Origin: Eubacteriales bacterium | GTDB taxonomy: Bacteria > Bacillota > Clostridia > Oscillospirales > CAG-272 | Assembly: GCA_045541375.1 (NCBI GenBank) | Contig: JAZQJB010000144.1 | Coordinates: 87,493-151,492 of the forward strand | Direction of reading: 5' to 3' | Length of the DNA stretch: 64,000 nucleotides | In this document: positions 1 through 64,000 of the stretch, in pieces | Layout: each line of letters begins with the position of its first letter | How positions within the stretch are numbered: position 1 is the first letter of the stretch | Position numbers and translations under genes: made by a program | Notes under the pieces: model-generated | What the model saw: the letters and a program-made list of their open reading frames with translations, nothing else | Told to the model about the DNA's origin: nothing | Databases searched by the model: none

Positions 1-1109
1 AGAAGCTTAAGGAAGAAGCTGATGCGCTTGCAGAGCGAATTTACTTCCTTGCGGGAGAAGAATTCAATATAAACTCACCCAAACAGCTTGGAAATATCCT
101 TTTTGAAAAGCTGAAGCTTCCAAGCGGCAAGAAGACGAAGACAGGATATTCCACCAATGCTGAGATCCTTGAAAAACTTGCGTCAAAGCATCCGATAGTA
201 TCCGATATCCTCGATTACCGTCAGCTTACAAAGCTGATCGGCACTTATGTTGTCGGTTTATTGAAGCTTGCGACCGAAGAAGGCAGAATTCATACTAATT
301 TCAAACAGACGGGAACGGCCACCGGCAGACTATCTTCAGCTGAACCGAATTTGCAGAACATTCCTGTTCGAACAGATGCAGGAAGAGAATTGAGAAAATT
401 CTTCTTGCCGCGCAAGGGATATAAGTTGATCTCCGCAGACTATTCGCAGATCGAACTCAGACTCTTGGCGTGTATTGCAAATGATGAAGCAATGCTTTCT
501 GCTTTTACGTCAGGCGTAGATATTCACACGTCTACTGCTTCTGCGGTATTTGGCGTTCCGGTTCATATGGTTACACCGATACTGAGAAAACGAGCAAAAG
601 CCGTCAACTTCGGTATTGTATACGGAATTGGCGAGTATTCGCTTTCACAAGACCTCGATATCACTGTAAAGCAAGCAAAGGAATATATTGAAAGCTATCT
701 TGCTTCATATCCCGGTGTTTCCGCGTATTTGCGCGATATTGTCAAATATGCAACAGAACACGGTTCGGTCGATACTCTTTACGGAAGGACGAGATATATC
801 CCCGAAATACAATCTAAAAATGGCGTTATGAGAAAATTCGGTGAGCGCGTTGCGATGAACAGCCCAATTCAAGGAAGTGCTGCTGATATCATCAAAATCG
901 CAATGCTTAACGTAAGCAAACAACTCGAAAATTCCGATATTGATGCAAAGCTCATCCTGCAAGTACACGACGAATTGATTATTGAAGCTCGTGCAGATCA
1001 AGCAGAAAAGGCAGCGCAGATATTGAAAGAAGAAATGGAAAATGCAGTTCAATTACCCATACCGCTGACAGTCGATCTATCAATAGGCGACAGATGGTAT
1101 GAAACCTAA
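1..1109 (+). CDS. polA: DNA polymerase I, C-terminal polymerase domain (5'-truncated by the window edge; frame starts at nt 3)
   Basis: The frame is open from nt 3. The translation carries the family-A polymerase motifs DYSQIELR, RKRAKAVNFGIVYG and QVHDE. Stop at 1107-1109. Confidence 0.95.
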   Translation, partial: KLKEEADALAERIYFLAGEEFNINSPKQLGNILFEKLKLPSGKKTKTGYSTNAEILEKLASKHPIVSDILDYRQLTKLIGTYVVGLLKLATEEGRIHTNFKQTGTATGRLSSAEPNLQNIPVRTDAGRELRKFFLPRKGYKLISADYSQIELRLLACIANDEAMLSAFTSGVDIHTSTASAVFGVPVHMVTPILRKRAKAVNFGIVYGIGEYSLSQDLDITVKQAKEYIESYLASYPGVSAYLRDIVKYATEHGSVDTLYGRTRYIPEIQSKNGVMRKFGERVAMNSPIQGSAADIIKIAMLNVSKQLENSDIDAKLILQVHDELIIEARADQAEKAAQILKEEMENAVQLPIPLTVDLSIGDRWYET

Positions 1110-1127
1110 AATAAAGGAGAAATAACT

Positions 1128-3050
1128 ATGAGACTTCGTGCCCCCTCTTACCCCTTGATTACTATTGACCCCTATTTCAGCGTTTGGTCGCCCGCAGATC
1201 AACCGACAGATACCGATACTACTCATTGGACCGGCAAGCCGTTCACTCTTTCTGTTGTTGCAAACATTGATGGTAACGATTACCGCCTTATCGGCAAATG
1301 CGACGCTGATACCATTCCCGCAGCAAATATGATAGCTGTTGATTGCAACGCGTTTTCAACTATCTACACATATTCGATCAACGGTGCAAAAATTACGTTG
1401 AAATTTACCTCTCCCGTTATTCCCGATGATCTTTATATGCTTTCAAGACCGATCAGCTATCTTGAGGTTACAAAGGAATCCTCTGACTCGCGCCGCCATA
1501 CTGTCAATGTAAAAGTCGAAATGTCCGAGGAGATCTGTATGAATCTGAAGGGTGATTCCGAAGTCGAGATCGAAAAGATTGAGCTCGGAAAGTACTCTTC
1601 CATTAAGATGGGTAGTAAGGAGCAGAAGGTTCTCGAAAGAAACGGCGACGATCTTCGAATCGAATGGGGATATTTCTACTTGACCGGTCTTGGTGAAACC
1701 TATACTCGCGTAGATTACGAAGGAATGAATTTTGTCGGTATCAATGCTGAAGTGAAATCTTCAAACATTTTCACTTTTGCTTATGATGATATTGAAAGCA
1801 TTCAGTATTTCGGTAAGAATCTGAAGACTTATTGGAACAGAAACGGCGAAAAGATCACCGACGAAATCCTTAAGGCTCACGGCGATTACAGATACGTAAT
1901 TCGCAAGTGTGATCAGATCGGCGAAAATCTCTTCTGTGATGCTGTAAAAGCAGGCGGTGAGAAATATGCAGAGATCTGTGAATTGTCCTTCAGGCAGGCT
2001 ATCGCGGCCCATAAACTCGTTCTTGATGAGAATGGAGAAGTGCTCTTTATTTCAAAGGAATGCTTCTCGAATGGATGTGCTGCTACTGTTGACGTAAGCT
2101 ATCCTTCCATCCCTCTCTTCTTGATCTACAACCCCGAGCTCGTCAAGGGTATGATGCGTCCTATTTATAAATATGCTGCGTCTGATGAATGGCAGTATGA
2201 TTTTGCTCCTCACGACGCTGGCAGATATCCTCACGTTAACGGTCAGGTATATGGCGGCAACAGACTCGAAAAGCAGATGCCCGTTGAGGAATGTGGCAAT
2301 ATGCTTGTTATGGAACTTGCAGTTGCGGTTGCAACAAAGGATGTATCTTTTGCTGCGGAACATATAGAGACTCTCGATCAATGGGTCAAGTACCTCATTG
2401 ATAACGGCAGAGATCCCGCAAACCAGCTTTGTACCGATGACTTTGCAGGCCATCTCGCACATAACTGTAACCTCTCGCTCAAAGCGATAATGGGTATTGC
2501 AGGCTATGGCATAATCAAAGGTATGCTTGGTGACAAACGTGCGAAGAGAAAGTATATTTCTATGGCACGCGATATGGCGTTGGATTGGGAAAAGAGAGCA
2601 TCCAACGGTGACGGAAGCTATCGCCTTGCTTTTGACCGCCCCGGTACGTTCAGCATGAAGTATAACATTGTCTGGGACAAGCTTCTCGGTACAGAAATCA
2701 TGCCCAAGAGTGTTATCGAATCTGAGGTTGCAAGTTATCGCGCTCATGCTCATCCTTACGGTCTCCCACTCGATAACCGCCAGCCTTATACAAAGAGCGA
2801 TTGGCTCATCTGGACTGCAACTCTTGCAGGCAACAGAGATACCTTTGAAGACATGGTCGCTCCTCTTTGGGATGCATATAATTCGATGCAGTCGAGAGTT
2901 CCTGCAACCGACTGGTACTACACGATAACCGGTCAGCACAAGGCATACAACAGCAGCTCCGAGAATGTTGAAAAGAGCTTCAGAAACAGAACTGTTGTCG
3001 GCGGTCATTTCATCAAATTGCTCGAGTATAAGGGCATAATGAAATTATAA
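1128..3050 (+). CDS. Glutaminase-A-like protein (DUF4965/DUF1793 family), no signal peptide
   Basis: 640-aa ORF with RBS AAAGGAGA upstream. The N-terminus RAPSYPLITIDPYFSVWSP and the overall length resemble the glutaminase GtaA-like family. Family assignment is from memory, not a search. Confidence 0.7.
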   Translation: MRLRAPSYPLITIDPYFSVWSPADQPTDTDTTHWTGKPFTLSVVANIDGNDYRLIGKCDADTIPAANMIAVDCNAFSTIYTYSINGAKITLKFTSPVIPDDLYMLSRPISYLEVTKESSDSRRHTVNVKVEMSEEICMNLKGDSEVEIEKIELGKYSSIKMGSKEQKVLERNGDDLRIEWGYFYLTGLGETYTRVDYEGMNFVGINAEVKSSNIFTFAYDDIESIQYFGKNLKTYWNRNGEKITDEILKAHGDYRYVIRKCDQIGENLFCDAVKAGGEKYAEICELSFRQAIAAHKLVLDENGEVLFISKECFSNGCAATVDVSYPSIPLFLIYNPELVKGMMRPIYKYAASDEWQYDFAPHDAGRYPHVNGQVYGGNRLEKQMPVEECGNMLVMELAVAVATKDVSFAAEHIETLDQWVKYLIDNGRDPANQLCTDDFAGHLAHNCNLSLKAIMGIAGYGIIKGMLGDKRAKRKYISMARDMALDWEKRASNGDGSYRLAFDRPGTFSMKYNIVWDKLLGTEIMPKSVIESEVASYRAHAHPYGLPLDNRQPYTKSDWLIWTATLAGNRDTFEDMVAPLWDAYNSMQSRVPATDWYYTITGQHKAYNSSSENVEKSFRNRTVVGGHFIKLLEYKGIMKL

Positions 3051-3063
3051 TTAAGGAATTAGC

Positions 3064-4389
3064 ATGATTACAAAGAATAATGATATAACAACGCTTTGCG
3101 ATAATATCTCGGTAAACCACGCAACGGGACATTTGACGTTCGCGGGGCGAGATACTGTTGAGCTTGCGAAGCGTTACGGAACTCCTCTTTATCTGATTGA
3201 CGAAGATCACATCAGAACTATGTGCAAGGTATACGTTGATTCAATGAAAGAAGCATTTGATGAGTATTCCAAGCCCTTGTTCGCAAGCAAAGCACTTTGT
3301 TTCAAGAAGATATATAATATCGTTGAATCCGAGGGCGTAGGTGCTGACGTTGCTTCGGTAGGTGAACTGTTTACCGCAATACGTGCCGGTTTTTCTCCTG
3401 AAAACATAATTTTCCATGGTAATAACAAAACCGACGATGACATTGAATTTGCAATAGGACAAAAGGTCGGATGCTTTGTTTGTGACAACAGGGAAGAGCT
3501 CGAGTCGATCAATAAATGTGCGAAAGATCACGGTATCAAGCAGCGCATTATGTTGCGAATTACTCCCGGAATTGACCCTCACACTCACGCGAAGATCAAC
3601 ACCGGCAGAATCGACAGCAAGTTTGGCGCACCTATTGAAACACATCAAGCAGAAGAGCTGACACACTATGCTTTGAGCCTTGAAAATATTAATTTACTGG
3701 GCTTCCACTGTCACATAGGATCGCAAATATTTGATTTTGAGCCTTTTGCCGATGCTGCTAAGATCATGCTTGGTTTTATTGCCGATATTAATGATAAATT
3801 CGGTTATTCGGCTAAGTATCTGAATCTCGGCGGCGGTATGGGTGTAAGGTATACTTCAGGTGATCCCGTTATCGATTACAGAGCCAATATCCTGAAGATC
3901 GGCGAAATTGTCAAACAGGAATGCAAGACTCTCGGAATCAAGCAACCGCATATCTTTATGGAACCGGGCAGAAGTATTGTTGCGGCGGCGGGAATGACTC
4001 TCTATAAGGTTGGCGCAACAAAAATCATTGAAGGTTTCCGCAATTACGTTTCCATTGACGGAGGTATGGCGGATAACCCCAGATATACTCTGTATTCATC
4101 ACCGTATACTGTCGCCCTTGCAAACAGAATGAATGATGCTCCGACGTTTAACTGTACTGTTGCAGGCAGATGTTGCGAAAGCGGAGACCTGATTCAGGAA
4201 AACGTTGATATACCTCATCCGGTCAGAGGCGATTATCTTGCGGTGGTTACCACCGGTGCATACAACTATTCTATGGCTTCAAACTACAACAGGCTTTGCA
4301 GGCCTCCCGTTGTGGTTTTGTCGGAAAAGAGGGAATATGTTGCAGTTGCGCGCGAAACGCTGGCAGACCTTATTTCAAATGACAAATGA
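3064..4389 (+). CDS. lysA: Diaminopimelate decarboxylase
   Basis: 441 aa with the PLP-decarboxylase fold motifs HIGSQI and CESGD. RBS AAGGAA. Confidence 0.92.
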   Translation: MITKNNDITTLCDNISVNHATGHLTFAGRDTVELAKRYGTPLYLIDEDHIRTMCKVYVDSMKEAFDEYSKPLFASKALCFKKIYNIVESEGVGADVASVGELFTAIRAGFSPENIIFHGNNKTDDDIEFAIGQKVGCFVCDNREELESINKCAKDHGIKQRIMLRITPGIDPHTHAKINTGRIDSKFGAPIETHQAEELTHYALSLENINLLGFHCHIGSQIFDFEPFADAAKIMLGFIADINDKFGYSAKYLNLGGGMGVRYTSGDPVIDYRANILKIGEIVKQECKTLGIKQPHIFMEPGRSIVAAAGMTLYKVGATKIIEGFRNYVSIDGGMADNPRYTLYSSPYTVALANRMNDAPTFNCTVAGRCCESGDLIQENVDIPHPVRGDYLAVVTTGAYNYSMASNYNRLCRPPVVVLSEKREYVAVARETLADLISNDK

Positions 4390-4429
4390 ATAAGCAAAAG
4401 GCAACCGAAACGGTTGCCTTTTGCTTATT
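4389..4429. terminator. Bidirectional intrinsic terminator between the convergent lysA and proC genes
   Basis: Perfect 19-bp stem AATAAGCAAAAGGCAACCG / CGGTTGCCTTTTGCTTATT with loop AAA. It has A/T runs on both sides, and its 3' arm overlaps the proC stop codon. Confidence 0.85.
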
Positions 4430-5219
4430 TAAGTTCAAGTGTTCTTTTGTATGCTGACGTAACAGCGTTCATTGCCGCTGCTCGGAAAGCTCCGTTTTCA
4501 AGTGCGTGTACACCTGCAATAGTTGTGCCTCCGGGGCTGCAGACTCTGTCCTTCAGCTCACCTGGTTTGCTCTCGTGCAATAATAGTTCAGCACTGCCCT
4601 TGAGCATTTGTGCTGCATAGAGGATTGCCTTGTCACGGGGTAATCCGCATTCGACTCCTGCGTCGGCAAGGGCCTCTGCAAACATAAATGCAAAAGCGGG
4701 ACCGCAACCGGAAACGGCGCTTCCGGCATCAATAAGATACTCGGGAAGGTTATCAAGCTTTCCGGCTTTAGCCATTATCTCGAGAAATTCAACAATCATT
4801 TGATCTGTGACGAGATCATTGACATCGTAAAGGATCATACCTTCGCCGACGGAAGCAGGCATATTGGGCATAATGCGTATGATAGGTCTTGTGATTCCAA
4901 TAACTTGTTCGAAATACGATATTTGCAAAGCGGCTGCCATTGTAATAATAATAGCATCGCTGTTGTTAATTGATTCTACATACGGACCTAATGCGTTTTG
5001 CATAACCTGAGGTTTTACTCCGAGAAAAATAAACTTACAAGAAGAGATGATTTCATTAAAAGAAAGCTCAATCGTACCAAATTCGTTGCAGAGAAGAGAA
5101 GTTTTTGATTTATCATAATCACAAACGGCAATATTATTGCCGCCGACTGCAGAAGCTGCTGCCCTTGCAAGAGCACCGCCCATATTTCCACAGCCAATAA
5201 AGCCTGCTTTATATTTCAT
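4425..5219 (-). CDS. proC: Pyrroline-5-carboxylate reductase
   Basis: 264 aa with the N-terminal Rossmann motif GFIGCGNMGGA. RBS AAGGAG. Confidence 0.92.
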   Translation of the reverse strand: MKYKAGFIGCGNMGGALARAAASAVGGNNIAVCDYDKSKTSLLCNEFGTIELSFNEIISSCKFIFLGVKPQVMQNALGPYVESINNSDAIIITMAAALQISYFEQVIGITRPIIRIMPNMPASVGEGMILYDVNDLVTDQMIVEFLEIMAKAGKLDNLPEYLIDAGSAVSGCGPAFAFMFAEALADAGVECGLPRDKAILYAAQMLKGSAELLLHESKPGELKDRVCSPGGTTIAGVHALENGAFRAAAMNAVTSAYKRTLELK

Positions 5220-5230
5220 AGTATCACTCC

Positions 5231-6487
5231 TTACCGTATTTGTCCGTTTCCGCGAATTTTGTATTTATACGATGTTAGTTCGCAAAGTCCCATAGGACCT
5301 CTAGCGTGCATTTTTTGTGTTGAAATTCCGATCTCACAGCCAAGACCGAATTCGCCTCCGTCGGTGAATCTTGTTGATGCGTTCCAATATACAGATGTGC
5401 TGTCGATGGCATTTAAGAACAATTCGGCAGATTCAGCGTTTTCTGTAACGATAGACTCGCTATGCTGCGTTGAATGCTCTGCGATATGCTTGATAGCTTC
5501 TTCAAGCGAATCAACAACCTTAATTGCCAGGATATAATCAAGGAATTCTGTATCGAAATCCGAGTCAGAAGCAGGTGTGCCATCAATAATAGAAGCAGCG
5601 CGAGTATCAACTCGAAATTCTACGGGAATCTTACCGCTACTTTCTCTTTTAGTTCTTAAAAGCTCTGAAAGCTGCGGCAAGAAACTTGAAGCAATGTTCT
5701 TATGAACTATGCAAACCTCTGCAGCATTGCAAACCGAAGGCCTTTGGGTTTTGGCATTTTCGATTATATTCAGAGCTTTGCCGATATCAGCGTCTTTGTC
5801 AACGTAAATATGGCATATTCCTGTACCTGTTTTAATGCAGGGAACCTTTGCGTTTTCAACGCAAGAGCGTATGAGTCCCGCGCCTCCGCGAGGAATGAGG
5901 ACATCAATGTAATCAACAGCGTGCATGAGTTCCGTTGCAGCTTCTCTTGTATTATCTTCAAGAATATTAACCGCATCTTCAAAACCGAACGGTGAAAGGG
6001 CGTCTTTTATAGCTCCAATGATCGCCATAGAAGTTTTATGTGCTTCCTTTCCGCACTTAAGCACACACGCGTTTCCGCTCTTAAAGCAAAGTGCCGCTGC
6101 ATCGGACGTTACGTTTGGCCTGCTTTCATATATAATAGCGACCACACCAAGCGGTACCCCAACTTTTTCGATCTTGAGCCCGTTTGGGAGGGTTTGAGAT
6201 GAAATGATTCTTCCGACAGGATCGGGCAGTTTGATCACGTCTCTGATTCCGTTTGCCATAGACTTGATCCTATCCCCTGTCAGTATCAATCTGTCGATCA
6301 TAACGTCGGATAAAACACCTTTGGAGCGCTCAACATCCTCGGCGTTTGCCGACAAGATGTTTGACGTAGCGGATTCCAATGCATCCGCCATTAAAGCAAG
6401 GATCTCGTTCTTTCTTGATTCGTCCAAAAGAGAAAGGGAAGAGGAGATCGCTTTTGCTCTTTTCATAATTTCTATTGTAGTTGCCAT
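5231..6487 (-). CDS. proA: Glutamate-5-semialdehyde dehydrogenase (gamma-glutamyl phosphate reductase)
   Basis: 418 aa containing IYESRPNVT and the catalytic Cys region CNAAE. It sits between proB and proC. Confidence 0.93.
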   Translation of the reverse strand: MATTIEIMKRAKAISSSLSLLDESRKNEILALMADALESATSNILSANAEDVERSKGVLSDVMIDRLILTGDRIKSMANGIRDVIKLPDPVGRIISSQTLPNGLKIEKVGVPLGVVAIIYESRPNVTSDAAALCFKSGNACVLKCGKEAHKTSMAIIGAIKDALSPFGFEDAVNILEDNTREAATELMHAVDYIDVLIPRGGAGLIRSCVENAKVPCIKTGTGICHIYVDKDADIGKALNIIENAKTQRPSVCNAAEVCIVHKNIASSFLPQLSELLRTKRESSGKIPVEFRVDTRAASIIDGTPASDSDFDTEFLDYILAIKVVDSLEEAIKHIAEHSTQHSESIVTENAESAELFLNAIDSTSVYWNASTRFTDGGEFGLGCEIGISTQKMHARGPMGLCELTSYKYKIRGNGQIR

Positions 6488-6491
6488 AAGA

Positions 6492-7262
6492 TCACCTATT
6501 TGATATAAAACGAGTGCATACAGGGTTGTTATTGTTAATGATATCGTACAAAATCTTAGGATTGGCGCCGTTAGCGATAATCATATCACATCCGCCATTA
6601 AGACATATTTCGGCTGCAGAGAGCTTCGTTCTCATTCCACCCGTTCCAAGTCCGGAAGAAGTGTCGCCGGCGAGCGCAAGAACATCGGAATTGATCTCGC
6701 GGATCTCCTTGATCAATTCAGCCTTGGGATCAATGTGCGGATCCGCAGTGAAAAGTCCATCAATGTCCGAAAGCAATATCAAAAGATCGGCAGATATGCT
6801 GACACTAACAAGTGCTGAAAGGGTGTCGTTGTCGCCAACTTTAATTTCATCGGTGGCTATAGTGTCATTTTCGTTGATGATAGGTAGTGCTTTCAGCTCA
6901 AGCAGTCTGCTTATCGTATTTGAAAAGTTCTGATGTCTTTCCTGATTGTTAAAATCATCGCCCGTTAACAGTATTTGCGCAACGTTGTGATGATATTCTG
7001 CAAATAGCTTGTCGTATCTATACATCAATTCGCACTGACCAACGGCTGCGGCAGCCTGTTTGGTGGCAATATCGCTCGGCTTTCCTTGGAGAGAGAGTTT
7101 AGCTGCCCCCATGCCTATTGCGCCGCTTGATACGATGATCACCTCTTCGCCCGAGTTCTTGATGTCGCTGATGATCCTGCAGAGCTCCTCGGTGCGTCTG
7201 ATATTTAATTCGCCCGATTTGTGAGCGAGAGTGGAAGTTCCGATTTTAATTACTATTCTCAT
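6492..7262 (-). CDS. proB: Glutamate 5-kinase (short form without a PUA domain)
   Basis: Begins MRIVIKIGTSTL and contains VIIVSSGAIGMG. I moved the start to the ATG at 7262, which has RBS GAGGGA 5 nt upstream. The ORF-track start at 7277 is a TTG. Confidence 0.9.
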   Translation of the reverse strand: MRIVIKIGTSTLAHKSGELNIRRTEELCRIISDIKNSGEEVIIVSSGAIGMGAAKLSLQGKPSDIATKQAAAAVGQCELMYRYDKLFAEYHHNVAQILLTGDDFNNQERHQNFSNTISRLLELKALPIINENDTIATDEIKVGDNDTLSALVSVSISADLLILLSDIDGLFTADPHIDPKAELIKEIREINSDVLALAGDTSSGLGTGGMRTKLSAAEICLNGGCDMIIANGANPKILYDIINNNNPVCTRFISNR

Positions 7263-7273
7263 TATATCCCTCG

Positions 7274-8065
7274 TCAAATCAAAGATATATATCTAAAAAG
7301 ATTGTATACGCTTATTCCGATAATTGCCACAAGCATACAGCAAAACAGAATGTCAACTGCTTTAGTGCTCATTTTCTTATTAATTTTTCTGCCGATGAAT
7401 CCGCCTGCGATACCCGAAACGATCATTACTGCGAGTGTTATGTAATCGGTTTCGGGTACAGATGATGAAGCGAAGGTGAATATCAAGCTTGCAGTCTGCG
7501 CGAAGAAAATCATATAAAGTGAATTGAGTGCAGCCGTCTTGGTGGTCATAGAGAAGAAGAAATACAATACTGCAAGATTAATCGGTCCTCCACCTATTCC
7601 AAGGAAAGAGGAGAGAATTCCGAGAAAAAAGCCGATCGAAAGGCAAACAACAGTTGATTTGATATTGTTTGTCTTTATGTGTTTCTTGTTCAGTACGTAA
7701 AGAAGCACTCCTCCTGTGAGAAGAATCATTATAACGCTCTGTGCAGTTCCGACTATTCCATCATTACCTGCGGCGTTTTTAATTATATCAAAAAGCAGTT
7801 TGCCAACCACTCCGCCTACTGCCGATCCTATTGCTAAAGGAGTGGTGCGCCCTTTATCGATTTTTGCATCTCCGCCTTTTGAAGACAACAGTGAAACAAT
7901 ACTCATCGCAAGAACGCTGCAACCGGAAAGAAAGCTGATTTGAGAAACAGAAATCACCGCAGTAGCATCAAGTACCGGCTTTATGATAACGCCACCACCG
8001 ATGCCTGAAATGGCGCCCAAAGTAGTTGCCAATAAGCAGATTAGTGAATAGAACAAATATTGCAT
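7274..8065 (-). CDS. TauE/SafE family sulfite/anion exporter-like membrane protein
   Basis: 263-aa polytopic membrane protein, Gly-rich, with the two internal repeats typical of TauE/SafE. RBS AAGGTG. Confidence 0.7.
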   Translation of the reverse strand: MQYLFYSLICLLATTLGAISGIGGGVIIKPVLDATAVISVSQISFLSGCSVLAMSIVSLLSSKGGDAKIDKGRTTPLAIGSAVGGVVGKLLFDIIKNAAGNDGIVGTAQSVIMILLTGGVLLYVLNKKHIKTNNIKSTVVCLSIGFFLGILSSFLGIGGGPINLAVLYFFFSMTTKTAALNSLYMIFFAQTASLIFTFASSSVPETDYITLAVMIVSGIAGGFIGRKINKKMSTKAVDILFCCMLVAIIGISVYNLFRYISLI

Positions 8066-8223
8066 AATTTACACCTTAATTATTAATGTAATAATTGTAT
8101 CACAATTCAACCAATAAATCAATAGCAATAATGTATTTTGCAAGAAAATATTTTGAAACTTGCAAGGCCGTGAATAAATATCCACATAATACACAAGTGT
8201 GGGCATGAGCGAGAAATATAATC

Positions 8224-8265
8224 TAAAAAAGCACAAGGCACGCAAAATGGCGCGCCTTGTGCTTT
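8224..8265 (-). terminator. Intrinsic terminator of ssrA
   Basis: On the minus strand, directly after the CCA end: stem AGCACAAGGC / GCCTTGTGCT followed by TTTTTT. Confidence 0.8.
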
Positions 8266-8634
8266 TGGTGGAGGCGAGGGGAATCGAACCCCTGTCCGAA
8301 AACCAATCCTTACGGTTTTCTACGAGTGTAGTCGGTTATTTGCATTCCCATCATACGCCGAGAACCGACGCTCTGCGTAATCAAGTATCCTTTTTATGCG
8401 TGATCGCTTCAAAGGCTAAATGGCGATTCACGTTCATCGCTACATGACGCTCGCATCCCGGGTCGCGATAATCCCGGGCGGAACGGGCGGCTCCTCAGAG
8501 CCGCGTCACTGCCGTTTAGGCAGCAAATGCTACGTTATTGTTAGCGTTTAATGTTTAAGTTGAGCCGTTTAAGAGTTGCTCAGCTCTACTCGCTTACCGT
8601 ATCTCAAAATCCCCGTCGAAACCTTTACGCCCCC
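8266..8634 (-). ncRNA. ssrA: Transfer-messenger RNA (tmRNA, one-piece)
   Basis: On the minus strand the 5' end reads GGGGGCGTAAAGGTTTCGACGGGGATTTTGAGATACGG and the 3' end reads GGTTCGATTCCCCTCGCCTCCACCA. The internal tag reading frame GCT AAC AAT AAC GTA GCA TTT GCT GCC TAA (8516-8545) encodes ANNNVAFAA. The gene lies immediately downstream of smpB. Confidence 0.93.
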
Positions 8635-8663
8635 ATATATATCAATCAGCAGGGAAGTGCGGA

Positions 8664-9134
8664 TCAATAATCATAATTAGTCTTTCTGATTCTTTCGCTA
8701 TCTCTTGAAGCTTGCTTCTCGGCTTCAGCATCGCGCTTATCATAAAGCTTTTTGCCTCGGCAAAGTCCGACTTCGACTTTTACATTAGAATCCTTAAAAT
8801 ATAGTGAAAGCGGAACCAAAGTATAACCTTTTTGCGAAACCAAAGAAAACAGCTTTAAGATCTCACGCTTATGCATCAAGAGTTTGCGAGTTCTTCTGGG
8901 ATCGCGATTGAATATGTTACCTTGCTCATAAGGACTGATATGGATTCCGTTAGCGAAAATTTCGCCATTTTTGATCGTGCAGTAAGAATCCTTCAAGTTG
9001 ACTTGTCCGGCACGAAGACTCTTTACCTCGGTGCCGACAAGAGAGATACCGGCTTCGTATTTGTCATCAACAAAGTAATCGTGATATGCTTTGCGATTTG
9101 CAGCAATTTGTTTGGTTCCTTTTGCTTTAGCCAT
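8664..9134 (-). CDS. smpB: SsrA-binding protein
   Basis: 156 aa with N-terminus [24 protein letters not shown]. Confidence 0.95.
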
Positions 9135-9164
9135 CAGCCAATACCTCCTTTAGAACTGCATTAT

Positions 9165-9193
9165 ATTATACAACATTTGAAATAAAAAATCAA
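9165..9193 (-). promoter_or_regulatory. Sigma-A-type promoter for smpB-ssrA
   Basis: Minus strand: TTGATT, 17-nt spacer, TATAAT. It lies about 30 nt upstream of the smpB RBS. Confidence 0.55.
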
Positions 9194-9464
9194 TAGAAAC
9201 TTGTAGGATTTTTGATTTTGGTTAAAATTTGCGCGTGAAGTGTATAGAAGTAGTGGATTGTATACTCAATCTTAAATTCTATATTAGTTCGTAAAATCAA
9301 AGTTTTACGCACGTAAGGGAAGTGTTAAATAATATTTAAAGCTTAACAATTGCTACGCCGGGCGCGATTCGGTATTTTGGAGATCGCTGTATTTGTGTGA
9401 AATGTACAAAAATCTTTCTTAAATCTGTACAATCATACAAAATTTTATTTTTTTAAAAAATATT

Positions 9465-9493
9465 TTGACTTTTTCACAAAATAATGTTATAAT
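9465..9493 (+). promoter_or_regulatory. Near-consensus sigma-A promoter with extended -10
   Basis: TTGACT (9465-9470), 17-nt spacer, TGT-TATAAT (-10 at 9488-9493). Confidence 0.65.
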
Positions 9494-9555
9494 TATTATA
9501 ATGAGCGTTTGGTGTTACAACAGCACGCTTACATATTATTTCGGAGGTCGCAACA

Positions 9556-9981
9556 ATGTCCATCAAAATGCGTTATCTTTATGCGTCGGGCAAAAAGAAA
9601 TTCGCCACCATCGGTGACATCGTTAAAGAAAAATTTGCTTTGACAAACAACAATGCGGTTGATGTAATTCCGCCTGCATATCCCTGTGATAAGGAAAGAC
9701 TTGTATTCATCGGCATCACCGTTAAGGACGAGCCTGAAAACAAGGTTAGACTTTTCTGCCAGCAGCTTGATAAGACTAAGTCTGCTTACGTTGCACTTAT
9801 TGTAGACGGCAACGAAAAAGGTGCGAATGCTATCAAGGAAATGCTTGCTTCCGCAGGAACCAACGTATTTCCTGAAGTTCTCTTTATTAAGGGCGGTCTG
9901 CCTTTCCTCGGTAATCTCAATGCTGATGAAAAGAAAGCTCTTGATGAGTGGCTTGACAGAGCTCGTGCATATATGGGCTAA
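9556..9981 (+). CDS. Hypothetical protein, possibly flavodoxin-like fold without the FMN phosphate loop
   Basis: 141-aa ORF with RBS GGAGG at 9 nt. It shows the alternating beta/alpha pattern of a flavodoxin-like domain, but the usual T/S-x-T-G-x-T loop reads ASGKKKF. The fold guess is weak. Confidence 0.5.
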   Translation: MSIKMRYLYASGKKKFATIGDIVKEKFALTNNNAVDVIPPAYPCDKERLVFIGITVKDEPENKVRLFCQQLDKTKSAYVALIVDGNEKGANAIKEMLASAGTNVFPEVLFIKGGLPFLGNLNADEKKALDEWLDRARAYMG

Positions 9982-9995
9982 TTCACAATTTGTTC

Positions 9996-10033
9996 ATAAA
10001 GCTCAACGCGAACGCGTTGAGCTTTATGTTTTT
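9996..10033. terminator. Intrinsic terminator between convergent genes
   Basis: 15-bp stem ATAAAGCTCAACGCG / CGCGTTGAGCTTTAT with loop AA, followed by GTTTTT on the plus strand. Confidence 0.8.
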
Positions 10034-10838
10034 ATCCATATTTCTTATTAACTATTACGCAACACGCAGTTACAGCGATTATAACCAACAGTGAAACTCC
10101 TGCAATAGCAATTATTGTTCCGCTTTCGATCTCTTGTTGCTGTTTGATTTCTGTTTTGAACGGTGCAAGAACGTCGATCTCGTATTCGCCGTCACGATTG
10201 GTAATTCTGACGTATTCTTTCTTGATGCAGTCGCTCGCCATATCGTTTCTGAAGGTTCCGTTATTCTTTCTGATCATATATTCAAGCCAAAAATCCTGAC
10301 TCGAATATGTATAGCCATCGCTTTCGGTCGTTGTATCGGTTATATATGTAACTTTTATGTTATATAGCTGCTGCATTGTGAATTCCATTTTAGTATCACC
10401 TTCGGCATCGATATATTCATCACTGAATAAATCATTGAGCTTTTGGTGTTCACCATAAATCGCATAATCTATAAAATCATAAATCACACAGAAAGAATCT
10501 CTGATATCGGAAGGAACATCATTCAAATTATCGTTTACAATTTCGATAGTGATTCCGTTTTGTGAATTTTCAAATCTCACATTACGATCGAGTTCGAGGT
10601 AATTCTCGTCTTTCATAATGTCATAATCGTAGTCCGCCTCATGGAATATTATCGTGTTCCCGACAATATTTTGCGGTTTATTGGCATTTTCAATTATAGC
10701 CATAATTGAAAAGCAAAGAACGGTGATACCGATAATTACGCAGAGAAATGTAATTATCAAACCTTGGGCTCTTCTCTTCTGATTTTTTGTTTTTACAGCA
10801 ACTTGGCTTGTTCTATATCCTGGATTTTGACTATTCAT
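10032..10838 (-). CDS. Hypothetical bitopic membrane protein (TM helix near each end)
   Basis: 268 aa. Hydrophobic helices LIITFLCVIIGITVLCFSIMAII near the N-terminus and IIAIAGVSLLVIIAVTACCVIV at the C-terminus. RBS GGAGG. Confidence 0.6.
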   Translation of the reverse strand: MNSQNPGYRTSQVAVKTKNQKRRAQGLIITFLCVIIGITVLCFSIMAIIENANKPQNIVGNTIIFHEADYDYDIMKDENYLELDRNVRFENSQNGITIEIVNDNLNDVPSDIRDSFCVIYDFIDYAIYGEHQKLNDLFSDEYIDAEGDTKMEFTMQQLYNIKVTYITDTTTESDGYTYSSQDFWLEYMIRKNNGTFRNDMASDCIKKEYVRITNRDGEYEIDVLAPFKTEIKQQQEIESGTIIAIAGVSLLVIIAVTACCVIVNKKYG

Positions 10839-10954
10839 ATAGGTATACCTCCGCTTTTTTACTATGTTATCATACTTTTATTATCAATTTAGATGAAAAT
10901 TCATTAATATTTGGTTAATCTTTAATATTAATTGACGTATTTTATTTTCAGCTA

Positions 10955-10983
10955 TTGAAATGAATCAAAAATTATGCTATAAT
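10955..10983 (+). promoter_or_regulatory. Sigma-A promoter of the apgM-lepB-rbgA-rnhB-yraN-thrC block
   Basis: TTGAAA, 17-nt spacer, TGC-TATAAT. Confidence 0.6.
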
Positions 10984-11019
10984 ATAATGAATATTTATTT
11001 CAAAAAAGGACTCGCAAAT

Positions 11020-12231
11020 ATGAAATATCTCGTATTAATTCCCGATGGAATGGCTGATGAGAAGGTCGCTTCGCTTGGAAACAAGTCACCTATGGAAGCA
11101 GCAAACAAACCTGTTATGGACAGACTTGCCGCAAGCTCTTTATATGGATTAGTTCAAAACGTACCTGAAGGTATGGTTCCTGAATCGGATACAGCTAATA
11201 TGGCAATACTTTCATTCAACCCTAAGGTTTATTCTAAAGGCAGATCTCCTCTTGAAGCAGTAAGTATGGGACTCAAGCTCGAAGGCGAGGATGTTGCCAT
11301 CAGAGCCAACACCGTATCCCTTTCCGATGACGAGAATTATGAAGACAGAATAATGCTTGACAACGCGGCGGATGAGATCACGACCGAAGAGGCGGCGATT
11401 TTAATCGATGCCGTTAACTCCGAACTCTCCGATAAGTTCAAGAAGCTTTATGTCGGTGTTTCTTACAGACATTGTCTTGTCTGGAAAGGCGCAAATGATA
11501 AATATAATTTCACTCGCCCACACGATATTATCGGCAAGAGGATTGGTGAATATATTCCCGCTGGCGCTGAAGGCAAGGAATACTTGGAATATATGAAAGA
11601 ATCCTGCCGTATTCTTGACAAGCATCCTCTTAACGAGGAAAGAAGGAAACGCGGAAGATTGCCCGCCAACTCCCTGTGGCTCTGGAGCCCCGGGAAGCCT
11701 CTCTCTCTTCCCTCCTTTAAGGAAAAGTTCGGTTTGACAGCAACTGCGATTTCTGCCGTTGACCTCATTAAGGGAATAGGTATTTGCGCTGATATGAATA
11801 CTGTCGACGTTGAAGGAGCAACCGGTACAGTCAACACTAATTATCAGGGCAAGGCAGATGCGACTATCGAAGCTTTCAAAAACGGAAGCGATCTTGTTTA
11901 CCTGCATTTCGAAGGTCCCGATGAGCACGGTCACAGGGGCGAGCCGGACGTAAAGACCAAGTCGATCGAATTGATCGATTCATTAGCGCTCTCTCCGATT
12001 CTTAATTATCTTGAAAATTGCGGCGAGGATTTCGGTGTTCTCATTCTTCCTGATCATCCCACTCCCGTAAGAATCAGAACACACTCAAACCAACCCGTTC
12101 CGTATATCATTTATTCTTCAAAGCACACTAATAACGGTGTTTCCAATTACAACGAAACCAGCTGTGCTTCGGGAAAATATATCGAGAACGGTTGGGAGCT
12201 TATGCAATATTTTATTGATTCATGTAATTGA
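11020..12231 (+). CDS. apgM: Cofactor-independent phosphoglycerate mutase, ApgM type
   Basis: The conserved N-terminus MKYLVLIPDGMADE begins at the ATG at 11020, with AAGGA upstream. The ORF-track start at 10960 adds 20 unsupported residues. Metal-site motifs PDEHGH and DHPTP are present. Confidence 0.85.
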   Translation: MKYLVLIPDGMADEKVASLGNKSPMEAANKPVMDRLAASSLYGLVQNVPEGMVPESDTANMAILSFNPKVYSKGRSPLEAVSMGLKLEGEDVAIRANTVSLSDDENYEDRIMLDNAADEITTEEAAILIDAVNSELSDKFKKLYVGVSYRHCLVWKGANDKYNFTRPHDIIGKRIGEYIPAGAEGKEYLEYMKESCRILDKHPLNEERRKRGRLPANSLWLWSPGKPLSLPSFKEKFGLTATAISAVDLIKGIGICADMNTVDVEGATGTVNTNYQGKADATIEAFKNGSDLVYLHFEGPDEHGHRGEPDVKTKSIELIDSLALSPILNYLENCGEDFGVLILPDHPTPVRIRTHSNQPVPYIIYSSKHTNNGVSNYNETSCASGKYIENGWELMQYFIDSCN

Positions 12232-12247
12232 TTTGAGGTGAATTATT

Positions 12248-12874
12248 GTGGATGAAATGAATAATACTTTCAATGATGTTGAGGAAAAGGCGAATAAAAA
12301 GCCCAAAACTACACTTTTGAAAGAAATATTTGACTACTTTGAATTATTTATCTTATCAGCATGCGCAGTGCTGTTACTGTTCAGCTTTGCAACAAGAATA
12401 TGCCGAGTTGACGGTCCTTCGATGCTCAATACACTTCATGATAGTGAAATGCTGTTGGTAACAGATATCTTCTACACTCCTTCGCGTGGAGATATTGTTG
12501 TATTTCACCAAACAGGAGATCAACCTTCTGATCTTAATGAACCTATCGTAAAAAGAGTAATCGCTACTGAGGGCGAATGGATCGACATAAAGACTGAAGG
12601 CGGGAAACTGTTGGTAACTGTCTACGATCCCGATTTTAAGAATCCTATTGTCTTGGATGAATTTTATGCACGCTACGATGACGGATTAGGATACTACAAA
12701 TACGATATTTATCCGATTCAGGTGCCGGAAGGATGTACGTTTGTTATGGGTGATAACAGAGGAAACTCACTTGACAGCCGTTCTCAGTCAATCGGTTTTG
12801 TTGACAACAGGCGTATTCTTGGTAAGGTCGTATGCCGACTACTGCCTTTTGATAAGTTTGGAACAATAGACTAA
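12248..12874 (+). CDS. lepB: Signal peptidase I
   Basis: Catalytic boxes GPSMLNTL, KRVIA and GDNRGNSLDSR, plus an N-terminal TM helix. GTG start with GAGGTGA 7 nt upstream. Confidence 0.9.
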   Translation: MDEMNNTFNDVEEKANKKPKTTLLKEIFDYFELFILSACAVLLLFSFATRICRVDGPSMLNTLHDSEMLLVTDIFYTPSRGDIVVFHQTGDQPSDLNEPIVKRVIATEGEWIDIKTEGGKLLVTVYDPDFKNPIVLDEFYARYDDGLGYYKYDIYPIQVPEGCTFVMGDNRGNSLDSRSQSIGFVDNRRILGKVVCRLLPFDKFGTID

Positions 12875-12897
12875 ATTATAGAAACGGAAAAATAATT

Positions 12898-13779
12898 ATG
12901 CCATCTCAGGTTATACAGTGGTTCCCGGGTCATATGGCCAAAACAAGGCGTATGATTTCGGAGAATCTGAAAAACGTTGATGCGGTGATCGAAATGAGGG
13001 ACGCAAGAATCCCAATCAGCTCAAAAAATCCCGAAATAGAAAAACTGACGCAAAACAAACCCCGACTTATTCTGCTTAACAAGGCGTCACTTGCTGATCC
13101 CGTAGAATCAAAAAAGTGGGTTGAACACTTCTCTACTTCAAATACAGCTTGTATTCTTACCGACTGTGCCGACGGTTCGGGCTTCAACGAGATAGCTCCG
13201 GCTCTCAACAGAATGTGCGCCGAGAAGCTTGCTGCATACGAGCGCAAAGGAATGCACGGTCGCCATATCCGCGTTATGGTATTGGGAATCCCCAATGTAG
13301 GCAAATCTTCTTTCATCAACAGACTTGCGGGCGGCAAGCGGGCAAAAGTCGAGGATCGTCCCGGCGTTACGAGAGATAAGCAGTGGGTACAGACCAAGAA
13401 TAATCTCGATCTGCTTGATATGCCCGGTGTTTTGTGGCCAAAGTTTGATGATAAAGTTGTTGGCGAAAATCTTGCTCTCACGGGAGCAGTCAAGGATGAT
13501 GTTATTGATACTGTTGAGCTTGCCGCTGTTCTTGTTAACAGATTGCGAGTTACTCATCCCGAATTGCTTTGCGCCCGGTATAAACTGACAAGCGAGGATA
13601 TCGCCGAAGACGTAACTGTTGGCGAGATATTTGATATTATCGGACAAAAGCGAGGTTTTCTGCTTCGAGGCGGTGAGATTAATTACGATCGTGCCGCTGC
13701 GGTTATTCTCGATGAATTCAGAGCGGCGAAGATTGGTAGAATCACGCTTGATCTTTGCCCAACCGAAAAGGAGGCTTGA
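12898..13779 (+). CDS. rbgA: Ribosome biogenesis GTPase A (YlqF)
   Basis: WFPGHMAKTRR and a circularly permuted GTPase (NKASL ... GIPNVGKSS ... DMPG). Confidence 0.92.
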   Translation: MPSQVIQWFPGHMAKTRRMISENLKNVDAVIEMRDARIPISSKNPEIEKLTQNKPRLILLNKASLADPVESKKWVEHFSTSNTACILTDCADGSGFNEIAPALNRMCAEKLAAYERKGMHGRHIRVMVLGIPNVGKSSFINRLAGGKRAKVEDRPGVTRDKQWVQTKNNLDLLDMPGVLWPKFDDKVVGENLALTGAVKDDVIDTVELAAVLVNRLRVTHPELLCARYKLTSEDIAEDVTVGEIFDIIGQKRGFLLRGGEINYDRAAAVILDEFRAAKIGRITLDLCPTEKEA

Positions 13780-13780
13780 A

Positions 13781-14389
13781 ATGCCTGATTTTTCGATTGA
13801 GAAAGCAAAGAACGAGCAAGGCTATCTTCACGTGTGCGGTATAGATGAGGCCGGCAGAGGGCCTCTGTGCGGTCCTGTGGTCGCTGCTGCGTGTATAATG
13901 CCGATAGATGTTGATATTCCCAAACTAAATGATTCCAAAAAGCTTTCTCCCAAGACAAGACTCGCTCTTTTCGACGAAATCAGAGAAAAGGCGATCGCAT
14001 ATTCTATCGGTTACGGAACTGTTGAAGAAATAGATCAGTATAACATTCTCGAGGCAACGCTCCTTGCTATGCGCCGAGCGGTGGAAGGACTTCAGATCAA
14101 ACCTGATTATCTGCTTGTTGACGGCAACATTTTCAGAGATTTTGATTTGCCCGGAGAACCGGTAATTAAGGGCGATGCAACATCATCATCAATAGCCGCT
14201 GCTTCGATTCTTGCAAAAGTTACGCGAGATCTGCTCTGTGACGAGCTTGATGCACTCTATCCCGAGTACGGTATCAAACAACACAAGGGATATGGCACGA
14301 AGGCACACATGGATGCTTTGAGAAAATACGGTCCCACACCGTGCCACCGAAAGCAGTTTATCAGATTTCTTGATAAGAAAACCTTATGA
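13781..14389 (+). CDS. rnhB: Ribonuclease HII
   Basis: GIDEAGRGPL motif. The start is set at the ATG at 13781, with GAGG upstream, just after the rbgA stop. The ORF-track start at 13619 lies inside rbgA. Confidence 0.92.
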   Translation: MPDFSIEKAKNEQGYLHVCGIDEAGRGPLCGPVVAAACIMPIDVDIPKLNDSKKLSPKTRLALFDEIREKAIAYSIGYGTVEEIDQYNILEATLLAMRRAVEGLQIKPDYLLVDGNIFRDFDLPGEPVIKGDATSSSIAAASILAKVTRDLLCDELDALYPEYGIKQHKGYGTKAHMDALRKYGPTPCHRKQFIRFLDKKTL

Positions 14390-14790
14390 GAAAGCTAAAC
14401 ACTAACCAACTTGGTGACATTGGAGCATTCGGCGAAGATGTTGCTGTCGATTATCTTGAAGCCGCTGGATACGAAATTATCGAAAGAAATGCCGTTTGCG
14501 GCGGTCATGAGATCGACATTATTGCGACTGATATGAAATACATTGTCTTTGTTGAGGTCAAAACGCGCACAAAGTATTACGGTAAATCTATTTACGGATC
14601 CGCTGCTTCCGCAGTTGACAAAAGAAAACAAATGCATATTATTTCCGCGGCAAGATCTTACCTGCAAGAAAAACGTTTAAGAAGAATCCCGCGCTTCGAT
14701 GTTATTGAAGTATATGTAGAAAAAACAGATAATTCCTTTAAAGTTGTAAACGTAAATCATTTGCCCCGAGCTTTTGCTTCGGGGAGATAA
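14386..14790 (+). CDS. yraN: YraN family endonuclease-like protein (UPF0102)
   Basis: 134 aa with an ATGA start/stop overlap with rnhB. Conserved E-x-D...FVEVK core. The rnhB-yraN neighbourhood is classical. Confidence 0.85.
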   Translation: MRKLNTNQLGDIGAFGEDVAVDYLEAAGYEIIERNAVCGGHEIDIIATDMKYIVFVEVKTRTKYYGKSIYGSAASAVDKRKQMHIISAARSYLQEKRLRRIPRFDVIEVYVEKTDNSFKVVNVNHLPRAFASGR

Positions 14791-14799
14791 GAGGTTAAA

Positions 14800-16284
14800 A
14801 TGAAATTTATCAGCACAAGAGATATAAAGGGCGATTCCCGTGTTTCCGCGGCTTTTGCTATCAAACAGGGTTTGGCACCCGACGGAGGACTCTACGTTCC
14901 CGAATACATACCGCAGATCGACGAAGCGTTCGTTACTTCCCTGCTTTCCAAAACTTATCCGGAAAAGGCGGCAGAGATACTTTCGCTTTTCCTTGACGAT
15001 TTCACAAAGGAAGAACTCCTTGAATACTCGCACGCCGCATATATAAACAACACTTTCCCCGAGTCGGTTGCGCCTTTGGCAGAAGTAACTGATAATCTAT
15101 CGGTTCTCGAGCTTTGGCACGGTCCCACAGCAGCGTTTAAAGACTTTGCACTGTCAATTATGCCCCGTTTGCTTACAGCTTCCCTGAGAAAGCTCGGTGA
15201 GTCACGCACGGCTCTTATTCTCGTTGCTACATCAGGTGATACCGGCAAGGCTGCTCTTGAAGGCTACCGCGACGTTGACGGTATAAAGATCAAGGTATTC
15301 TATCCCGTTGACGGTGTAAGTAAGGTGCAGAAGCTCCAGATGGCAACACAGACGGGTAATAACGTTGATGTCTGCGCTATCAGAGGTAACTTTGATGATG
15401 CACAGACCGGCGTTAAGAAAATTTTTTCCGACAAAGAGATTGCAGAAGAGCTGAACGCAAAGGGTTACTTCCTTTCAAGTGCAAACTCCATCAACTGGGG
15501 CAGATTGGCTCCTCAGATCGTTTATTATTTCTCTGCTTATTGCGATCTTTTGACCAATAATAAGATCAAATACGGTGACGTCGTTGATTATTGTGTTCCT
15601 ACCGGAAACTTCGGTAATATTCTTGCCGGATTTATTGCAAAGAAGATGGGACTTCCCGTAGGTAAGCTTATCTGCGCTTCTAATACCAACAATATCCTTA
15701 CCGATTTCCTGAGCACCGGTGTGTATGACAGAAACCGTAAGTTCCACACTACGATCTCTCCTTCGATGGACATCCTTATTTCGAGCAACCTTGAGCGTCT
15801 TCTCTATTTCGTTGCGGGAAGCGGAGTTGTAGTTAACTGCATGAAGTCGCTTTCGGACACCGGTTCTTACTCGATCGCAGAGGATATTTTGGCTCGAATT
15901 AATTCCGATTTCTGCGGTTACTACGCTGACGAAACAGCAACCACAGAAACGATTGGCAACGTATATGAGAATCACGGCTATCTTTGCGATCCCCACACTG
16001 CCGTAGGTATGCATTGCGCTGACCTTTATATGGACAGCCATAATTTCAACAACCTCGTCGTACTTTCAACTGCAAGCCCCTATAAGTTTGCTTCAAGCGT
16101 TTATAATGCATTGACGAAATGTAAAGCACCCGAGGGATACGAAGCTCTCACAGCTCTTTCCGATCTTACTTCCACTCCCATTTCTACTCCTCTTGCAGGA
16201 CTTGACAAACGCACCGTTCGTTTCGAGCGTGTTTGCGATCCCGAGCAGATGGCAGAGGATATGTTTGATCATCTCAATGATTAA
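14800..16284 (+). CDS. thrC: Threonine synthase (long form)
   Basis: 494 aa with the PLP-lysine motif TAAFKDFAL. Confidence 0.9.
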   Translation: MKFISTRDIKGDSRVSAAFAIKQGLAPDGGLYVPEYIPQIDEAFVTSLLSKTYPEKAAEILSLFLDDFTKEELLEYSHAAYINNTFPESVAPLAEVTDNLSVLELWHGPTAAFKDFALSIMPRLLTASLRKLGESRTALILVATSGDTGKAALEGYRDVDGIKIKVFYPVDGVSKVQKLQMATQTGNNVDVCAIRGNFDDAQTGVKKIFSDKEIAEELNAKGYFLSSANSINWGRLAPQIVYYFSAYCDLLTNNKIKYGDVVDYCVPTGNFGNILAGFIAKKMGLPVGKLICASNTNNILTDFLSTGVYDRNRKFHTTISPSMDILISSNLERLLYFVAGSGVVVNCMKSLSDTGSYSIAEDILARINSDFCGYYADETATTETIGNVYENHGYLCDPHTAVGMHCADLYMDSHNFNNLVVLSTASPYKFASSVYNALTKCKAPEGYEALTALSDLTSTPISTPLAGLDKRTVRFERVCDPEQMAEDMFDHLND

Positions 16285-16288
16285 TAAA

Positions 16289-16308
16289 GGGTTGCATTTC
16301 TGCAACCC
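16289..16308. terminator. Hairpin between the convergent thrC and DUF1540 genes
   Basis: GGGTTGCA-TTTC-TGCAACCC. A T-rich tract follows only on the minus strand (TTTATTAA). Confidence 0.6.
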
Positions 16309-16316
16309 AAAAGGAA

Positions 16317-16520
16317 TTATTCGCAGCGAGGCTTAAAGGTCGTGCAAGCAGTATCGGTACTTGTATCAGCCTTGGAGGGACCTACCAAGATCTGCTTTGC
16401 CGTGCAATGAGTTTCGCAATCGTGATATTGGCAGTTCTTTACGTCGCAAACAATGCCTTCAATGTGCTTCTGCACTTTACCGGAAGAGCAACATCCGTTC
16501 TTATATTCGTCCATAATCAA
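16317..16520 (-). CDS. DUF1540 domain small Cys-rich protein
   Basis: 67 aa with the motif CDVKNCQYHDCETHC. RBS AAAGGAGA. Confidence 0.75.
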   Translation of the reverse strand: MIMDEYKNGCCSSGKVQKHIEGIVCDVKNCQYHDCETHCTAKQILVGPSKADTSTDTACTTFKPRCE

Positions 16521-16593
16521 GATCTCCTTTCATGGAACTGCATTTAGTATTTCCGTACAGAAACGAGATTATTCAAGCAAAAGGAGAAAGAAA

Positions 16594-17313
16594 ATGGCTT
16601 TATTTACGATAGCTGACCTGCATTTGCCGGGTAAAGAAGGAAAAAATAAATCCATGGAAATCTTCGGAAGCAGATGGATAGGCGGCGTTGAAAAGTTGAT
16701 ATATAATTGGAACGCGATCGTAAAACCCGAGGACACGGTAGTTCTCCCCGGTGATATTTCCTGGGCGATGATGCTTGAAGATGCAAAAGAGGATTTTGCT
16801 CTTATGCACTCTTTGCCAGGAACAAAGCTCATCGGAAAAGGAAATCATGATTTTTGGTGGACAACGGCATCGAAGATGTATCGTTTCTTTGATGAAAATA
16901 AATTCGACACATTGAAAATTCTATATAACAATTCATTTGTTGTTGAGAACACTGTTGTCTGCGGTTCAAGAGGATGGTTTTCTGAGGAATCAAATCAAAA
17001 AACAGTCGGAGACGTTGATTGGATGAAAATCGTGGATCGTGAAACAATGCGACTCAAAATGAGCCTTGAATCGGTTGATCCGCAGCACTCGGATTTGCAA
17101 AAGAAGGTCTTTCTGCACTTCCCTCCCGTTTGGAATTCATCCGTCTGTGAAGGCATTATACAGCTGATGCACCAGCATAGCGTTACCGAATGTTACTACG
17201 GTCACATACACGGATATTATTCTTCTGATGCCAATTTTGTCTATGACGGTATATCATTCAAACTGATTTCAGCCGACTATCTTTCGTTTTGCCCGCTGAA
17301 AATTTTAGAATAA
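16594..17313 (+). CDS. Metallophosphoesterase (calcineurin-like)
   Basis: Motifs DLHL, GDIS, GNHD and GHIH. Start set at the ATG at 16594 (MALFTIADLHL) with RBS AAGGAG. The ORF-track start at 16453 overlaps the DUF1540 gene. Confidence 0.85.
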   Translation: MALFTIADLHLPGKEGKNKSMEIFGSRWIGGVEKLIYNWNAIVKPEDTVVLPGDISWAMMLEDAKEDFALMHSLPGTKLIGKGNHDFWWTTASKMYRFFDENKFDTLKILYNNSFVVENTVVCGSRGWFSEESNQKTVGDVDWMKIVDRETMRLKMSLESVDPQHSDLQKKVFLHFPPVWNSSVCEGIIQLMHQHSVTECYYGHIHGYYSSDANFVYDGISFKLISADYLSFCPLKILE

Positions 17314-17357
17314 ATGTAAATATTTTATGGTCATATTTGATATTTTTATTAAATCAC

Positions 17358-17385
17358 TTGACATATAATGAAAAATGAGTAAAAT
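17358..17385 (+). promoter_or_regulatory. Sigma-A promoter for tig-clpP-clpX
   Basis: TTGACA (17358-17363), 16-nt spacer, TAAAAT (17380-17385). Confidence 0.5.
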
Positions 17386-17421
17386 ATATAAGAATGTATT
17401 CATTTCGAAAGGAATATAAAA

Positions 17422-18747
17422 ATGACTATCAGAAAAACAGAAATCAACGAAAAATCTCAGGCAGTTGTCGAGTTCTCTTTTGACGCAGCTGCAATCGAAG
17501 CAGAAAAGGCTAAGGTTTTTCGCAAGAAGGCTAACTCCTTCAACGTTCCCGGCTTCAGACGCGGCAAGGCTCCCCGCTCTGTAATCGAAAAGATGTACGG
17601 CACCGGCATCTTCCTTGAGGATGCTATCAACGAGCTTATCAACGCTAACTGGGAAGAGATCATCAACGCTCCCGGCAAGACTATCGTTTCCAGCCCTGAA
17701 TTTGATATCGTTTCTATCGAAGACGAAGTTGTTATGACCGCAGTTATGTCTGTTAAGCCCGAAATCGAGCTCGCAGATTATGCAGGTATCGAGGTTGAGG
17801 CAGTTCTCGCTCCCGTAACCGACGAAGAGGTTGACGGCGAGATCGAGACCGTAAGACGCAGAAACGCTCGCGAGACCGAAGTTACCGACCGTGCAGCTGC
17901 AATGGGTGACATCGCAGTTATCGATTACGAAGGCTTCGTTGACGGCGTTGCATTTGACGGCGGCAAGGACAGCGGACACAAGCTTACTCTCGGTTCCGGT
18001 CAGTTTATTCCCGGCTTTGAAGAGGGTGTTGTAGGTCACAACGCAGGCGAAGAGTTCGACGTTAACGTAACCTTCCCCACCGAGTACCACGCAGCAGAAC
18101 TTGCAGGCAAGGAAGCTGTATTCAAGGTTAAGCTCAACTCCATCATTTTCGAGGAGCTCCCCGAGCTCGACGACGATTTTGCAGTAGAAGTTTCCAGCTT
18201 TGATACTTTTGCTGAATACCGCGCTGATGTTGCGGCTAAAATAGAAAAGCGTCATCAGACCAACGCTGACCGCGAGGTTGAGGAAAAGCTTCAGAACGCA
18301 CTTGCAGAAAAGGTTACCGCTGTAATTCCCGATGCTATGATCGACCGCGAGGTTGAGGCTATGGTTCGCGACGGCGAGTCCAGAATGCAGATGCAGGGTC
18401 TCGATTTCAAGACCTATCTCCAGTACTTCGGCATGGATCTTGACGGTTACAAAGCACAGGTTCGTCCCGCTGCTGAAACCAGAGTTAAGACCGAGCTCGC
18501 TCTCGAGAAGATCGCAGAGCTTGAGAAGATCGAGATCTCCGAGGAGGATATCGAGGCTGAATACAAGCAGATCTCTACCGACTACAACGTAGAGCTTGAT
18601 TACGCAAAGAGCGCTCTTCCTGCAGAGGAGATCGTTCACACTCTCACAATGCGTCGCGCTATCGATGCAGTTAAGGACACCGCAAAGGTTACTTATCTCG
18701 ACAAGGCTCCCGAGGAGCCCGCAGAAGAGGCTGCAGACGCTGAATAA
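17422..18747 (+). CDS. tig: Trigger factor
   Basis: 441 aa containing GFRRGKAPR and an FKBP-type PPIase core (DYEGFVDGVAFDGG). Strong expression-type codon bias. Confidence 0.95.
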   Translation: MTIRKTEINEKSQAVVEFSFDAAAIEAEKAKVFRKKANSFNVPGFRRGKAPRSVIEKMYGTGIFLEDAINELINANWEEIINAPGKTIVSSPEFDIVSIEDEVVMTAVMSVKPEIELADYAGIEVEAVLAPVTDEEVDGEIETVRRRNARETEVTDRAAAMGDIAVIDYEGFVDGVAFDGGKDSGHKLTLGSGQFIPGFEEGVVGHNAGEEFDVNVTFPTEYHAAELAGKEAVFKVKLNSIIFEELPELDDDFAVEVSSFDTFAEYRADVAAKIEKRHQTNADREVEEKLQNALAEKVTAVIPDAMIDREVEAMVRDGESRMQMQGLDFKTYLQYFGMDLDGYKAQVRPAAETRVKTELALEKIAELEKIEISEEDIEAEYKQISTDYNVELDYAKSALPAEEIVHTLTMRRAIDAVKDTAKVTYLDKAPEEPAEEAADAE

Positions 18748-18772
18748 TTAACCAATACGGAGGTATCTTTAT

Positions 18773-19387
18773 ATGGAAAACACAAGCAAAGATATTATGC
18801 GCGGAGCTCTCGTGCCCATGGTCATCGAACAGAGTAGCCGAGGCGAACGCTCTTTTGATATCTTTTCCAGACTTCTCAACGACAGAATCATCTTCTTGTC
18901 CGATGAAGTAAATGATACAACCGCATCTCTCGTTATAGCACAAATGCTTTATCTTGAATCGGTAGACCCCGATAAAGATATTTCCTTCTACATTAACAGC
19001 CCCGGCGGTTCCGTAACCGCCGGTATGGCTATTTATGACACCATGCAGTTCGTCAAGTGCGATGTTTCGACCATCTGCCTTGGTATGGCTGCAAGTATGG
19101 GCGCATTTTTGCTTGCGGCAGGTGCAAAGGGCAAGCGCATTGCTCTCCCCCACAGCGAGATCATGATCCATCAGCCTCTCGGCGGAAGCAAGGGTCAGGT
19201 TTCAGACGTTCTTATTCATACCGAGCTTCTTCTCCGCACACGTCAGACTCTCAATGAGCTTCTTGCAGCTAACACAGGCAAGACAGTTGAGGAGATCGCT
19301 CGCGATACAGAACGTGATAACTTTATGACAGCAAAGCAGGCTCTTGAATACGGTCTTATCGATAAGATCATTGAGCGCCACATTTGA
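18773..19387 (+). CDS. clpP: ATP-dependent Clp protease proteolytic subunit
   Basis: Active-site region [11 protein letters not shown] plus the His/Asp context. RBS GGAGG. Confidence 0.96.
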
Positions 19388-19406
19388 GCTGAAAGGCATA
19401 ATTAAT

Positions 19407-20684
19407 ATGGCATCAAACAATAAGACTTCTCTTCCTCGCTGTTCCTTTTGTCAGCGTGAAGAGCATGAAGTAAATTTCCTTATCCCTTCGGGCACGGGCT
19501 TGTATATTTGCGACTTTTGCGTAGAGACCTGCCAGGAGATCATCGAAGAAAGCCTTCAGATGATGCGCCAGGACACTATCGAAGACGAAGATACTTTAAC
19601 TCTTGAAAATCTTCCCCGTCCTGCTCAGATCAAGGCATCGCTCGATGAATACGTTATCGGTCAGGATCAGGCAAAAATTGCTTTGTCCGTCGCTGTTTAC
19701 AATCATTATAAGAGAATTCTCACAAAGAATCCCAAGGGAAAGAATGCGGATAACCCGGAAGACTCGGTTGAGCTTCAAAAGAGCAACGTTCTTCTTTTGG
19801 GTTCAACGGGTGTCGGAAAGACTTATCTTGCACAGACTCTTGCAAAATCGCTTAAAGTTCCTTTTGCAATCGCTGACGCAACTACTCTTACGGAGGCGGG
19901 ATATGTCGGTGAGGACGTTGAAAATATTCTTCTGCGCTTGATTCAGGCTGCAGATTTTGATATTTCGAAGGCTGAAAAAGGAATCATATACATTGACGAG
20001 ATCGATAAGATTTCAAGAAAGAGTGAAAACCGCTCTATCACAAGAGATGTCTCCGGAGAGGGCGTACAGCAGGCATTGTTGAAGATTCTTGAAGGAACTA
20101 CCGCAAACGTTCCTCCTCAAGGAGGACGCAAGCATCCCAATCAGGAGTTTATTCAGATCAACACCGAGAATATTCTCTTTATTTGCGGCGGTGCATTTGA
20201 CGGACTTGACAAGATCATCGATAAGCGACACGGATCGCAGACGATCGGCTTTTCGGGTGAGCTAAAAAAGAAGACTTCCGACAAACACGGCGTTGACTAC
20301 TCTGACGTTACACCGCACGATATTGTAAAGTACGGTCTGATTCCCGAACTTGTTGGCAGAATCCCGATCATCGTTGCTCTTGATAGCCTTGATAAAGATT
20401 CGCTTATAAGAATCATCAAGGAGCCCAAGAATGCTCTTACCCGTCAATACATTAAGCTCTTCTCTCTTGACGGAATTGATCTTGAGTTTGACGACAGCGC
20501 CGCAGAAGCGGTTGCAGAGCTTGCAATAGAGAGAAACACGGGTGCACGCGGACTTCGCTCGATTTTCGAAAACGCTATGATGGGACTTATGTATGAGCTT
20601 CCCGGAAGAACCGATGTTGAAAAAGTCATCATAACAGGTGATTTTATCAACGGAAAAACTCCCGCACAGATCATAACCAAATAA
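19407..20684 (+). CDS. clpX: ATP-dependent Clp protease ATP-binding subunit ClpX
   Basis: N-terminal zinc ribbon CSFC...CDFC and Walker A GSTGVGKT. Start set at the ATG at 19407 (MASNNK). The ORF-track start lies inside clpP. Confidence 0.95.
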
Positions 20685-20692
20685 TTAATAAC

Positions 20693-20722
20693 TATGGGGC
20701 TGGTAATGATACCAACCCCATA
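20693..20722. terminator. Hairpin terminator between clpX and the convergent Cys-rich gene
   Basis: TATGGGGCTGGTA-ATGA-TACCAACCCCATA (one mismatch), followed by TTGTTGTTT. Confidence 0.7.
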
Positions 20723-20729
20723 TTGTTGT

Positions 20730-21563
20730 TTAGTTGCACTTTCCGGAACAGTTAGAAATCTGCGGCAGACACGGCGGGCAAAATTCAGATGTCGGAAACG
20801 CCATTGAGTTGAAGATCGAACAGGGATCTTCTTCCTTGGGAGAAATACACTCCTTGTCGGGGACGCAGTATTCTGCGGCATTTACCAAAAGCTGAGTAGG
20901 TCTTGTGAGTCTGATAACCGAAAAGATTCCGAGTGACACGGTAAGATATCTTTCACATTCTTTAATGGTTTCGCAAATCGGATACTCAAGCTGACACGAA
21001 ACGTGCTCGGGAATATCACAACAGCAGCAACAGCAATTTGCGGGAACAGAATGCTTATCAAATATCTTTACATCAAGAATGATCGGATCGGTCGCCTCTA
21101 CGACTGCGGTGGGAAGTGTCGAAGAACAGTTGTCGCACTTGGGTATTTCGCAAATAGAATGATCACCGGGATGCGACTTGAAAGTGTTCACGTGTCTTTC
21201 TCCGCCAAACAACACCACCTTTTTGTCTATTGCCGCGATTCCTTCAAATTCCTGAGGCTTGTTGCTTCCAATGCATGCTTCAAATGTGAGTTTGATATAA
21301 TATCTGATATTTACTGTGTAAAATCCGCGGTTGAATCTGACTCGGTCGAGACCGATATATGTCCACGCAATATATGCATCCTTGGCTCTGATATTACCTG
21401 TTCTGCTGATAATATCATTGCCGTATTCACTCAAGCTTACTCTTACGTTTTCAAAGCAATCTCTGTCCCTGCAGCTGTCGTATATACGGTTTGTTTCGAT
21501 GCAGCATACGTCACGAGAGCTGAGACTTGAAGAGCAGTTTGATCCAAATCTGCTATCGGGCAT
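20730..21563 (-). CDS. Cysteine-rich hypothetical protein (candidate spore coat/exosporium component)
   Basis: Start set at the ATG at 21563 (MPDSRF), with a perfect RBS AAGGAGGG 7 nt upstream. About 25 Cys in 277 aa, including a CCCCCC run. I recognise no family. Confidence 0.6.
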   Translation of the reverse strand: MPDSRFGSNCSSSLSSRDVCCIETNRIYDSCRDRDCFENVRVSLSEYGNDIISRTGNIRAKDAYIAWTYIGLDRVRFNRGFYTVNIRYYIKLTFEACIGSNKPQEFEGIAAIDKKVVLFGGERHVNTFKSHPGDHSICEIPKCDNCSSTLPTAVVEATDPIILDVKIFDKHSVPANCCCCCCDIPEHVSCQLEYPICETIKECERYLTVSLGIFSVIRLTRPTQLLVNAAEYCVPDKECISPKEEDPCSIFNSMAFPTSEFCPPCLPQISNCSGKCN

Positions 21564-21726
21564 AATGAACCCTCCTTGGCTGAAATTAGAGCGCATAGCC
21601 TTGGCTCCAATATCATTCTATGCACACCCAAGAAAAATGACATAGCAGGTCGAAAAAATATAATTAATGTCAAAACATTTGAGTCACAATTTGTTTACTT
21701 GACTTTCTCAAATTTAAGTAGTATAA

Positions 21727-21984
21727 TTATAAGAGATCCTTTTTGGTAGCATACTTTTGTTTTGTTGCTTCACCACCCCGTATATGTCGCTCGGATTTGT
21801 TGAACGATAACAACTTTTCCACCTCCTTATGCAACGGCGGGTTGACTTTTTTGAGGGTTTTCGAAACATCTTTATGTACCGTACTTTTGCTTATACCGAA
21901 ATAGGTCGCCGTGCCTCTTACGGTGGTTTTATTTTCAAGCATATATATAGCAACCGCCTCACAGCGTTCTTTGTTATAATTCAT
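21727..21984 (-). CDS. spoIIID: Sporulation transcriptional regulator SpoIIID
   Basis: 85 aa: MNYNKERCEAVAIYMLENKTTVRGTATYFGISKSTVHKDV... with the characteristic HTH and size. Start at the ATG at 21984 with RBS GAGGT. The ORF-track 151-aa version is an upstream extension. Confidence 0.9.
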   Translation of the reverse strand: MNYNKERCEAVAIYMLENKTTVRGTATYFGISKSTVHKDVSKTLKKVNPPLHKEVEKLLSFNKSERHIRGGEATKQKYATKKDLL

Positions 21985-22060
21985 ATCATTACCTCGAATC
22001 GTGTTTACTACACTATATGAAGATTGGTAATGAATAATACTATACAGGAAGACGAGATTT

Positions 22061-22828
22061 ATGGTTAATATTGAAAATTCTATAGTATTCGAGGGAATGA
22101 CGTCAGTATCTGCACTAATTTCTGCCGCAAGAAACGGCAGGTCAAAGAGAACGATACTGAAAGTAGTATTCTCTAAAAGCAAGGTAAAAAAGGCTCACGG
22201 ACGGTATATATTCGTTAAGCACGCTTCTGAAGAGCTCGGTTTTGATTTGGTGGTAGTTGATGATGAAGTCATTGAAACGCTTGCATCCGGCAAAACTCAC
22301 GGAGGCATACTCGCAGTAGCTACTGAAGCTGATTATAAAGAATTCAATCCAAACTTCATCAAAGACAACGGATTTGCCGCAATTATTGAAGGAGTTGAGG
22401 ATCCATATAGCTTGGGATATTCTCTCAGAACGCTCTACGCTTGCGGCTGTGACGCTGTAATTTTGCCGAGGCACTTGCCCTCTGCATCTGATTCGGCTCT
22501 TTGCAAGTCCTCTGCGGGCGCCTCAGAGCTGCTAAATATTTATTTAGGCGATACATCTGAAATTGCTACATTATATAAGGATTTCGGATACCGCATAGCT
22601 TGCGCAGCAATTCCTGATTCTGTCCCCTGCTTTGAGGCTGATTTGACGCTTCCCTTGCTTCTTGTTATTGGTGGAGAAAAGAGAGGCATTTCATCTAAGT
22701 TACTCCAAATAAAAGATCTTAACGTAAGAATTCCTTACGGAACAGAGTTTATGGGCTCACTTTCTACTTCATCTGCGGTTTCGATACTTGCTTATGAAGT
22801 ACTCAGACAGAACACAAATAAACAATAA
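22061..22828 (+). CDS. TrmH/SpoU family RNA 2'-O-methyltransferase (RlmB-like)
   Basis: C-terminal SPOUT motifs LVIGGEKRGIS and IPYGTEFMGSLSTSSAVSILAYE. Confidence 0.85.
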   Translation: MVNIENSIVFEGMTSVSALISAARNGRSKRTILKVVFSKSKVKKAHGRYIFVKHASEELGFDLVVVDDEVIETLASGKTHGGILAVATEADYKEFNPNFIKDNGFAAIIEGVEDPYSLGYSLRTLYACGCDAVILPRHLPSASDSALCKSSAGASELLNIYLGDTSEIATLYKDFGYRIACAAIPDSVPCFEADLTLPLLLVIGGEKRGISSKLLQIKDLNVRIPYGTEFMGSLSTSSAVSILAYEVLRQNTNKQ

Positions 22829-22848
22829 CGTATCAGAAAGGCAACCAA

Positions 22849-23772
22849 ATGTCAGCGAACAGAAAATTTAAGTTATTTGATATGAACAGGGACGGTCCCG
22901 GCGTTTCAAAGGACGAAAAGCCCTTCGTTCCCAATTTAATAAGTATGCCGAAATTTTATTTGAGAAATTTCACAAGAATCTTGTCTTTGAATTTTCTGAT
23001 GCTTCCGATATTGCTTATACCACTTGCATTGGTATATATGTTTTTGATCGCACCTACAACTCCTTCGGAAACAAGCATTCTCTACTCTACCCTTTATGGC
23101 TCACAAGTTCTTGGCGAAAGCCCTGTATGGGGATCTCTGCTTAATGTGTATGGTATCCAGCTTAATCTCCCGACTTTCTCTCCGGCAGTTATATGGGTAA
23201 TGCTCGGTCTCGGTGCTCTGCTGGCGATCATTTGGGGTTGGGTCAACGTTGGCGCTACATATTGTACGAGAAATATGCTCCGAGGGGATCCTGTCTTTAT
23301 GACAAGCGACTTCTTTTACGCGATAAAGCGTAATTTATGGTCCGGATTGTTACTTGGTCTTATTGACTTCGGTATTATTGCGATCCTTATATTCGATTTT
23401 GCCTATTTTTCAAAGATAGGCGGAACCTTTATGATAGATTTCTTCTACTACGCTATCTGCGCTCTTTGCATCATCTATTTCTTTATGCGGTTCTATATAT
23501 ACCTGATGCTGATCACTTTCGACATAAAGATAAAGAAGATCTTCAAGAACGCGCTGATCTTTTCCGTTCTTGGCGTTGGAAGAAATTTAATGAGTGTCGT
23601 CGGTATTGCAGTCCTTATAGCACTTAACATAGCGCTGATCGCGCTGCTTTGGCCTCTCGGTGTTGTGGCTCCGCTTATCCTTCCTATGATCTATTTACTT
23701 CCTTCGATCAATCTGTTGATTTCATACGGCGCTTATCCCGTAATTGAAAAATATATGATAAAAGCCGATTAA
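22849..23772 (+). CDS. YesL/DUF624 family polytopic membrane protein
   Basis: 307 aa with multiple TM helices. The segment GATYCTRNMLRGDPVFMTSDFFYAIKRNLWSGLLLGLID resembles the YesL signature. Confidence 0.6.
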   Translation: MSANRKFKLFDMNRDGPGVSKDEKPFVPNLISMPKFYLRNFTRILSLNFLMLPILLIPLALVYMFLIAPTTPSETSILYSTLYGSQVLGESPVWGSLLNVYGIQLNLPTFSPAVIWVMLGLGALLAIIWGWVNVGATYCTRNMLRGDPVFMTSDFFYAIKRNLWSGLLLGLIDFGIIAILIFDFAYFSKIGGTFMIDFFYYAICALCIIYFFMRFYIYLMLITFDIKIKKIFKNALIFSVLGVGRNLMSVVGIAVLIALNIALIALLWPLGVVAPLILPMIYLLPSINLLISYGAYPVIEKYMIKAD

Positions 23773-24500
23773 TTCCCTATCAGCTCGGATACTGTTACAA
23801 AGCAGTATCCGAGCTCTTTTAGTTTTGGTATGACTCTCCTTAAAGCTTCCGCTGTATGCGATTCTACGCAAACGTAATCATGCATCAGTATTATCGAACC
23901 GTCTGAAACATTACTCAGTATTTCGTTCTCGATTTCTGTCGCGTTTCTTCCTTCCCAATCACGTGTGTCAATGCTCCATAATACCATTGAATAGCCACGT
24001 TCACCGCACACAGACGTCAGCGTAGCGTCATAAATGCCGCCGGGAGGGCGAAACAGTACTGAACTATACTCTGAATGGTTGAATATTTCATCATCACACA
24101 AGTCAATCTCGCGCTCCATATCGCGTCTGCTGTTTTTGTGCCTAAACAGGTACTTGTGCCCAAAAGTATGATTGCCGATCTCATGTCCTTCAACAATTAT
24201 TCTTTCGATTATATCGCTGTTAGCCTTCACATTCTCGCCTACAACAAAGAACGTTGCGCTGACACCGTATTCCTTAAGAACATCTAAAATCTCAGGCGTC
24301 AGTTCGGAGTGAGGTCCGTCGTCGAATGTTAGCGCTATTGAATGACTGCTGTCTGAACCACTTGTATATACAGGGCAGTTACTTTCGTAATCCTCTTTTT
24401 CACCGAAAGACAGCGAAAATATGCTCAGTAATGACAGAAGGATTACAAGATTAATTTTGCGACAATTCCTTTTTGAGTTCTTCAAGCGTTCCAATTTCAT
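23769..24500 (-). CDS. Polysaccharide deacetylase (NodB domain), secreted
   Basis: Signal-like N-terminus, ALTFDDGPH, and the His motifs HEIGNHTFGH. Confidence 0.85.
   Translation of the reverse strand: MKLERLKNSKRNCRKINLVILLSLLSIFSLSFGEKEDYESNCPVYTSGSDSSHSIALTFDDGPHSELTPEILDVLKEYGVSATFFVVGENVKANSDIIERIIVEGHEIGNHTFGHKYLFRHKNSRRDMEREIDLCDDEIFNHSEYSSVLFRPPGGIYDATLTSVCGERGYSMVLWSIDTRDWEGRNATEIENEILSNVSDGSIILMHDYVCVESHTAEALRRVIPKLKELGYCFVTVSELIGN
23782..23820 (+). terminator. Intrinsic terminator of the yesL-like gene, embedded in the 3' coding end of the convergent deacetylase gene
   Basis: 13-bp stem AGCTCGGATACTG / CAGTATCCGAGCT with loop TTACAAAG, followed by CTTTT. Confidence 0.7.
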
Positions 24501-25245
24501 AACCGTTATTTCTCATTTCATCTATGATAGTGCCCAAAATTGCGGCGTTAGTTGCAGAGGTTGGGTGTAACAACAAAACCGCTCCGTTGTGAAGATTATC
24601 AAGTACTTTTTTGATAGCGTAATCTTTGGAAGGCTGTTTATTGTTATCCCAGTCAGCGTAAGCAAAACTCCAAAATACAGTGGAGTATCCCAGAGACTCT
24701 GCTGACTTCAAGTTTTCTTCGTTGAATCTACCCTCCGGTGGTCTGTAAAAATGAGATATTTCACATCCTGTCAATTGTTTGTATGATGATTCAAGTGCTG
24801 ATAATTCCTCGGCAAAGGTGTCAATATTTATGATTTTCGACATATCTTTGTGATGTGCTGTATGATTACAGACCAAATGCCCTTCTCTTTGCATTCGTAA
24901 TACAAGTTCAGGATTTGAGTTGATAAGATTCTCAAGTATAAAAAACGCACCTTTGGCCTCCTTTTCCTTCAAAACATCAAGTATTTTAGCAATATTGCCG
25001 TTTTCATAACCCGCATCGAATGTCAGATATGCAACTTTGTGTTCCTCATTGTCGCTTCTTTTACTATTTATCCATATAGTATCGTATTTATCAATAAAAG
25101 AAAACTCTGTTGGTAGTTTGGGTTGCAGATTGTCTGAATTACGTTTACAATACCAAGAATATGCGGTATTTGACGCGTTCGCGGAAATAACAGGAAGATT
25201 AAATATGACGCAAATTATCAATAAAAGAATAATTATTTTTTTCAT
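24451..25245 (-). CDS. Polysaccharide deacetylase, PdaA-like (candidate delta-lactam-biosynthetic de-N-acetylase)
   Basis: AYLTFDAGYENGN and EGHLVCNHTAHH. Start set at the ATG at 25245 (MKKIIILL) with RBS AAAGGAG. The ORF-track TTG at 25284 is less likely. Confidence 0.75.
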   Translation of the reverse strand: MKKIIILLLIICVIFNLPVISANASNTAYSWYCKRNSDNLQPKLPTEFSFIDKYDTIWINSKRSDNEEHKVAYLTFDAGYENGNIAKILDVLKEKEAKGAFFILENLINSNPELVLRMQREGHLVCNHTAHHKDMSKIINIDTFAEELSALESSYKQLTGCEISHFYRPPEGRFNEENLKSAESLGYSTVFWSFAYADWDNNKQPSKDYAIKKVLDNLHNGAVLLLHPTSATNAAILGTIIDEMRNNGYEIGTLEELKKELSQN

Positions 25246-25324
25246 TGTGGCTCCTTTCTTTTTATTCATTTTTATATTTCCCAAAAATAATTATTAAACG
25301 CAATGAAAATTTTCAATCATAAGG

Positions 25325-25357
25325 TAAAAAAAGAAAACACCGATAAACGGTGTTTTC
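25325..25357 (-). terminator. Intrinsic terminator after the EEP lipoprotein gene
   Basis: Minus strand: GAAAACACCG-TTTAT-CGGTGTTTTC followed by TTTTTTT. Confidence 0.8.
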
Positions 25358-25363
25358 ATAAAA

Positions 25364-27124
25364 TTATTTTGTGAGTTTTATATCGATATAAATCGGCGAG
25401 TGATCCGAAGCATCGATAATGTAGTCAGCGATCAAGGTGTTATAATACAGTACCTTTGGTGCTGTTTGTTCCATAAAAGTAATATGATCTATGGATTCGT
25501 ATTTACTAGTATTTACATTTTGAAACAGAGTGTGATAAGTCGTGCAGGCTCTGTTGATAACCTTAGCGCTCTTCTTGGCATCTACAAAACCGGATTCCTG
25601 AAGAAAGGTCTTGTATTCCTCGGAGATTTCGGATGAATTGTAGTCACCGCAAGCGAAGATATCCACTTTATATTTATTATAAAGCTTTTCGCAAAACTCA
25701 GCCATTTCTTTAGCTTCGGTCATTCTCATCCATTGACGTTCTGCGCCAACGTCCCAGTGAGTGCTGAAAACTATATAGCGTTCACCTGTTGAAATAGACT
25801 CAAAAACTCCCCAAACGATAGAACGTAATCTCTTGGAATTTCCTACAGAGTAGTATTCGAGTCCTTCTTCTATAAGCTTCGTAGTTTGAGTATTATAAAT
25901 CAATGTGGTGTAAGTTCCGGAACCTTCAAGATTCTTTTTTCTTGTAAATTTATAAATTCCACCAACATTTGTTTCAAGGATCGGATACCATTTATTTGAT
26001 ACTTCCTGGAGTGCTGCTACGTCTGGCAAATAGTTCAGTAAAACAGCAGATACGCGAACATCTCTGCCCTCCATTACAGCAGCTGCATCCCATTCTTCGG
26101 AAAGTATGTTAAATGACATAATTCTTGTATCAGCCCCATCTATGAGTGCGGGCGATTCTCCGCCGGTAAAAGTATTGAAAGTAAACACAGTTTGCGTGGG
26201 TAAATTCATAGATGAAATATGACCCGAGCGGATAAACATATTGACAAACGACTCAACTGCGCGCGATACACCGGCATCGGAGTTTCCGCAGACGAGTATG
26301 CTGCTTTCAGAGGATGCAATAATCGAATCCATAGCACCAAGCGATGAGTAATTATATTTGAAACGGCTCTTATCATTTAGAATACCGATTATGATCTCGT
26401 GTGCGGCTTGGGGCTCATTTTCTGAAACGACTTTTACCGTAAGATCGTAATTTTTCTTAAAGTGCTTGGAAATGGTTTCGGCGTACTTTTTATATTTTCC
26501 ATCCGAATCATACACTATCTGAAGATCATCGGCAGAAAAACCATTTTCAAAAATGTTGGTATCATCCGGTTTATAAATATAGTTACCGCCGCTGTATACG
26601 AGATTACCTTCTTCATCTGTTGAAAGATGAGTGGTAAAATATTCAAAGCATTTAGTAAGATCAGTATAGTTAGGAGCAACCATAATAATCTTATTGTTGT
26701 CGCATACTTCAACAGCGTAGTCGCCGTAACCAAGATTATGTTTCGCGATGACTTCGCTTGTTTCCTCTCTGCAAGTCAGACCGATAATTATCTCACAAGC
26801 ATCAGCGGGAGGGGCTGAACTCGGCATTGTCCAGTCAGCCGCGATCTGAAACGTAATATCAAATGTAGCGTTGAGTTGGTTTTTAAAATTAACAATAACA
26901 TCAATTTCATCTTGAGTCGCGTCAATAAACCTTATAAGCTTATAGATCACTTCGCTGCTCGATGCTATAACAATTTCGGATGCCTGTTCATCGGTTTCCA
27001 CATTTTCGGTGCCGGTTGCAGCATCGGTCTCAATATTCTCATCTTCGCTATCATTGCACGAAGTAAATGAAAAGCTCAAGAAAACAAGGATAAAAACTAA
27101 AAGTAATGCAGTAATTCTTTTCAA
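25364..27124 (-). CDS. Lipoprotein with a C-terminal endonuclease/exonuclease/phosphatase (EEP) domain
   Basis: Signal peptide plus lipobox (LSFSFTSC). The C-terminal part has RIMSFNILSEEW and DHSPIYIDI. TTG start with GGAGG 8 nt upstream. Confidence 0.75.
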   Translation of the reverse strand: MKRITALLLVFILVFLSFSFTSCNDSEDENIETDAATGTENVETDEQASEIVIASSSEVIYKLIRFIDATQDEIDVIVNFKNQLNATFDITFQIAADWTMPSSAPPADACEIIIGLTCREETSEVIAKHNLGYGDYAVEVCDNNKIIMVAPNYTDLTKCFEYFTTHLSTDEEGNLVYSGGNYIYKPDDTNIFENGFSADDLQIVYDSDGKYKKYAETISKHFKKNYDLTVKVVSENEPQAAHEIIIGILNDKSRFKYNYSSLGAMDSIIASSESSILVCGNSDAGVSRAVESFVNMFIRSGHISSMNLPTQTVFTFNTFTGGESPALIDGADTRIMSFNILSEEWDAAAVMEGRDVRVSAVLLNYLPDVAALQEVSNKWYPILETNVGGIYKFTRKKNLEGSGTYTTLIYNTQTTKLIEEGLEYYSVGNSKRLRSIVWGVFESISTGERYIVFSTHWDVGAERQWMRMTEAKEMAEFCEKLYNKYKVDIFACGDYNSSEISEEYKTFLQESGFVDAKKSAKVINRACTTYHTLFQNVNTSKYESIDHITFMEQTAPKVLYYNTLIADYIIDASDHSPIYIDIKLTK

Positions 27125-27141
27125 GAATACGTCCTCCTTGA

Positions 27142-30100
27142 TTAAATAATATCAAACAAAGAAATTTGGTCAGTCTCGCTGAGTCCGTCAAGAATTCCGT
27201 TAGCTCTGAGGGTATCAATAACTCCCTTGTTAGCTTTACCACGCAACTTCAGGTCTTCGACCGAGAAAAAGGGTTCTTCGTCTCGTGCGTTAGTAATGTT
27301 TAGCGCTGCGCTAAGACCGAGGCCGGGGAGAGCTATCATAGGCATTCTGATGTTTCCGTTTTCGGGAAGGAATTCTCTCGCATCGGAATACTTGAGGCTT
27401 ACGGGCAGAAATCTGACACCGCGCAGCATTGCTTCGTGCGCAAATTGAAGAGCTCCGAAGGTATCTTTATCCTTCGCGGTAGCCTCTTTACCCATTTTAT
27501 CAATCTCAAGCATTTTACGGTAAACAGCATCACGTCCTTGAGCAACTATTGTGCCATCGAATCCATCGGGCGCAACGGAGAGAATTGCGCAATAGAAAGC
27601 TACAGGCTGGTGAACCTTATACCAAGCAAGTCGTATTGCTGACATAACGTAAGCCGCTGCGTGTGCCTTAGGGAACATATATTTTATCTTTTTGCAAGAA
27701 GCAATGTACCACTCAGGCACGTTATGCGCAAGCATATCTGCTTCCCATTCAGGCGTCAGACCCTTACCTTTACGAACGCTTTCCATAATCTTAAATGCGG
27801 TAAGGTTTTCCATTCCGTATCTGATAAGGTCAAGCATGATACCGTCACGCGTACCTATAACCTTGGAAATATCACATATTCCGTCTTTAATAAGATCCTG
27901 AGCGTTGCCGAGCCAAACATCGGTTCCGTGAGTAAGACCTGAAATCTGCATAAGGTCGGCAAAGTTTTTAGGTTTAGCATCTACAAGAACGCCCTGAATG
28001 AAGTTTGTACCGAACTCAGGTAGACCTAAAGTTCCAACCATCAAACCGAGCATTTTTGTTTCGTGCTTGTCCCGTTCTTTTTGAGGAATACCAAGAGGCT
28101 CAGTTGATTCGAACAATTCATAAATGCTTCTATCGTTCATGGCAACCTGATCGATCATTATTCCACTATACTTTTCGAGGTATTTATACTTCGTCGGAAT
28201 ATCATGACCAAGCTCGTCAAGCTTCAATATCGTATCGTGCAGATATGAGAACGCAAAGTGAGTTGTAACGATATCTGACTTGGGGTCATCAGCAGGATGC
28301 TGTACCGGCGTAAAATCGTATACATCTCTATCTCTGGGAACAACTATGATACCGCCAGGATGCTGTCCCGTGGTTCGCTTAACGCCAACACATCCGTTGA
28401 TTATTCTGTCAACCTCCGCACGGCAAAGTTGCTGTCCCTTGCCCTCAAAATACTTCATAACGAAACCGAAAGCGGTTTTGTCAGCCAAAGTACCGATAGT
28501 ACCCGCTTTAAAAACGTTTTCCGCGCCAAAAAGTTCTTCGGTGAACTTGTGAACTTTTCCCTGTACTTCACCTGAAAAATTTAAGTCGATATCGGGTGAC
28601 TTATCGCCCTTGAATCCAAGGAAAGTCTCAAAGGGGATGTCCTGTCCGTCCTGTTCGAGAGGATTTCCGCAAACAGGACAAATCTTTGAAGGCATGTCAA
28701 ATCCCGAACCTGCTCCTGTCGGATTTGAGAAATCGTTATACTGACACTTTTTACAGTAATAATGAGGCGGGAGAGGGTTGACTTCGGAAATTCCCGCCAT
28801 AGTAGCAACGAAAGAAGAGCCAACAGATCCACGTGATCCAACAAGGTAGCCTTGGCTTTCACTGTAATGAACAAGTCTTTCTGCAATTACGTAAAGAACT
28901 GCATATCCGTTAGAAATGATTGAATTCAATTCTACTTCGAGTCTGTTCTTTACAAGGTCGGGAAGATTCTCGCCATACATAGATCTTGCTCTTGTCCAAC
29001 ACTTTTCGCGAAGCTCTTCTTCCGCACCTTCAAGATGAGGAGGATATGAGCCGGCAGGAATAGGACGAATCTGCTCGATAGAATCTGCTATATCATTTGT
29101 GTTCTTAACAACAATTTCAAAAGCCTTCTCTTCGCCAAGATATGCGAACTCATCGAGCATTTCGTCAGTAGTTCTCATATAGATCGGCGTGGGTTTATCA
29201 GCATCCTTAAATTTCAGACCTGCCAAAAGAATTCTTCTGTATAGCTCATCTTCAGGATTAATGAAATGTGCATCTGAAGTTGCGACAACAGGTTTATCAA
29301 GTTTTTCACCAAGAGCAACGATTCTTCTGTTGATATCCCTCAAGGCTTCTTCGTTGGGAAGCTCTCCCTCCGCAACGAGATACTTGTCGTTACCGATGGG
29401 TTGAACTTCGAGGTAATCATAGTAAGAAGCAATTTCTTCTATCTCTGCATCGCTTCGGTTGTCTAGGATTGCACTATACAATTCTCCCGCAGAACAACCA
29501 GAACCGATAATCAGTCCTTCACGGAATTTATCAAGCTGAGATTTGGGGATTCTGGGGGTTCTGTGATAGTAATTGAGATATCCCATTGAGATCAATCTGT
29601 AAAGATTCTTCAAGCCTACAAGGTTCTTTACAAGAATGATCATATGATATGTCTTTAGCTTCAGCGGGTCCGCGTTAATTTGAATGTCCTTGATCAGTGC
29701 GGCAAATTCACGGATATCGAATTGCTGCATCTTTTTTACCATAGAAAAGTAGATCATTGTCAGCATCTCTGCATCATCTACTGCTCTGTGGTGATTAAAG
29801 TTACCAAGTCCATAATATTTTGCGAGCACGTCGAGCTTGTGCGACTTAAGATCTGTGTTCAAAAAGCGCGACAATCCGACTGTATCAAGATATGGAGAGT
29901 CAAATTTAATACCAAGCTTGTTTGCCGCAGCACGAACAAAACCAACGTCAAAGTCCGCATTATGTGCGACAAGAAGTGCCTTGCCGCAGAATTCAAGGAA
30001 TTCAGGGAGAACTTCACCGATCTTTCTGGCGTCTTTAACGTCTTCATTGGTTATTGATGTGAGCTCGGTTATTTCAGCTGATATTTTAGAATCGGGTTTG

Positions 30101-31629
30101 ACAAACGTAGAATATCGATCAACGATTTCGCCATTAGCAACCTTTACCGCACCAATTTCAATGATCTCGCACGTAGCTGATGACAGACCCGTAGTTTCAA
30201 GGTCAAAAATGACGAGATTATCATCAATGAGACCGTTATACTTTCCATATAGAGGACTTGCGCTGTCGTTTACAAAGTATGCTTCAAGTCCGTAAATGAC
30301 TTTAAACCGCTCTTCGCCTTCCTCAGGCTTCGTGAAATTATACATTTTATCGAGCGCTATCATTGCTTCAGGGAAACCTTGAACGTTGCCGTGGTCAGTG
30401 ATAGCGATTGCTTTATGTCCCCATCCGGCAGCTGTCTTTACAGCAACATCAGAAGGTATAAGAGCATCCATTGCCGACATATTAGTGTGAAGATGAAGTT
30501 CCACTCGTTTTTGTGGAGCTTGATCTGTGCGCTTATGTTTTGAAATCGAAGAAACGGCATCGGGAGTAAGTAAAAGATCACCGGATTTATAATCCTTCTT
30601 GACAGTACCTACTACAGCAATGCACATACCGTTAGAAACAGCGCTCGCCAAGCCCTTGCATTCTTCCTCATCATCGCCTTCAAACTTAACTTGAATTGAT
30701 GCGTTTCCATCGAATACTCCAAAAGCAAAATACCACTTTTTGTTTCCGAACTTTGCCTGTTCGAGTATGCAACCGGATACTGTGCCAATTACACAAACTT
30801 CCCCGCCGGGGTGCCTGATAGTCGAAATTGAAACAGGCATTACAGCAAATTCTTCATCCCCCCATTTGAGTTCCGGAGAAGATATATCAAAAACAGCTCT
30901 ACCAATCGTACAAGTACCATCTTCAACGATAGCCATACAATCTTCGTCATAAGCAGACCATATACGATTAAGTTGGACTTCTGGCGCGGATTTTTCATCC
31001 TTTTCTGTTTTGTTTTCCGATTTATCGTTTTTGCCATTTGATTCAGATCTCGCGTGATTTTCGTATTCTTTGAGTGACTGGCGGCATTGATTGTTCAGTT
31101 CCTCGATAAACTGCTTGTGTTCTTCAGTTTCAAAGTAAGGAACGTAATCATCCATTTCTTTGATTACCACAGACATTTTGATAGAAAACTCATTGAAAAT
31201 AATATCTTCAATAGTTCTTTGCACTTTACCGGCAGTCAAAAAGTCTATACCGTTTGAATTAAACGGTATAGAGAACTCCAAACAGTCGCTTTTAAGGGTA
31301 TAATCACAACCAATAAAAAATCCTTTTGTGATCTCGCCTATTTTTTCAGTTTCAACAATTATCTGCGGTATGTAATCATAAGAAAAGAGTGAGGCGGGAT
31401 ACTTGGGAACAAATCTTACAAGATATTTTCCGTCATAAGCTCGACGAATATCGTCCTCAGCCTCATACAAAAGAGTTTTTGAGACAGTTTTATTTAACGG
31501 AATATCAATTTCAAAAAAATCAGCTCTTCTTTTTGATTTCCTAACCTGATACTCTTTTACAGAGTCAAAGAAAGCGCCGATTTCTTCAGTTGGCGTATAT
31601 TGTTTAAATAGTTCTCTCAGAGTTTTCAT
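27142..31629 (-). CDS. polC: DNA polymerase III alpha subunit, PolC type
   Basis: 1495 aa with a PHP domain, the inserted DEDD exonuclease (FDLETTGLS ... HNADFD ... HRAVDD) and the polymerase core. Confidence 0.97.
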   Translation of the reverse strand: MKTLRELFKQYTPTEEIGAFFDSVKEYQVRKSKRRADFFEIDIPLNKTVSKTLLYEAEDDIRRAYDGKYLVRFVPKYPASLFSYDYIPQIIVETEKIGEITKGFFIGCDYTLKSDCLEFSIPFNSNGIDFLTAGKVQRTIEDIIFNEFSIKMSVVIKEMDDYVPYFETEEHKQFIEELNNQCRQSLKEYENHARSESNGKNDKSENKTEKDEKSAPEVQLNRIWSAYDEDCMAIVEDGTCTIGRAVFDISSPELKWGDEEFAVMPVSISTIRHPGGEVCVIGTVSGCILEQAKFGNKKWYFAFGVFDGNASIQVKFEGDDEEECKGLASAVSNGMCIAVVGTVKKDYKSGDLLLTPDAVSSISKHKRTDQAPQKRVELHLHTNMSAMDALIPSDVAVKTAAGWGHKAIAITDHGNVQGFPEAMIALDKMYNFTKPEEGEERFKVIYGLEAYFVNDSASPLYGKYNGLIDDNLVIFDLETTGLSSATCEIIEIGAVKVANGEIVDRYSTFVKPDSKISAEITELTSITNEDVKDARKIGEVLPEFLEFCGKALLVAHNADFDVGFVRAAANKLGIKFDSPYLDTVGLSRFLNTDLKSHKLDVLAKYYGLGNFNHHRAVDDAEMLTMIYFSMVKKMQQFDIREFAALIKDIQINADPLKLKTYHMIILVKNLVGLKNLYRLISMGYLNYYHRTPRIPKSQLDKFREGLIIGSGCSAGELYSAILDNRSDAEIEEIASYYDYLEVQPIGNDKYLVAEGELPNEEALRDINRRIVALGEKLDKPVVATSDAHFINPEDELYRRILLAGLKFKDADKPTPIYMRTTDEMLDEFAYLGEEKAFEIVVKNTNDIADSIEQIRPIPAGSYPPHLEGAEEELREKCWTRARSMYGENLPDLVKNRLEVELNSIISNGYAVLYVIAERLVHYSESQGYLVGSRGSVGSSFVATMAGISEVNPLPPHYYCKKCQYNDFSNPTGAGSGFDMPSKICPVCGNPLEQDGQDIPFETFLGFKGDKSPDIDLNFSGEVQGKVHKFTEELFGAENVFKAGTIGTLADKTAFGFVMKYFEGKGQQLCRAEVDRIINGCVGVKRTTGQHPGGIIVVPRDRDVYDFTPVQHPADDPKSDIVTTHFAFSYLHDTILKLDELGHDIPTKYKYLEKYSGIMIDQVAMNDRSIYELFESTEPLGIPQKERDKHETKMLGLMVGTLGLPEFGTNFIQGVLVDAKPKNFADLMQISGLTHGTDVWLGNAQDLIKDGICDISKVIGTRDGIMLDLIRYGMENLTAFKIMESVRKGKGLTPEWEADMLAHNVPEWYIASCKKIKYMFPKAHAAAYVMSAIRLAWYKVHQPVAFYCAILSVAPDGFDGTIVAQGRDAVYRKMLEIDKMGKEATAKDKDTFGALQFAHEAMLRGVRFLPVSLKYSDAREFLPENGNIRMPMIALPGLGLSAALNITNARDEEPFFSVEDLKLRGKANKGVIDTLRANGILDGLSETDQISLFDII

Positions 31630-32705
31630 ACTGTTCTACCATATTCGTTTTTGATGTAGTCTATCAAACAGTTGACAATATTATTTTCATCAATCTTATG
31701 GATAATTTGACCTTTTTTGAAAAGAAGCGCCTCGCCGCGACCGCCTGCAATACCTACATCGGCTTCACGTGCTTCTCCGGGGCCGTTGACAACACAACCC
31801 ATTAAAGCGACTTTTATCGGAATATCCGTGAGTTTTTCAGCCTTTGCCGCATCCTCAAATTCTTTGACAAGACCGACCAGATCTATCTTAGTTCTTCCAC
31901 AGGTGGGGCAAGATACAATATCCATTCCTTGATGTCCGTCACATCCAAGCGAGCGCAAAATATCTTTTGCAGCATACACTTCTGCCTCAGGATCTTCTGT
32001 GAGCGAAATGCGAACCGTATCACCAATGCCCAAATGCACTAAGGTTGCGATAGCTTCAGCATTCTTTATAATGCCCATGCGGCTGCTTCCGGCCTCTGTT
32101 ACTCCGATGTGTAACGGATAATTACAGTGCTCTGAAACATATTGACAAGCTGCAATTGCGTTAGGAACAACAGAAGACTTTACAGAAATCACAATATCGT
32201 CAAAGTCATATTTATTCAGTAAGCGAATATGCCCAAGTGCGCTTTCATACAAAGCTTCGGGGGTAGGAGCACCGTATTTTGCGAGAATATCTTTTTCCAA
32301 AGAGCCGCCATTGACACCGATTCTGATAGGTATTTTCTTCGCAGAACATGCTTTTGCGACTGCAGCTACGCGGGATTCATCACCGATGTTTCCGGGATTG
32401 ATACGTATCTTATCAACTCCGCACTCAACAGATCTGAGTGCAATCTTATAGTCAAAATGTATGTCTGCAACTATCGGAATATCAGGGCGTCTCTCCTTAA
32501 TATATGCAATAGTATCAGCAGCCTCAATGGTTGGAATTGCAATACGAACTATATCGCATCCGGCAGAGTGCAATCTGACAACTTGGGAGAATGTCGCCTC
32601 TTTATCAAGCGAATCGGTATTTGTCATTGACTGTATGGAAATTCTTGATTTACCGCCGATATCTATATTGCCAACCTTAACAAGCCTTGTATTTTTACGT
32701 TCCAT
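31626..32705 (-). CDS. ispG: 4-hydroxy-3-methylbut-2-en-1-yl diphosphate synthase
   Basis: 359 aa with the GcpE family pattern (RIAIPT..., CPTCGR, GCVVNGPGE). ATGA overlap with the polC start. Confidence 0.94.
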   Translation of the reverse strand: MERKNTRLVKVGNIDIGGKSRISIQSMTNTDSLDKEATFSQVVRLHSAGCDIVRIAIPTIEAADTIAYIKERRPDIPIVADIHFDYKIALRSVECGVDKIRINPGNIGDESRVAAVAKACSAKKIPIRIGVNGGSLEKDILAKYGAPTPEALYESALGHIRLLNKYDFDDIVISVKSSVVPNAIAACQYVSEHCNYPLHIGVTEAGSSRMGIIKNAEAIATLVHLGIGDTVRISLTEDPEAEVYAAKDILRSLGCDGHQGMDIVSCPTCGRTKIDLVGLVKEFEDAAKAEKLTDIPIKVALMGCVVNGPGEAREADVGIAGGRGEALLFKKGQIIHKIDENNIVNCLIDYIKNEYGRTV

Positions 32706-32721
32706 TTTAACTCCAAAAATA

Positions 32722-33756
32722 TCAGAATAGTTTGAAAATATCCTTAAATGTTATGAGAAGCATAAATGCCATCAAAATCAGAAGCCCTGCAGCATTAATA
32801 TATGCCTCTATCGTTTTGTTGATGGGTTTACGAGTTAATGCCTCCCACCACAAGAACATAAGTCTTCCTCCGTCCAAAGCAGGCAGAGGCAAAAGATTCA
32901 TTACGCCAAGGTTCACAGAAAGCAAGACCCAAAGATAAAGTACGCTCTCCCATCCGCTGGCAATCGCATCGCCAACAAGTTCAGTCATACCAATAGGTCC
33001 GGACACAGCATCAAGTCCGAATCTTCCTCTGATGAGATCGGCAAGGGAATCCCAAACCATTTTTGCTGTTGACCAGGTTCTCCAAAACGTATGGGATATG
33101 ATCGTTCCTAAACTTCTGTCAGTTTCACCTATGCCGTAAAACTGCATATCGAAACTACCCATAATCACTCCGCTCTCCTCAATAGTAGGAAAAACAACGT
33201 CTTCAAGCAGTATCTTTTCGCCATCTCGGATGACGGTCAAATCGAGCGGTTCATATCCTTGATAGGTAATTTCATATACAACTTCATTGCCTGTGTGTGT
33301 GTTTACACCGTTTACCGCCACGATCTTATCATCTATCTGCAGACCGTAATCATCACTTGTAGCATCATCAAGGAAGGCGGCAACTATATTTGTCGCGGGA
33401 ACAGTAAGAGATACCAACACAAACATACCAATAAAACCCACTATAAGATTAGTGAGCGGCCCTGCAAGGACAGTGGTTATCCTACGCCAAACGTTTTTAT
33501 TGCAGAAGGCATTTACATCGTCCGAAGCTTCGTCTTCTCCAGCCATACTGACAAAACCACCTATTGGGAGAGCACGAATGGAGTATCTGATGCCGGATTT
33601 TTTTGAAACCTTAGTCAGTATCTTTGGTCCCATTCCGATAGCAAATTCGTTGACAGTAATCTTATTGAGTCGTGCAATAAGGAAATGTCCGCCTTCGTGA
33701 AGAAAGACCAATACGCTCAATAAAAGAAGCGTTAACAAAAGATATAAAAAGATCAT
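32722..33756 (-). CDS. rseP: RIP (site-2) zinc metalloprotease RseP/YluC-like
   Basis: HEGGH motif in TM1, a PDZ-like middle region, and LNLLPLPALDGG. Confidence 0.9.
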   Translation of the reverse strand: MIFLYLLLTLLLLSVLVFLHEGGHFLIARLNKITVNEFAIGMGPKILTKVSKKSGIRYSIRALPIGGFVSMAGEDEASDDVNAFCNKNVWRRITTVLAGPLTNLIVGFIGMFVLVSLTVPATNIVAAFLDDATSDDYGLQIDDKIVAVNGVNTHTGNEVVYEITYQGYEPLDLTVIRDGEKILLEDVVFPTIEESGVIMGSFDMQFYGIGETDRSLGTIISHTFWRTWSTAKMVWDSLADLIRGRFGLDAVSGPIGMTELVGDAIASGWESVLYLWVLLSVNLGVMNLLPLPALDGGRLMFLWWEALTRKPINKTIEAYINAAGLLILMAFMLLITFKDIFKLF

Positions 33757-33773
33757 TTATAATTACCAAATAT

Positions 33774-34928
33774 TTATTTACGTGAAAGGTATTCGTCAGC
33801 CATATGCGCAGCTGTATCTACACAAGCTAATATCTCATCCAAAGTATTACTATTTGAAGCATGCTTCATTTCTGAACAAATATACTCAATTGTATCAAAA
33901 ATATCAACAAATCTGATTTTTCCCTCAAGGAACCGTGTTACAGCAACTTCATTTGCTGAATGAAGTACAGCTGAAGCCGCGCCACCTAAAGCGAGAGATT
34001 CTCTTGCTAATCTCAACGGAATGAATGTGTCTTCATCCGGTTCGGCAAAAGAAAGCTTAGAGATCTTTGCAAGGTCGAGCTGAGAAATGACCGCCTGATG
34101 TCTCTCTGGAAGCTCAAGGGCGTATTGTACGCAGTGCCTCATATCAGGGACTGATAATTGAGCAATAACCGAATTATCTACGTATTCAACCATAGAATGA
34201 ATAATGCTTTCTCTATGAACAATTACATCGATTTTATCGCCAGGAACGTCAAAAAGATGGGATGCTTCGATAACTTCGAAGCCTTTATTCATTAACGTAG
34301 AGCTGTCAATCGTGATCTTGGCTCCCATTTTCCAGGTGGGATGGTTAAGTGCTTGTTCGCGCGAGATCTCTCCGAGTTCTTCCCTTTTCTTTCCGAAAAA
34401 AGGTCCGCCTGAAGCTGTGATGATCAATCGCTTGATTTCTTCCTTGCTGCCGCATCTCAGACATTGTGCTATTGCGCAGTGCTCACTATCAACCGGCGTA
34501 ATCTGCAGTCCGTTTTTCTTAGCAGTGTTCATTACGATCTTACCGGCAATAACAAGCGACTCCTTGTTTGCGAGAGCAAGATTTTTTCCGGATTCGAGAG
34601 TGGCAAGAGTAGGCTTTAATCCCGGGGTGCCTATAATTGAATTAAGTGCGAAATCTGCCTGGGTATCGGTAATCATTTCGCATATTCCGTCAATGCCGGA
34701 ATATATCTTTACTTGAAGATCGCGCGTACGAAGCTTTAATTCGGCTGCCGCAGCTATATTGGTCATAGCCGCACATTTTGCACCGAATTCGCGAATTTGT
34801 TCTTCAACTTTAATAAAATTATTATTTGCACAAAGTGCACGGACATCATAATTTTGTGCCCGTGCAACATCTGCTGCTTGAAGTCCTACAGAACCTGTGG
34901 ATCCAAGCAAAATGATTGATTTTTTCAT
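33774..34928 (-). CDS. dxr: 1-deoxy-D-xylulose 5-phosphate reductoisomerase
   Basis: LGSTGSVG NADPH loop and LANKESLV. Confidence 0.95.
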   Translation of the reverse strand: MKKSIILLGSTGSVGLQAADVARAQNYDVRALCANNNFIKVEEQIREFGAKCAAMTNIAAAAELKLRTRDLQVKIYSGIDGICEMITDTQADFALNSIIGTPGLKPTLATLESGKNLALANKESLVIAGKIVMNTAKKNGLQITPVDSEHCAIAQCLRCGSKEEIKRLIITASGGPFFGKKREELGEISREQALNHPTWKMGAKITIDSSTLMNKGFEVIEASHLFDVPGDKIDVIVHRESIIHSMVEYVDNSVIAQLSVPDMRHCVQYALELPERHQAVISQLDLAKISKLSFAEPDEDTFIPLRLARESLALGGAASAVLHSANEVAVTRFLEGKIRFVDIFDTIEYICSEMKHASNSNTLDEILACVDTAAHMADEYLSRK

Positions 34929-34934
34929 ATTATA

Positions 34935-35768
34935 TCACTCGATAAAAGTAAAAATATTAGTTATCGAAACAAACATCAACAGCACTAATGCAATTGAAAT
35001 CAATGAGTCGAAGCGGTCAAGTATTCCACCGTGCCCCGGCATTAATCTGCCAAAGTCTTTAATATCCGAAGCTCTTTTAACTGCGGAAAATAAGAGATCG
35101 CCGATTACTGCAACAATTGAGCATGCCAAGCCACACAGAGCTATCTTGGTATATGATACAATAGTATAATCCATATATACTTCTAACAGCTTTGCATATA
35201 ACAAGAAAGCTATAACACAGAAGAAGACTCCACCGATTGCGCCTTCAATCGTCTTTTTGGGGCTGACCGAAGGCAAAAGCTTGTGCTTGCCAAACAACAT
35301 TCCGCAAACAAGCGCGCACGAGTCGGTAACCCACGCAGCGATAAATGCAAAAAGCATAACGTGCCAAGCACCGTTAAACTTATCGGCGAGCAAAACCAAT
35401 GAAGTAAAGCCTGCGCAAGCATAGAGAGAAAAGAACCAAGAAGACATCACTTTGCCAAGTTCAGGCTTATTTTTCATAAAAGTATAAACGCTTAAAACGA
35501 GAAATGAGCAAACGAAGACAGTCGGAAAAATTAAACTATAAAACATATCTGATCCACAATATCGCGCCAAGACGGGCAATAGTGATATCAAATACATAGG
35601 TATCGAAAGTGCGACATTTGTATGCAACTTATTACATCTGAGCATTTCATATACAGCTCTGACGCACAAAAACAATGTGAAAACGACAAACAAATGTGTA
35701 GATGAAAAGAATATGCACGGCAGAACGACCAGTAAAAATACAATTGACGATAATGTTCTAACTAACAT
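34935..35768 (-). CDS. cdsA: Phosphatidate cytidylyltransferase
   Basis: Signature SAVKRASDIKDFGRLMPGHGGILDRFDS. Confidence 0.93.
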   Translation of the reverse strand: MLVRTLSSIVFLLVVLPCIFFSSTHLFVVFTLFLCVRAVYEMLRCNKLHTNVALSIPMYLISLLPVLARYCGSDMFYSLIFPTVFVCSFLVLSVYTFMKNKPELGKVMSSWFFSLYACAGFTSLVLLADKFNGAWHVMLFAFIAAWVTDSCALVCGMLFGKHKLLPSVSPKKTIEGAIGGVFFCVIAFLLYAKLLEVYMDYTIVSYTKIALCGLACSIVAVIGDLLFSAVKRASDIKDFGRLMPGHGGILDRFDSLISIALVLLMFVSITNIFTFIE

Positions 35769-35771
35769 AGT

Positions 35772-36470
35772 CTAAACCTTTCCATATCTCCTCTGACGGG
35801 AGTAAAACTCTTCGACAGCTTTATCAATATCCTTTGAGCTCATATCCGGCCAAAGAGTATCGGTGAAATAAAACTCTGAATAAGCGGATTGCCACATCAA
35901 AAAGTTTGAAAGCCGCATCTCACCTGCGGTTCGCACGATCAAGTCCGGATCGGGAATTCCTGCAGTATACAACTCAGAAGCAATATCTTCAGAAGTAATA
36001 CCAGTCTTCCCTTTCAGAACCAAATTGTTGAATGCGTGAACAATTTCATCTTTACCACCATAATTAAGCGCAATTGACAATACCAATGAATTGTTTTTTG
36101 TCATTTCTTCAAGATGGCGTGCTTTGTCTGCGATAGAAGATTCAATCTTACTCAAATCGCCTATGAAGCGCAATTTGATATTGTATTCTTTTGCAGACTT
36201 TTCGCATTCGTCAAGGTAGGAATCGAGAAGTTTCATAATTGATTGCACTTCTTTTTCAGGCCTTGACCAATTTTCCGTCGAAAAAGCATACACCGTGACA
36301 TATTTGATTCCTATGTCACCGCAGTATTTAACTACTTTGCGAAAGGCTTCAGCACCGTAACGGTGACCGAAACGCCTCGGCATTCCGCGACGCTCAGCCC
36401 ATCTGCCATTGCCATCCATTATGAAAGCAATGTGCTGAAGCCTTTCATCAACTTTATAACTATTATTCAT
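35772..36470 (-). CDS. uppS: Isoprenyl transferase (undecaprenyl diphosphate synthase)
   Basis: HIAFIMDGNGRWA and the RLSNFLMWQ motif. Confidence 0.95.
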   Translation of the reverse strand: MNNSYKVDERLQHIAFIMDGNGRWAERRGMPRRFGHRYGAEAFRKVVKYCGDIGIKYVTVYAFSTENWSRPEKEVQSIMKLLDSYLDECEKSAKEYNIKLRFIGDLSKIESSIADKARHLEEMTKNNSLVLSIALNYGGKDEIVHAFNNLVLKGKTGITSEDIASELYTAGIPDPDLIVRTAGEMRLSNFLMWQSAYSEFYFTDTLWPDMSSKDIDKAVEEFYSRQRRYGKV

Positions 36471-36475
36471 AGTAA

Positions 36476-37030
36476 TTAAAGCGACATAACTTCCTTTGTC
36501 TTCTTAGCGGTAACGTCGTCAACGATCTTGATGTACTTATCGGTAAGATCCTGAACCGACTTTTCGGAAGCCTTCTGCTCGTCCTCGGTCATCTCGCCGT
36601 CCTTCTTCATCTTCTTGCACTTGTCAATGGCATCACGACGAATATTTCTGACAGCTACCTTTGCATTCTCGCCTTCCTTCTGAACCTGCTTTACAAGCTC
36701 CTTACGGCGCTCTTCGGTGGGCTGAGGGAACACGAGTCTGATGACACGACCGTCGTTTGCGGGAGTGATACCGATATCGGAAGCAAGAATGGCTTTTTCC
36801 ATTGCCTTGAGGGTGGACATATCATAGGGAGTAATGGTTACCGTCTTGGAGTCGGTAGCCTTAACGTCGGCCATTGTGTTGATGGGAGTAGGAGCTCCGT
36901 AATACTCAAAACTAATTCCGTTTACAAGCATAGGGTTAGCTCTGCCTGCTCTGATAAGGGAAAGTGCGTTTTCATAGGAGTCAATAGACTTCTTCATTTT
37001 TTCTTCGTAAGATTTGCAATCGAGTTTCAT
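36476..37030 (-). CDS. frr: Ribosome recycling factor
   Basis: 184 aa with the typical RRF sequence (RAGRANPMLV..., VRNIRRDA). Confidence 0.96.
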   Translation of the reverse strand: MKLDCKSYEEKMKKSIDSYENALSLIRAGRANPMLVNGISFEYYGAPTPINTMADVKATDSKTVTITPYDMSTLKAMEKAILASDIGITPANDGRVIRLVFPQPTEERRKELVKQVQKEGENAKVAVRNIRRDAIDKCKKMKKDGEMTEDEQKASEKSVQDLTDKYIKIVDDVTAKKTKEVMSL

Positions 37031-37062
37031 TTTGTAGATCCTCCGTTTTTATGTATAATTAT

Positions 37063-37770
37063 TTATTTTACAATTTTAGTGCCGCGAGATTCGCCGCGGA
37101 TAGCTTTTACGATATCAGCAGTATCGGAAAGCTGGAATGCAAATGCATCGGGTCCGAATTCGGATCCGAGCGCAGACGCTGCAAGGTCGATGCCCTTAAG
37201 ATTTCTGGAAATCATCTCGGAATAACTTATCTCCTCGAAGAATACTGCGTTACTGTCCTTCTTGGGATCTCTGTCGTAAATACCGTCAATGTTCTTTGCA
37301 AGAAGGAAAACGTCGGCATTAATCTCGTTAGCCCTGAGAATTCCGGCTGTATCGGTCGAGAAATAAGGATTACCCGTTCCGCCGGCGAAGAATACAATGT
37401 TACCTGCTGTCAAAGCTTCACGAGCGGAATCTGCGGAATATCTTTTAGCATAAGGCTCCATAAACGTTGATGTCAAAACAAGCGCTTTGCCGCCTGCTCT
37501 GATTACTGCATCTTTAGCAGCAAGAGCATTAATAATGGTACCAAGCATACCCATGCTGTCAGCAGTAGAGCGATCCATATCACCGCTGCTTCTTCCGCGC
37601 CAGATATTTCCCGCGCCAATTATTACACCGATCTCCACGCCATCGTTAGCTAAAGAAACAAGAGTGCGCGCTATTTCATCGAGAAAATCGAAATTGATTA
37701 TTGAACCCTCGCCGGAGATTGCTTCTCCGGAAAGCTTGAGCAAAACTCGCTTATACTTGTAGTCGGGCAT
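37063..37770 (-). CDS. pyrH: UMP kinase
   Basis: YKRVLLKLSGEA N-terminus. Start set at the ATG at 37770 (MPDYKYKR). Confidence 0.95.
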   Translation of the reverse strand: MPDYKYKRVLLKLSGEAISGEGSIINFDFLDEIARTLVSLANDGVEIGVIIGAGNIWRGRSSGDMDRSTADSMGMLGTIINALAAKDAVIRAGGKALVLTSTFMEPYAKRYSADSAREALTAGNIVFFAGGTGNPYFSTDTAGILRANEINADVFLLAKNIDGIYDRDPKKDSNAVFFEEISYSEMISRNLKGIDLAASALGSEFGPDAFAFQLSDTADIVKAIRGESRGTKIVK

Positions 37771-37802
37771 TTGAAAAACCTCACATATTAGCAATATATA
37801 TT

Positions 37803-37831
37803 ATTGTATCTTATTTTATTCGATTTGTAAA
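37803..37831 (-). promoter_or_regulatory. Candidate internal sigma-A promoter for pyrH-frr...
   Basis: Minus strand: TTTACA, 17-nt spacer, TACAAT. It lies between the tsf terminator and pyrH. Confidence 0.45.
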
Positions 37832-37861
37832 TAGATTTTTGTAAATTTATCTGTAAAAGAG

Positions 37862-37901
37862 TAAAAAAATTTCCCGCTTGCATGAAAAATGCAAGCGGGA
37901 A
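37862..37901 (-). terminator. Intrinsic terminator after tsf
   Basis: Minus strand: TTCCCGCTTGCAT-TTTTC-ATGCAAGCGGGAA followed by ATTTTTTT. Confidence 0.85.
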
Positions 37902-37908
37902 TACAAAA

Positions 37909-38841
37909 TTAGTTATTGCCGGTGAGCTTTGCGATCTCTTCTGCGAAGTTATCTTCTCTCTTCTCAAGTCCTTCGCCCTTCTCATAAAGAACAAAGTCAA
38001 CAACCTTGATCTCGCCGCCAAGTCTCTTGCCCTCGGTCTCGAGGTACTTGCCAACGGACATATCATCTTCCTTGAAGAAGGACTGGTCGAGGAGGCATAC
38101 GTTCTCGTAGAACTTGCCCATCTTACCGATAACGATCTTCTCGAGGATAGCGTCGGGCTTGTTAGCATTCTTAGGATCGTTCTTAAGAGCTGCAACCTGG
38201 ATGTTCTTCTCTTCCTCGATTACGCTTGCGGGAACTTCCTCGCGGCAAACGTAGGTGGGAGGAGAACCTGCTGCGATCTGGAGAGCGATGTTCTTAGCAA
38301 CTGCAGCGAACTCGTCGTTGGTAGCAACTGCCTCGTCAGCGGTGAAGCGAACGATAACACCTGCAACGCCAGCACCGTGGATGTAAGTGCTGGTGATACC
38401 CTCACGGATAACGAAACGACGGATGGTGATCTTTTCGCCGATGGTGAAGATCATTTCCTTAAGCTTAGCGTCAACGGTGATTTCAGAACCGTCGAAGTTA
38501 GCAGCGGTAAGCTCCTCAGCATTAGCGGGCTTGATAGCAATGATGGTACGGAGAAGTCCCTTAACGAACTCCTTGAATGTATCGTTCTTTGCAACGAAGT
38601 CGGTCTCAGCGTTAACCTCGATCATAGCGGAAACATTGCCTTCCTTGAGGATGTCAACAACGCCCTCAGCAGCAATTCTGCCTTCCTTCTTAGCGGCAAC
38701 AGCAAGGCCTCTCTCACGGAGAACCTTCATAGCCTTTTCCATATCGCCTTCAGCTTCAACAAGTGCCTTCTTGCACTCCATCATACCGATACCGGTCTTA
38801 GCGCGGAGAGCAGCAACGTCTTTTGCATTAATAGTAGCCAT
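37909..38841 (-). CDS. tsf: Elongation factor Ts
   Basis: 310 aa with the N-terminal UBA-like region VAALRAKTGIGMMECKKAL. RBS AAGGAG. Confidence 0.96.
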   Translation of the reverse strand: MATINAKDVAALRAKTGIGMMECKKALVEAEGDMEKAMKVLRERGLAVAAKKEGRIAAEGVVDILKEGNVSAMIEVNAETDFVAKNDTFKEFVKGLLRTIIAIKPANAEELTAANFDGSEITVDAKLKEMIFTIGEKITIRRFVIREGITSTYIHGAGVAGVIVRFTADEAVATNDEFAAVAKNIALQIAAGSPPTYVCREEVPASVIEEEKNIQVAALKNDPKNANKPDAILEKIVIGKMGKFYENVCLLDQSFFKEDDMSVGKYLETEGKRLGGEIKVVDFVLYEKGEGLEKREDNFAEEIAKLTGNN

Positions 38842-38878
38842 TTTATTACTCCTTAAAATTTAATACAGAAAGTATGGA

Positions 38879-39613
38879 TTACTCAGCGTCTGCGGACTCT
38901 GCAGCCTCTTCAGCCTCGGGAGCGAGCTGTTCGCCCTGCTTGCCTTCGATAACTGCATCAGCGAGTACGGAGGAGATGAGCTTGATAGCGCGGATAGCGT
39001 CATCATTACCGGGGATGATGTAATCTGCATCATCGGGATCACAGTTGGTATCAACGATAGCGATTACGGGAATGCCAAGCTTCTTAGCTTCCTTAACTGC
39101 GTTAGCTTCCTTCTTGGTATCAACGATGAATACTGCAGCGGGGAGTTCGGTCATGGTCTTGATACCGCCGTAGTTCTTCTCAAGGTCGATCATTTCCTTG
39201 TTAAGAGCAGCAGCTTCCTTCTTGGGGAGCATATCAAAGGTGCCATCCTCGCTCATCTTGGTGAGGGTGTTGAGTCTGTTGATGGACTTCTTGATGGTCT
39301 TGAAGTTGGTCATCATACCGCCGGGCCAACGAACGTTAACGTAGTACATACCGCATCTCTCTGCTTCTTCCTTGATGGCATCAGCAGCCTGCTTCTTGGT
39401 ACCAACGAAGAGAATGTTCTTACCGGAAGCAGCAACTTCCTTAACGTAAGCATAAGCCTCGTCGATCTTGTCTACGGTCTTTGCAAGGTGAATGATGTAA
39501 AGGCCGTTACGCTCGGTGTAGATGTACTCCGACATCTTGGGGTTCCATCTTCTGGTGTGATGTCCGAAATGGACGCCTGCTTCAAGCAGCTGTTTCATGG
39601 TGATTACTGACAT
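38879..39613 (-). CDS. rpsB: 30S ribosomal protein S2
   Basis: [18 protein letters not shown]. Start set at the ATG at 39613 with RBS AAGGAGG. The ORF-track start at 39691 lies in the leader. It has an acidic C-terminal tail. Confidence 0.96.
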
Positions 39614-39760
39614 TTTAATGTCCTCCTTAATTTGGTTTTTTCCACCGCGCTCCCTATGCTTCATCCGACCTTTTCGGCATTGAAAAGGCACCGGGATGCC
39701 AACGTAGAAGCGCGTGTGTTTTATGTTTAACGCCGCCCACCGTGAAAGCGCGGCGCAAAC
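39614..39760 (-). promoter_or_regulatory. Structured 5' UTR of rpsB-tsf (candidate r-protein autoregulatory leader)
   Basis: GC-rich helices in an AT-rich context: CGCCGC...GCGGCG, CGCGCU...AGCGCG, CAUCC...GGAUG and CCUUUUC...GAAAAGG, ending just before the RBS. Confidence 0.45.
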
Positions 39761-39766
39761 ATTGGA

Positions 39767-39795
39767 ATTATATCATATTTCTCTTCAATTGACAA
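39767..39795 (-). promoter_or_regulatory. Sigma-A promoter of rpsB-tsf
   Basis: Minus strand: TTGTCA, 17-nt spacer, TATAAT. Confidence 0.65.
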
Positions 39796-39832
39796 TAGTT
39801 TTTTGTGAAGTTTACATTTAATTTACACAAAT

Positions 39833-40129
39833 TCAATCATTTGGATTGCATTTTTTGCTCTTTTGGAATTGCATTAGGCAATCCAAGTCATTTTGAGAGA
39901 GCTTAACAAGTATGGCGTCATCCCCAATACATTCAATTCGATTCCAAGGTAACTGGAATTTGTGATCGTTTCTAAATGAAAACAACCCTGAACAACGGCA
40001 TAAAATCAAAGAGCAAAGCTGTCCGCTGCAGCTATCAAATTCGATCTCAGCAATTGTTCCCAATTTTGTGCCGTCACAGACATTGATCACGTCTTTTCGA
40101 CACAGCTCATTAAAAGATATACGGCTCAT
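39833..40129 (-). CDS. YlmC/YmxH family sporulation protein (PRC-barrel)
   Basis: 98 aa containing KDVINVCDGTKLGTIAEIEFD...LCSLIL. RBS AAAGGAGA. Confidence 0.85.
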   Translation of the reverse strand: MSRISFNELCRKDVINVCDGTKLGTIAEIEFDSCSGQLCSLILCRCSGLFSFRNDHKFQLPWNRIECIGDDAILVKLSQNDLDCLMQFQKSKKCNPND

Positions 40130-40185
40130 AACAGTCTCCTTTCTTCATTAAAATATATGATGAAAGATGGATGATATGAGTCAAT

Positions 40186-42843
40186 TTAAACGTGTTTGCT
40201 TGAGGAGAATGAAGACAAGCTGCCGATCAAAATCACAATAAGGATAAGGGAAACAACAGCCGCGCCAAGGATGTAAGGCAGAACACCGATATTTGGTATC
40301 GCTGAGAACACTTGCGTAGAAACTTTTGGTAAGCAAATTATAAAAGCATTTGCCAATAAAGCACTCAAAAGTATGAAGAAAAAACAATAATTGAATTTGT
40401 GTGCCCGCGTTCTGGCGTGTAATATCAAAAGAAAACCGCCAAGTGCAGCCATTTGAGCAAATAAGACGAATATCAAGGCAAAGATATTTGCATCAGCAGC
40501 AAGAATCATTTCGGTTTTGGTCAGATATCCGATCGAAAAAAGAACAACGATCGAAACGATAACAGCGCAAAAAGCAGAAAGAATAGATGTAGCGGGATCA
40601 AAGAGCTTTTGGGTTTCAGAAATAGTATTCTTGGCTTTCACAGGGATGCCTCTAAAATACGCAATTGAGAGTAATGATGCAAAATCGCAGAAGAATCCGC
40701 ATATCAATAAAGCAATCGGACTCAAAACGTTATTCACATAGCCTAAAGCAAGTGGAATCAAAACTGCCAATATTCTCAAAAAAGCAGAAAAAATCAAATA
40801 GTTTTTATATATTCCAAGCTTTAAAAAAGCCATAGAGCATGCTTGTATTGCTTTTAATGCATCAGAGAGTCCTCCGCTGCTTGGAGAAATATCCGGAACA
40901 ATGTTTAAAGCCGAGGCGATTCGCACTGAGTCAAAAGAACTGCGTGCGTGAGTGGCGAAAATATTAAAGGGCGAAACATCATGTCTGTTAGCCGAATCTT
41001 TAATAATAGGCAAAACTTTTCTCGAATTATCTGCCAAACGTTTAGAAATGGCTTGCGTACCTTTTCTGCCAAAACCGACGTAGATCTTCGTTGCCAAATT
41101 GGCGTCTGATACATCAAGACCCGCTTGCAAGTATTCGGAATTAATCGCTATATCACTGCTGTTTTTCAACAATCCGCAATTATATGCTATTTCAATATTG
41201 CGATCAGTCTCTTCTTCGAGAACAAGCACCGGATGCACACCTGCTTCAAGCAACTCTTCTCTCAGATCACCGTCACAATACGGATATTCTTCTCCGGTTG
41301 CCACGATTCCTTCAAATATCAGTTGCTTATCACGTTTATTGTATGAATAGAAAACCGACTGCTCCAGAGAGACAAAAGAGTCATATTTGTCAAAAGCTCT
41401 GCGAATTTCACCCGATTCTTTCTCGCCGAGCTTCCAAACTCCGCCTCCTTCTGTGCGAAATGCTGCACACGAGTTGAGCAAAGAGAGATCAGAAGATCTT
41501 GTAATATAGCTTATAGGAGTGCCATCTTCATCAAAATCAAAAACGCACGAGCGAGCTCCGGTTACAGGAAAATTCTTTAATACTTTTATTCGTTTACCAT
41601 TCTTACCTACGCATTGCTTTGATCCGCAAAACTCATTAATAACCTTGTCGGTAGCTGTCATAATTGACTTTGGCATACCTGCATAGAAGGGCGCGATCTG
41701 ATCAATGAAATCATTAATCTGTTGTGAGTTCAAAGAATCAAAACGGTATTGTCTGCCGCAAAAATATATACGCCTGACGAGCTTTCTTTCATCGATCAGC
41801 GTTTCCGGGCACAAAATTAATAATGTATCCGTTTGTGCCAATTCTTCTGCAGATGAAAGCTTTGTAATCTTGCTTTCTTGATGTTTTTCAAACTTTGACA
41901 TCAAAGATGAAGGCAAAAGCTCTTTAGTGACTATTGCCTCTGCGGATGATATAGAAAGCTCGCTCATCGACGTTGCAGCGAGAGTTAAAGCAAGAACAAA
42001 TACGGAAAGAAAGTCGAACGGAAGCCCTTCACCGGCTGTTTGCAAATAGATCAACAAGAGAATAAGGGGAATGACAACCGTTAATATTGCAAGCGAAAAC
42101 CTTCTGGATTTACTTAAAAATGTGCGTAAAAATACAGGGGTATCATTTTCAGGGACGATTGAAATACCGTTATAATCTCTGCAAATTACAGTATCGGTAC
42201 CAATTGCGGATACAATAGCACTTCCCTTTCCCGATATAACCATAGAACCGGCATATACCACGTTGGGACAATGAAATTCATCGGGATCACTCGTAACGTA
42301 GTCGTGGTTTTTCTGATATTTTTTATACTCTGTTCGACCGGTTATTTGATTGCTTTCTCTTTCAGCAACAAACAAAGCGGAAGAAGACACAAGCCTTGCG
42401 TCTGCAGGTATAATATCTCCTTGCGTAAAAGTGATCAGATCCCCAACTTCGACATCATAAACACTCAGTCTTGTGCTGATTCCGTTTTCGGTTACTTTTG
42501 CATTGGGAAGCAGATTCCTATAAGAATTCGATATTCTCATTGAGGATCGATAGTTGATAAAAGAACCGCAAACAAACGCAATCCCAATCAGCAGAATACC
42601 GGTCAAGCTCTCCGAGCGATCACCAAACAGAGCAGCGATCAGATAAGCAACCACCAGAAGCCAAAGAGAAGCATCGGAAGCCATTCTCTTCAAAATCATT
42701 GATGAGTCAGCAGCGGGAAGGTGAAATATCTTATTATTCTTTTTTCTCTTTCTGTCGGAAGGCAAGTTTTTTCTTCCTTGATTTATATCCGTTCCGGTTT
42801 CAAGTACAACTTTAGATATCTCATAAGTGTTCCAGTTATTCAT
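40186..42843 (-). CDS. P-type ATPase homologue with degenerate catalytic motifs (probable pseudo-enzyme)
   Basis: E1-E2 actuator-like segment VEVGDLITFTQGDIIPADARLVSS and about 10 TM helices. However, TGES reads TGRT, PEGL reads SELS, DKTGT reads CPETL, and GDGxND reads KDSANRHD. Start set at the ATG at 42843 with RBS AAAGGAGG. Confidence 0.7.
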   Translation of the reverse strand: MNNWNTYEISKVVLETGTDINQGRKNLPSDRKRKKNNKIFHLPAADSSMILKRMASDASLWLLVVAYLIAALFGDRSESLTGILLIGIAFVCGSFINYRSSMRISNSYRNLLPNAKVTENGISTRLSVYDVEVGDLITFTQGDIIPADARLVSSSALFVAERESNQITGRTEYKKYQKNHDYVTSDPDEFHCPNVVYAGSMVISGKGSAIVSAIGTDTVICRDYNGISIVPENDTPVFLRTFLSKSRRFSLAILTVVIPLILLLIYLQTAGEGLPFDFLSVFVLALTLAATSMSELSISSAEAIVTKELLPSSLMSKFEKHQESKITKLSSAEELAQTDTLLILCPETLIDERKLVRRIYFCGRQYRFDSLNSQQINDFIDQIAPFYAGMPKSIMTATDKVINEFCGSKQCVGKNGKRIKVLKNFPVTGARSCVFDFDEDGTPISYITRSSDLSLLNSCAAFRTEGGGVWKLGEKESGEIRRAFDKYDSFVSLEQSVFYSYNKRDKQLIFEGIVATGEEYPYCDGDLREELLEAGVHPVLVLEEETDRNIEIAYNCGLLKNSSDIAINSEYLQAGLDVSDANLATKIYVGFGRKGTQAISKRLADNSRKVLPIIKDSANRHDVSPFNIFATHARSSFDSVRIASALNIVPDISPSSGGLSDALKAIQACSMAFLKLGIYKNYLIFSAFLRILAVLIPLALGYVNNVLSPIALLICGFFCDFASLLSIAYFRGIPVKAKNTISETQKLFDPATSILSAFCAVIVSIVVLFSIGYLTKTEMILAADANIFALIFVLFAQMAALGGFLLILHARTRAHKFNYCFFFILLSALLANAFIICLPKVSTQVFSAIPNIGVLPYILGAAVVSLILIVILIGSLSSFSSSKHV

Positions 42844-42879
42844 AACCTTGCCTCCTTTCAAAAAATCATTTAAATAGTC

Positions 42880-45201
42880 TTAATTACATTCAACGTGCAG
42901 TGCACCTGATTTAACAGAAATATTCACACAGCTTATCTTCCCGTATATATCGGATACAATATGCTCTGCAATCGTATCTTCGATATTACGTTGAATATAT
43001 CTGCGCATATTTCTTGCACCGTATTTAACAGAATAAGATTCTGCGGCAATAAATTTGGCCGCGTTATCCGTATAAGTCATAACTATGTTCCGATCTTCGA
43101 GAACTTTCTTGAGGTCACCAAGCATAATCTTGACAATATCGCAGAAATTGCTTTCAGAGAGAGAGTTGAAAACGATCACCTCATCAACTCTGTTAATAAA
43201 CTCAGGTCGCAAAAATTCAAGCAACGCTTTTTCGATACGGTTCTTCTCTGCCTGAGTTTCAGAAGAAGCAAATCCAAGAGCAGAGGAAGAACGTCCCGAA
43301 CCGGCATTTGTGGTCATAACCACGACTGCATTTTCAAAGTTTACGGATCTTCCCTGGGCATCGGTAACTCTGCCGTCATCAAGAATCTGCAAAAGCACAT
43401 TCAGAACATCAGGGTGAGCTTTCTCGATTTCATCGAACAAAACTACAGAATAAGGTCTGCGTCTGATCTTTTCGGTCAGTTGTCCTGCCTCTTCATATCC
43501 AACATAACCGGGAGGAGAGCCGATAAGACGTGAAACAGAATGCTTTTCCATAAATTCAGACATGTCAAATCTTATCAAAGTTTCTGGTGTATTGAAAAGA
43601 TCTGCAGCAAGGACCTTAACAAGTTCTGTTTTGCCCACTCCGGTAGGTCCGGCAAATATAAAAGATACAGGCTTCCTTTTGTAAGTTATTCCGGCTCTGT
43701 TGCGCTTTATAGCGCGAGCCACAGCCGAAACGGCATCATCCTGACCAACGATTCTGGAACGCAATCTATCTTCGAGTTTATCAATAAGACGGAATTCATT
43801 TTCTTTGATAGTAGTTGCAGGTACTCCGGTCCACACTTCGATAACTGAAGCAATATCTTCGAGTGAAAGAGTTACCTTCTTACATTCCTGCTCGAGTGCA
43901 TTGAGCCTATCAGAGAGTGCCATTTCTTTGGATTTGATCTTTGCTATACGCTCATATTTCTTCTCTTCGTTCTTTTCGGTAGCTGCTTCAGCTTCTTCTC
44001 TCTCTTCTTTAAGCTTAAGGAGCTCTTCGCGAATAGAATATGATTCATTGATCGCAGAGCTCGAAAGAGAAAGAGACGCCGCAGCTTCATCAAGAAGATC
44101 TATTGCCTTATCCGGAAGATATCTGTCGGTAATATATCTCTCAGAAAGCATAACTGTTCTCAGAATCACAGACTCGGGCACAGTTATACGGTGGTAATCT
44201 TCATAATAATGCTTGATGCCTTCAAGCATCTTGGCAGCTTCTTCAACAGAAGGCTCGTTAACAGTAACGGGTTGGAATCTTCTTTCAAGAGCAGAATCCT
44301 TTTCGATATACTTTCTATACTCATTGAGCGTAGTCGCGCCTATAACGCGAATCTCGCCCCTTGAAAGCGCCGGTTTCATTATATTTGCAGCATTGGTGCT
44401 GCCCTCGCCTCCACCGGTACCTACTATGCTGTGAACCTCGTCAATTACGAGAATAATGTTTTTTGCTGCTTTAACTTCATTAATAAGTGCAAGCATTCTC
44501 TGCTCAAATTGGCCGCGGAACTGTGTACCCGCTACAATGGCTGTGAGGTCTACAAGATATAATTCCGCATCTTTAAGCCTATAAGGAACGTCACCCGATG
44601 CGATTTTTTGAGCCAAAGCTTCAGCGATCGCTGTCTTTCCAACACCCGGCTCACCGATCAGACATGGATTGTTCTTCTGTCTGCGGCAAAGAATCTGAAT
44701 AACTCTTGCAAGCTCGTTCTGACGCCCAACTATATTATCAAGTCTTCCCTTCTTTGCCATATCGGTAAGATTCTTGCAATATCTGTCAAGGATCTCTCGT
44801 TTGGGTCTGTTGTCATCAGACTTTTTCTGCGATTTGGAATCTTTATCTTTGCTGGCGCCTTTATTAGCTTCGACTTCCTTATTGCCAAACGCTTCGCTGA
44901 TGATCTTTTGAATGTTTATTGATGGAGCTCCTCCGTCATCGGGTAGAGCAGGGTTATCGTCATCTGCAAGCTCAGCAAATTCAGCCGACTCAGCAAGTTC
45001 GGCCATATTTTGCTCAAGCTCGTCCATCTGCTCGGGCGATATGCCAAATTTCTTAAGCTGATCGCCCATAATATCATCGACAGGAACGCCAAGCTCTCTT
45101 GCACACTGCAAGCAAAGACCTTCCGTCTTCTTCTCGCCGTCTTCAAGTTTTGTTACAAACACGACGGCATATCTTTTTTTACATTTTGAACATTTTACCA
45201 T
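42880..45201 (-). CDS. Clp/Hsp100 AAA+ unfoldase, ClpE-like (N-terminal zinc ribbon, two AAA+ modules)
   Basis: C4,C7...C30,C33 zinc ribbon. Walker A motifs GEPGVGKT and GPTGVGKT. A short coiled-coil middle domain and an LGF ClpP-docking loop (SALGFAS). Confidence 0.85.
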   Translation of the reverse strand: MVKCSKCKKRYAVVFVTKLEDGEKKTEGLCLQCARELGVPVDDIMGDQLKKFGISPEQMDELEQNMAELAESAEFAELADDDNPALPDDGGAPSINIQKIISEAFGNKEVEANKGASKDKDSKSQKKSDDNRPKREILDRYCKNLTDMAKKGRLDNIVGRQNELARVIQILCRRQKNNPCLIGEPGVGKTAIAEALAQKIASGDVPYRLKDAELYLVDLTAIVAGTQFRGQFEQRMLALINEVKAAKNIILVIDEVHSIVGTGGGEGSTNAANIMKPALSRGEIRVIGATTLNEYRKYIEKDSALERRFQPVTVNEPSVEEAAKMLEGIKHYYEDYHRITVPESVILRTVMLSERYITDRYLPDKAIDLLDEAAASLSLSSSAINESYSIREELLKLKEEREEAEAATEKNEEKKYERIAKIKSKEMALSDRLNALEQECKKVTLSLEDIASVIEVWTGVPATTIKENEFRLIDKLEDRLRSRIVGQDDAVSAVARAIKRNRAGITYKRKPVSFIFAGPTGVGKTELVKVLAADLFNTPETLIRFDMSEFMEKHSVSRLIGSPPGYVGYEEAGQLTEKIRRRPYSVVLFDEIEKAHPDVLNVLLQILDDGRVTDAQGRSVNFENAVVVMTTNAGSGRSSSALGFASSETQAEKNRIEKALLEFLRPEFINRVDEVIVFNSLSESNFCDIVKIMLGDLKKVLEDRNIVMTYTDNAAKFIAAESYSVKYGARNMRRYIQRNIEDTIAEHIVSDIYGKISCVNISVKSGALHVECN

Positions 45202-45230
45202 AAATTGTACCTCGAATTAAATGCGAAAGA

Positions 45231-45959
45231 CTAACTGATATTTATAAATTTAATTGGTGAGAATGAACAGAAGAATTTAAAAATGAATGATCCATCTGTC
45301 AGACTATTCAGCACCTCTACGGTTTCGGGATCCATAAATCCTCTTTCAACGAATATGCTCAACGTTACACATAAAATCCATACGATCACCAAACCTTTAA
45401 TAAGTCCAAAAACGAAACCCAACAGAGTATTTAAAGTTTTAATAATCGGGATCTTTACAATAATCTTCACTACCAGACCGATTAGCCATAAAAGCAAGAC
45501 TGAGAGAAGGAATATCGAAACTATAGCGATTGCATTAGATAAAGTGTTTGAAATTGGCATAGCAACAGATTCAGCAAAAGCATACAGTTCATCAGTTGAA
45601 ATGCTGAGAGCTGATCCGAATTGAGCTGCGAGATCATTGATATCTGCTCCGCAATTTTCAACCAACGTTATAAATTCGTCGGGTAACGATTCGAATAATG
45701 CGGAAAGATTATAGCTACCGGCATTTTTCTCTATGAGCGTATCTACCACTCCGTAGGTATACTCAGAAATATACTTTAAAACAAAATTATTACAAATCCA
45801 TTCTGCCGCGATCCCGCTGAATAGATAAGCAACCGCAAAGGAACCAATAATAGTCACAGAACTCCATACAGATTCAACGAATCCGCGCTCTGTGCCAATT
45901 ATTGTAATCAGAATGAACAGTAAAACAAAAAATATGTCAATAAGGTAATTCATGTTCAC
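45231..45959 (-). CDS. cvpA: CvpA family membrane protein
   Basis: N-terminus NYLIDIFFVLLFILITIIGTERGFV and 4-5 TM helices. Confidence 0.7.
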   Translation of the reverse strand: MNMNYLIDIFFVLLFILITIIGTERGFVESVWSSVTIIGSFAVAYLFSGIAAEWICNNFVLKYISEYTYGVVDTLIEKNAGSYNLSALFESLPDEFITLVENCGADINDLAAQFGSALSISTDELYAFAESVAMPISNTLSNAIAIVSIFLLSVLLLWLIGLVVKIIVKIPIIKTLNTLLGFVFGLIKGLVIVWILCVTLSIFVERGFMDPETVEVLNSLTDGSFIFKFFCSFSPIKFINIS

Positions 45960-45967
45960 CTCAAAAA

Positions 45968-47176
45968 TTATTCTTCAATGTCAATCAACGGCGCAGATGA
46001 CTCGGTGCATAGATATAAGGTATGATCATTATAAGCCAAAAGACGACTTCCTGTGACAGGCACATCAAGCTGAATCTCTTTCTTTCCGTTGGAATTCAAG
46101 ACAAGAACGCAATCTTCAATTAGCAAACAAATGCTGTTGCCGCAAACCTCTACATCGTACACAGTAGAACCTATTTGTGTTTCATACAAAATGTCAGAAT
46201 TATCTGAAATTGAAAGTAAAGAGTATGAAATATCATGCCCCGAATCATCCAAAAGCAAAACCGCTTTATCATAAGTCAGCTCAAAGTCTGAAATCACACG
46301 TCCGTTAAAAGAAAAAGTATTGCTCTCTTTGGTATCAACGTTATAATTGATAAGCTCGTTCTTACAAACAATGAAAAAGCCGGACGAAGATATTTTGCAA
46401 GAAATCGGGAATGAAGAAATGAATTCCGCATCACAGACGGTTTTATTGTTATTGAAATCGTACAAATTTGTTTTTACAATGTAGTCAGAGTGGTTATCAG
46501 ACACTTCAACAGAAGTGATCAATATGGAATTATTATTCATATCAACATCAACAACGTATCCGGATTTATTAAAACGATTGATCAATTCAAAATCATCATT
46601 ATAAACCTCAACAGTAGAAGTATACTCATCCGATGAAGTGATCAAAGCATAGAAACCGTTTTGTGACATAGAAGCGCCACGGATCGGCTTGTCAAAAGTT
46701 TGCGAATGAACTTTAGTGAAGGAATTATAGACAAGTATATCGCAATTTCCGGAATCATAAATCAAAGCGTACTTATCAGAAGTTTCCATAACAGGATTTT
46801 TAAAAGAAAACGCATCGGAACAAGTCAAGCGACCTGTGGATGAAAATATTGAAATCCCGGAGTTACCGCTCAGAGTGAACTTATCACCGACCAAGGAATA
46901 GCTTCTTGAAGAATCCGGATTATATCGTATCGAATATACGTTGTCGTTACGCTTCTCTTCGAGCGTAAGCGAGAAATTTCGCACCAAATATTCAAGATTA
47001 TCATACGTTACAGCATCTTGACCGAGAAAAGCCGAATGAACAATGAAAAACAAAAACGCGATAAAAAACACAAAAGATGTGATCCTGAAAAGGACAGAAA
47101 CCGAGGCATAAAAATCATTGTATGCATCGTTACTGTTGTTTATATCGTTCAGTACAACTTCATTATCATATTTCAT
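45968..47176 (-). CDS. Membrane-anchored hypothetical protein, beta-rich ectodomain (DUF5711-like)
   Basis: 402 aa with a single N-terminal TM followed by repetitive beta-strand-like segments. The family guess is from memory only. Confidence 0.5.
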   Translation of the reverse strand: MKYDNEVVLNDINNSNDAYNDFYASVSVLFRITSFVFFIAFLFFIVHSAFLGQDAVTYDNLEYLVRNFSLTLEEKRNDNVYSIRYNPDSSRSYSLVGDKFTLSGNSGISIFSSTGRLTCSDAFSFKNPVMETSDKYALIYDSGNCDILVYNSFTKVHSQTFDKPIRGASMSQNGFYALITSSDEYTSTVEVYNDDFELINRFNKSGYVVDVDMNNNSILITSVEVSDNHSDYIVKTNLYDFNNNKTVCDAEFISSFPISCKISSSGFFIVCKNELINYNVDTKESNTFSFNGRVISDFELTYDKAVLLLDDSGHDISYSLLSISDNSDILYETQIGSTVYDVEVCGNSICLLIEDCVLVLNSNGKKEIQLDVPVTGSRLLAYNDHTLYLCTESSAPLIDIEE

Positions 47177-47203
47177 ATTTATGCCTCCTTTCTTTCAGTC
47201 TAT

Positions 47204-47962
47204 TCAGTAAACTACTTCAGTAAGATAAAGTCCGTGTGCAGGTAGTGTAGCTCCCGCCAGCGCTCTGTTCTTTGAATTAATAATATCAGAAATTTGCTCA
47301 GGGGTAATATTCCCCTTACCAACTTCGAGTAATGTGCCGCTGATTATTCTTACCATATTGTAAAGAAATCCGTCGGCACTTATTCTGATAACGATCTCAT
47401 CGCCGATTCCGGTGACATTACACTCAAATACTGTTCTGACGGTGTCAACAACATTGGACCCGGATGCCATAAAAGATGAAAAATCATGCTTTCCACAAAT
47501 ATTACACGCAGCTTCGTTCATTTTGAGTACGTCGTATTCATTGAACAATTTAGGGTAATGGTAAGCTTTGTTAACATAAAACGGATCTTTGAATCGGCTA
47601 TTCAGAATGTGATATTCATAAGTTTTGGATTTAACACCATACCTGGCGTGAAAATCGTTGTTTACCCATTCAGCATAAAAAACAGATATGTCATCCGGTA
47701 AGCGGAAATTGAGAGCCAGCGGTATCTTTTCACACGGAATTCCGGTTTCAAGTGATGACTCTCCGTGCTTTTGAACTGTGGCACAGAAACAGCGTGCGTG
47801 AACGCCCGCGTCAGTGCGACTGCAACCTGTGATATCACACTCAAAACCAAACAAATCAAGCAACGCTTTATTGAGCACTTCTTGGATGGTCAAAGCATTG
47901 TTTTGAACCTGGTATCCAGCATAACGTGTACCGTCATACTTAATTTTGATAAACAGCTTCAT
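47204..47962 (-). CDS. truA: tRNA pseudouridine(38-40) synthase
   Basis: MKLFIKIKYDGTRYAGYQVQ and catalytic RTDAGVHA. Start at the ATG at 47962, overlapping the ecfT stop (TGATG). Confidence 0.93.
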   Translation of the reverse strand: MKLFIKIKYDGTRYAGYQVQNNALTIQEVLNKALLDLFGFECDITGCSRTDAGVHARCFCATVQKHGESSLETGIPCEKIPLALNFRLPDDISVFYAEWVNNDFHARYGVKSKTYEYHILNSRFKDPFYVNKAYHYPKLFNEYDVLKMNEAACNICGKHDFSSFMASGSNVVDTVRTVFECNVTGIGDEIVIRISADGFLYNMVRIISGTLLEVGKGNITPEQISDIINSKNRALAGATLPAHGLYLTEVVY

Positions 47963-48789
47963 CACATAGAATATCCCCAAGTAATAAAATTCAGTAAAAC
48001 CAATCCAACAGCAGCAATGATCATAAAGAACAATGCAAAGTAATCGGTTGCTTTCATTTTTGTTATTGTCATTCTCGTTCTGCCCTCGCCTCCGTGATAG
48101 CATCTGCACTCCATCGCGGTAGCGAGCTCATCGGAGCGTCTAAACGCAGACACAAAAAGCGGAATGAGAATGGGGATCAAGGCCTTAGCCCTGCTTATGA
48201 GCGATCCGCTCTCAAAATCAGCACCTCTTGCTTTTTGTGCAGTCATGATCTTCTCTGTCTCTTCTGAAAGAGCCGGAATAAATCTAAGAACGATCGACAT
48301 CATCATTGCAAAATCGTGAACTGGTACTTTTATAGCCTTAAGTGGAGAAAGCAAGGATTCAATGGCATAAGTCAGTTGTATGGGAGTTGTGGTAAAAGAT
48401 ATAAGAATACTGGAAGACAGAATCAGGCAAAGAATTCGGATTGCAATAAACAATGAATTCCAGATTCCTTCGATATATATCTTAAAAATCCACCAGTTTA
48501 ATACGGGTTCGCCTTCGCCTTTTGTTAAAAAGATATTGATTATAAAAGTAAAAACAAGAATGAACACTATTGCACGCAATGATCTTAAAACAACTTTCAA
48601 AGGGATTTTGGAGATCAATACGATAATCAGTGTCAAGATGAGCAAAGCTGCAAAAGAAGCAAGGCTCTGACAAAAGAAAACTGATATAATGAAAATTGTT
48701 GCAAGCAGTATTTTGGTTCTGCCATCTAAACGATGTATCAAAGAATCGGCAGGATAATACTGTCCAAGCGAGATACTCTTCATCAGCAT
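47962..48789 (-). CDS. ecfT: Energy-coupling factor transporter transmembrane component
   Basis: 275 aa polytopic with a conserved ARG-containing coupling helix (AQKARGADF). It follows two ecfA genes. Confidence 0.9.
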   Translation of the reverse strand: MLMKSISLGQYYPADSLIHRLDGRTKILLATIFIISVFFCQSLASFAALLILTLIIVLISKIPLKVVLRSLRAIVFILVFTFIINIFLTKGEGEPVLNWWIFKIYIEGIWNSLFIAIRILCLILSSSILISFTTTPIQLTYAIESLLSPLKAIKVPVHDFAMMMSIVLRFIPALSEETEKIMTAQKARGADFESGSLISRAKALIPILIPLFVSAFRRSDELATAMECRCYHGGEGRTRMTITKMKATDYFALFFMIIAAVGLVLLNFITWGYSM

Positions 48790-49646
48790 TTACCTCCGCC
48801 AAGATTATTCATTATAAAATCTACCGCATGTTGTACTGTATATATCGGTTTGTCTATCTTTATACCACTTTCAGCCAACAACATAGAGATTCTGGTAATT
48901 TCCGGAACGTCGAGACCTGCCTTCAGGAGAATTTGGGGCGAAGAAAACACCGACTCTACACTTCCTGAAACGATAAGCTCAGAGTTGCAGAGCACCGCAA
49001 TGTTATCGCACCTCTCTGCCATATCCTCCATGCTGTGAGAAACAATGATTACTGTTGCATTCTCGCTACGGCGATATTCCTCAATTGCATCAAAAATATT
49101 GCGTCTGCCCTCAGGATCCAAACCAGCTGCCGGCTCATCAAGGACAAGGACTTCCGGCTTCATTGCCATAATGCCGGCAATTGCCACTCTTCGTTTCTGT
49201 CCACCGGAGAGCTCAAAAGGAGATTTTTCGAGAACCGATGGATCGAGACCCACAAGCTGCGAATAGTGCACAACTCTTGTTGCAATCTCATCCTTATCAA
49301 GCCCCATATTTGTTGGTCCAAACGCGATATCAGCAGCTACAGTTTCTTCAAATAGCTGGTATTCTGGGTATTGCATAACAAGACCGACTTTAAATCTTAC
49401 CTTACCAATACTCTTTGGATCTTCCCAAATATCCGAACCATCAAGAAGGACCTTACCGGAAGACGGACGTTCAAGACCGTTGAAAAGTCTGACCATAGTC
49501 GATTTACCCGATCCGGTATGCCCGATAATGCCGGTTATCTTACCTGACTCGATTATTAAATTAATATTTTTGAGCGCAACGGACTCAAAAGGGGTACCCG
49601 CGCCATAAATATAATTTACATCAATTAATTCTAATTTATGATTCAT
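48783..49646 (-). CDS. ecfA2: ECF transporter ATPase component A2
   Basis: Walker A GHTGSGKST, ABC signature LSGGQKRR, Walker B VLVLDEP. Confidence 0.9.
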   Translation of the reverse strand: MNHKLELIDVNYIYGAGTPFESVALKNINLIIESGKITGIIGHTGSGKSTMVRLFNGLERPSSGKVLLDGSDIWEDPKSIGKVRFKVGLVMQYPEYQLFEETVAADIAFGPTNMGLDKDEIATRVVHYSQLVGLDPSVLEKSPFELSGGQKRRVAIAGIMAMKPEVLVLDEPAAGLDPEGRRNIFDAIEEYRRSENATVIIVSHSMEDMAERCDNIAVLCNSELIVSGSVESVFSSPQILLKAGLDVPEITRISMLLAESGIKIDKPIYTVQHAVDFIMNNLGGGKC

Positions 49647-49671
49647 TATTGAAAATACACCGGCCTCAGAG

Positions 49672-50538
49672 TCAGCTATTCAAAATAGTCAACACCTGCG
49701 CGGCCGCATCCTTAGCTGTAATAGAAATATCGGAAATATCAATTCCGCGTTTAGAAAGTTCCAAAAGCAAGGCAGCAGACTGCGGTAACTCAAGACCTGC
49801 ACGTTTGATAAGCTCCGCGTCAACGAATATTTTTGACGGAGGCGCATCTGCAATTATCTTGCCTTTATCAATGACAATTATTCGGTCCGCTCTGACAGCC
49901 TCACTCATATGATGCGTGATATTGATTACGGTTATGCCGTGCTCACGCACAAGCTTTTCCATAACGTCAAGCACTTCAAGTCTGCCGATCGGATCAAGCA
50001 TTGCAGTTGATTCATCGAAGATCATACAATCGGGCATCATCGCAATTATTCCTGCAATAGCAACTCTTTGCTTCTGTCCCCCCGAAAGCCTGTGAGGCTC
50101 ATGCTTAGCATATTCGCTCATACCGACCGAAGCTAAAGCATCATCAACACGCTTTCGTATTTCGGAAGAAGGCACGCCGATATTCTCAGGACCGAATGCA
50201 ACGTCTTCCTCGACAATAGTGGCAACTATCTGGTTGTCGGGATTTTGGAAGACCATTCCTATACTTCTTCTTAATTCGATAATTTCATCATCGGAAAGCT
50301 CACCGCACACAGATTTGCCATCAATGCGCAAATCTCCGCCGGTTGGCTCCAAGACAAGATTAAGAAGTTTTGCAAAGGTCGACTTGCCCGAACCGTTTCG
50401 ACCTACGACAGCAACATATTCCCCACGATTAATGACAGTGCTTACGCCTTTGAGCGCAAACATTTGCTCGTTATCGGATGAAGAAGAATCATCGTAGGCG
50501 AATTTCAGATCTAATGCTTCAATAAAGGGAGTGCTCAT
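49672..50538 (-). CDS. ecfA1: ECF transporter ATPase component A1
   Basis: Walker A GRNGSGKST, LSGGQKQR, Walker B MIFDES. Start set at the ATG at 50538 (MSTPFIEA). Confidence 0.9.
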   Translation of the reverse strand: MSTPFIEALDLKFAYDDSSSSDNEQMFALKGVSTVINRGEYVAVVGRNGSGKSTFAKLLNLVLEPTGGDLRIDGKSVCGELSDDEIIELRRSIGMVFQNPDNQIVATIVEEDVAFGPENIGVPSSEIRKRVDDALASVGMSEYAKHEPHRLSGGQKQRVAIAGIIAMMPDCMIFDESTAMLDPIGRLEVLDVMEKLVREHGITVINITHHMSEAVRADRIIVIDKGKIIADAPPSKIFVDAELIKRAGLELPQSAALLLELSKRGIDISDISITAKDAAAQVLTILNS

Positions 50539-51419
50539 TTGCCACCCCCTCCGGCTGATGTCCACCTAGCACTTGCACCTGCAGGGAGTGCCGTTCCGCG
50601 CGATTCAACAGGAAGAGCAATCTCCCCTGCTTCACATTTTCCGCCAAATCTCGACGTGATCTTAAGGTCGATCATGTATTTCATTGTCAGGGGCGAAAGT
50701 CCAGTTGTGTATGAGTTAACTAGGAAGAAAAGCGGACGATCGGATAGCAATGAGGCGCAAAGTGTAATAAGTTCATCAATTGCCTCTTCTATCTTCCAAA
50801 CTTCTCCGGATGGACCTCTGCCGTAAGATGGAGGATCCATAATAATTGCTTCATATTTGTGACCGCGCCTGATCTCGCGCTCAACAAACTTTTTGCAATC
50901 ATCAACAATGTAACGGATGTGAGCGTCCGCAAGTCCCGAGAGGGCTGCATTTTCCTTCGCTTGAGCTACCATGCCTTTTGCGGCGTCAACATGACACACA
51001 GAAGCACCCGCGGCAGCCGCAGCAATGGTGGCACCACCTGTATATGCAAAGAGATTGAGCACTTTGACGGGATACGGACAATTAGAAATCAATCCTGAAA
51101 ACCAATCCCAGTTCACAGCCTGCTCGGGGAACAGTCCCGTATGTTTAAATCCCATTGGTCTCAGAACAAAGTTTAGGTTTCCATAAGACACATTCCACTC
51201 TTTCGGAAGTTTGTTGACCTTCCAACCTCCGCCTCCGGAAGAAGAGCGATTATATACTCCGTGTGCATTTCTCCACTCGGGTAAGATTTTTTCTGTTTTC
51301 CAGATAACTTGGGGGTCGGGGCGCACGAGAATATACTTTCCCCATTTCTCAAGTCTTTCACCGTCAGAGGTGTCAAGAAGTTTGTAATCTTTCCAGTTTT
51401 CAGCAATCCACATGATCAA
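50535..51419 (-). CDS. Class I SAM-dependent (rRNA) methyltransferase, RlmI/YwbD-like without a PUA domain
   Basis: 294 aa with the Rossmann SAM motif NLFAYTGGATIAAA and IIMDPPSYG. Confidence 0.75.
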   Translation of the reverse strand: MIMWIAENWKDYKLLDTSDGERLEKWGKYILVRPDPQVIWKTEKILPEWRNAHGVYNRSSSGGGGWKVNKLPKEWNVSYGNLNFVLRPMGFKHTGLFPEQAVNWDWFSGLISNCPYPVKVLNLFAYTGGATIAAAAAGASVCHVDAAKGMVAQAKENAALSGLADAHIRYIVDDCKKFVEREIRRGHKYEAIIMDPPSYGRGPSGEVWKIEEAIDELITLCASLLSDRPLFFLVNSYTTGLSPLTMKYMIDLKITSRFGGKCEAGEIALPVESRGTALPAGASARWTSAGGGGK

Positions 51420-51925
51420 ATCTGTCCATTAAAGTATTTTGCAATTCTCGAACCGCCGCAATGGGCGTGGCAGATAGCAATTGCAAGAGCATCTGCCGTA
51501 TCATCAGGTTTTGGTGGGGCGGGCAATGATAGCAATAGAGAAACCATAGTTATAACCTGCTTTTTATCGGCTCGTCCATAGCCTACTACCGATTGTTTTA
51601 CCTGCAAAGGTGTATATTCTGATATTGGAATATTATGATGTTCTGCACAGAGCAGTATAACCCCGCGCGCTTCCGCAACGCGAATACCGGTAGTAATATT
51701 GGTATTAAAAAACAATTCTTCAACAGCGATAGCCTCAGGTGAGTATCTCTTTATAATTGTTGATAGATCGCTGTAAATCTGCACAAGCCGTTTTTCAACC
51801 GGAACTTTTGATGGAGTTTCAATTGCTCCGTAATCTATCGGTTTGTGCCTGGAGCCGTTAGATTCTATAATTCCCCAGCCGATTGTTGCTAACCCAGGGT
51901 CGATTCCTAAAATTCTCATAATCAT
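51416..51925 (-). CDS. ruvC: Crossover junction endodeoxyribonuclease RuvC
   Basis: RILGIDPGLATIGWG with the characteristic acidic residues and size. Confidence 0.93.
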   Translation of the reverse strand: MIMRILGIDPGLATIGWGIIESNGSRHKPIDYGAIETPSKVPVEKRLVQIYSDLSTIIKRYSPEAIAVEELFFNTNITTGIRVAEARGVILLCAEHHNIPISEYTPLQVKQSVVGYGRADKKQVITMVSLLLSLPAPPKPDDTADALAIAICHAHCGGSRIAKYFNGQI

Positions 51926-51956
51926 ATTCCGCCATTCAAATAATAAACCATCTTAA

Positions 51957-51985
51957 ATTATATCACAAAAAATGCATCTTGTCAA
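51957..51985 (-). promoter_or_regulatory. Consensus sigma-A promoter upstream of ruvC
   Basis: Minus strand: TTGACA, 17-nt spacer, TGA-TATAAT (perfect -35 and -10, extended -10). Confidence 0.7.
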
Positions 51986-52057
51986 ATATCTTTGTGAATA
52001 AAATATAATAAAAATTGTGTCTTTTATAATCTTTAAGCAAAAAATCAAGAAAATCTG

Positions 52058-52086
52058 TTTACACTGAGATTTTTTTATGTTATAAT
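52058..52086 (+). promoter_or_regulatory. Sigma-A promoter of yfhO-ruvAB
   Basis: TTTACA, 17-nt spacer, TGT-TATAAT. Confidence 0.6.
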
Positions 52087-52117
52087 ATATGTAATTATTA
52101 ATTTTATGGAGCTTGCT

Positions 52118-54970
52118 ATGACTGCCAACTTTGTTAATTTTGGTAAACGAAATAATAAAACAAGTCTTTCGGGAAAATCTTTCTTTAGCTTTGATAAGAG
52201 CTATTCTTATCTGGCGTATTGCTTTATTATTCCCACTGTTCTGTACTTTCTGATATATCTTTCTATGGGCTTGCATCCCTTTGGAGATGGTTCAGTGCTT
52301 GTTCTCGACCTCAATGGCCAGTACGTATACTTTTATGAAGCTCTGAGAAACGCCGTAATGGGCGACAATTCTCTGCTTTATTCTTTTGCAAGACAGCTTG
52401 GCGGAGAATTTTTGGGAATATACGCATACTATGTTGCAAGCCCATTCTCTTATATTGTCTGCCTCTTCCCCCAAGACAGAATTCTTGAAGCTTTGCTTTG
52501 CATCTTTCTCATCAAAGCAGGTATTTCCGGTTTTTCAATGGGGTATTACTTGCATAAGACAGCCAAGCGCTTAAACAAAACCAACGTCATCATCTGCTCG
52601 GTTCTTTATTCTATGTGTTCTTATGCAGTGATCCAACAGCATAACTCAATGTGGATCGATGCTCTGATGTGGTTGCCTCTGCTTACGCTCGGCATCGAGG
52701 AACTTATCAAGAATTACAAGTACAAGCTCTACGTAATTATGCTTGCCTTGATTCTGATGAGTAACTTTTATATCGGATATATGGCATGTATTTATACCGC
52801 GGCGTATTTCTTCTATTACTATTTTGCAAATAATGAAAACGACCGAAATAATCCAAATTCAGAAAATGCTCATTTTATCAAGTCACTTTTAAGAATCGGC
52901 GTGTTTTCGGTAATCGCGATCGGCATTTCAATGGTCATTGTTGCGTCTGCATACTATTCGCTTCAATTCGGTAAAAATGAGTTTTCAACCCCCAATTTCT
53001 CTTTTACTGTAAGATTCCAGATCATCGACTTCCTTACAAAATTCTTCCCCGGATCCTATGATACCGTTCGCCCGGAGGGCCTGCCGTTCGTTTATTGCGG
53101 TGTTTTAACTTTGTTCTGCGTACCGCTATATTTCCTCTCCAAAAAATTCACAACAAGAGAGAAAGTATTTGCAGCAGGATTTATTGCGTTCTTTGTGCTC
53201 AGCTTCTCGATCAACACACTTGATATGATCTGGCACGGATTCCAAAAACCCAACTGGCTTAATTACAGATATTCGTTTATGCTTTGCTTCGTTCTTGTGG
53301 TTTTGGCTTATAAAGGACTTGGAGAAATCAGACGTGCTTCTGCGCGGACAATAGCCTTTATCAGTTCAATTATGATTATTTTCCTCGCAGTTGCGCAGAA
53401 ATTCAATTACCACGCCGTAGTTGAAAGACTAAACGGAAAAGTCGAGTTTGATCAGCCGCTAAAAGAACTGGAAATGATATGGCTTTCTATACTTTGCGTT
53501 GTAATGATCTGTATCATCCTTTGTGTGATGATCAGAACACGCAGAAGACAGACTGCCGCACTTATGCTGCTTGTATTTGTATGTATCGAAGCTTTCGGAA
53601 GCGGAATCGTTGGATGTGTTGAATTCGGCGATGATGTTATATATTCTTCGTACTCAAGCTACAATGATTTTGTAGGAAATTTAAGACCTCTCACAGACGC
53701 GATCGTTGAAAATGACGAATCTTTCTTCAGATACGAAAAGAACGTACACAGAAAGTATTGCGACAATATGGCGTTAAATATCAGAGGATTGACAAATTCG
53801 ACGTCTACTCTAAACAAAGAAACGATAAACTTCCTGGCAAATATCGGATATGCCTCAAAATCCCACTGGTCAAAATACCTCGGAGGTAATCTGATAACTG
53901 ATTCACTTTTGGGAATCAAATATATTATTGATGAAGAAGACTCAATAATTTCGAACTATTACGAAATCACGGATCTCGAGGAAGCGGAATATAAGAGCTC
54001 ATATTATTATGCCTTCATCAATGATTATGCATTGTCTTTGGCTTATTCCGTTGACTCTTCGGTGTTGGATTTCGAATTTAACGCTGAAACGCCTATTGAA
54101 AATGTGAATTCTTTGCTTAACGCTATGCTCGGCGCTGATGAAGAGATCCAATATTTCGTTCCTGTTGAACACACGGAAGACTCAACCAATCTTTCAACAA
54201 AAAAGAACTCCTCTTACACCGAATATCGACCGGAAGTTACCGGCTCCGCCGCAACTTTGACATATATTTTTACAGCACCGACAGAAGGAGAATATTTCTT
54301 CTATCTTCCCTCTGATTATCCGCGTGAAGTAACGCTCAAGGTAAACGGAAAGTCCAACGGTACTTTTTATGCAAGCGAAACAAAGCGCATCGTATCGCTC
54401 GGTTATTTCGACGCAGAAGAAGTTGTAAATGTTGGTATGACACTGCAAGCAGACGTTCTTTACGTTACCCCCGACACGCCATCCATTTATTATATGGATG
54501 TTGAAAGCGCCAAGAACGCGCTTTCGATTCTTTCCGAAGAGCAATTCAATATTGGAACGGATTGGAAGGAAGACGATTTTAGCGGAACTTATACAACAAG
54601 CAAAGAATCCACAACCGTGCTCACCACTCTTCCCTACGACGAAGGTTGGAAGCTTTATATCGACGGAGAACCCGCTGATTATTCCAAAGCGCTCGATGCT
54701 TTGATTGCCTTTGAAATCGAAGGTACCGGAGACCATACCGTTCGTCTGAAATACGCCCCCAAGACATTTACGCTCGGACTTACTATTTCGATACTGTCCG
54801 CACTTTTGTTTGTCATGATCATAGTGCTGGAAAAGCCCATAACCGCTATTTTGTCAAAAGTTGTGTTTTCTAAATCCCGGTCTGATTTTGAGGAAAATGA
54901 ACTTCCTCAGAATGAATCGGATATTGATGACATCGACACAGAATCGTCAGTTAACACCGAAGCGGAATAA
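52118..54970 (+). CDS. YfhO family membrane glycosyltransferase-like protein
   Basis: About 950 aa with more than 10 N-terminal TM helices, a large extracytoplasmic domain and a C-terminal TM. Start set at the ATG at 52118 with TGGAG 7 nt upstream. Confidence 0.75.
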   Translation: MTANFVNFGKRNNKTSLSGKSFFSFDKSYSYLAYCFIIPTVLYFLIYLSMGLHPFGDGSVLVLDLNGQYVYFYEALRNAVMGDNSLLYSFARQLGGEFLGIYAYYVASPFSYIVCLFPQDRILEALLCIFLIKAGISGFSMGYYLHKTAKRLNKTNVIICSVLYSMCSYAVIQQHNSMWIDALMWLPLLTLGIEELIKNYKYKLYVIMLALILMSNFYIGYMACIYTAAYFFYYYFANNENDRNNPNSENAHFIKSLLRIGVFSVIAIGISMVIVASAYYSLQFGKNEFSTPNFSFTVRFQIIDFLTKFFPGSYDTVRPEGLPFVYCGVLTLFCVPLYFLSKKFTTREKVFAAGFIAFFVLSFSINTLDMIWHGFQKPNWLNYRYSFMLCFVLVVLAYKGLGEIRRASARTIAFISSIMIIFLAVAQKFNYHAVVERLNGKVEFDQPLKELEMIWLSILCVVMICIILCVMIRTRRRQTAALMLLVFVCIEAFGSGIVGCVEFGDDVIYSSYSSYNDFVGNLRPLTDAIVENDESFFRYEKNVHRKYCDNMALNIRGLTNSTSTLNKETINFLANIGYASKSHWSKYLGGNLITDSLLGIKYIIDEEDSIISNYYEITDLEEAEYKSSYYYAFINDYALSLAYSVDSSVLDFEFNAETPIENVNSLLNAMLGADEEIQYFVPVEHTEDSTNLSTKKNSSYTEYRPEVTGSAATLTYIFTAPTEGEYFFYLPSDYPREVTLKVNGKSNGTFYASETKRIVSLGYFDAEEVVNVGMTLQADVLYVTPDTPSIYYMDVESAKNALSILSEEQFNIGTDWKEDDFSGTYTTSKESTTVLTTLPYDEGWKLYIDGEPADYSKALDALIAFEIEGTGDHTVRLKYAPKTFTLGLTISILSALLFVMIIVLEKPITAILSKVVFSKSRSDFEENELPQNESDIDDIDTESSVNTEAE

Positions 54971-54983
54971 GGAGGATCAATAA

Positions 54984-55598
54984 ATGTTTTATTACATCAA
55001 AGGTAAACTTGTTCTGAATGAAGACTCTATGGCGGTAATTGATGCGAACGGCGTTGCTTATGCTATGACAGTAAGCTCAAATACGCAAGCAGCAATATCC
55101 TCAAAGAGTTTCAACGGTGAAACAGAGATCACTCTATTTACCCATCTGTCGGTAAGAGAAGACGGAATTGAATTATTTGGATTCAACAGTAAAGACGAAT
55201 TGCATATGTTCAAACTTCTGACCTCTGTATCAGGCATAGGACCCAAAGCCGCAATGTCCTTGCTTTCTTATATGACCCCGGATGGTATCGCGCTTGCGAT
55301 CTGCACCGAGGATAAGAAAGCGATCTCAAAGGCTCCCGGAATAGGTCCAAAAACCGCTGCAAGGGTGATTCTTGAACTTAAAGATAAAGTCCACGGATCT
55401 TCCTCAACCATATCAAGCTCCGATATTCAAACTTTTGCTCCTGTTTCCGACTCGGGCAAGTACGGAGAGGCGATTGACGCTTTGACCGTTCTGGGCTTCC
55501 ATAGATCTTCGGCCGAAGACGTTCTCAAAACAATTGACGTTGCTAACTCCGAGCTCGAGGATATTATCAGAGAAGCGCTTAAAAAACTTATGAAATAA
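54984..55598 (+). CDS. ruvA: Holliday junction branch migration complex subunit RuvA
   Basis: MFYYIKGKL N-terminus and HhH motifs (SGIGPKAA, PGIGPKTA). RBS AGGAGG. Confidence 0.95.
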   Translation: MFYYIKGKLVLNEDSMAVIDANGVAYAMTVSSNTQAAISSKSFNGETEITLFTHLSVREDGIELFGFNSKDELHMFKLLTSVSGIGPKAAMSLLSYMTPDGIALAICTEDKKAISKAPGIGPKTAARVILELKDKVHGSSSTISSSDIQTFAPVSDSGKYGEAIDALTVLGFHRSSAEDVLKTIDVANSELEDIIREALKKLMK

Positions 55599-55615
55599 AC
55601 TTTTAGGTATATGAA

Positions 55616-56689
55616 ATGAACGAAGAATTTGATTTCGAAAACCGAATACTCAACTCGTCATATATTCCGACTGAGGATGAATACGACACTTCCCTGCGTC
55701 CCCACCGTCTTGACGAATATATCGGCCAGGAAAAGGTTAAAGAGAATCTGAAGGTATATATCGAGGCTGCAAAAATGCGTAAGGATACGCTTGATCATGT
55801 TTTGCTGTACGGCCCTCCCGGTTTAGGTAAGACAACCCTTGCGGCTATTATTGCAGCAGAAATGGGCGTAAACTTCAGAGTTACCTCGGGTCCTGCAATA
55901 GAAAAGCAAGGAGATTTGGCAGCTCTGTTGACAAATCTGCAGCCAGGAGACGTGCTTTTCATAGACGAAATCCATCGCTTACAAAGATCTGTTGAAGAAA
56001 TACTCTATCCTGCAATGGAAGACCACGCAATTGATATAATTATAGGCAAGGGACCCGCAGCAAGAAGTATTCGTATCGATCTTGCTCCTTTCACCCTTAT
56101 TGGCGCAACAACACGTGCTGGACAGCTTTCCACGCCGCTGCGTGACAGATTTGGCGTGATTTCAAGGCTGGAATTGTACTCACCCGAACAACTCGCTTCA
56201 ATCGTCACAAGAAGCGCAGGGATCTTGGGATTGCCTATTAATTCGGAGGGGGCTCTCGAGATTGCTTCCCGATCACGCGGTACTCCAAGAATAGCCAACA
56301 GATTACTTAAACGAGTAAGAGATTTTGCCCAAGTCAAAGGCAAAGACACAATAGATGCAGAAATCGCATCATTTGCTCTCGGACGCCTTGAAATAGACTC
56401 CCTCGGACTTGACAACACTGACAGACGAATGCTTGAGGCTATCATTTCCTATTATAACGGAGGTCCCGTTGGACTCGAGACTCTTGCAGCCACCGTAGGC
56501 GAAGAAGCCGTTACACTCGAAGACGTCTATGAGCCATATTTGATACAGATAGGTTTCCTTTCAAGAACACCTCGGGGACGATGTGCTACTTTCCGAGCTT
56601 ATGAGCATCTTGGAATCCGCCCGCCGCTCACTGGTGCGCAAGCTATACTCGATCAAATGAAGATCGATGATGAGTGCACTGAAAACTGA
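55616..56689 (+). CDS. ruvB: Holliday junction DNA helicase RuvB
   Basis: [12 protein letters not shown], Walker [18 protein letters not shown]. Confidence 0.96.
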
Positions 56690-56703
56690 TCACGGAGTAT
56701 ACT

Positions 56704-57468
56704 ATGACAAATAAAACAAAATCTATTTTTTCTTTGCAATTTCCAATTTATCTGATTTCTTTATTATTGATTATTCTGACCTCATGTGTTCTTTCCCCGA
56801 TATATATGCAGGTCGGTAACGATGTTGTGTTTATGTATACAATAGTTCCAATAGTTCTGAACTATGCAATACTGTTGTTCGAAACAATGTATCTTGCGCT
56901 TGTGCTGGCTTGCGTGTCTCATTCTGTTTATGCCATTAATAAAGGCACAGCAAAAACGGTTCCGTCCATAGTCTATCCACTAGCTTTAGTATTCATTAAA
57001 CATACATTGAATTTGCTGGTGTCATCAATAATAGACAGCTATATTGACGTTACCTTCGATCTGCCGGTCACAATTATGCTTATGGGGGTTGACGCACTTA
57101 TTATCGCTCTGGTGTGGGTAGTTGCAGATCGCAAGTTTAAAAGACATTGTGAACGCGAAAAAAAACTTTTAAAGGCATCAAAATATCTCGATACAGTGGA
57201 TATTGATGAATCGATTGCTATATATCCGTTTAGAGGATTCTTTAATTTCAAGAATCCGGTAATCATAGCAATTTTTACCGGAGCAGCAATTATAACCGCA
57301 TCTATGTTAATGCAAAGAGTCTACGCAGATTTATTCATACTCGGTGCACCCGAAACGGTCTTTGAAATCGGAGAAATCGTTTTATCCTATTTATTTGATA
57401 TTCTGCTCGGCTTTGCAGGATATGCTACTTCATATTTTGCTGCATCTTATATTTTTACTCGTAGCTAA
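56704..57468 (+). CDS. Hypothetical polytopic membrane protein
   Basis: 254 aa with about 6 TM helices and no recognisable motif. Confidence 0.55.
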   Translation: MTNKTKSIFSLQFPIYLISLLLIILTSCVLSPIYMQVGNDVVFMYTIVPIVLNYAILLFETMYLALVLACVSHSVYAINKGTAKTVPSIVYPLALVFIKHTLNLLVSSIIDSYIDVTFDLPVTIMLMGVDALIIALVWVVADRKFKRHCEREKKLLKASKYLDTVDIDESIAIYPFRGFFNFKNPVIIAIFTGAAIITASMLMQRVYADLFILGAPETVFEIGEIVLSYLFDILLGFAGYATSYFAASYIFTRS

Positions 57469-57500
57469 AACAAACATATTTATAAAGGTAGGTACTTATT

Positions 57501-58307
57501 ATGAATTCTTCCTGGCTTAATCTCGAAGGCAAAACAGTAATTGTTACAGGTGGCGCTTCCGGAATTGGTTACGCAACGGTAACAGAATTTCTTGCAGACG
57601 GCGCTAACGTAGTTGTTGCAGATATGAATCCCAATGCGCCCGAATTTGATAAGGCGTGCGGCGACTACATCTACGTTCCTTGCAACGTAACAAAGAAGGC
57701 AGACATTGACAATGTAATCACCAAGGCTGTTGAAAAGTATGGCAAGATCGACGTTCTTGTCAACAATGCGGGAATCAATATTCCGCGCCTTCTCGTAGAT
57801 CCCGGTCAGCAGTATGAACTTGACGAGGTTGTATGGGATAAGGTTATGAATGTTAACGTAAAAGGCCTTTTCCTCATGACTCAGGCTGCTGCAAGAGTAA
57901 TGGTTTCTCAGGGCGCAGGTGTAATTATCAATGTTTCCTCAGAATGCGGACTCGAGGGTTCGGAGGGACAGAGCGTTTATGCAGCATCAAAGAACGCAGT
58001 AAACTCCCTCACCCGTTCATGGGCGAAAGAACTCGGCAGACTTGGCGTTAAGGTTGTAGGCATTGCTCCCGGTATCCTTGAGGCAACCGGTCTTCGTACC
58101 ATTTCTTATGAAACTGCTTTGGCTTATACTCGCGGCATAAGTGTCGATCAGCTTCGTGCTGGATACTCCAAGACAAGCACCACGCCTCTCGGACGCTCCG
58201 GAAAACTTTCCGAAGTTGCATCCTCCATCGCCTTCCTCGCTTCCGAGCGTTCAGCATATATCCACGGCACTACTATCAATATCGCAGGCGGAAAGACCCG
58301 CGGTTGA
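57501..58307 (+). CDS. SDR family oxidoreductase
   Basis: TGGASGIG cofactor loop, NNAG, and the catalytic S...YAASK. Confidence 0.88.
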   Translation: MNSSWLNLEGKTVIVTGGASGIGYATVTEFLADGANVVVADMNPNAPEFDKACGDYIYVPCNVTKKADIDNVITKAVEKYGKIDVLVNNAGINIPRLLVDPGQQYELDEVVWDKVMNVNVKGLFLMTQAAARVMVSQGAGVIINVSSECGLEGSEGQSVYAASKNAVNSLTRSWAKELGRLGVKVVGIAPGILEATGLRTISYETALAYTRGISVDQLRAGYSKTSTTPLGRSGKLSEVASSIAFLASERSAYIHGTTINIAGGKTRG

Positions 58308-58314
58308 TTTATTT

Positions 58315-58360
58315 ACAGCAGCAATAAGCTTGCCTTGTTGCTGCTGTTTCTATCTTTTTC
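58315..58360 (+). terminator. Intrinsic terminator after the SDR gene
   Basis: ACAGCAGCAA / TTGCTGCTGT stem with a 13-nt loop, followed by a T-rich tract. Confidence 0.65.
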
Positions 58361-58392
58361 TACAATAATCATAAAAATCGCGGTTTTTGTAC

Positions 58393-58421
58393 TTGACCAA
58401 ATTCAATTTATGTTGTATAAT
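58393..58421 (+). promoter_or_regulatory. Sigma-A promoter of the M23 peptidase gene
   Basis: TTGACC, 17-nt spacer, TATAAT. Confidence 0.6.
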
Positions 58422-58457
58422 ATAATAGAATAAAAATACAGCAATTTGGAGTTATAG

Positions 58458-60113
58458 ATGAAAAATATTGATTTTAAGAAGATTTTGATAATTACTATAG
58501 GCATTATACTTCTGTTTGTTCCTACGTACATAGCTATTGCGAGTTATAACAGCCAAAAGCCTTCTGAAAATCTTCCAACAGTATCCACGTTAACCATTAA
58601 CGATCCCGAAGGAAGAACCCACACTGTTAAGTCTGATAATGATGAGAACGGTATCTTCGAAATGTTCAACCAGATCAATTCCAGCGGTACTCCGGTCTCT
58701 TCTCTTCCCGATTCGCTCGCTGGCAGCGGCTTTCTTCTTGTAACTTTCTCGACGCCCGATTCCGATCTTTCTTATAAGTACTATTTTACCACAAATTCTT
58801 CCGAATGCTATTATACCGATCCTACCGGCAAGATATATAAGATTGCCGTAAATCAGGCAAAAGCTTTCCTTGGCTCTTCTTATTCGGTATACCTTTATAA
58901 AACAGCCACACCGCCTGTTTTAACTGCTTCAGGAACTCATACTATTTCTGCATCATCGATGGAATGGTATTATCTTGTTTCGGGAGGAACTTATCAGCAA
59001 TTCGAATATACTCCCTCAAACAACGAAGACCTTACATATGACGTTGGAAACAATTTCACGTTCAGCTTCAGCATAGCTCCTTCCGATTCTAATCTTAAAG
59101 TTTTCAATTCTGATGAACTCCTGTATGACGGTGGAATCAATGATCTTCATGATCTGAAGCTTTCCCGAAACTCCACACTCAGATTTTTGATCACGGCAAG
59201 CTGGGCTCAGGCAAGTGAGACCGAATACTACGGAAGTGCCGAATATGAATTCAATGCACTTGTTCTTGCACCCGCTGAATTCAAGCTCGGCGAATCTGCA
59301 ATTGAGCATGGCGATATTGTAGCTCTTTCCGGTGTAAACGTAACAAATCCGGATGATATCAAGGTATCGTTCGAGCCTGCTCTCGATAACTCTTTCACTC
59401 CGAAATTCTATAAAGACGGTGAATATGTTCACGCTTTAATTCCCTTTAGCTATGATGTAGCAAACGGCGAATACAAGATAACGGTAACTTACGGTATTAC
59501 AACTCAAACTTTCGATCTTACTGTCGGGGAATCAAGATACGGATTCAACAAAGCTGCTACAAAATACGGTGCAAGTGAAGCTGTAATCTCAACCTTCTAT
59601 GCTGAAGAAGACATTGCCGCCTACAATAAGGTCAGATCCGAGATCTGCAGTTCCTCCGAAGAATTGAAATATTTTTCCGGGGCTTTCATTAATTATGAAA
59701 CTGCAGGAACTCTTACATCCAAAAAATCAACAATTAAACTGGGATTCACAAGAGAAAATATTCTTAAGGATGGCAGAACATTTAAACACACGGGAATTGA
59801 TTTTGAGGCTACAGCAGGAATTGATGTTCCGGCGATGTCCAGCGGAAAAGTTGTTTATGCAGGATTCTGCGACGTGCTTGGCAATTTTGTAGTTGTTGAT
59901 CACGGATACGGACTCAAGACCTGGTATGCACATCTCAGCGAGATTTCAGTTTCTGTCGGTGATGTTGTCAGAACTTCTCAGAGTCTTGGAAAGACCGGAA
60001 ATACCGGATTTATCATTGACAATAGATTACACATAGAATTTACTCTCGGAAATATTTCCATCGCCCCCTTTTCAATTTGGGACGAAGGTATTATCCTTTC
60101 CTCTTTTAACTGA
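58458..60113 (+). CDS. Membrane-anchored M23 (LytM) family metallopeptidase
   Basis: N-terminal TM helix. The C-terminal LytM core reads HTGIDFEA ... VVVDHGYGLKTWYAHLSEI ... LHIEF. Confidence 0.88.
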   Translation: MKNIDFKKILIITIGIILLFVPTYIAIASYNSQKPSENLPTVSTLTINDPEGRTHTVKSDNDENGIFEMFNQINSSGTPVSSLPDSLAGSGFLLVTFSTPDSDLSYKYYFTTNSSECYYTDPTGKIYKIAVNQAKAFLGSSYSVYLYKTATPPVLTASGTHTISASSMEWYYLVSGGTYQQFEYTPSNNEDLTYDVGNNFTFSFSIAPSDSNLKVFNSDELLYDGGINDLHDLKLSRNSTLRFLITASWAQASETEYYGSAEYEFNALVLAPAEFKLGESAIEHGDIVALSGVNVTNPDDIKVSFEPALDNSFTPKFYKDGEYVHALIPFSYDVANGEYKITVTYGITTQTFDLTVGESRYGFNKAATKYGASEAVISTFYAEEDIAAYNKVRSEICSSSEELKYFSGAFINYETAGTLTSKKSTIKLGFTRENILKDGRTFKHTGIDFEATAGIDVPAMSSGKVVYAGFCDVLGNFVVVDHGYGLKTWYAHLSEISVSVGDVVRTSQSLGKTGNTGFIIDNRLHIEFTLGNISIAPFSIWDEGIILSSFN

Positions 60114-60120
60114 GTATTAA

Positions 60121-60160
60121 AATGCAGGTTTCTCGGATTTTTCGAGAAGCCTGCATTTTT
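60121..60160 (+). terminator. Intrinsic terminator after the M23 peptidase gene
   Basis: 15-bp stem AATGCAGGTTTCTCG / CGAGAAGCCTGCATT, followed by TTTTT. Confidence 0.85.
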
Positions 60161-60246
60161 ACTATTAAACATTTGCTGACTAGTGAGTCTGAATAGAATA
60201 CTGTTATATAATTCTACACAGGCTAATATAGCTTACAAATGAAATT

Positions 60247-60264
60247 TTGTGAACTATTTGTGAA
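60247..60264 (+). repeat. Tandem direct repeat TTGTGAA x2 with 11-bp periodicity, just upstream of the -35 element (candidate operator)
   Basis: TTGTGAA at 60247-60253 and at 60258-60264. The extended form is TTTGTGAAnT. Confidence 0.35.
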
Positions 60265-60279
60265 TTGTAGAAAAACTTC

Positions 60280-60308
60280 TTGACAACTTAATAAATTTGT
60301 GATATTAT
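60280..60308 (+). promoter_or_regulatory. Sigma-A promoter of the T-box operon
   Basis: TTGACA (60280-60285), 17-nt spacer, TGA-TATTAT (-10 at 60303-60308). Confidence 0.65.
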
Positions 60309-60329
60309 TTATTTATATTTTTAATAAAA

Positions 60330-60586
60330 GGCATTGATAGGGATGTCATGATATAAGTTTGTTGCAGAGAGCCGTCATATTGGTGAAAGACGGTACAAAA
60401 TGTATCACGTTCGTCGCCCTGGAGCCGAGGAAAAGAAAGTTGAATATACAACCGTAGAATTCCTCCGTATTGCTGCGTTAAAGCATAAATTAAGCGGCGC
60501 GTGTGCGCAATTTGAGTGGTACCGCGGGTATTGAATTTTGGTTCAGCTCGTCTCAAGAAGTTTTCTTGGGGCGAGCTTGCTTTTTT
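60330..60586 (+). promoter_or_regulatory. T-box riboswitch leader (tRNA-responsive transcription attenuator)
   Basis: AGAGAG bulge (60366-71), distal hairpin with TGGTGAAA loop, stem II GAGGAA/TTCCTC, F-box GCGTTA (60475-80), stem III GCGC-GTGT-GCGC, T-box core AATTTGAGTGGTACCGCG (60509-26), and a 15-bp terminator (60545-77) followed by TGCTTTTTT. Confidence 0.85.
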
Positions 60587-60596
60587 AGGAGGTACA

Positions 60597-62878
60597 ATGA
60601 ATAACATTTTTGAAATTGATAAGCAAATAAAAGCAATGGCAGGCAGAATTGCCGCTTTGCGAGAGATCGAGGGGTACTCAGCCGAATATATGGCAGAGCA
60701 AACAGGTATTTCTGTCGCAGAATATCTCGATTGCGAAGCCGGTCGGGCTGATCTAACATTCGCATTTCTGTTCAGATGCGCATCTGCTCTGGGGATCGAC
60801 GTAACCGAAATTATAGAAGGTACGGCGCCCAGACTGAAATCATACACTTTGACACGAAAAGGCCGTGGTCAGCGTATAGAGCAGGCGCACGGAATGACTT
60901 ATTACAATATCGCTCATTCCTTTGCAAACAGAACTTCGAACCCACTATACGTTCACTGTGAGTATTCGGAAAAGGCCGAGTCTTCTCCTATTGCAGTAAC
61001 GACACACGCAGGTCAGGAATGTGATATCGTAATCAAAGGTCGGCTAAAGGTTCAGGTAGGTGAACACACCGAAATTCTTGAGGAAGGCGACAGTATTTAC
61101 TACGACAGCTCAACACCTCACGGTATGATAGCTATCGGAGGCGAAGATTGCTACTTTTACGCCATCGTTCTCCTCCCAGATGGGAATCAGGATGAAAACA
61201 AGATCGTCACACTTGAAGCTACACCCGCCAAAAAGCGCGACACAGAAACACGTGTTTACAGCAAATTCATTACTACCGAAGAAAACGAAAACGGTGCTCC
61301 GATTTCGATTAACTTCAAGGGTGAAAACAGCTTTAACTTCGCCTATGATATCGTTGATACGCTTGGAAGATCCAAACCTGATAAACTAGCCATCATGCAC
61401 GTTGCAGATGACGGTGCAGAGTCCAGAATTACATTCTCACAAGTAAAACGTGCTTCAGCACAGTGTGCGAACTATTTTAAGTCCCTTGGCATCAAACGAG
61501 GCGACAAGGTAATGCTCGTTTTGAAGAGAAGATACCAGTTCTGGTATGCAATGATCGGTCTTCATAAACTCGGCGCTGTAGCTATTCCTGCAACAAACCA
61601 GCTAAAGGAACACGATTACGAATACAGATTCAATACAGCAGGCGTTAAAGCTATCATCTGCGTTGATGACGACTATGTCATCGAGCAAGCCGAGGCTGCA
61701 CTTGCAAAATGCCCCGACGTCAGCATCAAGCTGCTTGTCGGAAGCGAACGCGAGGGTTGGAGAAACTTTAACGAAGAGTACACATTGTTCAGCAGTCATT
61801 TTGAGAGAACCGATGATTCTCCTTGCGGCGATGATCCGATGCTGATGTACTTTACTTCCGGCACCTCAGGTTATCCCAAGATTGCCCTTCACAACTATAA
61901 GTATCCTCTCGGTCATTTCATACAGCGAAGTATTGGCATTGTGTCAACCCCGACGGATTACATCTTACCATTTCCGATACCGGATGGGCTAAAGCAATGT
62001 GGGGCAAGCTTTATGGAGCATGGCTTTGCGAAGCAGCGATATTTGTTTATGACTTTGACAGATTTGATGCATCGAAGATACTTCCTCTATTCCGTAAGTA
62101 TAATATTACAACATTCTGTGCGCCTCCCACGATGTATAGAATGATCATCAAAGAAGATCTTTCGAAATACGACCTCAGCTCGATCGAGCACGCAACTATT
62201 GCGGGCGAAGCTCTCAATCCTGAGGTATTCCGTCAGTTTGAAAAGCAGACGGGACTCAAGATCATGGAAGGTTTCGGACAGAGCGAAACCACATTGGTTA
62301 TCGGTAATCTTGTTGGCAAGTCTCATAAGATCGGATCAATGGGTAAACCCGTACCGATTTATAACGTTGATCTTGTTGATCCCGATGGCAACAGCGTCGG
62401 AATCGGTGATCCCGGTGAGATAGTCATTCATACTGAAAACGGAGCGCCTTGCGGTCTGTTCTGCGAATACTATAACACTCCCGAAAAAACCGCAGAGGTT
62501 TGGCACGACGGTGTATATCACACCGGTGACCTTGCTTGGCGCGACGAGGACGGATTCTTCTGGTATGTCGGACGAGCTGACGACGTTATTAAATCTTCCG
62601 GATACCGAATCGGTCCGTTTGAGATTGAAAGCGTTATTATGGAGCTTCCTTACGTTCTTGAATGCGGTGTTTCCGCTGCTCCCGATGAGATCAGAGGACA
62701 GATAGTCAAGGCAAGTATCGTTCTTACAAAGGGTACCGAGCCTACCGAAGAACTCAAGAAAGATATTCAGAATTACGTCAAGAAGCGCACTGCACCTTAC
62801 AAGTACCCCAGACTTGTAGAATTCAAGTCTGAACTTCCCAAGACTACAAGCGGCAAAATAATCCGCAGCAAACTCTAA
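60597..62878 (+). pseudogene. PuuR-like HTH(XRE)-cupin domain fused to an AMP-forming (ACSM/MACS-like) acyl-CoA synthetase, interrupted by a 1-nt frameshift near 61916-61922
   Basis: Starts at the ATG at 60597 with RBS AGGAGG. Residues 1-70 are an XRE HTH, about 95-190 a cupin, and from about 236 an AMP-binding domain (YFTSGTSGYPK). Frame A carries ...YKYPLGHF, and the -1 frame continues with HTAKYWHCVNPDGLHLTISDTGWAKAMWGKLYG... to the stop at 62878. One extra T in the TTT run restores a 760-aa ORF. Confidence 0.8.
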
Positions 62879-62880
62879 TC

Positions 62881-63555
62881 ATGAAAAACAAACGATTAAC
62901 CCTTTTCGCAGGGCATTACGGTAGCGGAAAGACCAACGTAGCTTTGAATTACGCATTTCTATTAAAAACAGCCGGGCACGATACCGTTATTGCTGATATA
63001 GACACTGTTAACCCATATTTCAGAACCAAAGATAGTGCCAAAGAGCTTGAAGAAGCCGGCATAGAACTGATTGCATCAGAATTCGCAGGCTCCAACGTTG
63101 ACCTTCCTGCGCTTCCTGCTGCAATGTACGATATCATATTTGAGTCAAATAAATATGCAGTTATCGACATTGGCGGCGATGATCGCGGAGCGTTTGCACT
63201 TGGTCGATATACACCGGAAATTCTGAGAGAAAACAATTACAGCATGCTGATGGTCATAAATATGTATCGACCGTTAACGTCAACACCTGAAGATACGGTA
63301 GAGATTTTAAAAGAGATCGAATCAGCATCAGGTATTCCCTTCACCGGGCTTGTTAACAATTCAAATCTTGGTATTGCAACCACTCCCAAAACTCTTGAAT
63401 CTTCTTTTTCTTACGCGAAAGAAGTATCAAAGCTTTCAGGATTGCCGATTGTTGCAACAAGTTGCCCTGATACAAGCGAATTCTATAACATCACTACTTT
63501 TGGTGATGAAAATGGTGATTTAATTAAACTTAAACTCCAAAATAAAATAGTATAA
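62881..63555 (+). CDS. P-loop NTPase (MinD/CooC-like SIMIBI-type ATP-binding protein), function unknown
   Basis: 224 aa with Walker A GHYGSGKT and a Walker-B-like VIDIGGDD. It starts 2 nt after the ligase stop. Confidence 0.65.
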   Translation: MKNKRLTLFAGHYGSGKTNVALNYAFLLKTAGHDTVIADIDTVNPYFRTKDSAKELEEAGIELIASEFAGSNVDLPALPAAMYDIIFESNKYAVIDIGGDDRGAFALGRYTPEILRENNYSMLMVINMYRPLTSTPEDTVEILKEIESASGIPFTGLVNNSNLGIATTPKTLESSFSYAKEVSKLSGLPIVATSCPDTSEFYNITTFGDENGDLIKLKLQNKIV

Positions 63556-63566
63556 GGAGAAAACAA

Positions 63567-63773
63567 ATGGCTAAATTAACGTTTAATATTGAAAAATGCA
63601 AGGGATGCGGACTTTGTGTATCTGCGTGCCCCAAGCACCTTTTGATAGTTTCCAAATCAAAAATCAATCAAAAAGGACATTACGTTGCAGAAATTACCGA
63701 TATGGATTCCTGCATCGGTTGCGCATTCTGTGCAACAATGTGTCCCGACTGCATAATCAAGGTAGAAAAATAA
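63567..63773 (+). CDS. 2-oxoacid:ferredoxin oxidoreductase delta subunit (2x[4Fe-4S] ferredoxin)
   Basis: 68 aa with two cluster motifs, [12 protein letters not shown] and [21 protein letters not shown]. Confidence 0.85.
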
Positions 63774-63786
63774 GGAGGAAGTAATT

Positions 63787-64000
63787 ATGGCTGATAAAGT
63801 TTTAATGAAAGGTAACGAAGCCATCGCCGAAGCGGCAATAATGGCGGGTTGCAGACACTATTTCGGATATCCAATCACCCCTCAGACTGAAATTGCCGCA
63901 TATATGGCAAAAAGAATGCCCAAGATCGGCGGTACTTTCCTTCAGGCAGAAAGCGAAGTTGCTGCTATTAATATGGTAATCGGTGTTGCTTCTGCCGGAA
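63787..64000 (+). CDS. 2-oxoacid:ferredoxin oxidoreductase alpha subunit (KorA/VorB type), 3'-truncated by the window edge
   Basis: My own translation is [81 protein letters not shown]. It is absent from the ORF track because no stop falls inside the window. Confidence 0.85.

Follow-up and report, generated by a model that had tools for sequence, protein, structure and literature searches.

A non-catalytic P2-type ATPase homologue encoded next to a ClpE-like unfoldase belongs to a large clade in uncultured gut Clostridia

P-type ATPases are defined by the phosphorylated aspartate of the DKTGT motif, and catalysis without this residue is unknown (PMC10654040). No wording for inactive, degenerate or non-catalytic members was found in that recent family-wide review (PMC10654040), and no bacterial example of such a dead pump was found in the full-text literature searched. 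In the alveolate guanylate cyclases (P4GC) the fold of the P4-ATPase module is kept while the DKTGT aspartate and the A-domain glutamate are altered or lost in some lineages, and the modules are presumed to have a non-pumping role (PMC13466520). These proteins are eukaryotic, derive from P4 flippases, are fused to a cyclase and lost their motifs in a lineage-specific way, whereas the homologue described here is bacterial, free-standing and P2-derived, and motif loss defines its whole clade. It has no class III cyclase fusion, and its closest relatives in fold and sequence are the P2/P3 pumps, not P4. Nearest are the P2A Ca2+-ATPases (LMCA1, SERCA, SPCA/PMR1), with LMCA1 matched by phmmer at an E-value of 2e-14. 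These pumps and the dead homologue share the order of their domains, ten transmembrane (TM) helices, a GD..PAD.R core in the A domain and, at the Ca site, the Glu of TM4 and the Asp of TM6. Missing from the latter are DKTGT, TGES, TGD, Lys684, GDGxND, KGAPE and the TM4 Pro, and Glu771 and Asn796 are replaced by Arg and Gly. The present analysis describes a large monophyletic clade of full-length pump homologues that have no catalytic motifs, have an apparently charge-rebuilt ion site and are under purifying selection.

The gene lies in a 64,000-nucleotide stretch of a Eubacteriales contig, here called the window (Table 1). As the initial annotation had stated, its reading frame is intact and preceded by a strong ribosome-binding site, AAAGGAGG. 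The stop codon of the upstream clpE-like gene is separated from the pump homologue by 36 nt, a gap in which no terminator-like site was found.

Table 1. Positions of the features discussed, numbered along the window; residue numbers of the pump homologue are in brackets.
Feature	Position	Strand	Basis or remark
YlmC/YmxH family (PRC-barrel) gene	39833..40129	-	TIGR02888, 59.9 bits against a cut-off of 44.2; 56 nt downstream of the pump homologue
Non-catalytic P2-type ATPase homologue (pseudo-pump), 885 aa	40186..42843	-	Intact ORF
Asp720, TM6, equivalent to Ca-site Asp800	40684..40686	-	Invariant even with canonical pumps added (MAFFT)
Arg690, TM5, at the Ca-site Glu771 position	40774..40776	-	Invariant in the narrow family
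KDSANRHD (615-622) at the hinge GDGxND position	40978..41001	-	MAFFT, hhalign
LVLEE (540-544), of which LEE (541-543) replaces TGD	41212..41226	-	MAFFT and column counts
FRTEGGG (462-468), N-domain motif of the narrow family	41440..41460	-	R463 invariant; G466 and G467 at least 90%
LCPET (344-348) at the DKTGT position	41800..41814	-	Three alignments concur
SELS (294-297) at the TM4 PEGL/(I)PEGL position	41953..41964	-	phmmer, MAFFT, hhalign
TGRT (168-171) at the TGES position	42331..42342	-	phmmer, hhalign, column counts; Glu replaced by Arg
A-domain beta-core VEVGDLITFTQGDIIPADARLVSS (131-154)	42382..42453	-	Stretch most conserved relative to true pumps
Shine-Dalgarno sequence AAAGGAGG	42851..42858	-	Direct sequence reading; 7 nt 5' of the pump-homologue ATG
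ClpE-like double-AAA+ unfoldase, N-terminal CxxC..CxxC	42880..45201	-	Matches to ClpB, ClpA and ClpC-type models, none of them reaching its equivalog cut-off
CvpA (Colicin_V) family membrane protein	45231..45959	-	PF02674, E 4e-20; same co-directional array
DUF5711 protein, N-terminal TM helix	45968..47176	-	PF18975, E 3.5e-22; same array

The predicted fold is that of a P2-type ATPase, with A, P and N domains and ten TM helices (AF2 model, pLDDT 85, pTM 0.81). Foldseek matched SPCA1, SERCA, Na,K-ATPase, MgtA and LMCA1 full-length with E-values of 1e-29 to 1e-31, the alignments to P2/P3 pumps spanning approximately 950-1050 columns at a TM-score of about 0.6, and profile-profile comparison with canonical pumps using hhalign gave a probability of 100 over 833 aligned columns. 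The P-type architecture read by the initial annotation is thus borne out over the full length by AF2, Foldseek and hhalign, and the comparison with SERCA that it had proposed gave a match of the predicted structure to SERCA-type pumps (Foldseek E~1e-31). The segment it had called actuator-like, VEVGDLITFTQGDIIPADARLVSS, is the beta-core of the A domain. Of 252 dead relatives, 242-251 have the G, D, D and R of its GD..P(A/C)D.R pattern. In 118 canonical pumps only the column of the first Asp varies among the four, and it is Asp in 99 of them. Fold matches were best to E1 states (TM-score 0.59-0.64, versus 0.41-0.47 for E2); the E1-like conformation was chosen by AF2 and was set aside as evidence.

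Curated models recognise little of this similarity. PF00122 (E1-E2_ATPase) is the sole Pfam match, with 53.6 bits against a cut-off of 28.1 over residues 113-286; Hydrolase (PF00702), Cation_ATPase (PF13246) and the C-terminal domain were all unmatched, the first of these being the other model against which an alignment had been advised at the outset. With the NCBIfam P-type models, whose cut-offs run from 62 to 1005 bits, the protein scores 25-63 bits. The best of them, TIGR01522 (PMR1-type), reaches 63.5 bits (cut-off 798), TIGR01647 is second (E 3e-15), and TIGR01494 gives 25.1 bits (cut-off 62.3), again below its threshold. No extra domain was found by Pfam or AF2, and the pump fold accounts for all 885 aa. 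PF00122, AF2, Foldseek and hhalign together place the protein in the P-type ATPase structural superfamily.

Three alignments made independently of one another set the register of the catalytic motifs: one by phmmer to LMCA1 of Listeria, one by MAFFT that included four canonical pumps, and a profile-profile one by hhalign. Columns were counted, in SERCA numbering, in a wide alignment of 252 dead relatives and 118 canonical pumps. At the phosphorylation site Asp351 is replaced by Leu344, Lys352 by Cys345 and Thr353 by Pro. None of the 252 relatives has Asp in the phospho-Asp column, where Pro (92), Leu (84) and Phe (17) are found. The initial annotation had recognised the loss of DKTGT and gave the codons correctly (41797-41811 encode CPETL, 42331-42345 ITGRT), but its Cys-for-Asp substitution was off by one, the cysteine standing in the Lys column. 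The Glu183 column of TGES is not conserved in the relatives (K59/E37/R26/V22), and at TGD the clade has L/C/S for Thr625 and D/E/P for Gly626. The Lys684 equivalent is Thr. In the hinge, Asp616 aligns with Asp703 (MAFFT, hhalign; the register of the large alignment is uncertain by one residue) and the remainder of GDGxND is lost. No intact DKTGT, TGES or GDGxND was found elsewhere by a regular-expression search of the whole protein, the DKTGT/TGES part of which disposes of the case that had been named as refuting the initial reading. Phospho-Asp, TGES Glu, TGD, Lys684 and GDGxND are thus all replaced, as that reading of degenerate motifs held, and these losses, with the curated model scores, set the protein outside the catalytic P-type ATPases. 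The former catalytic columns are variable across the dead relatives.

In the N domain, KGAPE reads RSSDL, the Arg560 position is Glu, and the Phe487 column is poorly aligned; by column counts Phe487, Lys515 and Arg560 are not retained as a set. From these residues, nucleotide binding is probably absent. Regulatory nucleotide binding may remain, because the Lys515 (KGAPE) column is Arg in 117 of the 252 relatives. This arginine, the acidic residue often present near the Asp703/Asp707 columns and the complete fold (AF2, Foldseek) are what would speak for an ATP-driven pump working with non-canonical catalytic residues. We consider such a pump very improbable: all HAD-type phosphotransfer motifs are missing together, the nucleophile column has no conserved replacement among its Pro, Leu and Phe, and no P-type catalysis without the Asp is on record (PMC10654040). 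The status as a pseudoenzyme is well supported. The protein is best explained as a P2-type, Ca-pump-like paralogue that has kept the A/P/N headpiece and the 10-helix membrane domain and lost ATP-dependent phosphorylation; with this chemistry lost, the E1P/E2P transport cycle is impossible, as had been proposed from the motifs and as the complete loss of the catalytic apparatus supports.

The pump homologue is one of many. We identified approximately 50 orthologue clusters with 28-99% identity and lengths of 850-904 aa, all with the same degenerate motifs and PF00122 as the only Pfam match. With E<=1e-30 as the limit, a profile search returned 326 representatives; among the best 150, not one carries DKTGT at the right place, or GDGxND anywhere. 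One neighbour-joining bipartition puts 110 of 111 dead sequences on one side and all 60 canonical sequences on the other. The dead pumps therefore form a large monophyletic clade in uncultured gut Clostridia, with all members coming from metagenomes or metagenome-assembled genomes (MAGs). Annotation pipelines name them "cation-transporting P-type ATPase"; the present analysis corrects this error, which is systematic in Clostridia MAGs from gut and rumen. Some distant members have an extra charged C-terminal tail of 160-390 aa, which ends in a GIGYLFSEEEYEAI-like peptide in 7 of 13 long members inspected; the conservation of this tail end suggests that it serves to dock a partner in the cytosol.

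Pairwise dN/dS estimates (NG86) are 0.10-0.14 in four orthologue pairs at 84-97% identity and 0.22 in a pair at 99% identity. All eight sub-regions stay below 0.27 (A domain 0.04-0.13, TM regions 0.04-0.19), and the values are comparable to those of the neighbouring cvpA and DUF5711 genes. In the same loci compared, identity is 37-44% for the pump homologue, 83-86% for ClpE and 93-97% for Tsf, so that constraint is moderate. This divergence, faster than that of the housekeeping neighbours, is the one point in favour of a decaying pseudogene or an annotation artefact, to which we give practically no chance. Intact proteins of 850-904 aa persist in some 50 clusters down to 28% identity with low dN/dS in all domains, the ribosome-binding site is strong and the AF2 model is confident. 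The survey of orthologues advised by the initial annotation found the degenerate motifs kept, dN/dS below 1 and intact frames in all those retrieved, and these values (0.10-0.22), the full-length clusters and the conserved gene order uphold its view that the gene is not decaying.

While the catalytic columns vary, conservation across the clade is highest at the positions of the former ion site. In TM4 the helix-breaking Pro is gone and the ion-site Glu is retained as E295; across the relatives the Pro308 column is Ser in 154 of 252 and Pro in 8, and the Glu309 column is Glu in 189. In the Glu771 column of TM5, 222 of the 252 relatives have Arg and 14 have Lys, where 104 of 118 canonical pumps have Glu. 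In TM6 the Asp800 column is Asp in 236 of the relatives and the Asn796 column is Gly in 228. Thr799 is replaced by Cys and Asn768 by Ala in the pump homologue. Only the equivalents of Glu309 and Asp800 are thus retained of the Ca-site ligands, and the protein is not a P2A Ca2+-ATPase. The pattern of columns suggests that the ancestral cation site is rebuilt rather than abandoned. By homology with the Ca site, Arg690 (TM5) would face Asp720 (TM6) and Glu295 (TM4), probably forming an Arg-Asp/Glu salt bridge, and its built-in charge would neutralise the site and stabilise the helix bundle without a bound ion.

Built-in arginines also occur in active pumps. In LMCA1 one Ca site is filled by an arginine from a different helix, and the pump is still active. 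The plasma-membrane H+-ATPases of the P3A type (AHA2, Pma1) have an M5 Arg opposite an M6 Asp, which acts as a built-in counter-ion in the proton transport site. The Arg690/Asp720 pair may resemble this arrangement, but P3A pumps retain all catalytic motifs and pump protons, whereas the dead homologue is without the motifs. The match to the Pma1 structure in the PDB is weak (E 1e-3).

The same residues bear on a passive channel, uniporter or proton path, in which the Glu295/Arg690/Asp720 network would conduct or sense H+ or a cation while the headpiece gates or regulates it. Pumps can be converted to channels, and a palytoxin-bound Na,K-ATPase channel structure (9vj0) is among the Foldseek matches. 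Conservation of the ion-site columns while the catalytic ones drift, purifying selection on the TM regions and the analogy to the P3A proton-site pair could be read in this way, and a conserved charged triad in the membrane fits a proton or ion path equally well. We regard this reading as possible, if on balance unlikely: the Asn796, Thr799 and Asn768 ligands and the TM4 Pro are gone, and with them most of the coordinating groups, the site Arg would repel cations, and an ungated leak would be costly.

The gene neighbourhood may point to a partner. The two neighbours named by the initial annotation, a ClpE-like unfoldase and YlmC/YmxH, are supported by AAA+ models with the CxxC..CxxC pattern and by TIGR02888, respectively. 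A clpE-like gene lies directly upstream of the pump homologue in 15 of 16 loci, with gaps of 13-101 nt. Five loci represent the distant members; in four of them (L028, L030, L031 and L032) the adjacency is retained although identity of the pump homologue has fallen to 22-30%, and in the fifth (L029) the homologue follows hisS instead. In every locus extending that far cvpA lies upstream of clpE, and the DUF5711 gene likewise keeps its position in the loci that reach it. The array is inside a housekeeping stretch (ecfA-ecfA-ecfT-truA ... rpsB-tsf), and because of this, and of the place after hisS in L029, the adjacency to clpE could be inherited gene order.

The explanation that we favour, with moderate confidence, is that of a non-catalytic pump scaffold, its ion site self-neutralised by the built-in Arg, working with the ClpE/CvpA/DUF5711 module. 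Embedded in the membrane, the protein would be a scaffold or a regulatory partner of the ClpE-like unfoldase of the same co-directional array. It could, for example, tether or control the unfoldase at the membrane, perhaps with the membrane proteins CvpA and DUF5711 taking part. Both the scaffold or partner function and a physical or functional link to ClpE are what we infer. Of the repurposed scaffold suggested initially, the maintained, non-catalytic protein stands; the choice among anchor, sensor and channel is still a matter of interpretation. A partnership with the ClpE-like unfoldase, CvpA and DUF5711, all poorly understood, is a testable hypothesis, and the clade shows, as an experiment of nature, what remains possible for the P-type fold once its chemistry is gone.

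A more specific version, which we consider quite unlikely, has the whole clade of dead pumps converted into proteins that sit in the membrane and adapt or sense on behalf of a ClpE-type AAA+ unfoldase/protease. The Glu/Arg/Asp site would read a signal from the membrane, for instance proton-motive force, pH or an ion, E1/E2-like movements of the headpiece would relay it to the unfoldase, and in some members a disordered tail with a GIGYLFSEEEYEAI-like peptide at its end would dock. If true, this would be a new coupling of membrane state to regulated proteolysis.

A sporulation-specific membrane protein working with the downstream YlmC/YmxH is clearly improbable. Within the narrow family, and also in L031, the ylmC-family gene adjoins the pump homologue. 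A sporulation link through YlmC is weak, because this adjacency is lost in the other four distant loci while clpE is kept in three of them; ylmC may merely hold a fixed place before rpsB. A by-eye look at the short regions upstream of the pump homologue and ylmC recognised no promoters of the sigma-E, -F, -G or -K type, and we therefore make no claim on sporulation regulation. A lone CATAnnnTA without a matching -35, seen by eye in these regions, is at chance level.

Two further motifs were considered. GFGRKGT (590-596) was examined as a GxGxxG phosphate loop of the P domain, which is Rossmann-like, and was rejected as a nucleotide site because two of its glycines, the second and the third, are not constant within the family. 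FRTEGGG does not occur in the wider clade and, being confined to the narrow family, offers no explanation for the clade as a whole. In comparison with the P2A Ca2+-ATPases, the alignments also show a 4-residue insertion after TM4 and a family-specific PAExIVTKELLPSS linker.

The gene of the P-type ATPase homologue begins at an ATG with a ribosome-binding site (AAAGGAGG) 7 nt upstream; a TTG six codons above the ATG falls within this site, and the orthologues start at the position equivalent to the ATG. The sole Pfam match of the protein is PF00122 (E1-E2_ATPase, the A domain and flanking helices, 53.6 bits), and the Pfam Hydrolase, Cation_ATPase, N-terminal and C-terminal domains were not detected even at E=1. 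Among the NCBIfam P-type models, those of types II and III give weak matches that fall short of their cut-offs by one to two orders of magnitude. By sequence, the closest protein of solved structure is LMCA1, a Ca2+-ATPase of Listeria (E 2e-14, residues 54-349). Three independent alignments concur on where the catalytic motifs lie: a phmmer match to LMCA1, a MAFFT alignment that includes four canonical pumps, and an hhalign comparison of two profiles, one of 48 family members and one of 20 canonical sequences (probability 100, 833 columns). TGES is replaced by TGRT (residues 168-171), PEGL by SELS (294-297), DKTGT by LCPET (344-348), TGD by LEE (541-543, inside LVLEE 540-544), GDGxND by KDSANR (615-620) and Lys684 by Thr. 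The motif coordinates of the initial annotation translate as it claimed, and the loss of DKTGT is confirmed, but its register was one off: Leu344 occupies the position of the phosphorylated Asp, and Cys345, which had been placed there, that of the Lys. No intact copy of any catalytic motif, DKTGT and TGES included, was found elsewhere in the protein, and the claim of degeneracy therefore stands. There can be no HAD-type phosphorylation site in this protein.

The AlphaFold2 model computed from the family alignment is confident (mean pLDDT 85, pTM 0.81). It predicts a pair of helices at the N-terminus, an A domain rich in beta strands, TM3-4, a P domain of Rossmann-like fold into which the N domain is inserted, and six C-terminal helices; as modelled, the P2/P3-type pump architecture is fully kept. 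Foldseek against the PDB aligned about 950-1050 columns to SPCA1, SERCA1/2, Na,K- and H,K-ATPases, MgtA, PMCA and LMCA1 (E 1e-28 to 1e-31, TM-scores up to 0.64), with an identity of only 13-17%. GFGRKG(T), residues 589-595, lies in a beta-loop-alpha of the P domain and was considered as a GxGxxG-like phosphate-binding loop, but rejected because orthologues do not keep its second and third Gly.

Coordinates of the features in the window
Feature	Positions	Strand	Detail
DUF5711 protein	45968-47176	-	N-terminal TM helix and large extracytoplasmic domain
CvpA-family membrane protein	45231-45959	-	
ClpE-like protein	42880-45201	-	N-terminal CxxC...CxxC zinc-finger-like start
Antisense ORF opposite clpE-like gene	42961-44434	+	
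P-type ATPase homologue	40186-42843	-	885 aa, ATG start
GFGRKG(T)	41059-41079	-	
rpsB promoter	39795-39767	-	TTGTCA-17-TGnTATAAT
rpsB promoter and leader	39616-39795	-	
rpsB ORF, mechanical call	38879-39691	-	GTG start 39691, 270 aa
Antisense ORF opposite tsf	37882-38856	+	324 aa
tmRNA gene	8266-8634	-	

A search of 5.8 billion proteins recovered about 50 clusters of 850-904 aa, from 99% down to 28% identity and with PF00122 alone, followed by a sharp gap (E 2e-75 to 2e-17) beyond which canonical pumps appear. Pairwise Nei-Gojobori estimates on codon alignments gave a dN/dS of 0.22 for the window against locus L021 (99% aa identity, 11 aa changes), 0.10 for loci L022 and L024 (97%), 0.11 for L025 against either of these (88%) and 0.14 for L026 and L027 (84%). 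Across eight sub-regions (N-terminus, TM1-2, A, TM3-4, P1, N, P2 and TM5-10) the values are 0.00-0.26, the A domain being the most constrained (0.04-0.13). Purifying selection thus acts on every domain and, with full-length clusters reaching 28% identity and an overall dN/dS of 0.10-0.22, the initial view that this is not a decaying gene passes its own check of dN/dS below 1. In the window/L021 pair the neighbouring genes have 0.04 (clpE-like), 0.13 (cvpA) and 0.11 (DUF5711). The homologue evolves fast: five GTDB species representatives share 37-44% identity in it, and 83-86% in the ClpE-like protein, 93-97% in Tsf and 90-97% in Frr. We consider it very probable that the protein is a non-catalytic pump homologue that is being maintained.

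Searched with a profile, 1.84 billion representatives clustered at 50% identity yielded 326 proteins at E<=1e-30, and the best 150 of these have no correctly placed DKTGT, no GDGxND and no TGES at the A-domain position. In an alignment of 370 full-length relatives and controls, 252 lacking DKTGT and 118 canonical, the Asp351 column (SERCA numbering) is Asp in 118/118 canonical pumps and never Asp in the others (Pro 92, Leu 84, Phe 17); the Glu183, Thr353, Gly626, Lys684 and Asp703 columns are similarly variable in the 252 and conserved in the 118. The ion site follows another pattern. Glu771 in TM5 (Glu in 104/118 canonical) becomes Arg in 222 and Lys in 14 of the 252, Pro308 (118/118) becomes Ser in 154 and stays Pro in eight, and Asn796 (103/118) becomes Gly in 228, with Asp800 in TM6 (115/118) kept in 236 and Glu309 in TM4 (117/118) in 189. 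Judged by these column counts, the former ion-site positions thus are the signature of the clade, which conserves a Glu in TM4, an Arg in TM5 and an Asp in TM6 where the cation site used to be. The A-domain core GD(I/V)(V/I)P(A/C)DxR is also present in nearly all members. A neighbour-joining tree of 111 such sequences and 60 canonical pumps, crude and open to long-branch attraction, isolates 110 of the 111 by a single bipartition (branch length 0.56), which points to one ancient loss followed by rapid divergence; the mean distance is 2.2 inside the clade versus 1.0 among canonical pumps. The sample is wholly metagenomic, its named sources being MAGs labelled Eubacteriales, Clostridia or Ruminococcaceae bacterium, and the proteins are auto-annotated, for instance, as "cation-transporting P-type ATPase". 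The protein works like P2A-type Ca2+ pumps and derives from them, but has lost the phosphorylation, A-domain and P-domain motifs of the catalytic enzymes, so it should be assigned to the P-type structural superfamily only and not be classed among the P-type ATPase enzymes.

In the window, the tight co-directional array runs ecfA-ecfA-ecfT-truA, DUF5711, cvpA, clpE-like, the homologue and ylmC/ymxH (the clpE-like gene and ylmC/ymxH are the neighbours named initially), then rpsB and tsf-pyrH-frr-uppS-cdsA-dxr-rseP. Only 36 nt, with no terminator-like site, separate the clpE-like stop from the homologue. DUF5711, cvpA, clpE-like and pump genes are a conserved four-gene set just after ecfA-ecfA-ecfT-truA, in identical order at all close loci (L001-L005, L021-L023 and L026). 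The clpE-pump adjacency extends to distant loci L028 (30% identity over the best segment), L030 (22%), L031 (29%) and L032 (28%, with a pgsA-like gene inserted before clpE), where the downstream genes differ; at distant L029 the gene comes after hisS instead. Of the 16 loci with upstream DNA, 15 have clpE immediately before the pump gene; DUF5711 and cvpA always precede clpE (window, L022, L026, L028, L030 and L032), and ylmC is downstream only in the narrow family of close orthologues and L031. In the ClpE-like protein, an acidic linker of low complexity (about residues 60-130) stands where Clp_N repeats would be, and an LGF tripeptide (ALGFAS) resembles, by eye, a ClpP-docking loop; the protein is under every NCBIfam equivalog cut-off (ClpB, ClpA, ClpK, ClpG).

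Built-in cations are known from the Lys of H,K-ATPase and P4 flippases and the Arg of AHA2 and LMCA1. The Arg at the old cation site would likewise fill and neutralise it, the helix bundle would then need no transported ion to be stable, and the headpiece could serve as an interaction platform for the co-encoded ClpE-like AAA+ protein, a partnership that CvpA and DUF5711 may join. In the main alternative, the same conserved charged triad would let ions or protons pass passively, or would act in sensing. A role with the ClpE module as scaffold or regulator is our tentative choice, held at somewhat less than even confidence. A supporting hint for a partner comes from long members of the wider clade, which bear charged, low-complexity and probably disordered C-terminal tails of 160-390 aa. 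In seven of the 13 inspected (proteins P0314 of L028, P0308, P0309, P0312, P0318, P0167 and P0155) the tail ends in a conserved GIGYLFSEEEYEAI-like peptide of the form ...REF(L/S)GIGYLFSEEEYEAIMAEYN..., the kind of short motif on which partners dock; it may be a docking motif or a degron. The window protein terminates right after TM10 (LSSFSSSKHV) and is without this peptide. The literature searched offered a single precedent: alveolate guanylate cyclases carry a fused, degenerate P4-ATPase module in which some lineages have changes at the DKTGT Asp and the A-domain Glu (PMC13466520). A 2023 review of the whole family (PMC10654040) has none of the terms looked for that denote inactive, degenerate or non-catalytic members, and the literature searched yielded no relevant bacterial pseudo-ATPase or DUF5711 report.

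Downstream, rpsB is served by a strong sigma70-like promoter of its own and is preceded by a structured leader of about 150 nt (fold z-score -3.8) with sub-threshold Rfam matches to t44 (RF00127, 30.5 bits, E 1.7e-4) and rpsB sRNA (RF01815, 21.4 bits), probably an S2 autoregulatory leader under the Rfam cut-offs. Its orthologues have a called length of 244 aa, so rpsB probably starts at the ATG at 39613 (MSVITMKQ...). The long antisense ORFs opposite tsf and the clpE-like gene look like shadow ORFs of the coding strand. The window also carries a tmRNA gene (Rfam, 163 bits) with the tag peptide ANNNVAFAA.

Follow-up and report, generated by a model that had tools for sequence, protein, structure and literature searches.

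A T-box leader with a valine specifier ahead of an operon that probably makes valine from isobutyrate

The leader RNA and its operon

The window, by which we mean the whole 64,000-nucleotide stretch of DNA that was analysed, contains towards its end a promoter, a leader RNA and the first genes of an operon, all on the forward strand. The leader aligns with RF00230, the T-box family of Rfam, from 60325 to 60558 (+), over the full length of the model (positions 1-219 of 219), with a score of 92.6 bits and an E-value of 5.2e-21. This is the covariance-model comparison that the initial annotation had proposed for its T-box, and a match so far beyond chance confirms that the element is a real T-box leader. 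Its parts are given below, as placed by the Rfam alignment unless another source is named.

60280-60308, +: sigma-70-type promoter, with -35 TTGACA 60280-85, a 17-nt spacer and TG-extended -10 TATTAT 60303-08 (promoter scan)
60325-60586, +: T-box leader RNA, from the start of the RF00230 match to the end of the terminator U-run
60331-60425, +: stem I (alignment and covariation)
60331-32 and 60424-25, +: closing pairs of stem I, GC / GC
60333-38 and 60421-23, +: K-turn strands, AUUGAU / GGA
60339-42 and 60417-20, +: basal helix, AGGG / CCCU
60349-53 and 60403-07, +: stem I helix, UGAUA / UAUCA
60366-71, +: AG bulge, AGAGAG
60372-76 and 60389-93, +: distal hairpin, CCGUC / GACGG, with loop AUAUUGGUGAAA at 60377-88
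60413-60416, +: predicted specifier GUC (Val) 60413-15, then purine G60416 (Rfam register; directly 5' of the basal helix)
60427-60465, +: stem II, GAGGAA 60427-32 / UUCCUC 60460-65
60466-60480, +: stem IIA/B region with F-box GCGUUA 60475-80
60497-60508, +: stem III, GCGC 60497-500, loop GUGU, GCGC 60505-08 (alignment and sequence)
60509-60526, +: T-box core AAUUUGAGUGGUACCGCG, with UGGU bulge 60517-20
60513-60555, +: antiterminator, UGAG 60513-16 / CUCA 60552-55 and GCGGG 60524-28 / CUCGU 60547-51
60545-60586, +: intrinsic terminator, 15-bp hairpin 60545-77, loop GUU, U-run 60581-86 (terminator scan)
60588-60599, +: ribosome-binding site AGGAGG 60588-93 and ATG 60597 (sequence; intact 760-aa homologues start here)

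The curated gathering cut-off of RF00230 is 93 bits and, because the leader scores 0.4 bit under it, a default Rfam scan misses the element. Run over the whole window at the gathering threshold, the scan reported a tmRNA alone and no T-box; the match was recovered by putting an E-value threshold in place of the gathering threshold. Orthologous leaders score 73-100 bits against the same model, with five of the seven tested falling under the cut-off (at 73-91 bits), and pipelines tied to that cut-off would not report most leaders of this group.

The RNA itself is an ordinary T-box, and the interesting part is its regulon. Every hallmark that the initial annotation had listed is found in canonical order and where it had been placed. 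The architecture and its order are those of the transcriptional T-boxes of RF00230, such as the Bacillus subtilis tyrS and ilv-leu operon leaders: a K-turn, here with the GA motif UGA 60335-37 / GGA 60421-23 at the base of stem I; a specifier loop; the AG bulge and distal loop; stem II, whose internal motif is GAAA...GUAGAA, with GUAGAA at 60454-59; the F-box; stem III; a 14-nt core with the UGGN bulge; and a mutually exclusive antiterminator and terminator. Unlike those T-boxes, the present leader lies just under the Rfam cut-off, and the S-turn sequences of its specifier loop are atypical rather than the textbook AGUA/GAA. The leader sequence is identical in L085, a conspecific contig with 98.6% DNA identity to the window.

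The pairing of stem I was assessed by covariation among 52 orthologous leaders, with counts restricted to the anchored stem I helices. In these helices the paired fraction of cells is 96.9%, compared with 31-48% when the partner strand is slid, and compensatory changes occur in 10 of 11 pairs. The basal helix is 100% paired, with compensatory changes in 4/4 pairs, and the distal hairpin is 93% paired, with such changes in 5/5. RNAalifold, applied to a MAFFT alignment, recovered the distal hairpin and no other helix, since the sequences of the middle stem I helices cannot be aligned.

Further downstream, TGGTACCGCG is found in orthologous leaders, and UGGU is present in all 136 of the 136 T-box cores across loci. 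According to the Rfam structure line, the antiterminator helices flank a 7-nt bulge, UGGUACC. Their 3' strand (CUCGU CUCA, 60547-55) lies inside the 5' arm of the terminator (60545-59). Together, the RF00230 alignment and the terminator scan bear out the claim that this T-box is complete and of the transcriptional type, with alternative terminator and antiterminator folds. A terminator hairpin followed by a T-run, with a 5' arm that complements UUGAG of the core, occurs in 67 of the 77 orthologous leaders. The promoter agrees with the consensus at 11 of 12 positions, with the TG present, and a perfect TTGACA, a spacer of 17/18 nt and TAnnnT stand at the same place upstream of 56/56 parsed orthologous leaders, where the overall consensus is A-tract / TTGACA / TGTGnTAtaaT. 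Some gene callers push the start of the ligase gene 27 codons upstream, into the T-box, which yields calls of 787 aa.

Four genes of the operon lie wholly or partly in the window.

60597-62878, +: gene 1, fusion of HTH_3, Cupin_2 and AMP-forming acyl-CoA ligase (Pfam; 760 aa after in-silico repair of a frameshift)
62881-63555, +: gene 2, 224-aa P-loop NTPase of the SIMIBI class, no assigned family (structure model, fold search)
63567-63773, +: gene 3, 68-aa 2x[4Fe-4S] ferredoxin of the delta-subunit type (Pfam Fer4 families)
63787-64000, +: 5' end of gene 4, 2-oxoacid:ferredoxin oxidoreductase alpha subunit (POR_N; cut by the window end)

The nearest characterised relatives of the gene 1 ligase are two short branched-chain acyl-CoA synthetases, MacsMa of Methanosarcina acetivorans and MbcS of Staphylococcus aureus. 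The ligase domain (residues ~218-758) has MacsMa as its best PDB match (3ETC, E 3e-192), and the best NCBIfam match of gene 1 is MbcS, at 438 bits and thus, unlike MbcS proper, far under the equivalog cut-off of 850. Both relatives favour small branched acids, with MacsMa (3ETC) favouring 2-methylbutyrate; for gene 1 the substrate is a prediction. The ligase carries the YHTGD motif III (PMC10455477). The N-terminal module of gene 1, an XRE-type HTH plus a cupin of ~215 aa in all, is absent from both MacsMa and MbcS.

Gene 2 encodes a P-loop protein that is conserved in the same operon position across loci. It gave no Pfam match above cut-off, no NCBIfam match and no PDB sequence match. Its structure model (mean pLDDT 83) has as its nearest folds the SRP GTPases, ATPase-type HypB and Mrp-like proteins, at TM 0.5-0.6, and to judge from the model this resemblance is a generic one to the SIMIBI class only.

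Since the window holds only the first 71 aa of gene 4 (POR_N), the operon past base 64000 was read from the related contigs L001, L083 and L084, of which L083 and L084 are syntenic contigs of the same genus, L083 being 87% DNA-identical to the window; the conspecific L085 was drawn on as well. The full-length gene 4 orthologue in L001 scores 544.7 bits against VorB (NF005507, cut-off 399), and its neighbours are TPP_enzyme_C (beta), POR (gamma) and Fer4; in L083 all oxidoreductase subunits are likewise present. There follows, outside the window, an IlvE gene, which in L001 scores 477 bits against NF009897 (equivalog cut-off 307) and whose position in L083 and L084 is held by Aminotran_4. The seven-gene order of ligase, P-loop protein, ferredoxin, VorB, beta, gamma and IlvE is found in all three contigs and in most of 80 loci, while the T-box controls the ligase alone in ~13 of 80 species.

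Specifier codon and cognate tRNA

In 77 orthologous leaders, parsed from fixed anchors, tallied by regex and checked by eye, the specifier slot reads GUA in 69, GUC in 6, GUG in 1 and CUG in 1. The slot is therefore GUN in 76/77 orthologues, with the variation among GUN codons confined to the wobble base, and its register is fixed by the fully paired, covarying basal helix. The following base is G in 62 leaders and A in 15. In the window the canonical slot is occupied by GUC 60413-15, a codon that the initial annotation had offered as an alternative to its preferred AUC (Ile). The same annotation had set aside CAC (His), correctly, and had predicted from the variable base of the UGGN bulge, U60520, a tRNA with discriminator A73, which also holds. 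A73 is the usual discriminator of bacterial tRNA-Val, and the invariance of UGGU matches it. Because the canonical slot is GUN across orthologues and UGGU is invariant, the leader reads as a valine T-box, not an isoleucine one. The window contains no tRNA gene except the tmRNA, and no tRNA-Val gene was found in the window or in 60 related loci.

Proposed function and its alternatives

To our knowledge, the pathway from isobutyrate to valine has been known only biochemically, since about 1970. We consider it likely that the locus represents this pathway at the level of genes: a valine-specific, transcription-attenuating T-box would control a seven-gene operon that makes valine from exogenous isobutyrate. 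Transcription would start from the strong sigma-70 promoter at 60280-60308, and stem I would show GUC 60413-15 to the anticodon of tRNA-Val. If the tRNA is uncharged, its free 3' end, ACCA, would pair with UGGU 60517-20 and stabilise the antiterminator (60513-55), so that the polymerase reads through; if it is charged, the 15-bp terminator at 60545-77 would form and, with its U-run, stop transcription before ATG 60597. After read-through, the AMP-forming branched short-chain acid:CoA ligase would turn isobutyrate into isobutyryl-CoA, the VorB-type oxidoreductase would form 2-ketoisovalerate by reductive carboxylation from isobutyryl-CoA, CO2 and reduced ferredoxin, and IlvE, encoded past the window end, would convert 2-ketoisovalerate to valine; the SIMIBI NTPase and the ferredoxin would be expressed along with them. 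We infer synthesis rather than degradation because an AMP-forming ligase activates and because the switch would be on when tRNA-Val is uncharged.

VOR (VorABCD) is known from archaea and anaerobic bacteria. The enzyme pieced together from the window and its orthologues resembles it in having four parts, namely a delta-type ferredoxin, an alpha subunit with POR_N and PFOR_II, a beta subunit with TPP_enzyme_C and a gamma subunit with POR. It differs from known VOR in its proposed reductive direction, in being preceded by a conserved SIMIBI NTPase and in standing under a T-box.

In rumen anaerobes, the conversions of isobutyrate to valine, 2-methylbutyrate to isoleucine and isovalerate to leucine are established (PMC7356843, which cites Allison & Peel 1971, Robinson & Allison 1969 and Allison 1966 for these routes). 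The chemistry predicted here is that of the Allison & Peel route, that is, activation of the acid, ferredoxin-dependent carboxylation to the 2-oxoacid, and transamination. The setting is shared as well, the hosts of the present loci being Clostridia from gut and rumen. The work of that era was physiological and isotopic, whereas the present case consists of candidate genes and a regulator, known from sequence; and Megasphaera and Prevotella, the organisms of that work, lie outside this clade.

The target of the T-box had been called non-canonical. This description stands for the enzymes, an acyl-CoA ligase fused to an HTH-cupin module and a 2-oxoacid:ferredoxin oxidoreductase, which we have not found described as T-box targets: unlike in known T-boxes, no aminoacyl-tRNA synthetase, transporter or standard biosynthetic operon is under control. 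It does not stand for the unit as a whole: past base 64000, beyond the reach of the initial annotation, the operon as read from related contigs ends in IlvE, and so follows the usual rule that T-boxes govern the supply of amino acids, although by an unusual route. As in known T-boxes, the specifier would match the amino acid provided by the genes downstream.

It is possible, though in our judgement rather unlikely, that the intact leader of this particular strain sits over a decaying operon, the ligase frameshift being real and isobutyrate activation lost. Gene 1 in the window lacks one base at ~61919 relative to both L085 and L083, and this deletion, if real, would make the first step inactive in this strain. 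Indels are not a general problem of this assembly, since the window's four other overlapping ORF pairs, at first suspected of further frameshifts, proved to be separate genes. However, the loss of a single base beside a T-run is typical of sequencing or assembly error, and the frameshift is absent from L085 and from the ligase homologues at 98-99% identity, all of which are intact. Moreover, strains whose ligase is intact have the same or nearly the same T-box, promoter and downstream genes as the window, in which all of these are undamaged. Decay of the operon in one strain would not conflict with the explanation that we favour for the species.

The unit might instead supply branched acyl-CoA primers for the branched-chain fatty acids of the membrane, and not valine. 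When valine is scarce, the ligase would then scavenge isobutyrate and so keep up isobutyryl-CoA, as MbcS does in Staphylococcus aureus. According to PMC10026030 and PMC11167679, MbcS, which heads the NCBIfam matches of the ligase, contributes to the synthesis of branched-chain fatty acids from carboxylic acids, and this role favours primer supply. The ~13 of 80 species in which the T-box governs the ligase alone fit the same idea, and IlvE and VOR, if run in the oxidative direction, would also end at isobutyryl-CoA. In most species, however, VorB/beta/gamma and IlvE share a transcript with the ligase, and a valine-consuming pair of IlvE and VOR that is induced by uncharged tRNA-Val would deepen the very shortage that induced it. 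The companion leucine T-box on a LeuA-like biosynthetic gene, described below, also suggests that supplying amino acids is what the genes of the cluster have in common. We regard primer supply as improbable.

More improbable still, by a wide margin, is a catabolic operon, in which IlvE and an oxidative VOR take valine through 2-ketoisovalerate to isobutyryl-CoA and the T-box is incidental or serves another purpose. Amino-acid-fermenting anaerobes provide the catabolic model for comparison. Descriptions of VOR usually have it working oxidatively, and 2-oxoacid:ferredoxin oxidoreductases are reversible; the NCBIfam name of VorB is itself '3-methyl-2-oxobutanoate dehydrogenase subunit'. Yet a switch that turns on at uncharged tRNA-Val is the opposite of what catabolism needs, and the link between T-box and ligase has been kept across 77 leaders. 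An AMP-forming ligase, moreover, spends ATP on the formation of acyl-CoA. Catabolism that conserves energy would instead rely on an ADP-forming synthetase or a phosphotransacylase with a kinase, and none of these is present in the operon in L001, L083 or L084.

Companion T-boxes in relatives

Relatives carry a paralogous ligase with its own T-box, which reads AUC (Ile) in 46 of 49 cases, as well as a LeuA-like gene whose T-box reads CUC or CUG (Leu). By orthology, the ligases linked to Val T-boxes fall into one group and those linked to Ile T-boxes into another. The presence of isoleucine and leucine T-boxes on paralogous units lends independent support to the valine-supply reading.

These companions also bear on the specifier first preferred for the window, AUC 60404-06, which would make the leader isoleucine-specific and the operon responsive to uncharged tRNA-Ile. 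AUC followed by A does occur at 60404-07, tRNA-Ile also has discriminator A73 and is compatible with UGGU, and neighbouring isoleucine T-boxes do exist in relatives; but we give this reading almost no credence, since it is already contradicted by the Rfam alignment, which puts the triplet inside a helix, in the 3' strand UAUCA 60403-07 that pairs with UGAUA 60349-53, seven bases upstream of the GUN-bearing specifier slot. Furthermore, the triplet is unconserved (AUU in L083, unrelated sequences elsewhere), and the isoleucine T-boxes of relatives have AUC in the canonical slot and precede a different ligase paralogue.

We found no link of a T-box to VOR or to branched-acid ligases in the literature, in T-box surveys or in the RegPrecise T-box tables, although an earlier description may exist; nor did we find in the literature a description of the genes or the control of isoacid-to-amino-acid conversion in these Clostridia. 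On the sequence evidence, the most likely role of the operon is to turn isobutyrate, a fermentation acid, into valine. If so, the isobutyrate-to-valine pathway gains candidate genes and a regulator. The isoacid requirement of fibre-degrading rumen bacteria, like branched-acid cross-feeding in the gut, has its basis in the conversion of isobutyrate, 2-methylbutyrate and isovalerate to valine, isoleucine and leucine. A T-box with a valine specifier ahead of ligase, VOR and IlvE amounts to a direct, testable gene assignment, and isoleucine, valine and leucine specifiers on paralogous units amount to a built-in prediction of each ligase's substrate.

Extending the valine-supply reading, we tentatively suggest, at somewhat less than even odds in our own estimation, that isoacid salvage in these organisms is a tRNA-gated system of three channels, one of which is seen in the window, with Ile (AUC), Val (GUN) and Leu (CUC/CUG) T-boxes each under its own promoter. 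The isoleucine T-box would serve a ligase of the 2-methylbutyrate type, the valine T-box a ligase of the isobutyrate type together with the shared VOR and IlvE, and the leucine T-box the LeuA-like gene and a third ligase fusion. In such a system the specifier codon would tell apart ligase paralogues that otherwise look alike, by naming the substrate of each; the HTH-cupin module fused to the ligases would superimpose a second level of control that senses substrate; and the conserved SIMIBI NTPase would assist the reductively operating VOR as a new accessory factor. A search for an operator of the HTH protein found, the promoter aside, no motif conserved clade-wide; a TTGTGAA repeat is common to the closest relatives only.

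The leader RNA and its conservation

We find that 60325-60558 (+) aligns to the Rfam T-box model RF00230 across model positions 1-219, with a score of 92.6 bits and E 5.2e-21, in a local scan governed by an E-value threshold. The initial annotation had proposed a T-box here from the sequence alone, and the full-length alignment places each element where that annotation put it. The default Rfam scan leaves the T-box out because its score lies 0.4 bit under the curated gathering cut-off of 93 bits; the sole report for the window is a tmRNA gene at 8266-8634 (-) (163 bits; ARAGORN tag peptide ANNNVAFAA). The elements of the leader are as follows, from the RF00230 alignment unless another source is named.

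60280-60308, +, sigma-70 promoter with TG extension, 11/12 consensus matches (promoter scan)
K-turn base, +, GC, AUUGAU, AGGG ... CCCU, GGA, GC
60366-71, +, AG bulge
60372-93, +, distal hairpin
60427-65, +, stem II, containing GUAGAA
60475-80, +, F-box
60497-508, +, stem III
60509-26, +, T-box core AAUUUGAGUGGUACCGCG
60513-16 with 60552-55, +, antiterminator UGAG / CUCA (Rfam structure line)
60524-28 with 60547-51, +, antiterminator GCGGG / CUCGU (Rfam structure line)
60545-77, +, terminator, a 15-pair hairpin then a T-run, the sole terminator-like site in the region by pattern scan

The 3' strands of the antiterminator fall within the 5' arm of the terminator; therefore the two structures are mutually exclusive, as had been proposed. 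The terminator and the distal hairpin both appear in the minimum-free-energy fold. As a T-box, the leader is ordinary.

The comparison set comprises 80 genomic loci taken from MAGs of gut and rumen Clostridia, which carry the labels Oscillospiraceae, Acutalibacteraceae, Christensenellaceae or Eubacteriales. The core TGGTACCGCG occurs in 68 of the 80 and in the window, some 75-165 nt 5' of the ligase start, and nine extra leaders were added from loci with an offset listed match start and from the same-genus contig L083. Seven relatives' leaders match the full Rfam model at 73-100 bits. Across 52 stem I sequences, the anchor-alignable helices are 96.9% paired, against 31-48% with a slid partner column, and compensatory changes occur at 10 of their 11 pairs. 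A terminator carrying the complement of core UUGAG in its 5' arm is present in 67/77 leaders, and all 56 parsed leaders are preceded by promoters of their own in which TTGACA is perfect. Of eight T-boxes scored against Rfam 15, a set including the window, L001, L004, L006 and L014, six fall below the 93-bit cut-off; these score 73-92.6 bits, yet their E-values run from 1e-13 to 1e-21. A pipeline applying the gathering cut-off would leave such leaders unreported.

Just 5' of the -35 box, within 60245-60270, the window has a direct repeat of TTGTGAA (60247-53 and 60258-64). L001, L002 and L083 share it in a partly palindromic form (TGAACAATT...AATTGTTCA), with no conservation across the wider clade. 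The ligase's HTH-cupin module may use this repeat as an operator.

The specifier codon

The canonical specifier slot is a triplet followed by a purine and, next, by the basal helix. Pairing in that helix is 100%, with covariation at each of its four pairs, which fixes the register of the slot. In this Rfam register the window specifier is GUC (Val) at 60413-15 (+), followed by G60416 and basal-helix CCCU 60417-20. GUC had been listed as an alternative in the initial annotation, whose preferred codon, AUC (Ile) at 60404-06, is not upheld: those bases lie within UAUCA 60403-07, paired with UGAUA 60349-53. At that site L083 has AUU, with a compensating change on the opposite strand.

Specifier codons in 77 orthologous leaders
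GUA, Val, 69 of 77
GUC, Val, 6 of 77
GUG, Val, 1 of 77
CUG, Leu, 1 of 77 (L014)

The base after the specifier is G in 62 of these leaders and A in 15. Variation confined to the wobble position within one codon family is the behaviour expected of a specifier. The UGGN bulge, whose variable base had been read as U, is UGGU in all 136 T-box cores found in the loci, which predicts a tRNA with discriminator A73, the usual discriminator of bacterial tRNA-Val. No tRNA-Val gene was found in the window or in 60 related loci. Judged from codon and bulge sequence, the specificity of the T-box is for valine, not isoleucine.

The operon and its probable function

The window contains four genes of the operon, the last truncated by the window end.

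60597-62878, +, gene 1, HTH_3 + Cupin_2 + AMP-binding fusion, frameshifted (domain search)
62881-63555, +, gene 2, 224-aa P-loop protein with Walker A GHYGSGKT and a single Cys
63567-63773, +, gene 3, 2x[4Fe-4S] ferredoxin
63787 onwards, +, gene 4, oxidoreductase alpha subunit, 5' part

Gene 1 lacks one C at about 61919 (61916-61920), reading GGTCATTT-CATACA against GGTCATTTCCATACA in the conspecific contig L085, which is 98.6% identical to the window across 8 kb of DNA and has an identical T-box. This 1-nt deletion divides the gene into ORFs 60516-62144 and 61997-62878. Ligase homologues at 98-99% identity are intact, and the deletion may reflect either mutation in this strain or one error of assembly. 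Frameshifts do not explain the four further suspicious ORF overlaps in the window, which are between ordinary adjacent genes. The longest ligase ORF begins at GTG 60516, within the T-box core and terminator (60516-60596), as do two 787-aa public gene calls (P0001, P0002). Translation most probably begins at ATG 60597, which AGGAGG 60588-93 precedes.

Intact homologues of the repaired protein number in the thousands and are about 760 aa long. Among solved structures the ligase domain best matches 3ETC (E 3e-192), that of MacsMa, an enzyme that prefers 2-methylbutyrate; among NCBIfam models it best matches MbcS, at a score well under the cut-off. The P-loop protein, which sits between ligase and ferredoxin in nearly all loci, has no Pfam match above cut-off and no NCBIfam or PDB sequence match. 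Structure prediction gives it a generic SIMIBI NTPase fold, closest to those of SRP GTPases, ATPase-type HypB and Mrp-like proteins (TM 0.5-0.6), and it may help to mature the oxidoreductase or act as its accessory factor.

L083 is syntenic with the window (ligase 98% identical to the repaired protein, DNA 87% identical). There and in L084, also of the same genus, the operon runs on through genes for the alpha, beta and gamma subunits and ends after one for a class-IV aminotransferase. The alpha subunit of L001 (94% identity) exceeds the cut-off for VorB, of 2-ketoisovalerate:ferredoxin oxidoreductase (VOR), and the L001 aminotransferase exceeds that for the branched-chain enzyme IlvE. Gene order is identical in most of the 80 loci; about 13 have T-box and ligase without the rest.

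The most likely function, we infer, is synthesis of valine from isobutyrate. The AMP-forming, ATP-consuming ligase would convert isobutyrate to isobutyryl-CoA, a reversible VOR with its own ferredoxin would carry this to 2-ketoisovalerate, and IlvE would yield valine, uncharged tRNA-Val switching on all three together. In rumen anaerobes, this sequence of reactions goes back to Allison & Peel (1971; cited in PMC7356843). A supply of acyl-CoA primers for branched-chain fatty acids fits the valine-starvation switch and the co-transcription of IlvE and VOR less well, and it may apply to the ligase-only loci. The other rival is a catabolic operon. An ATP-consuming ligase, reversible VOR/ferredoxin and IlvE, all on with uncharged tRNA-Val, would indicate an anabolic route. 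The target had been called non-canonical, which is apt for the enzymes, as they are unusual; the regulatory logic is conventional.

A non-exhaustive search of the literature and of RegPrecise T-box regulon tables found neither VOR nor a branched-acid ligase named as a T-box target, and the assignment to a valine T-box regulon appears new. The system is worth pursuing for the access it offers, at the level of genes, to isoacid-to-amino-acid conversion and for its ligase paralogues labelled by their specifiers.

Isoleucine and leucine leaders in relatives

Directly 5' of the valine unit, most loci have a paralogous HTH-cupin-ligase with its own promoter and T-box. The specifier slot of this T-box holds AUC (Ile) in 46/49, and in 19/48 a C replaces the usual purine after the codon. 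The Val-linked and Ile-linked ligases share 74% and 72.5% identity within groups and 65% between, and by this measure are distinct orthologous groups. A third T-box, with CUC or CUG (Leu), lies downstream or divergent, ahead of a LeuA-like gene (HMGL-like + LeuA_dimer, about 465 aa). The next gene 3' encodes an 827-aa protein in which a xylose-isomerase-like TIM barrel (AP_endonuc_2) is fused to an AMP-forming ligase.

Upstream Ile-type leaders: L001 5047-5276; L006 5089-5335; L004 605-852; about 46 other loci
Leu T-box units: L008 ~14965; L013 ~9996; L015 ~10044; L017 ~14941; L064 ~14979; L065 ~7754; L045 627-4479 (-)

The sole leader in the valine position with a Leu specifier is L014 7678-7940 (CUG G UUUU CGAGC), where the LeuA-like gene lies directly 3' of ilvE in one gene string. 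Since the L014 ligase falls within the Val-linked group, its sequence suggests a secondary specifier switch to CUG.

The Ile unit is absent at the locus in the window species, L002 and L003. In its place in the window, the T-box promoter follows an M23 peptidase gene that has a terminator hairpin of its own. Directly 3' of this gene (stop 60113), at 60123-60160, is a 13-bp hairpin (TGCAGGTTTCTCG / CGAGAAGCCTGCA) followed by TTTTT, which the terminator pattern scan missed and which is likely a terminator insulating the T-box promoter.
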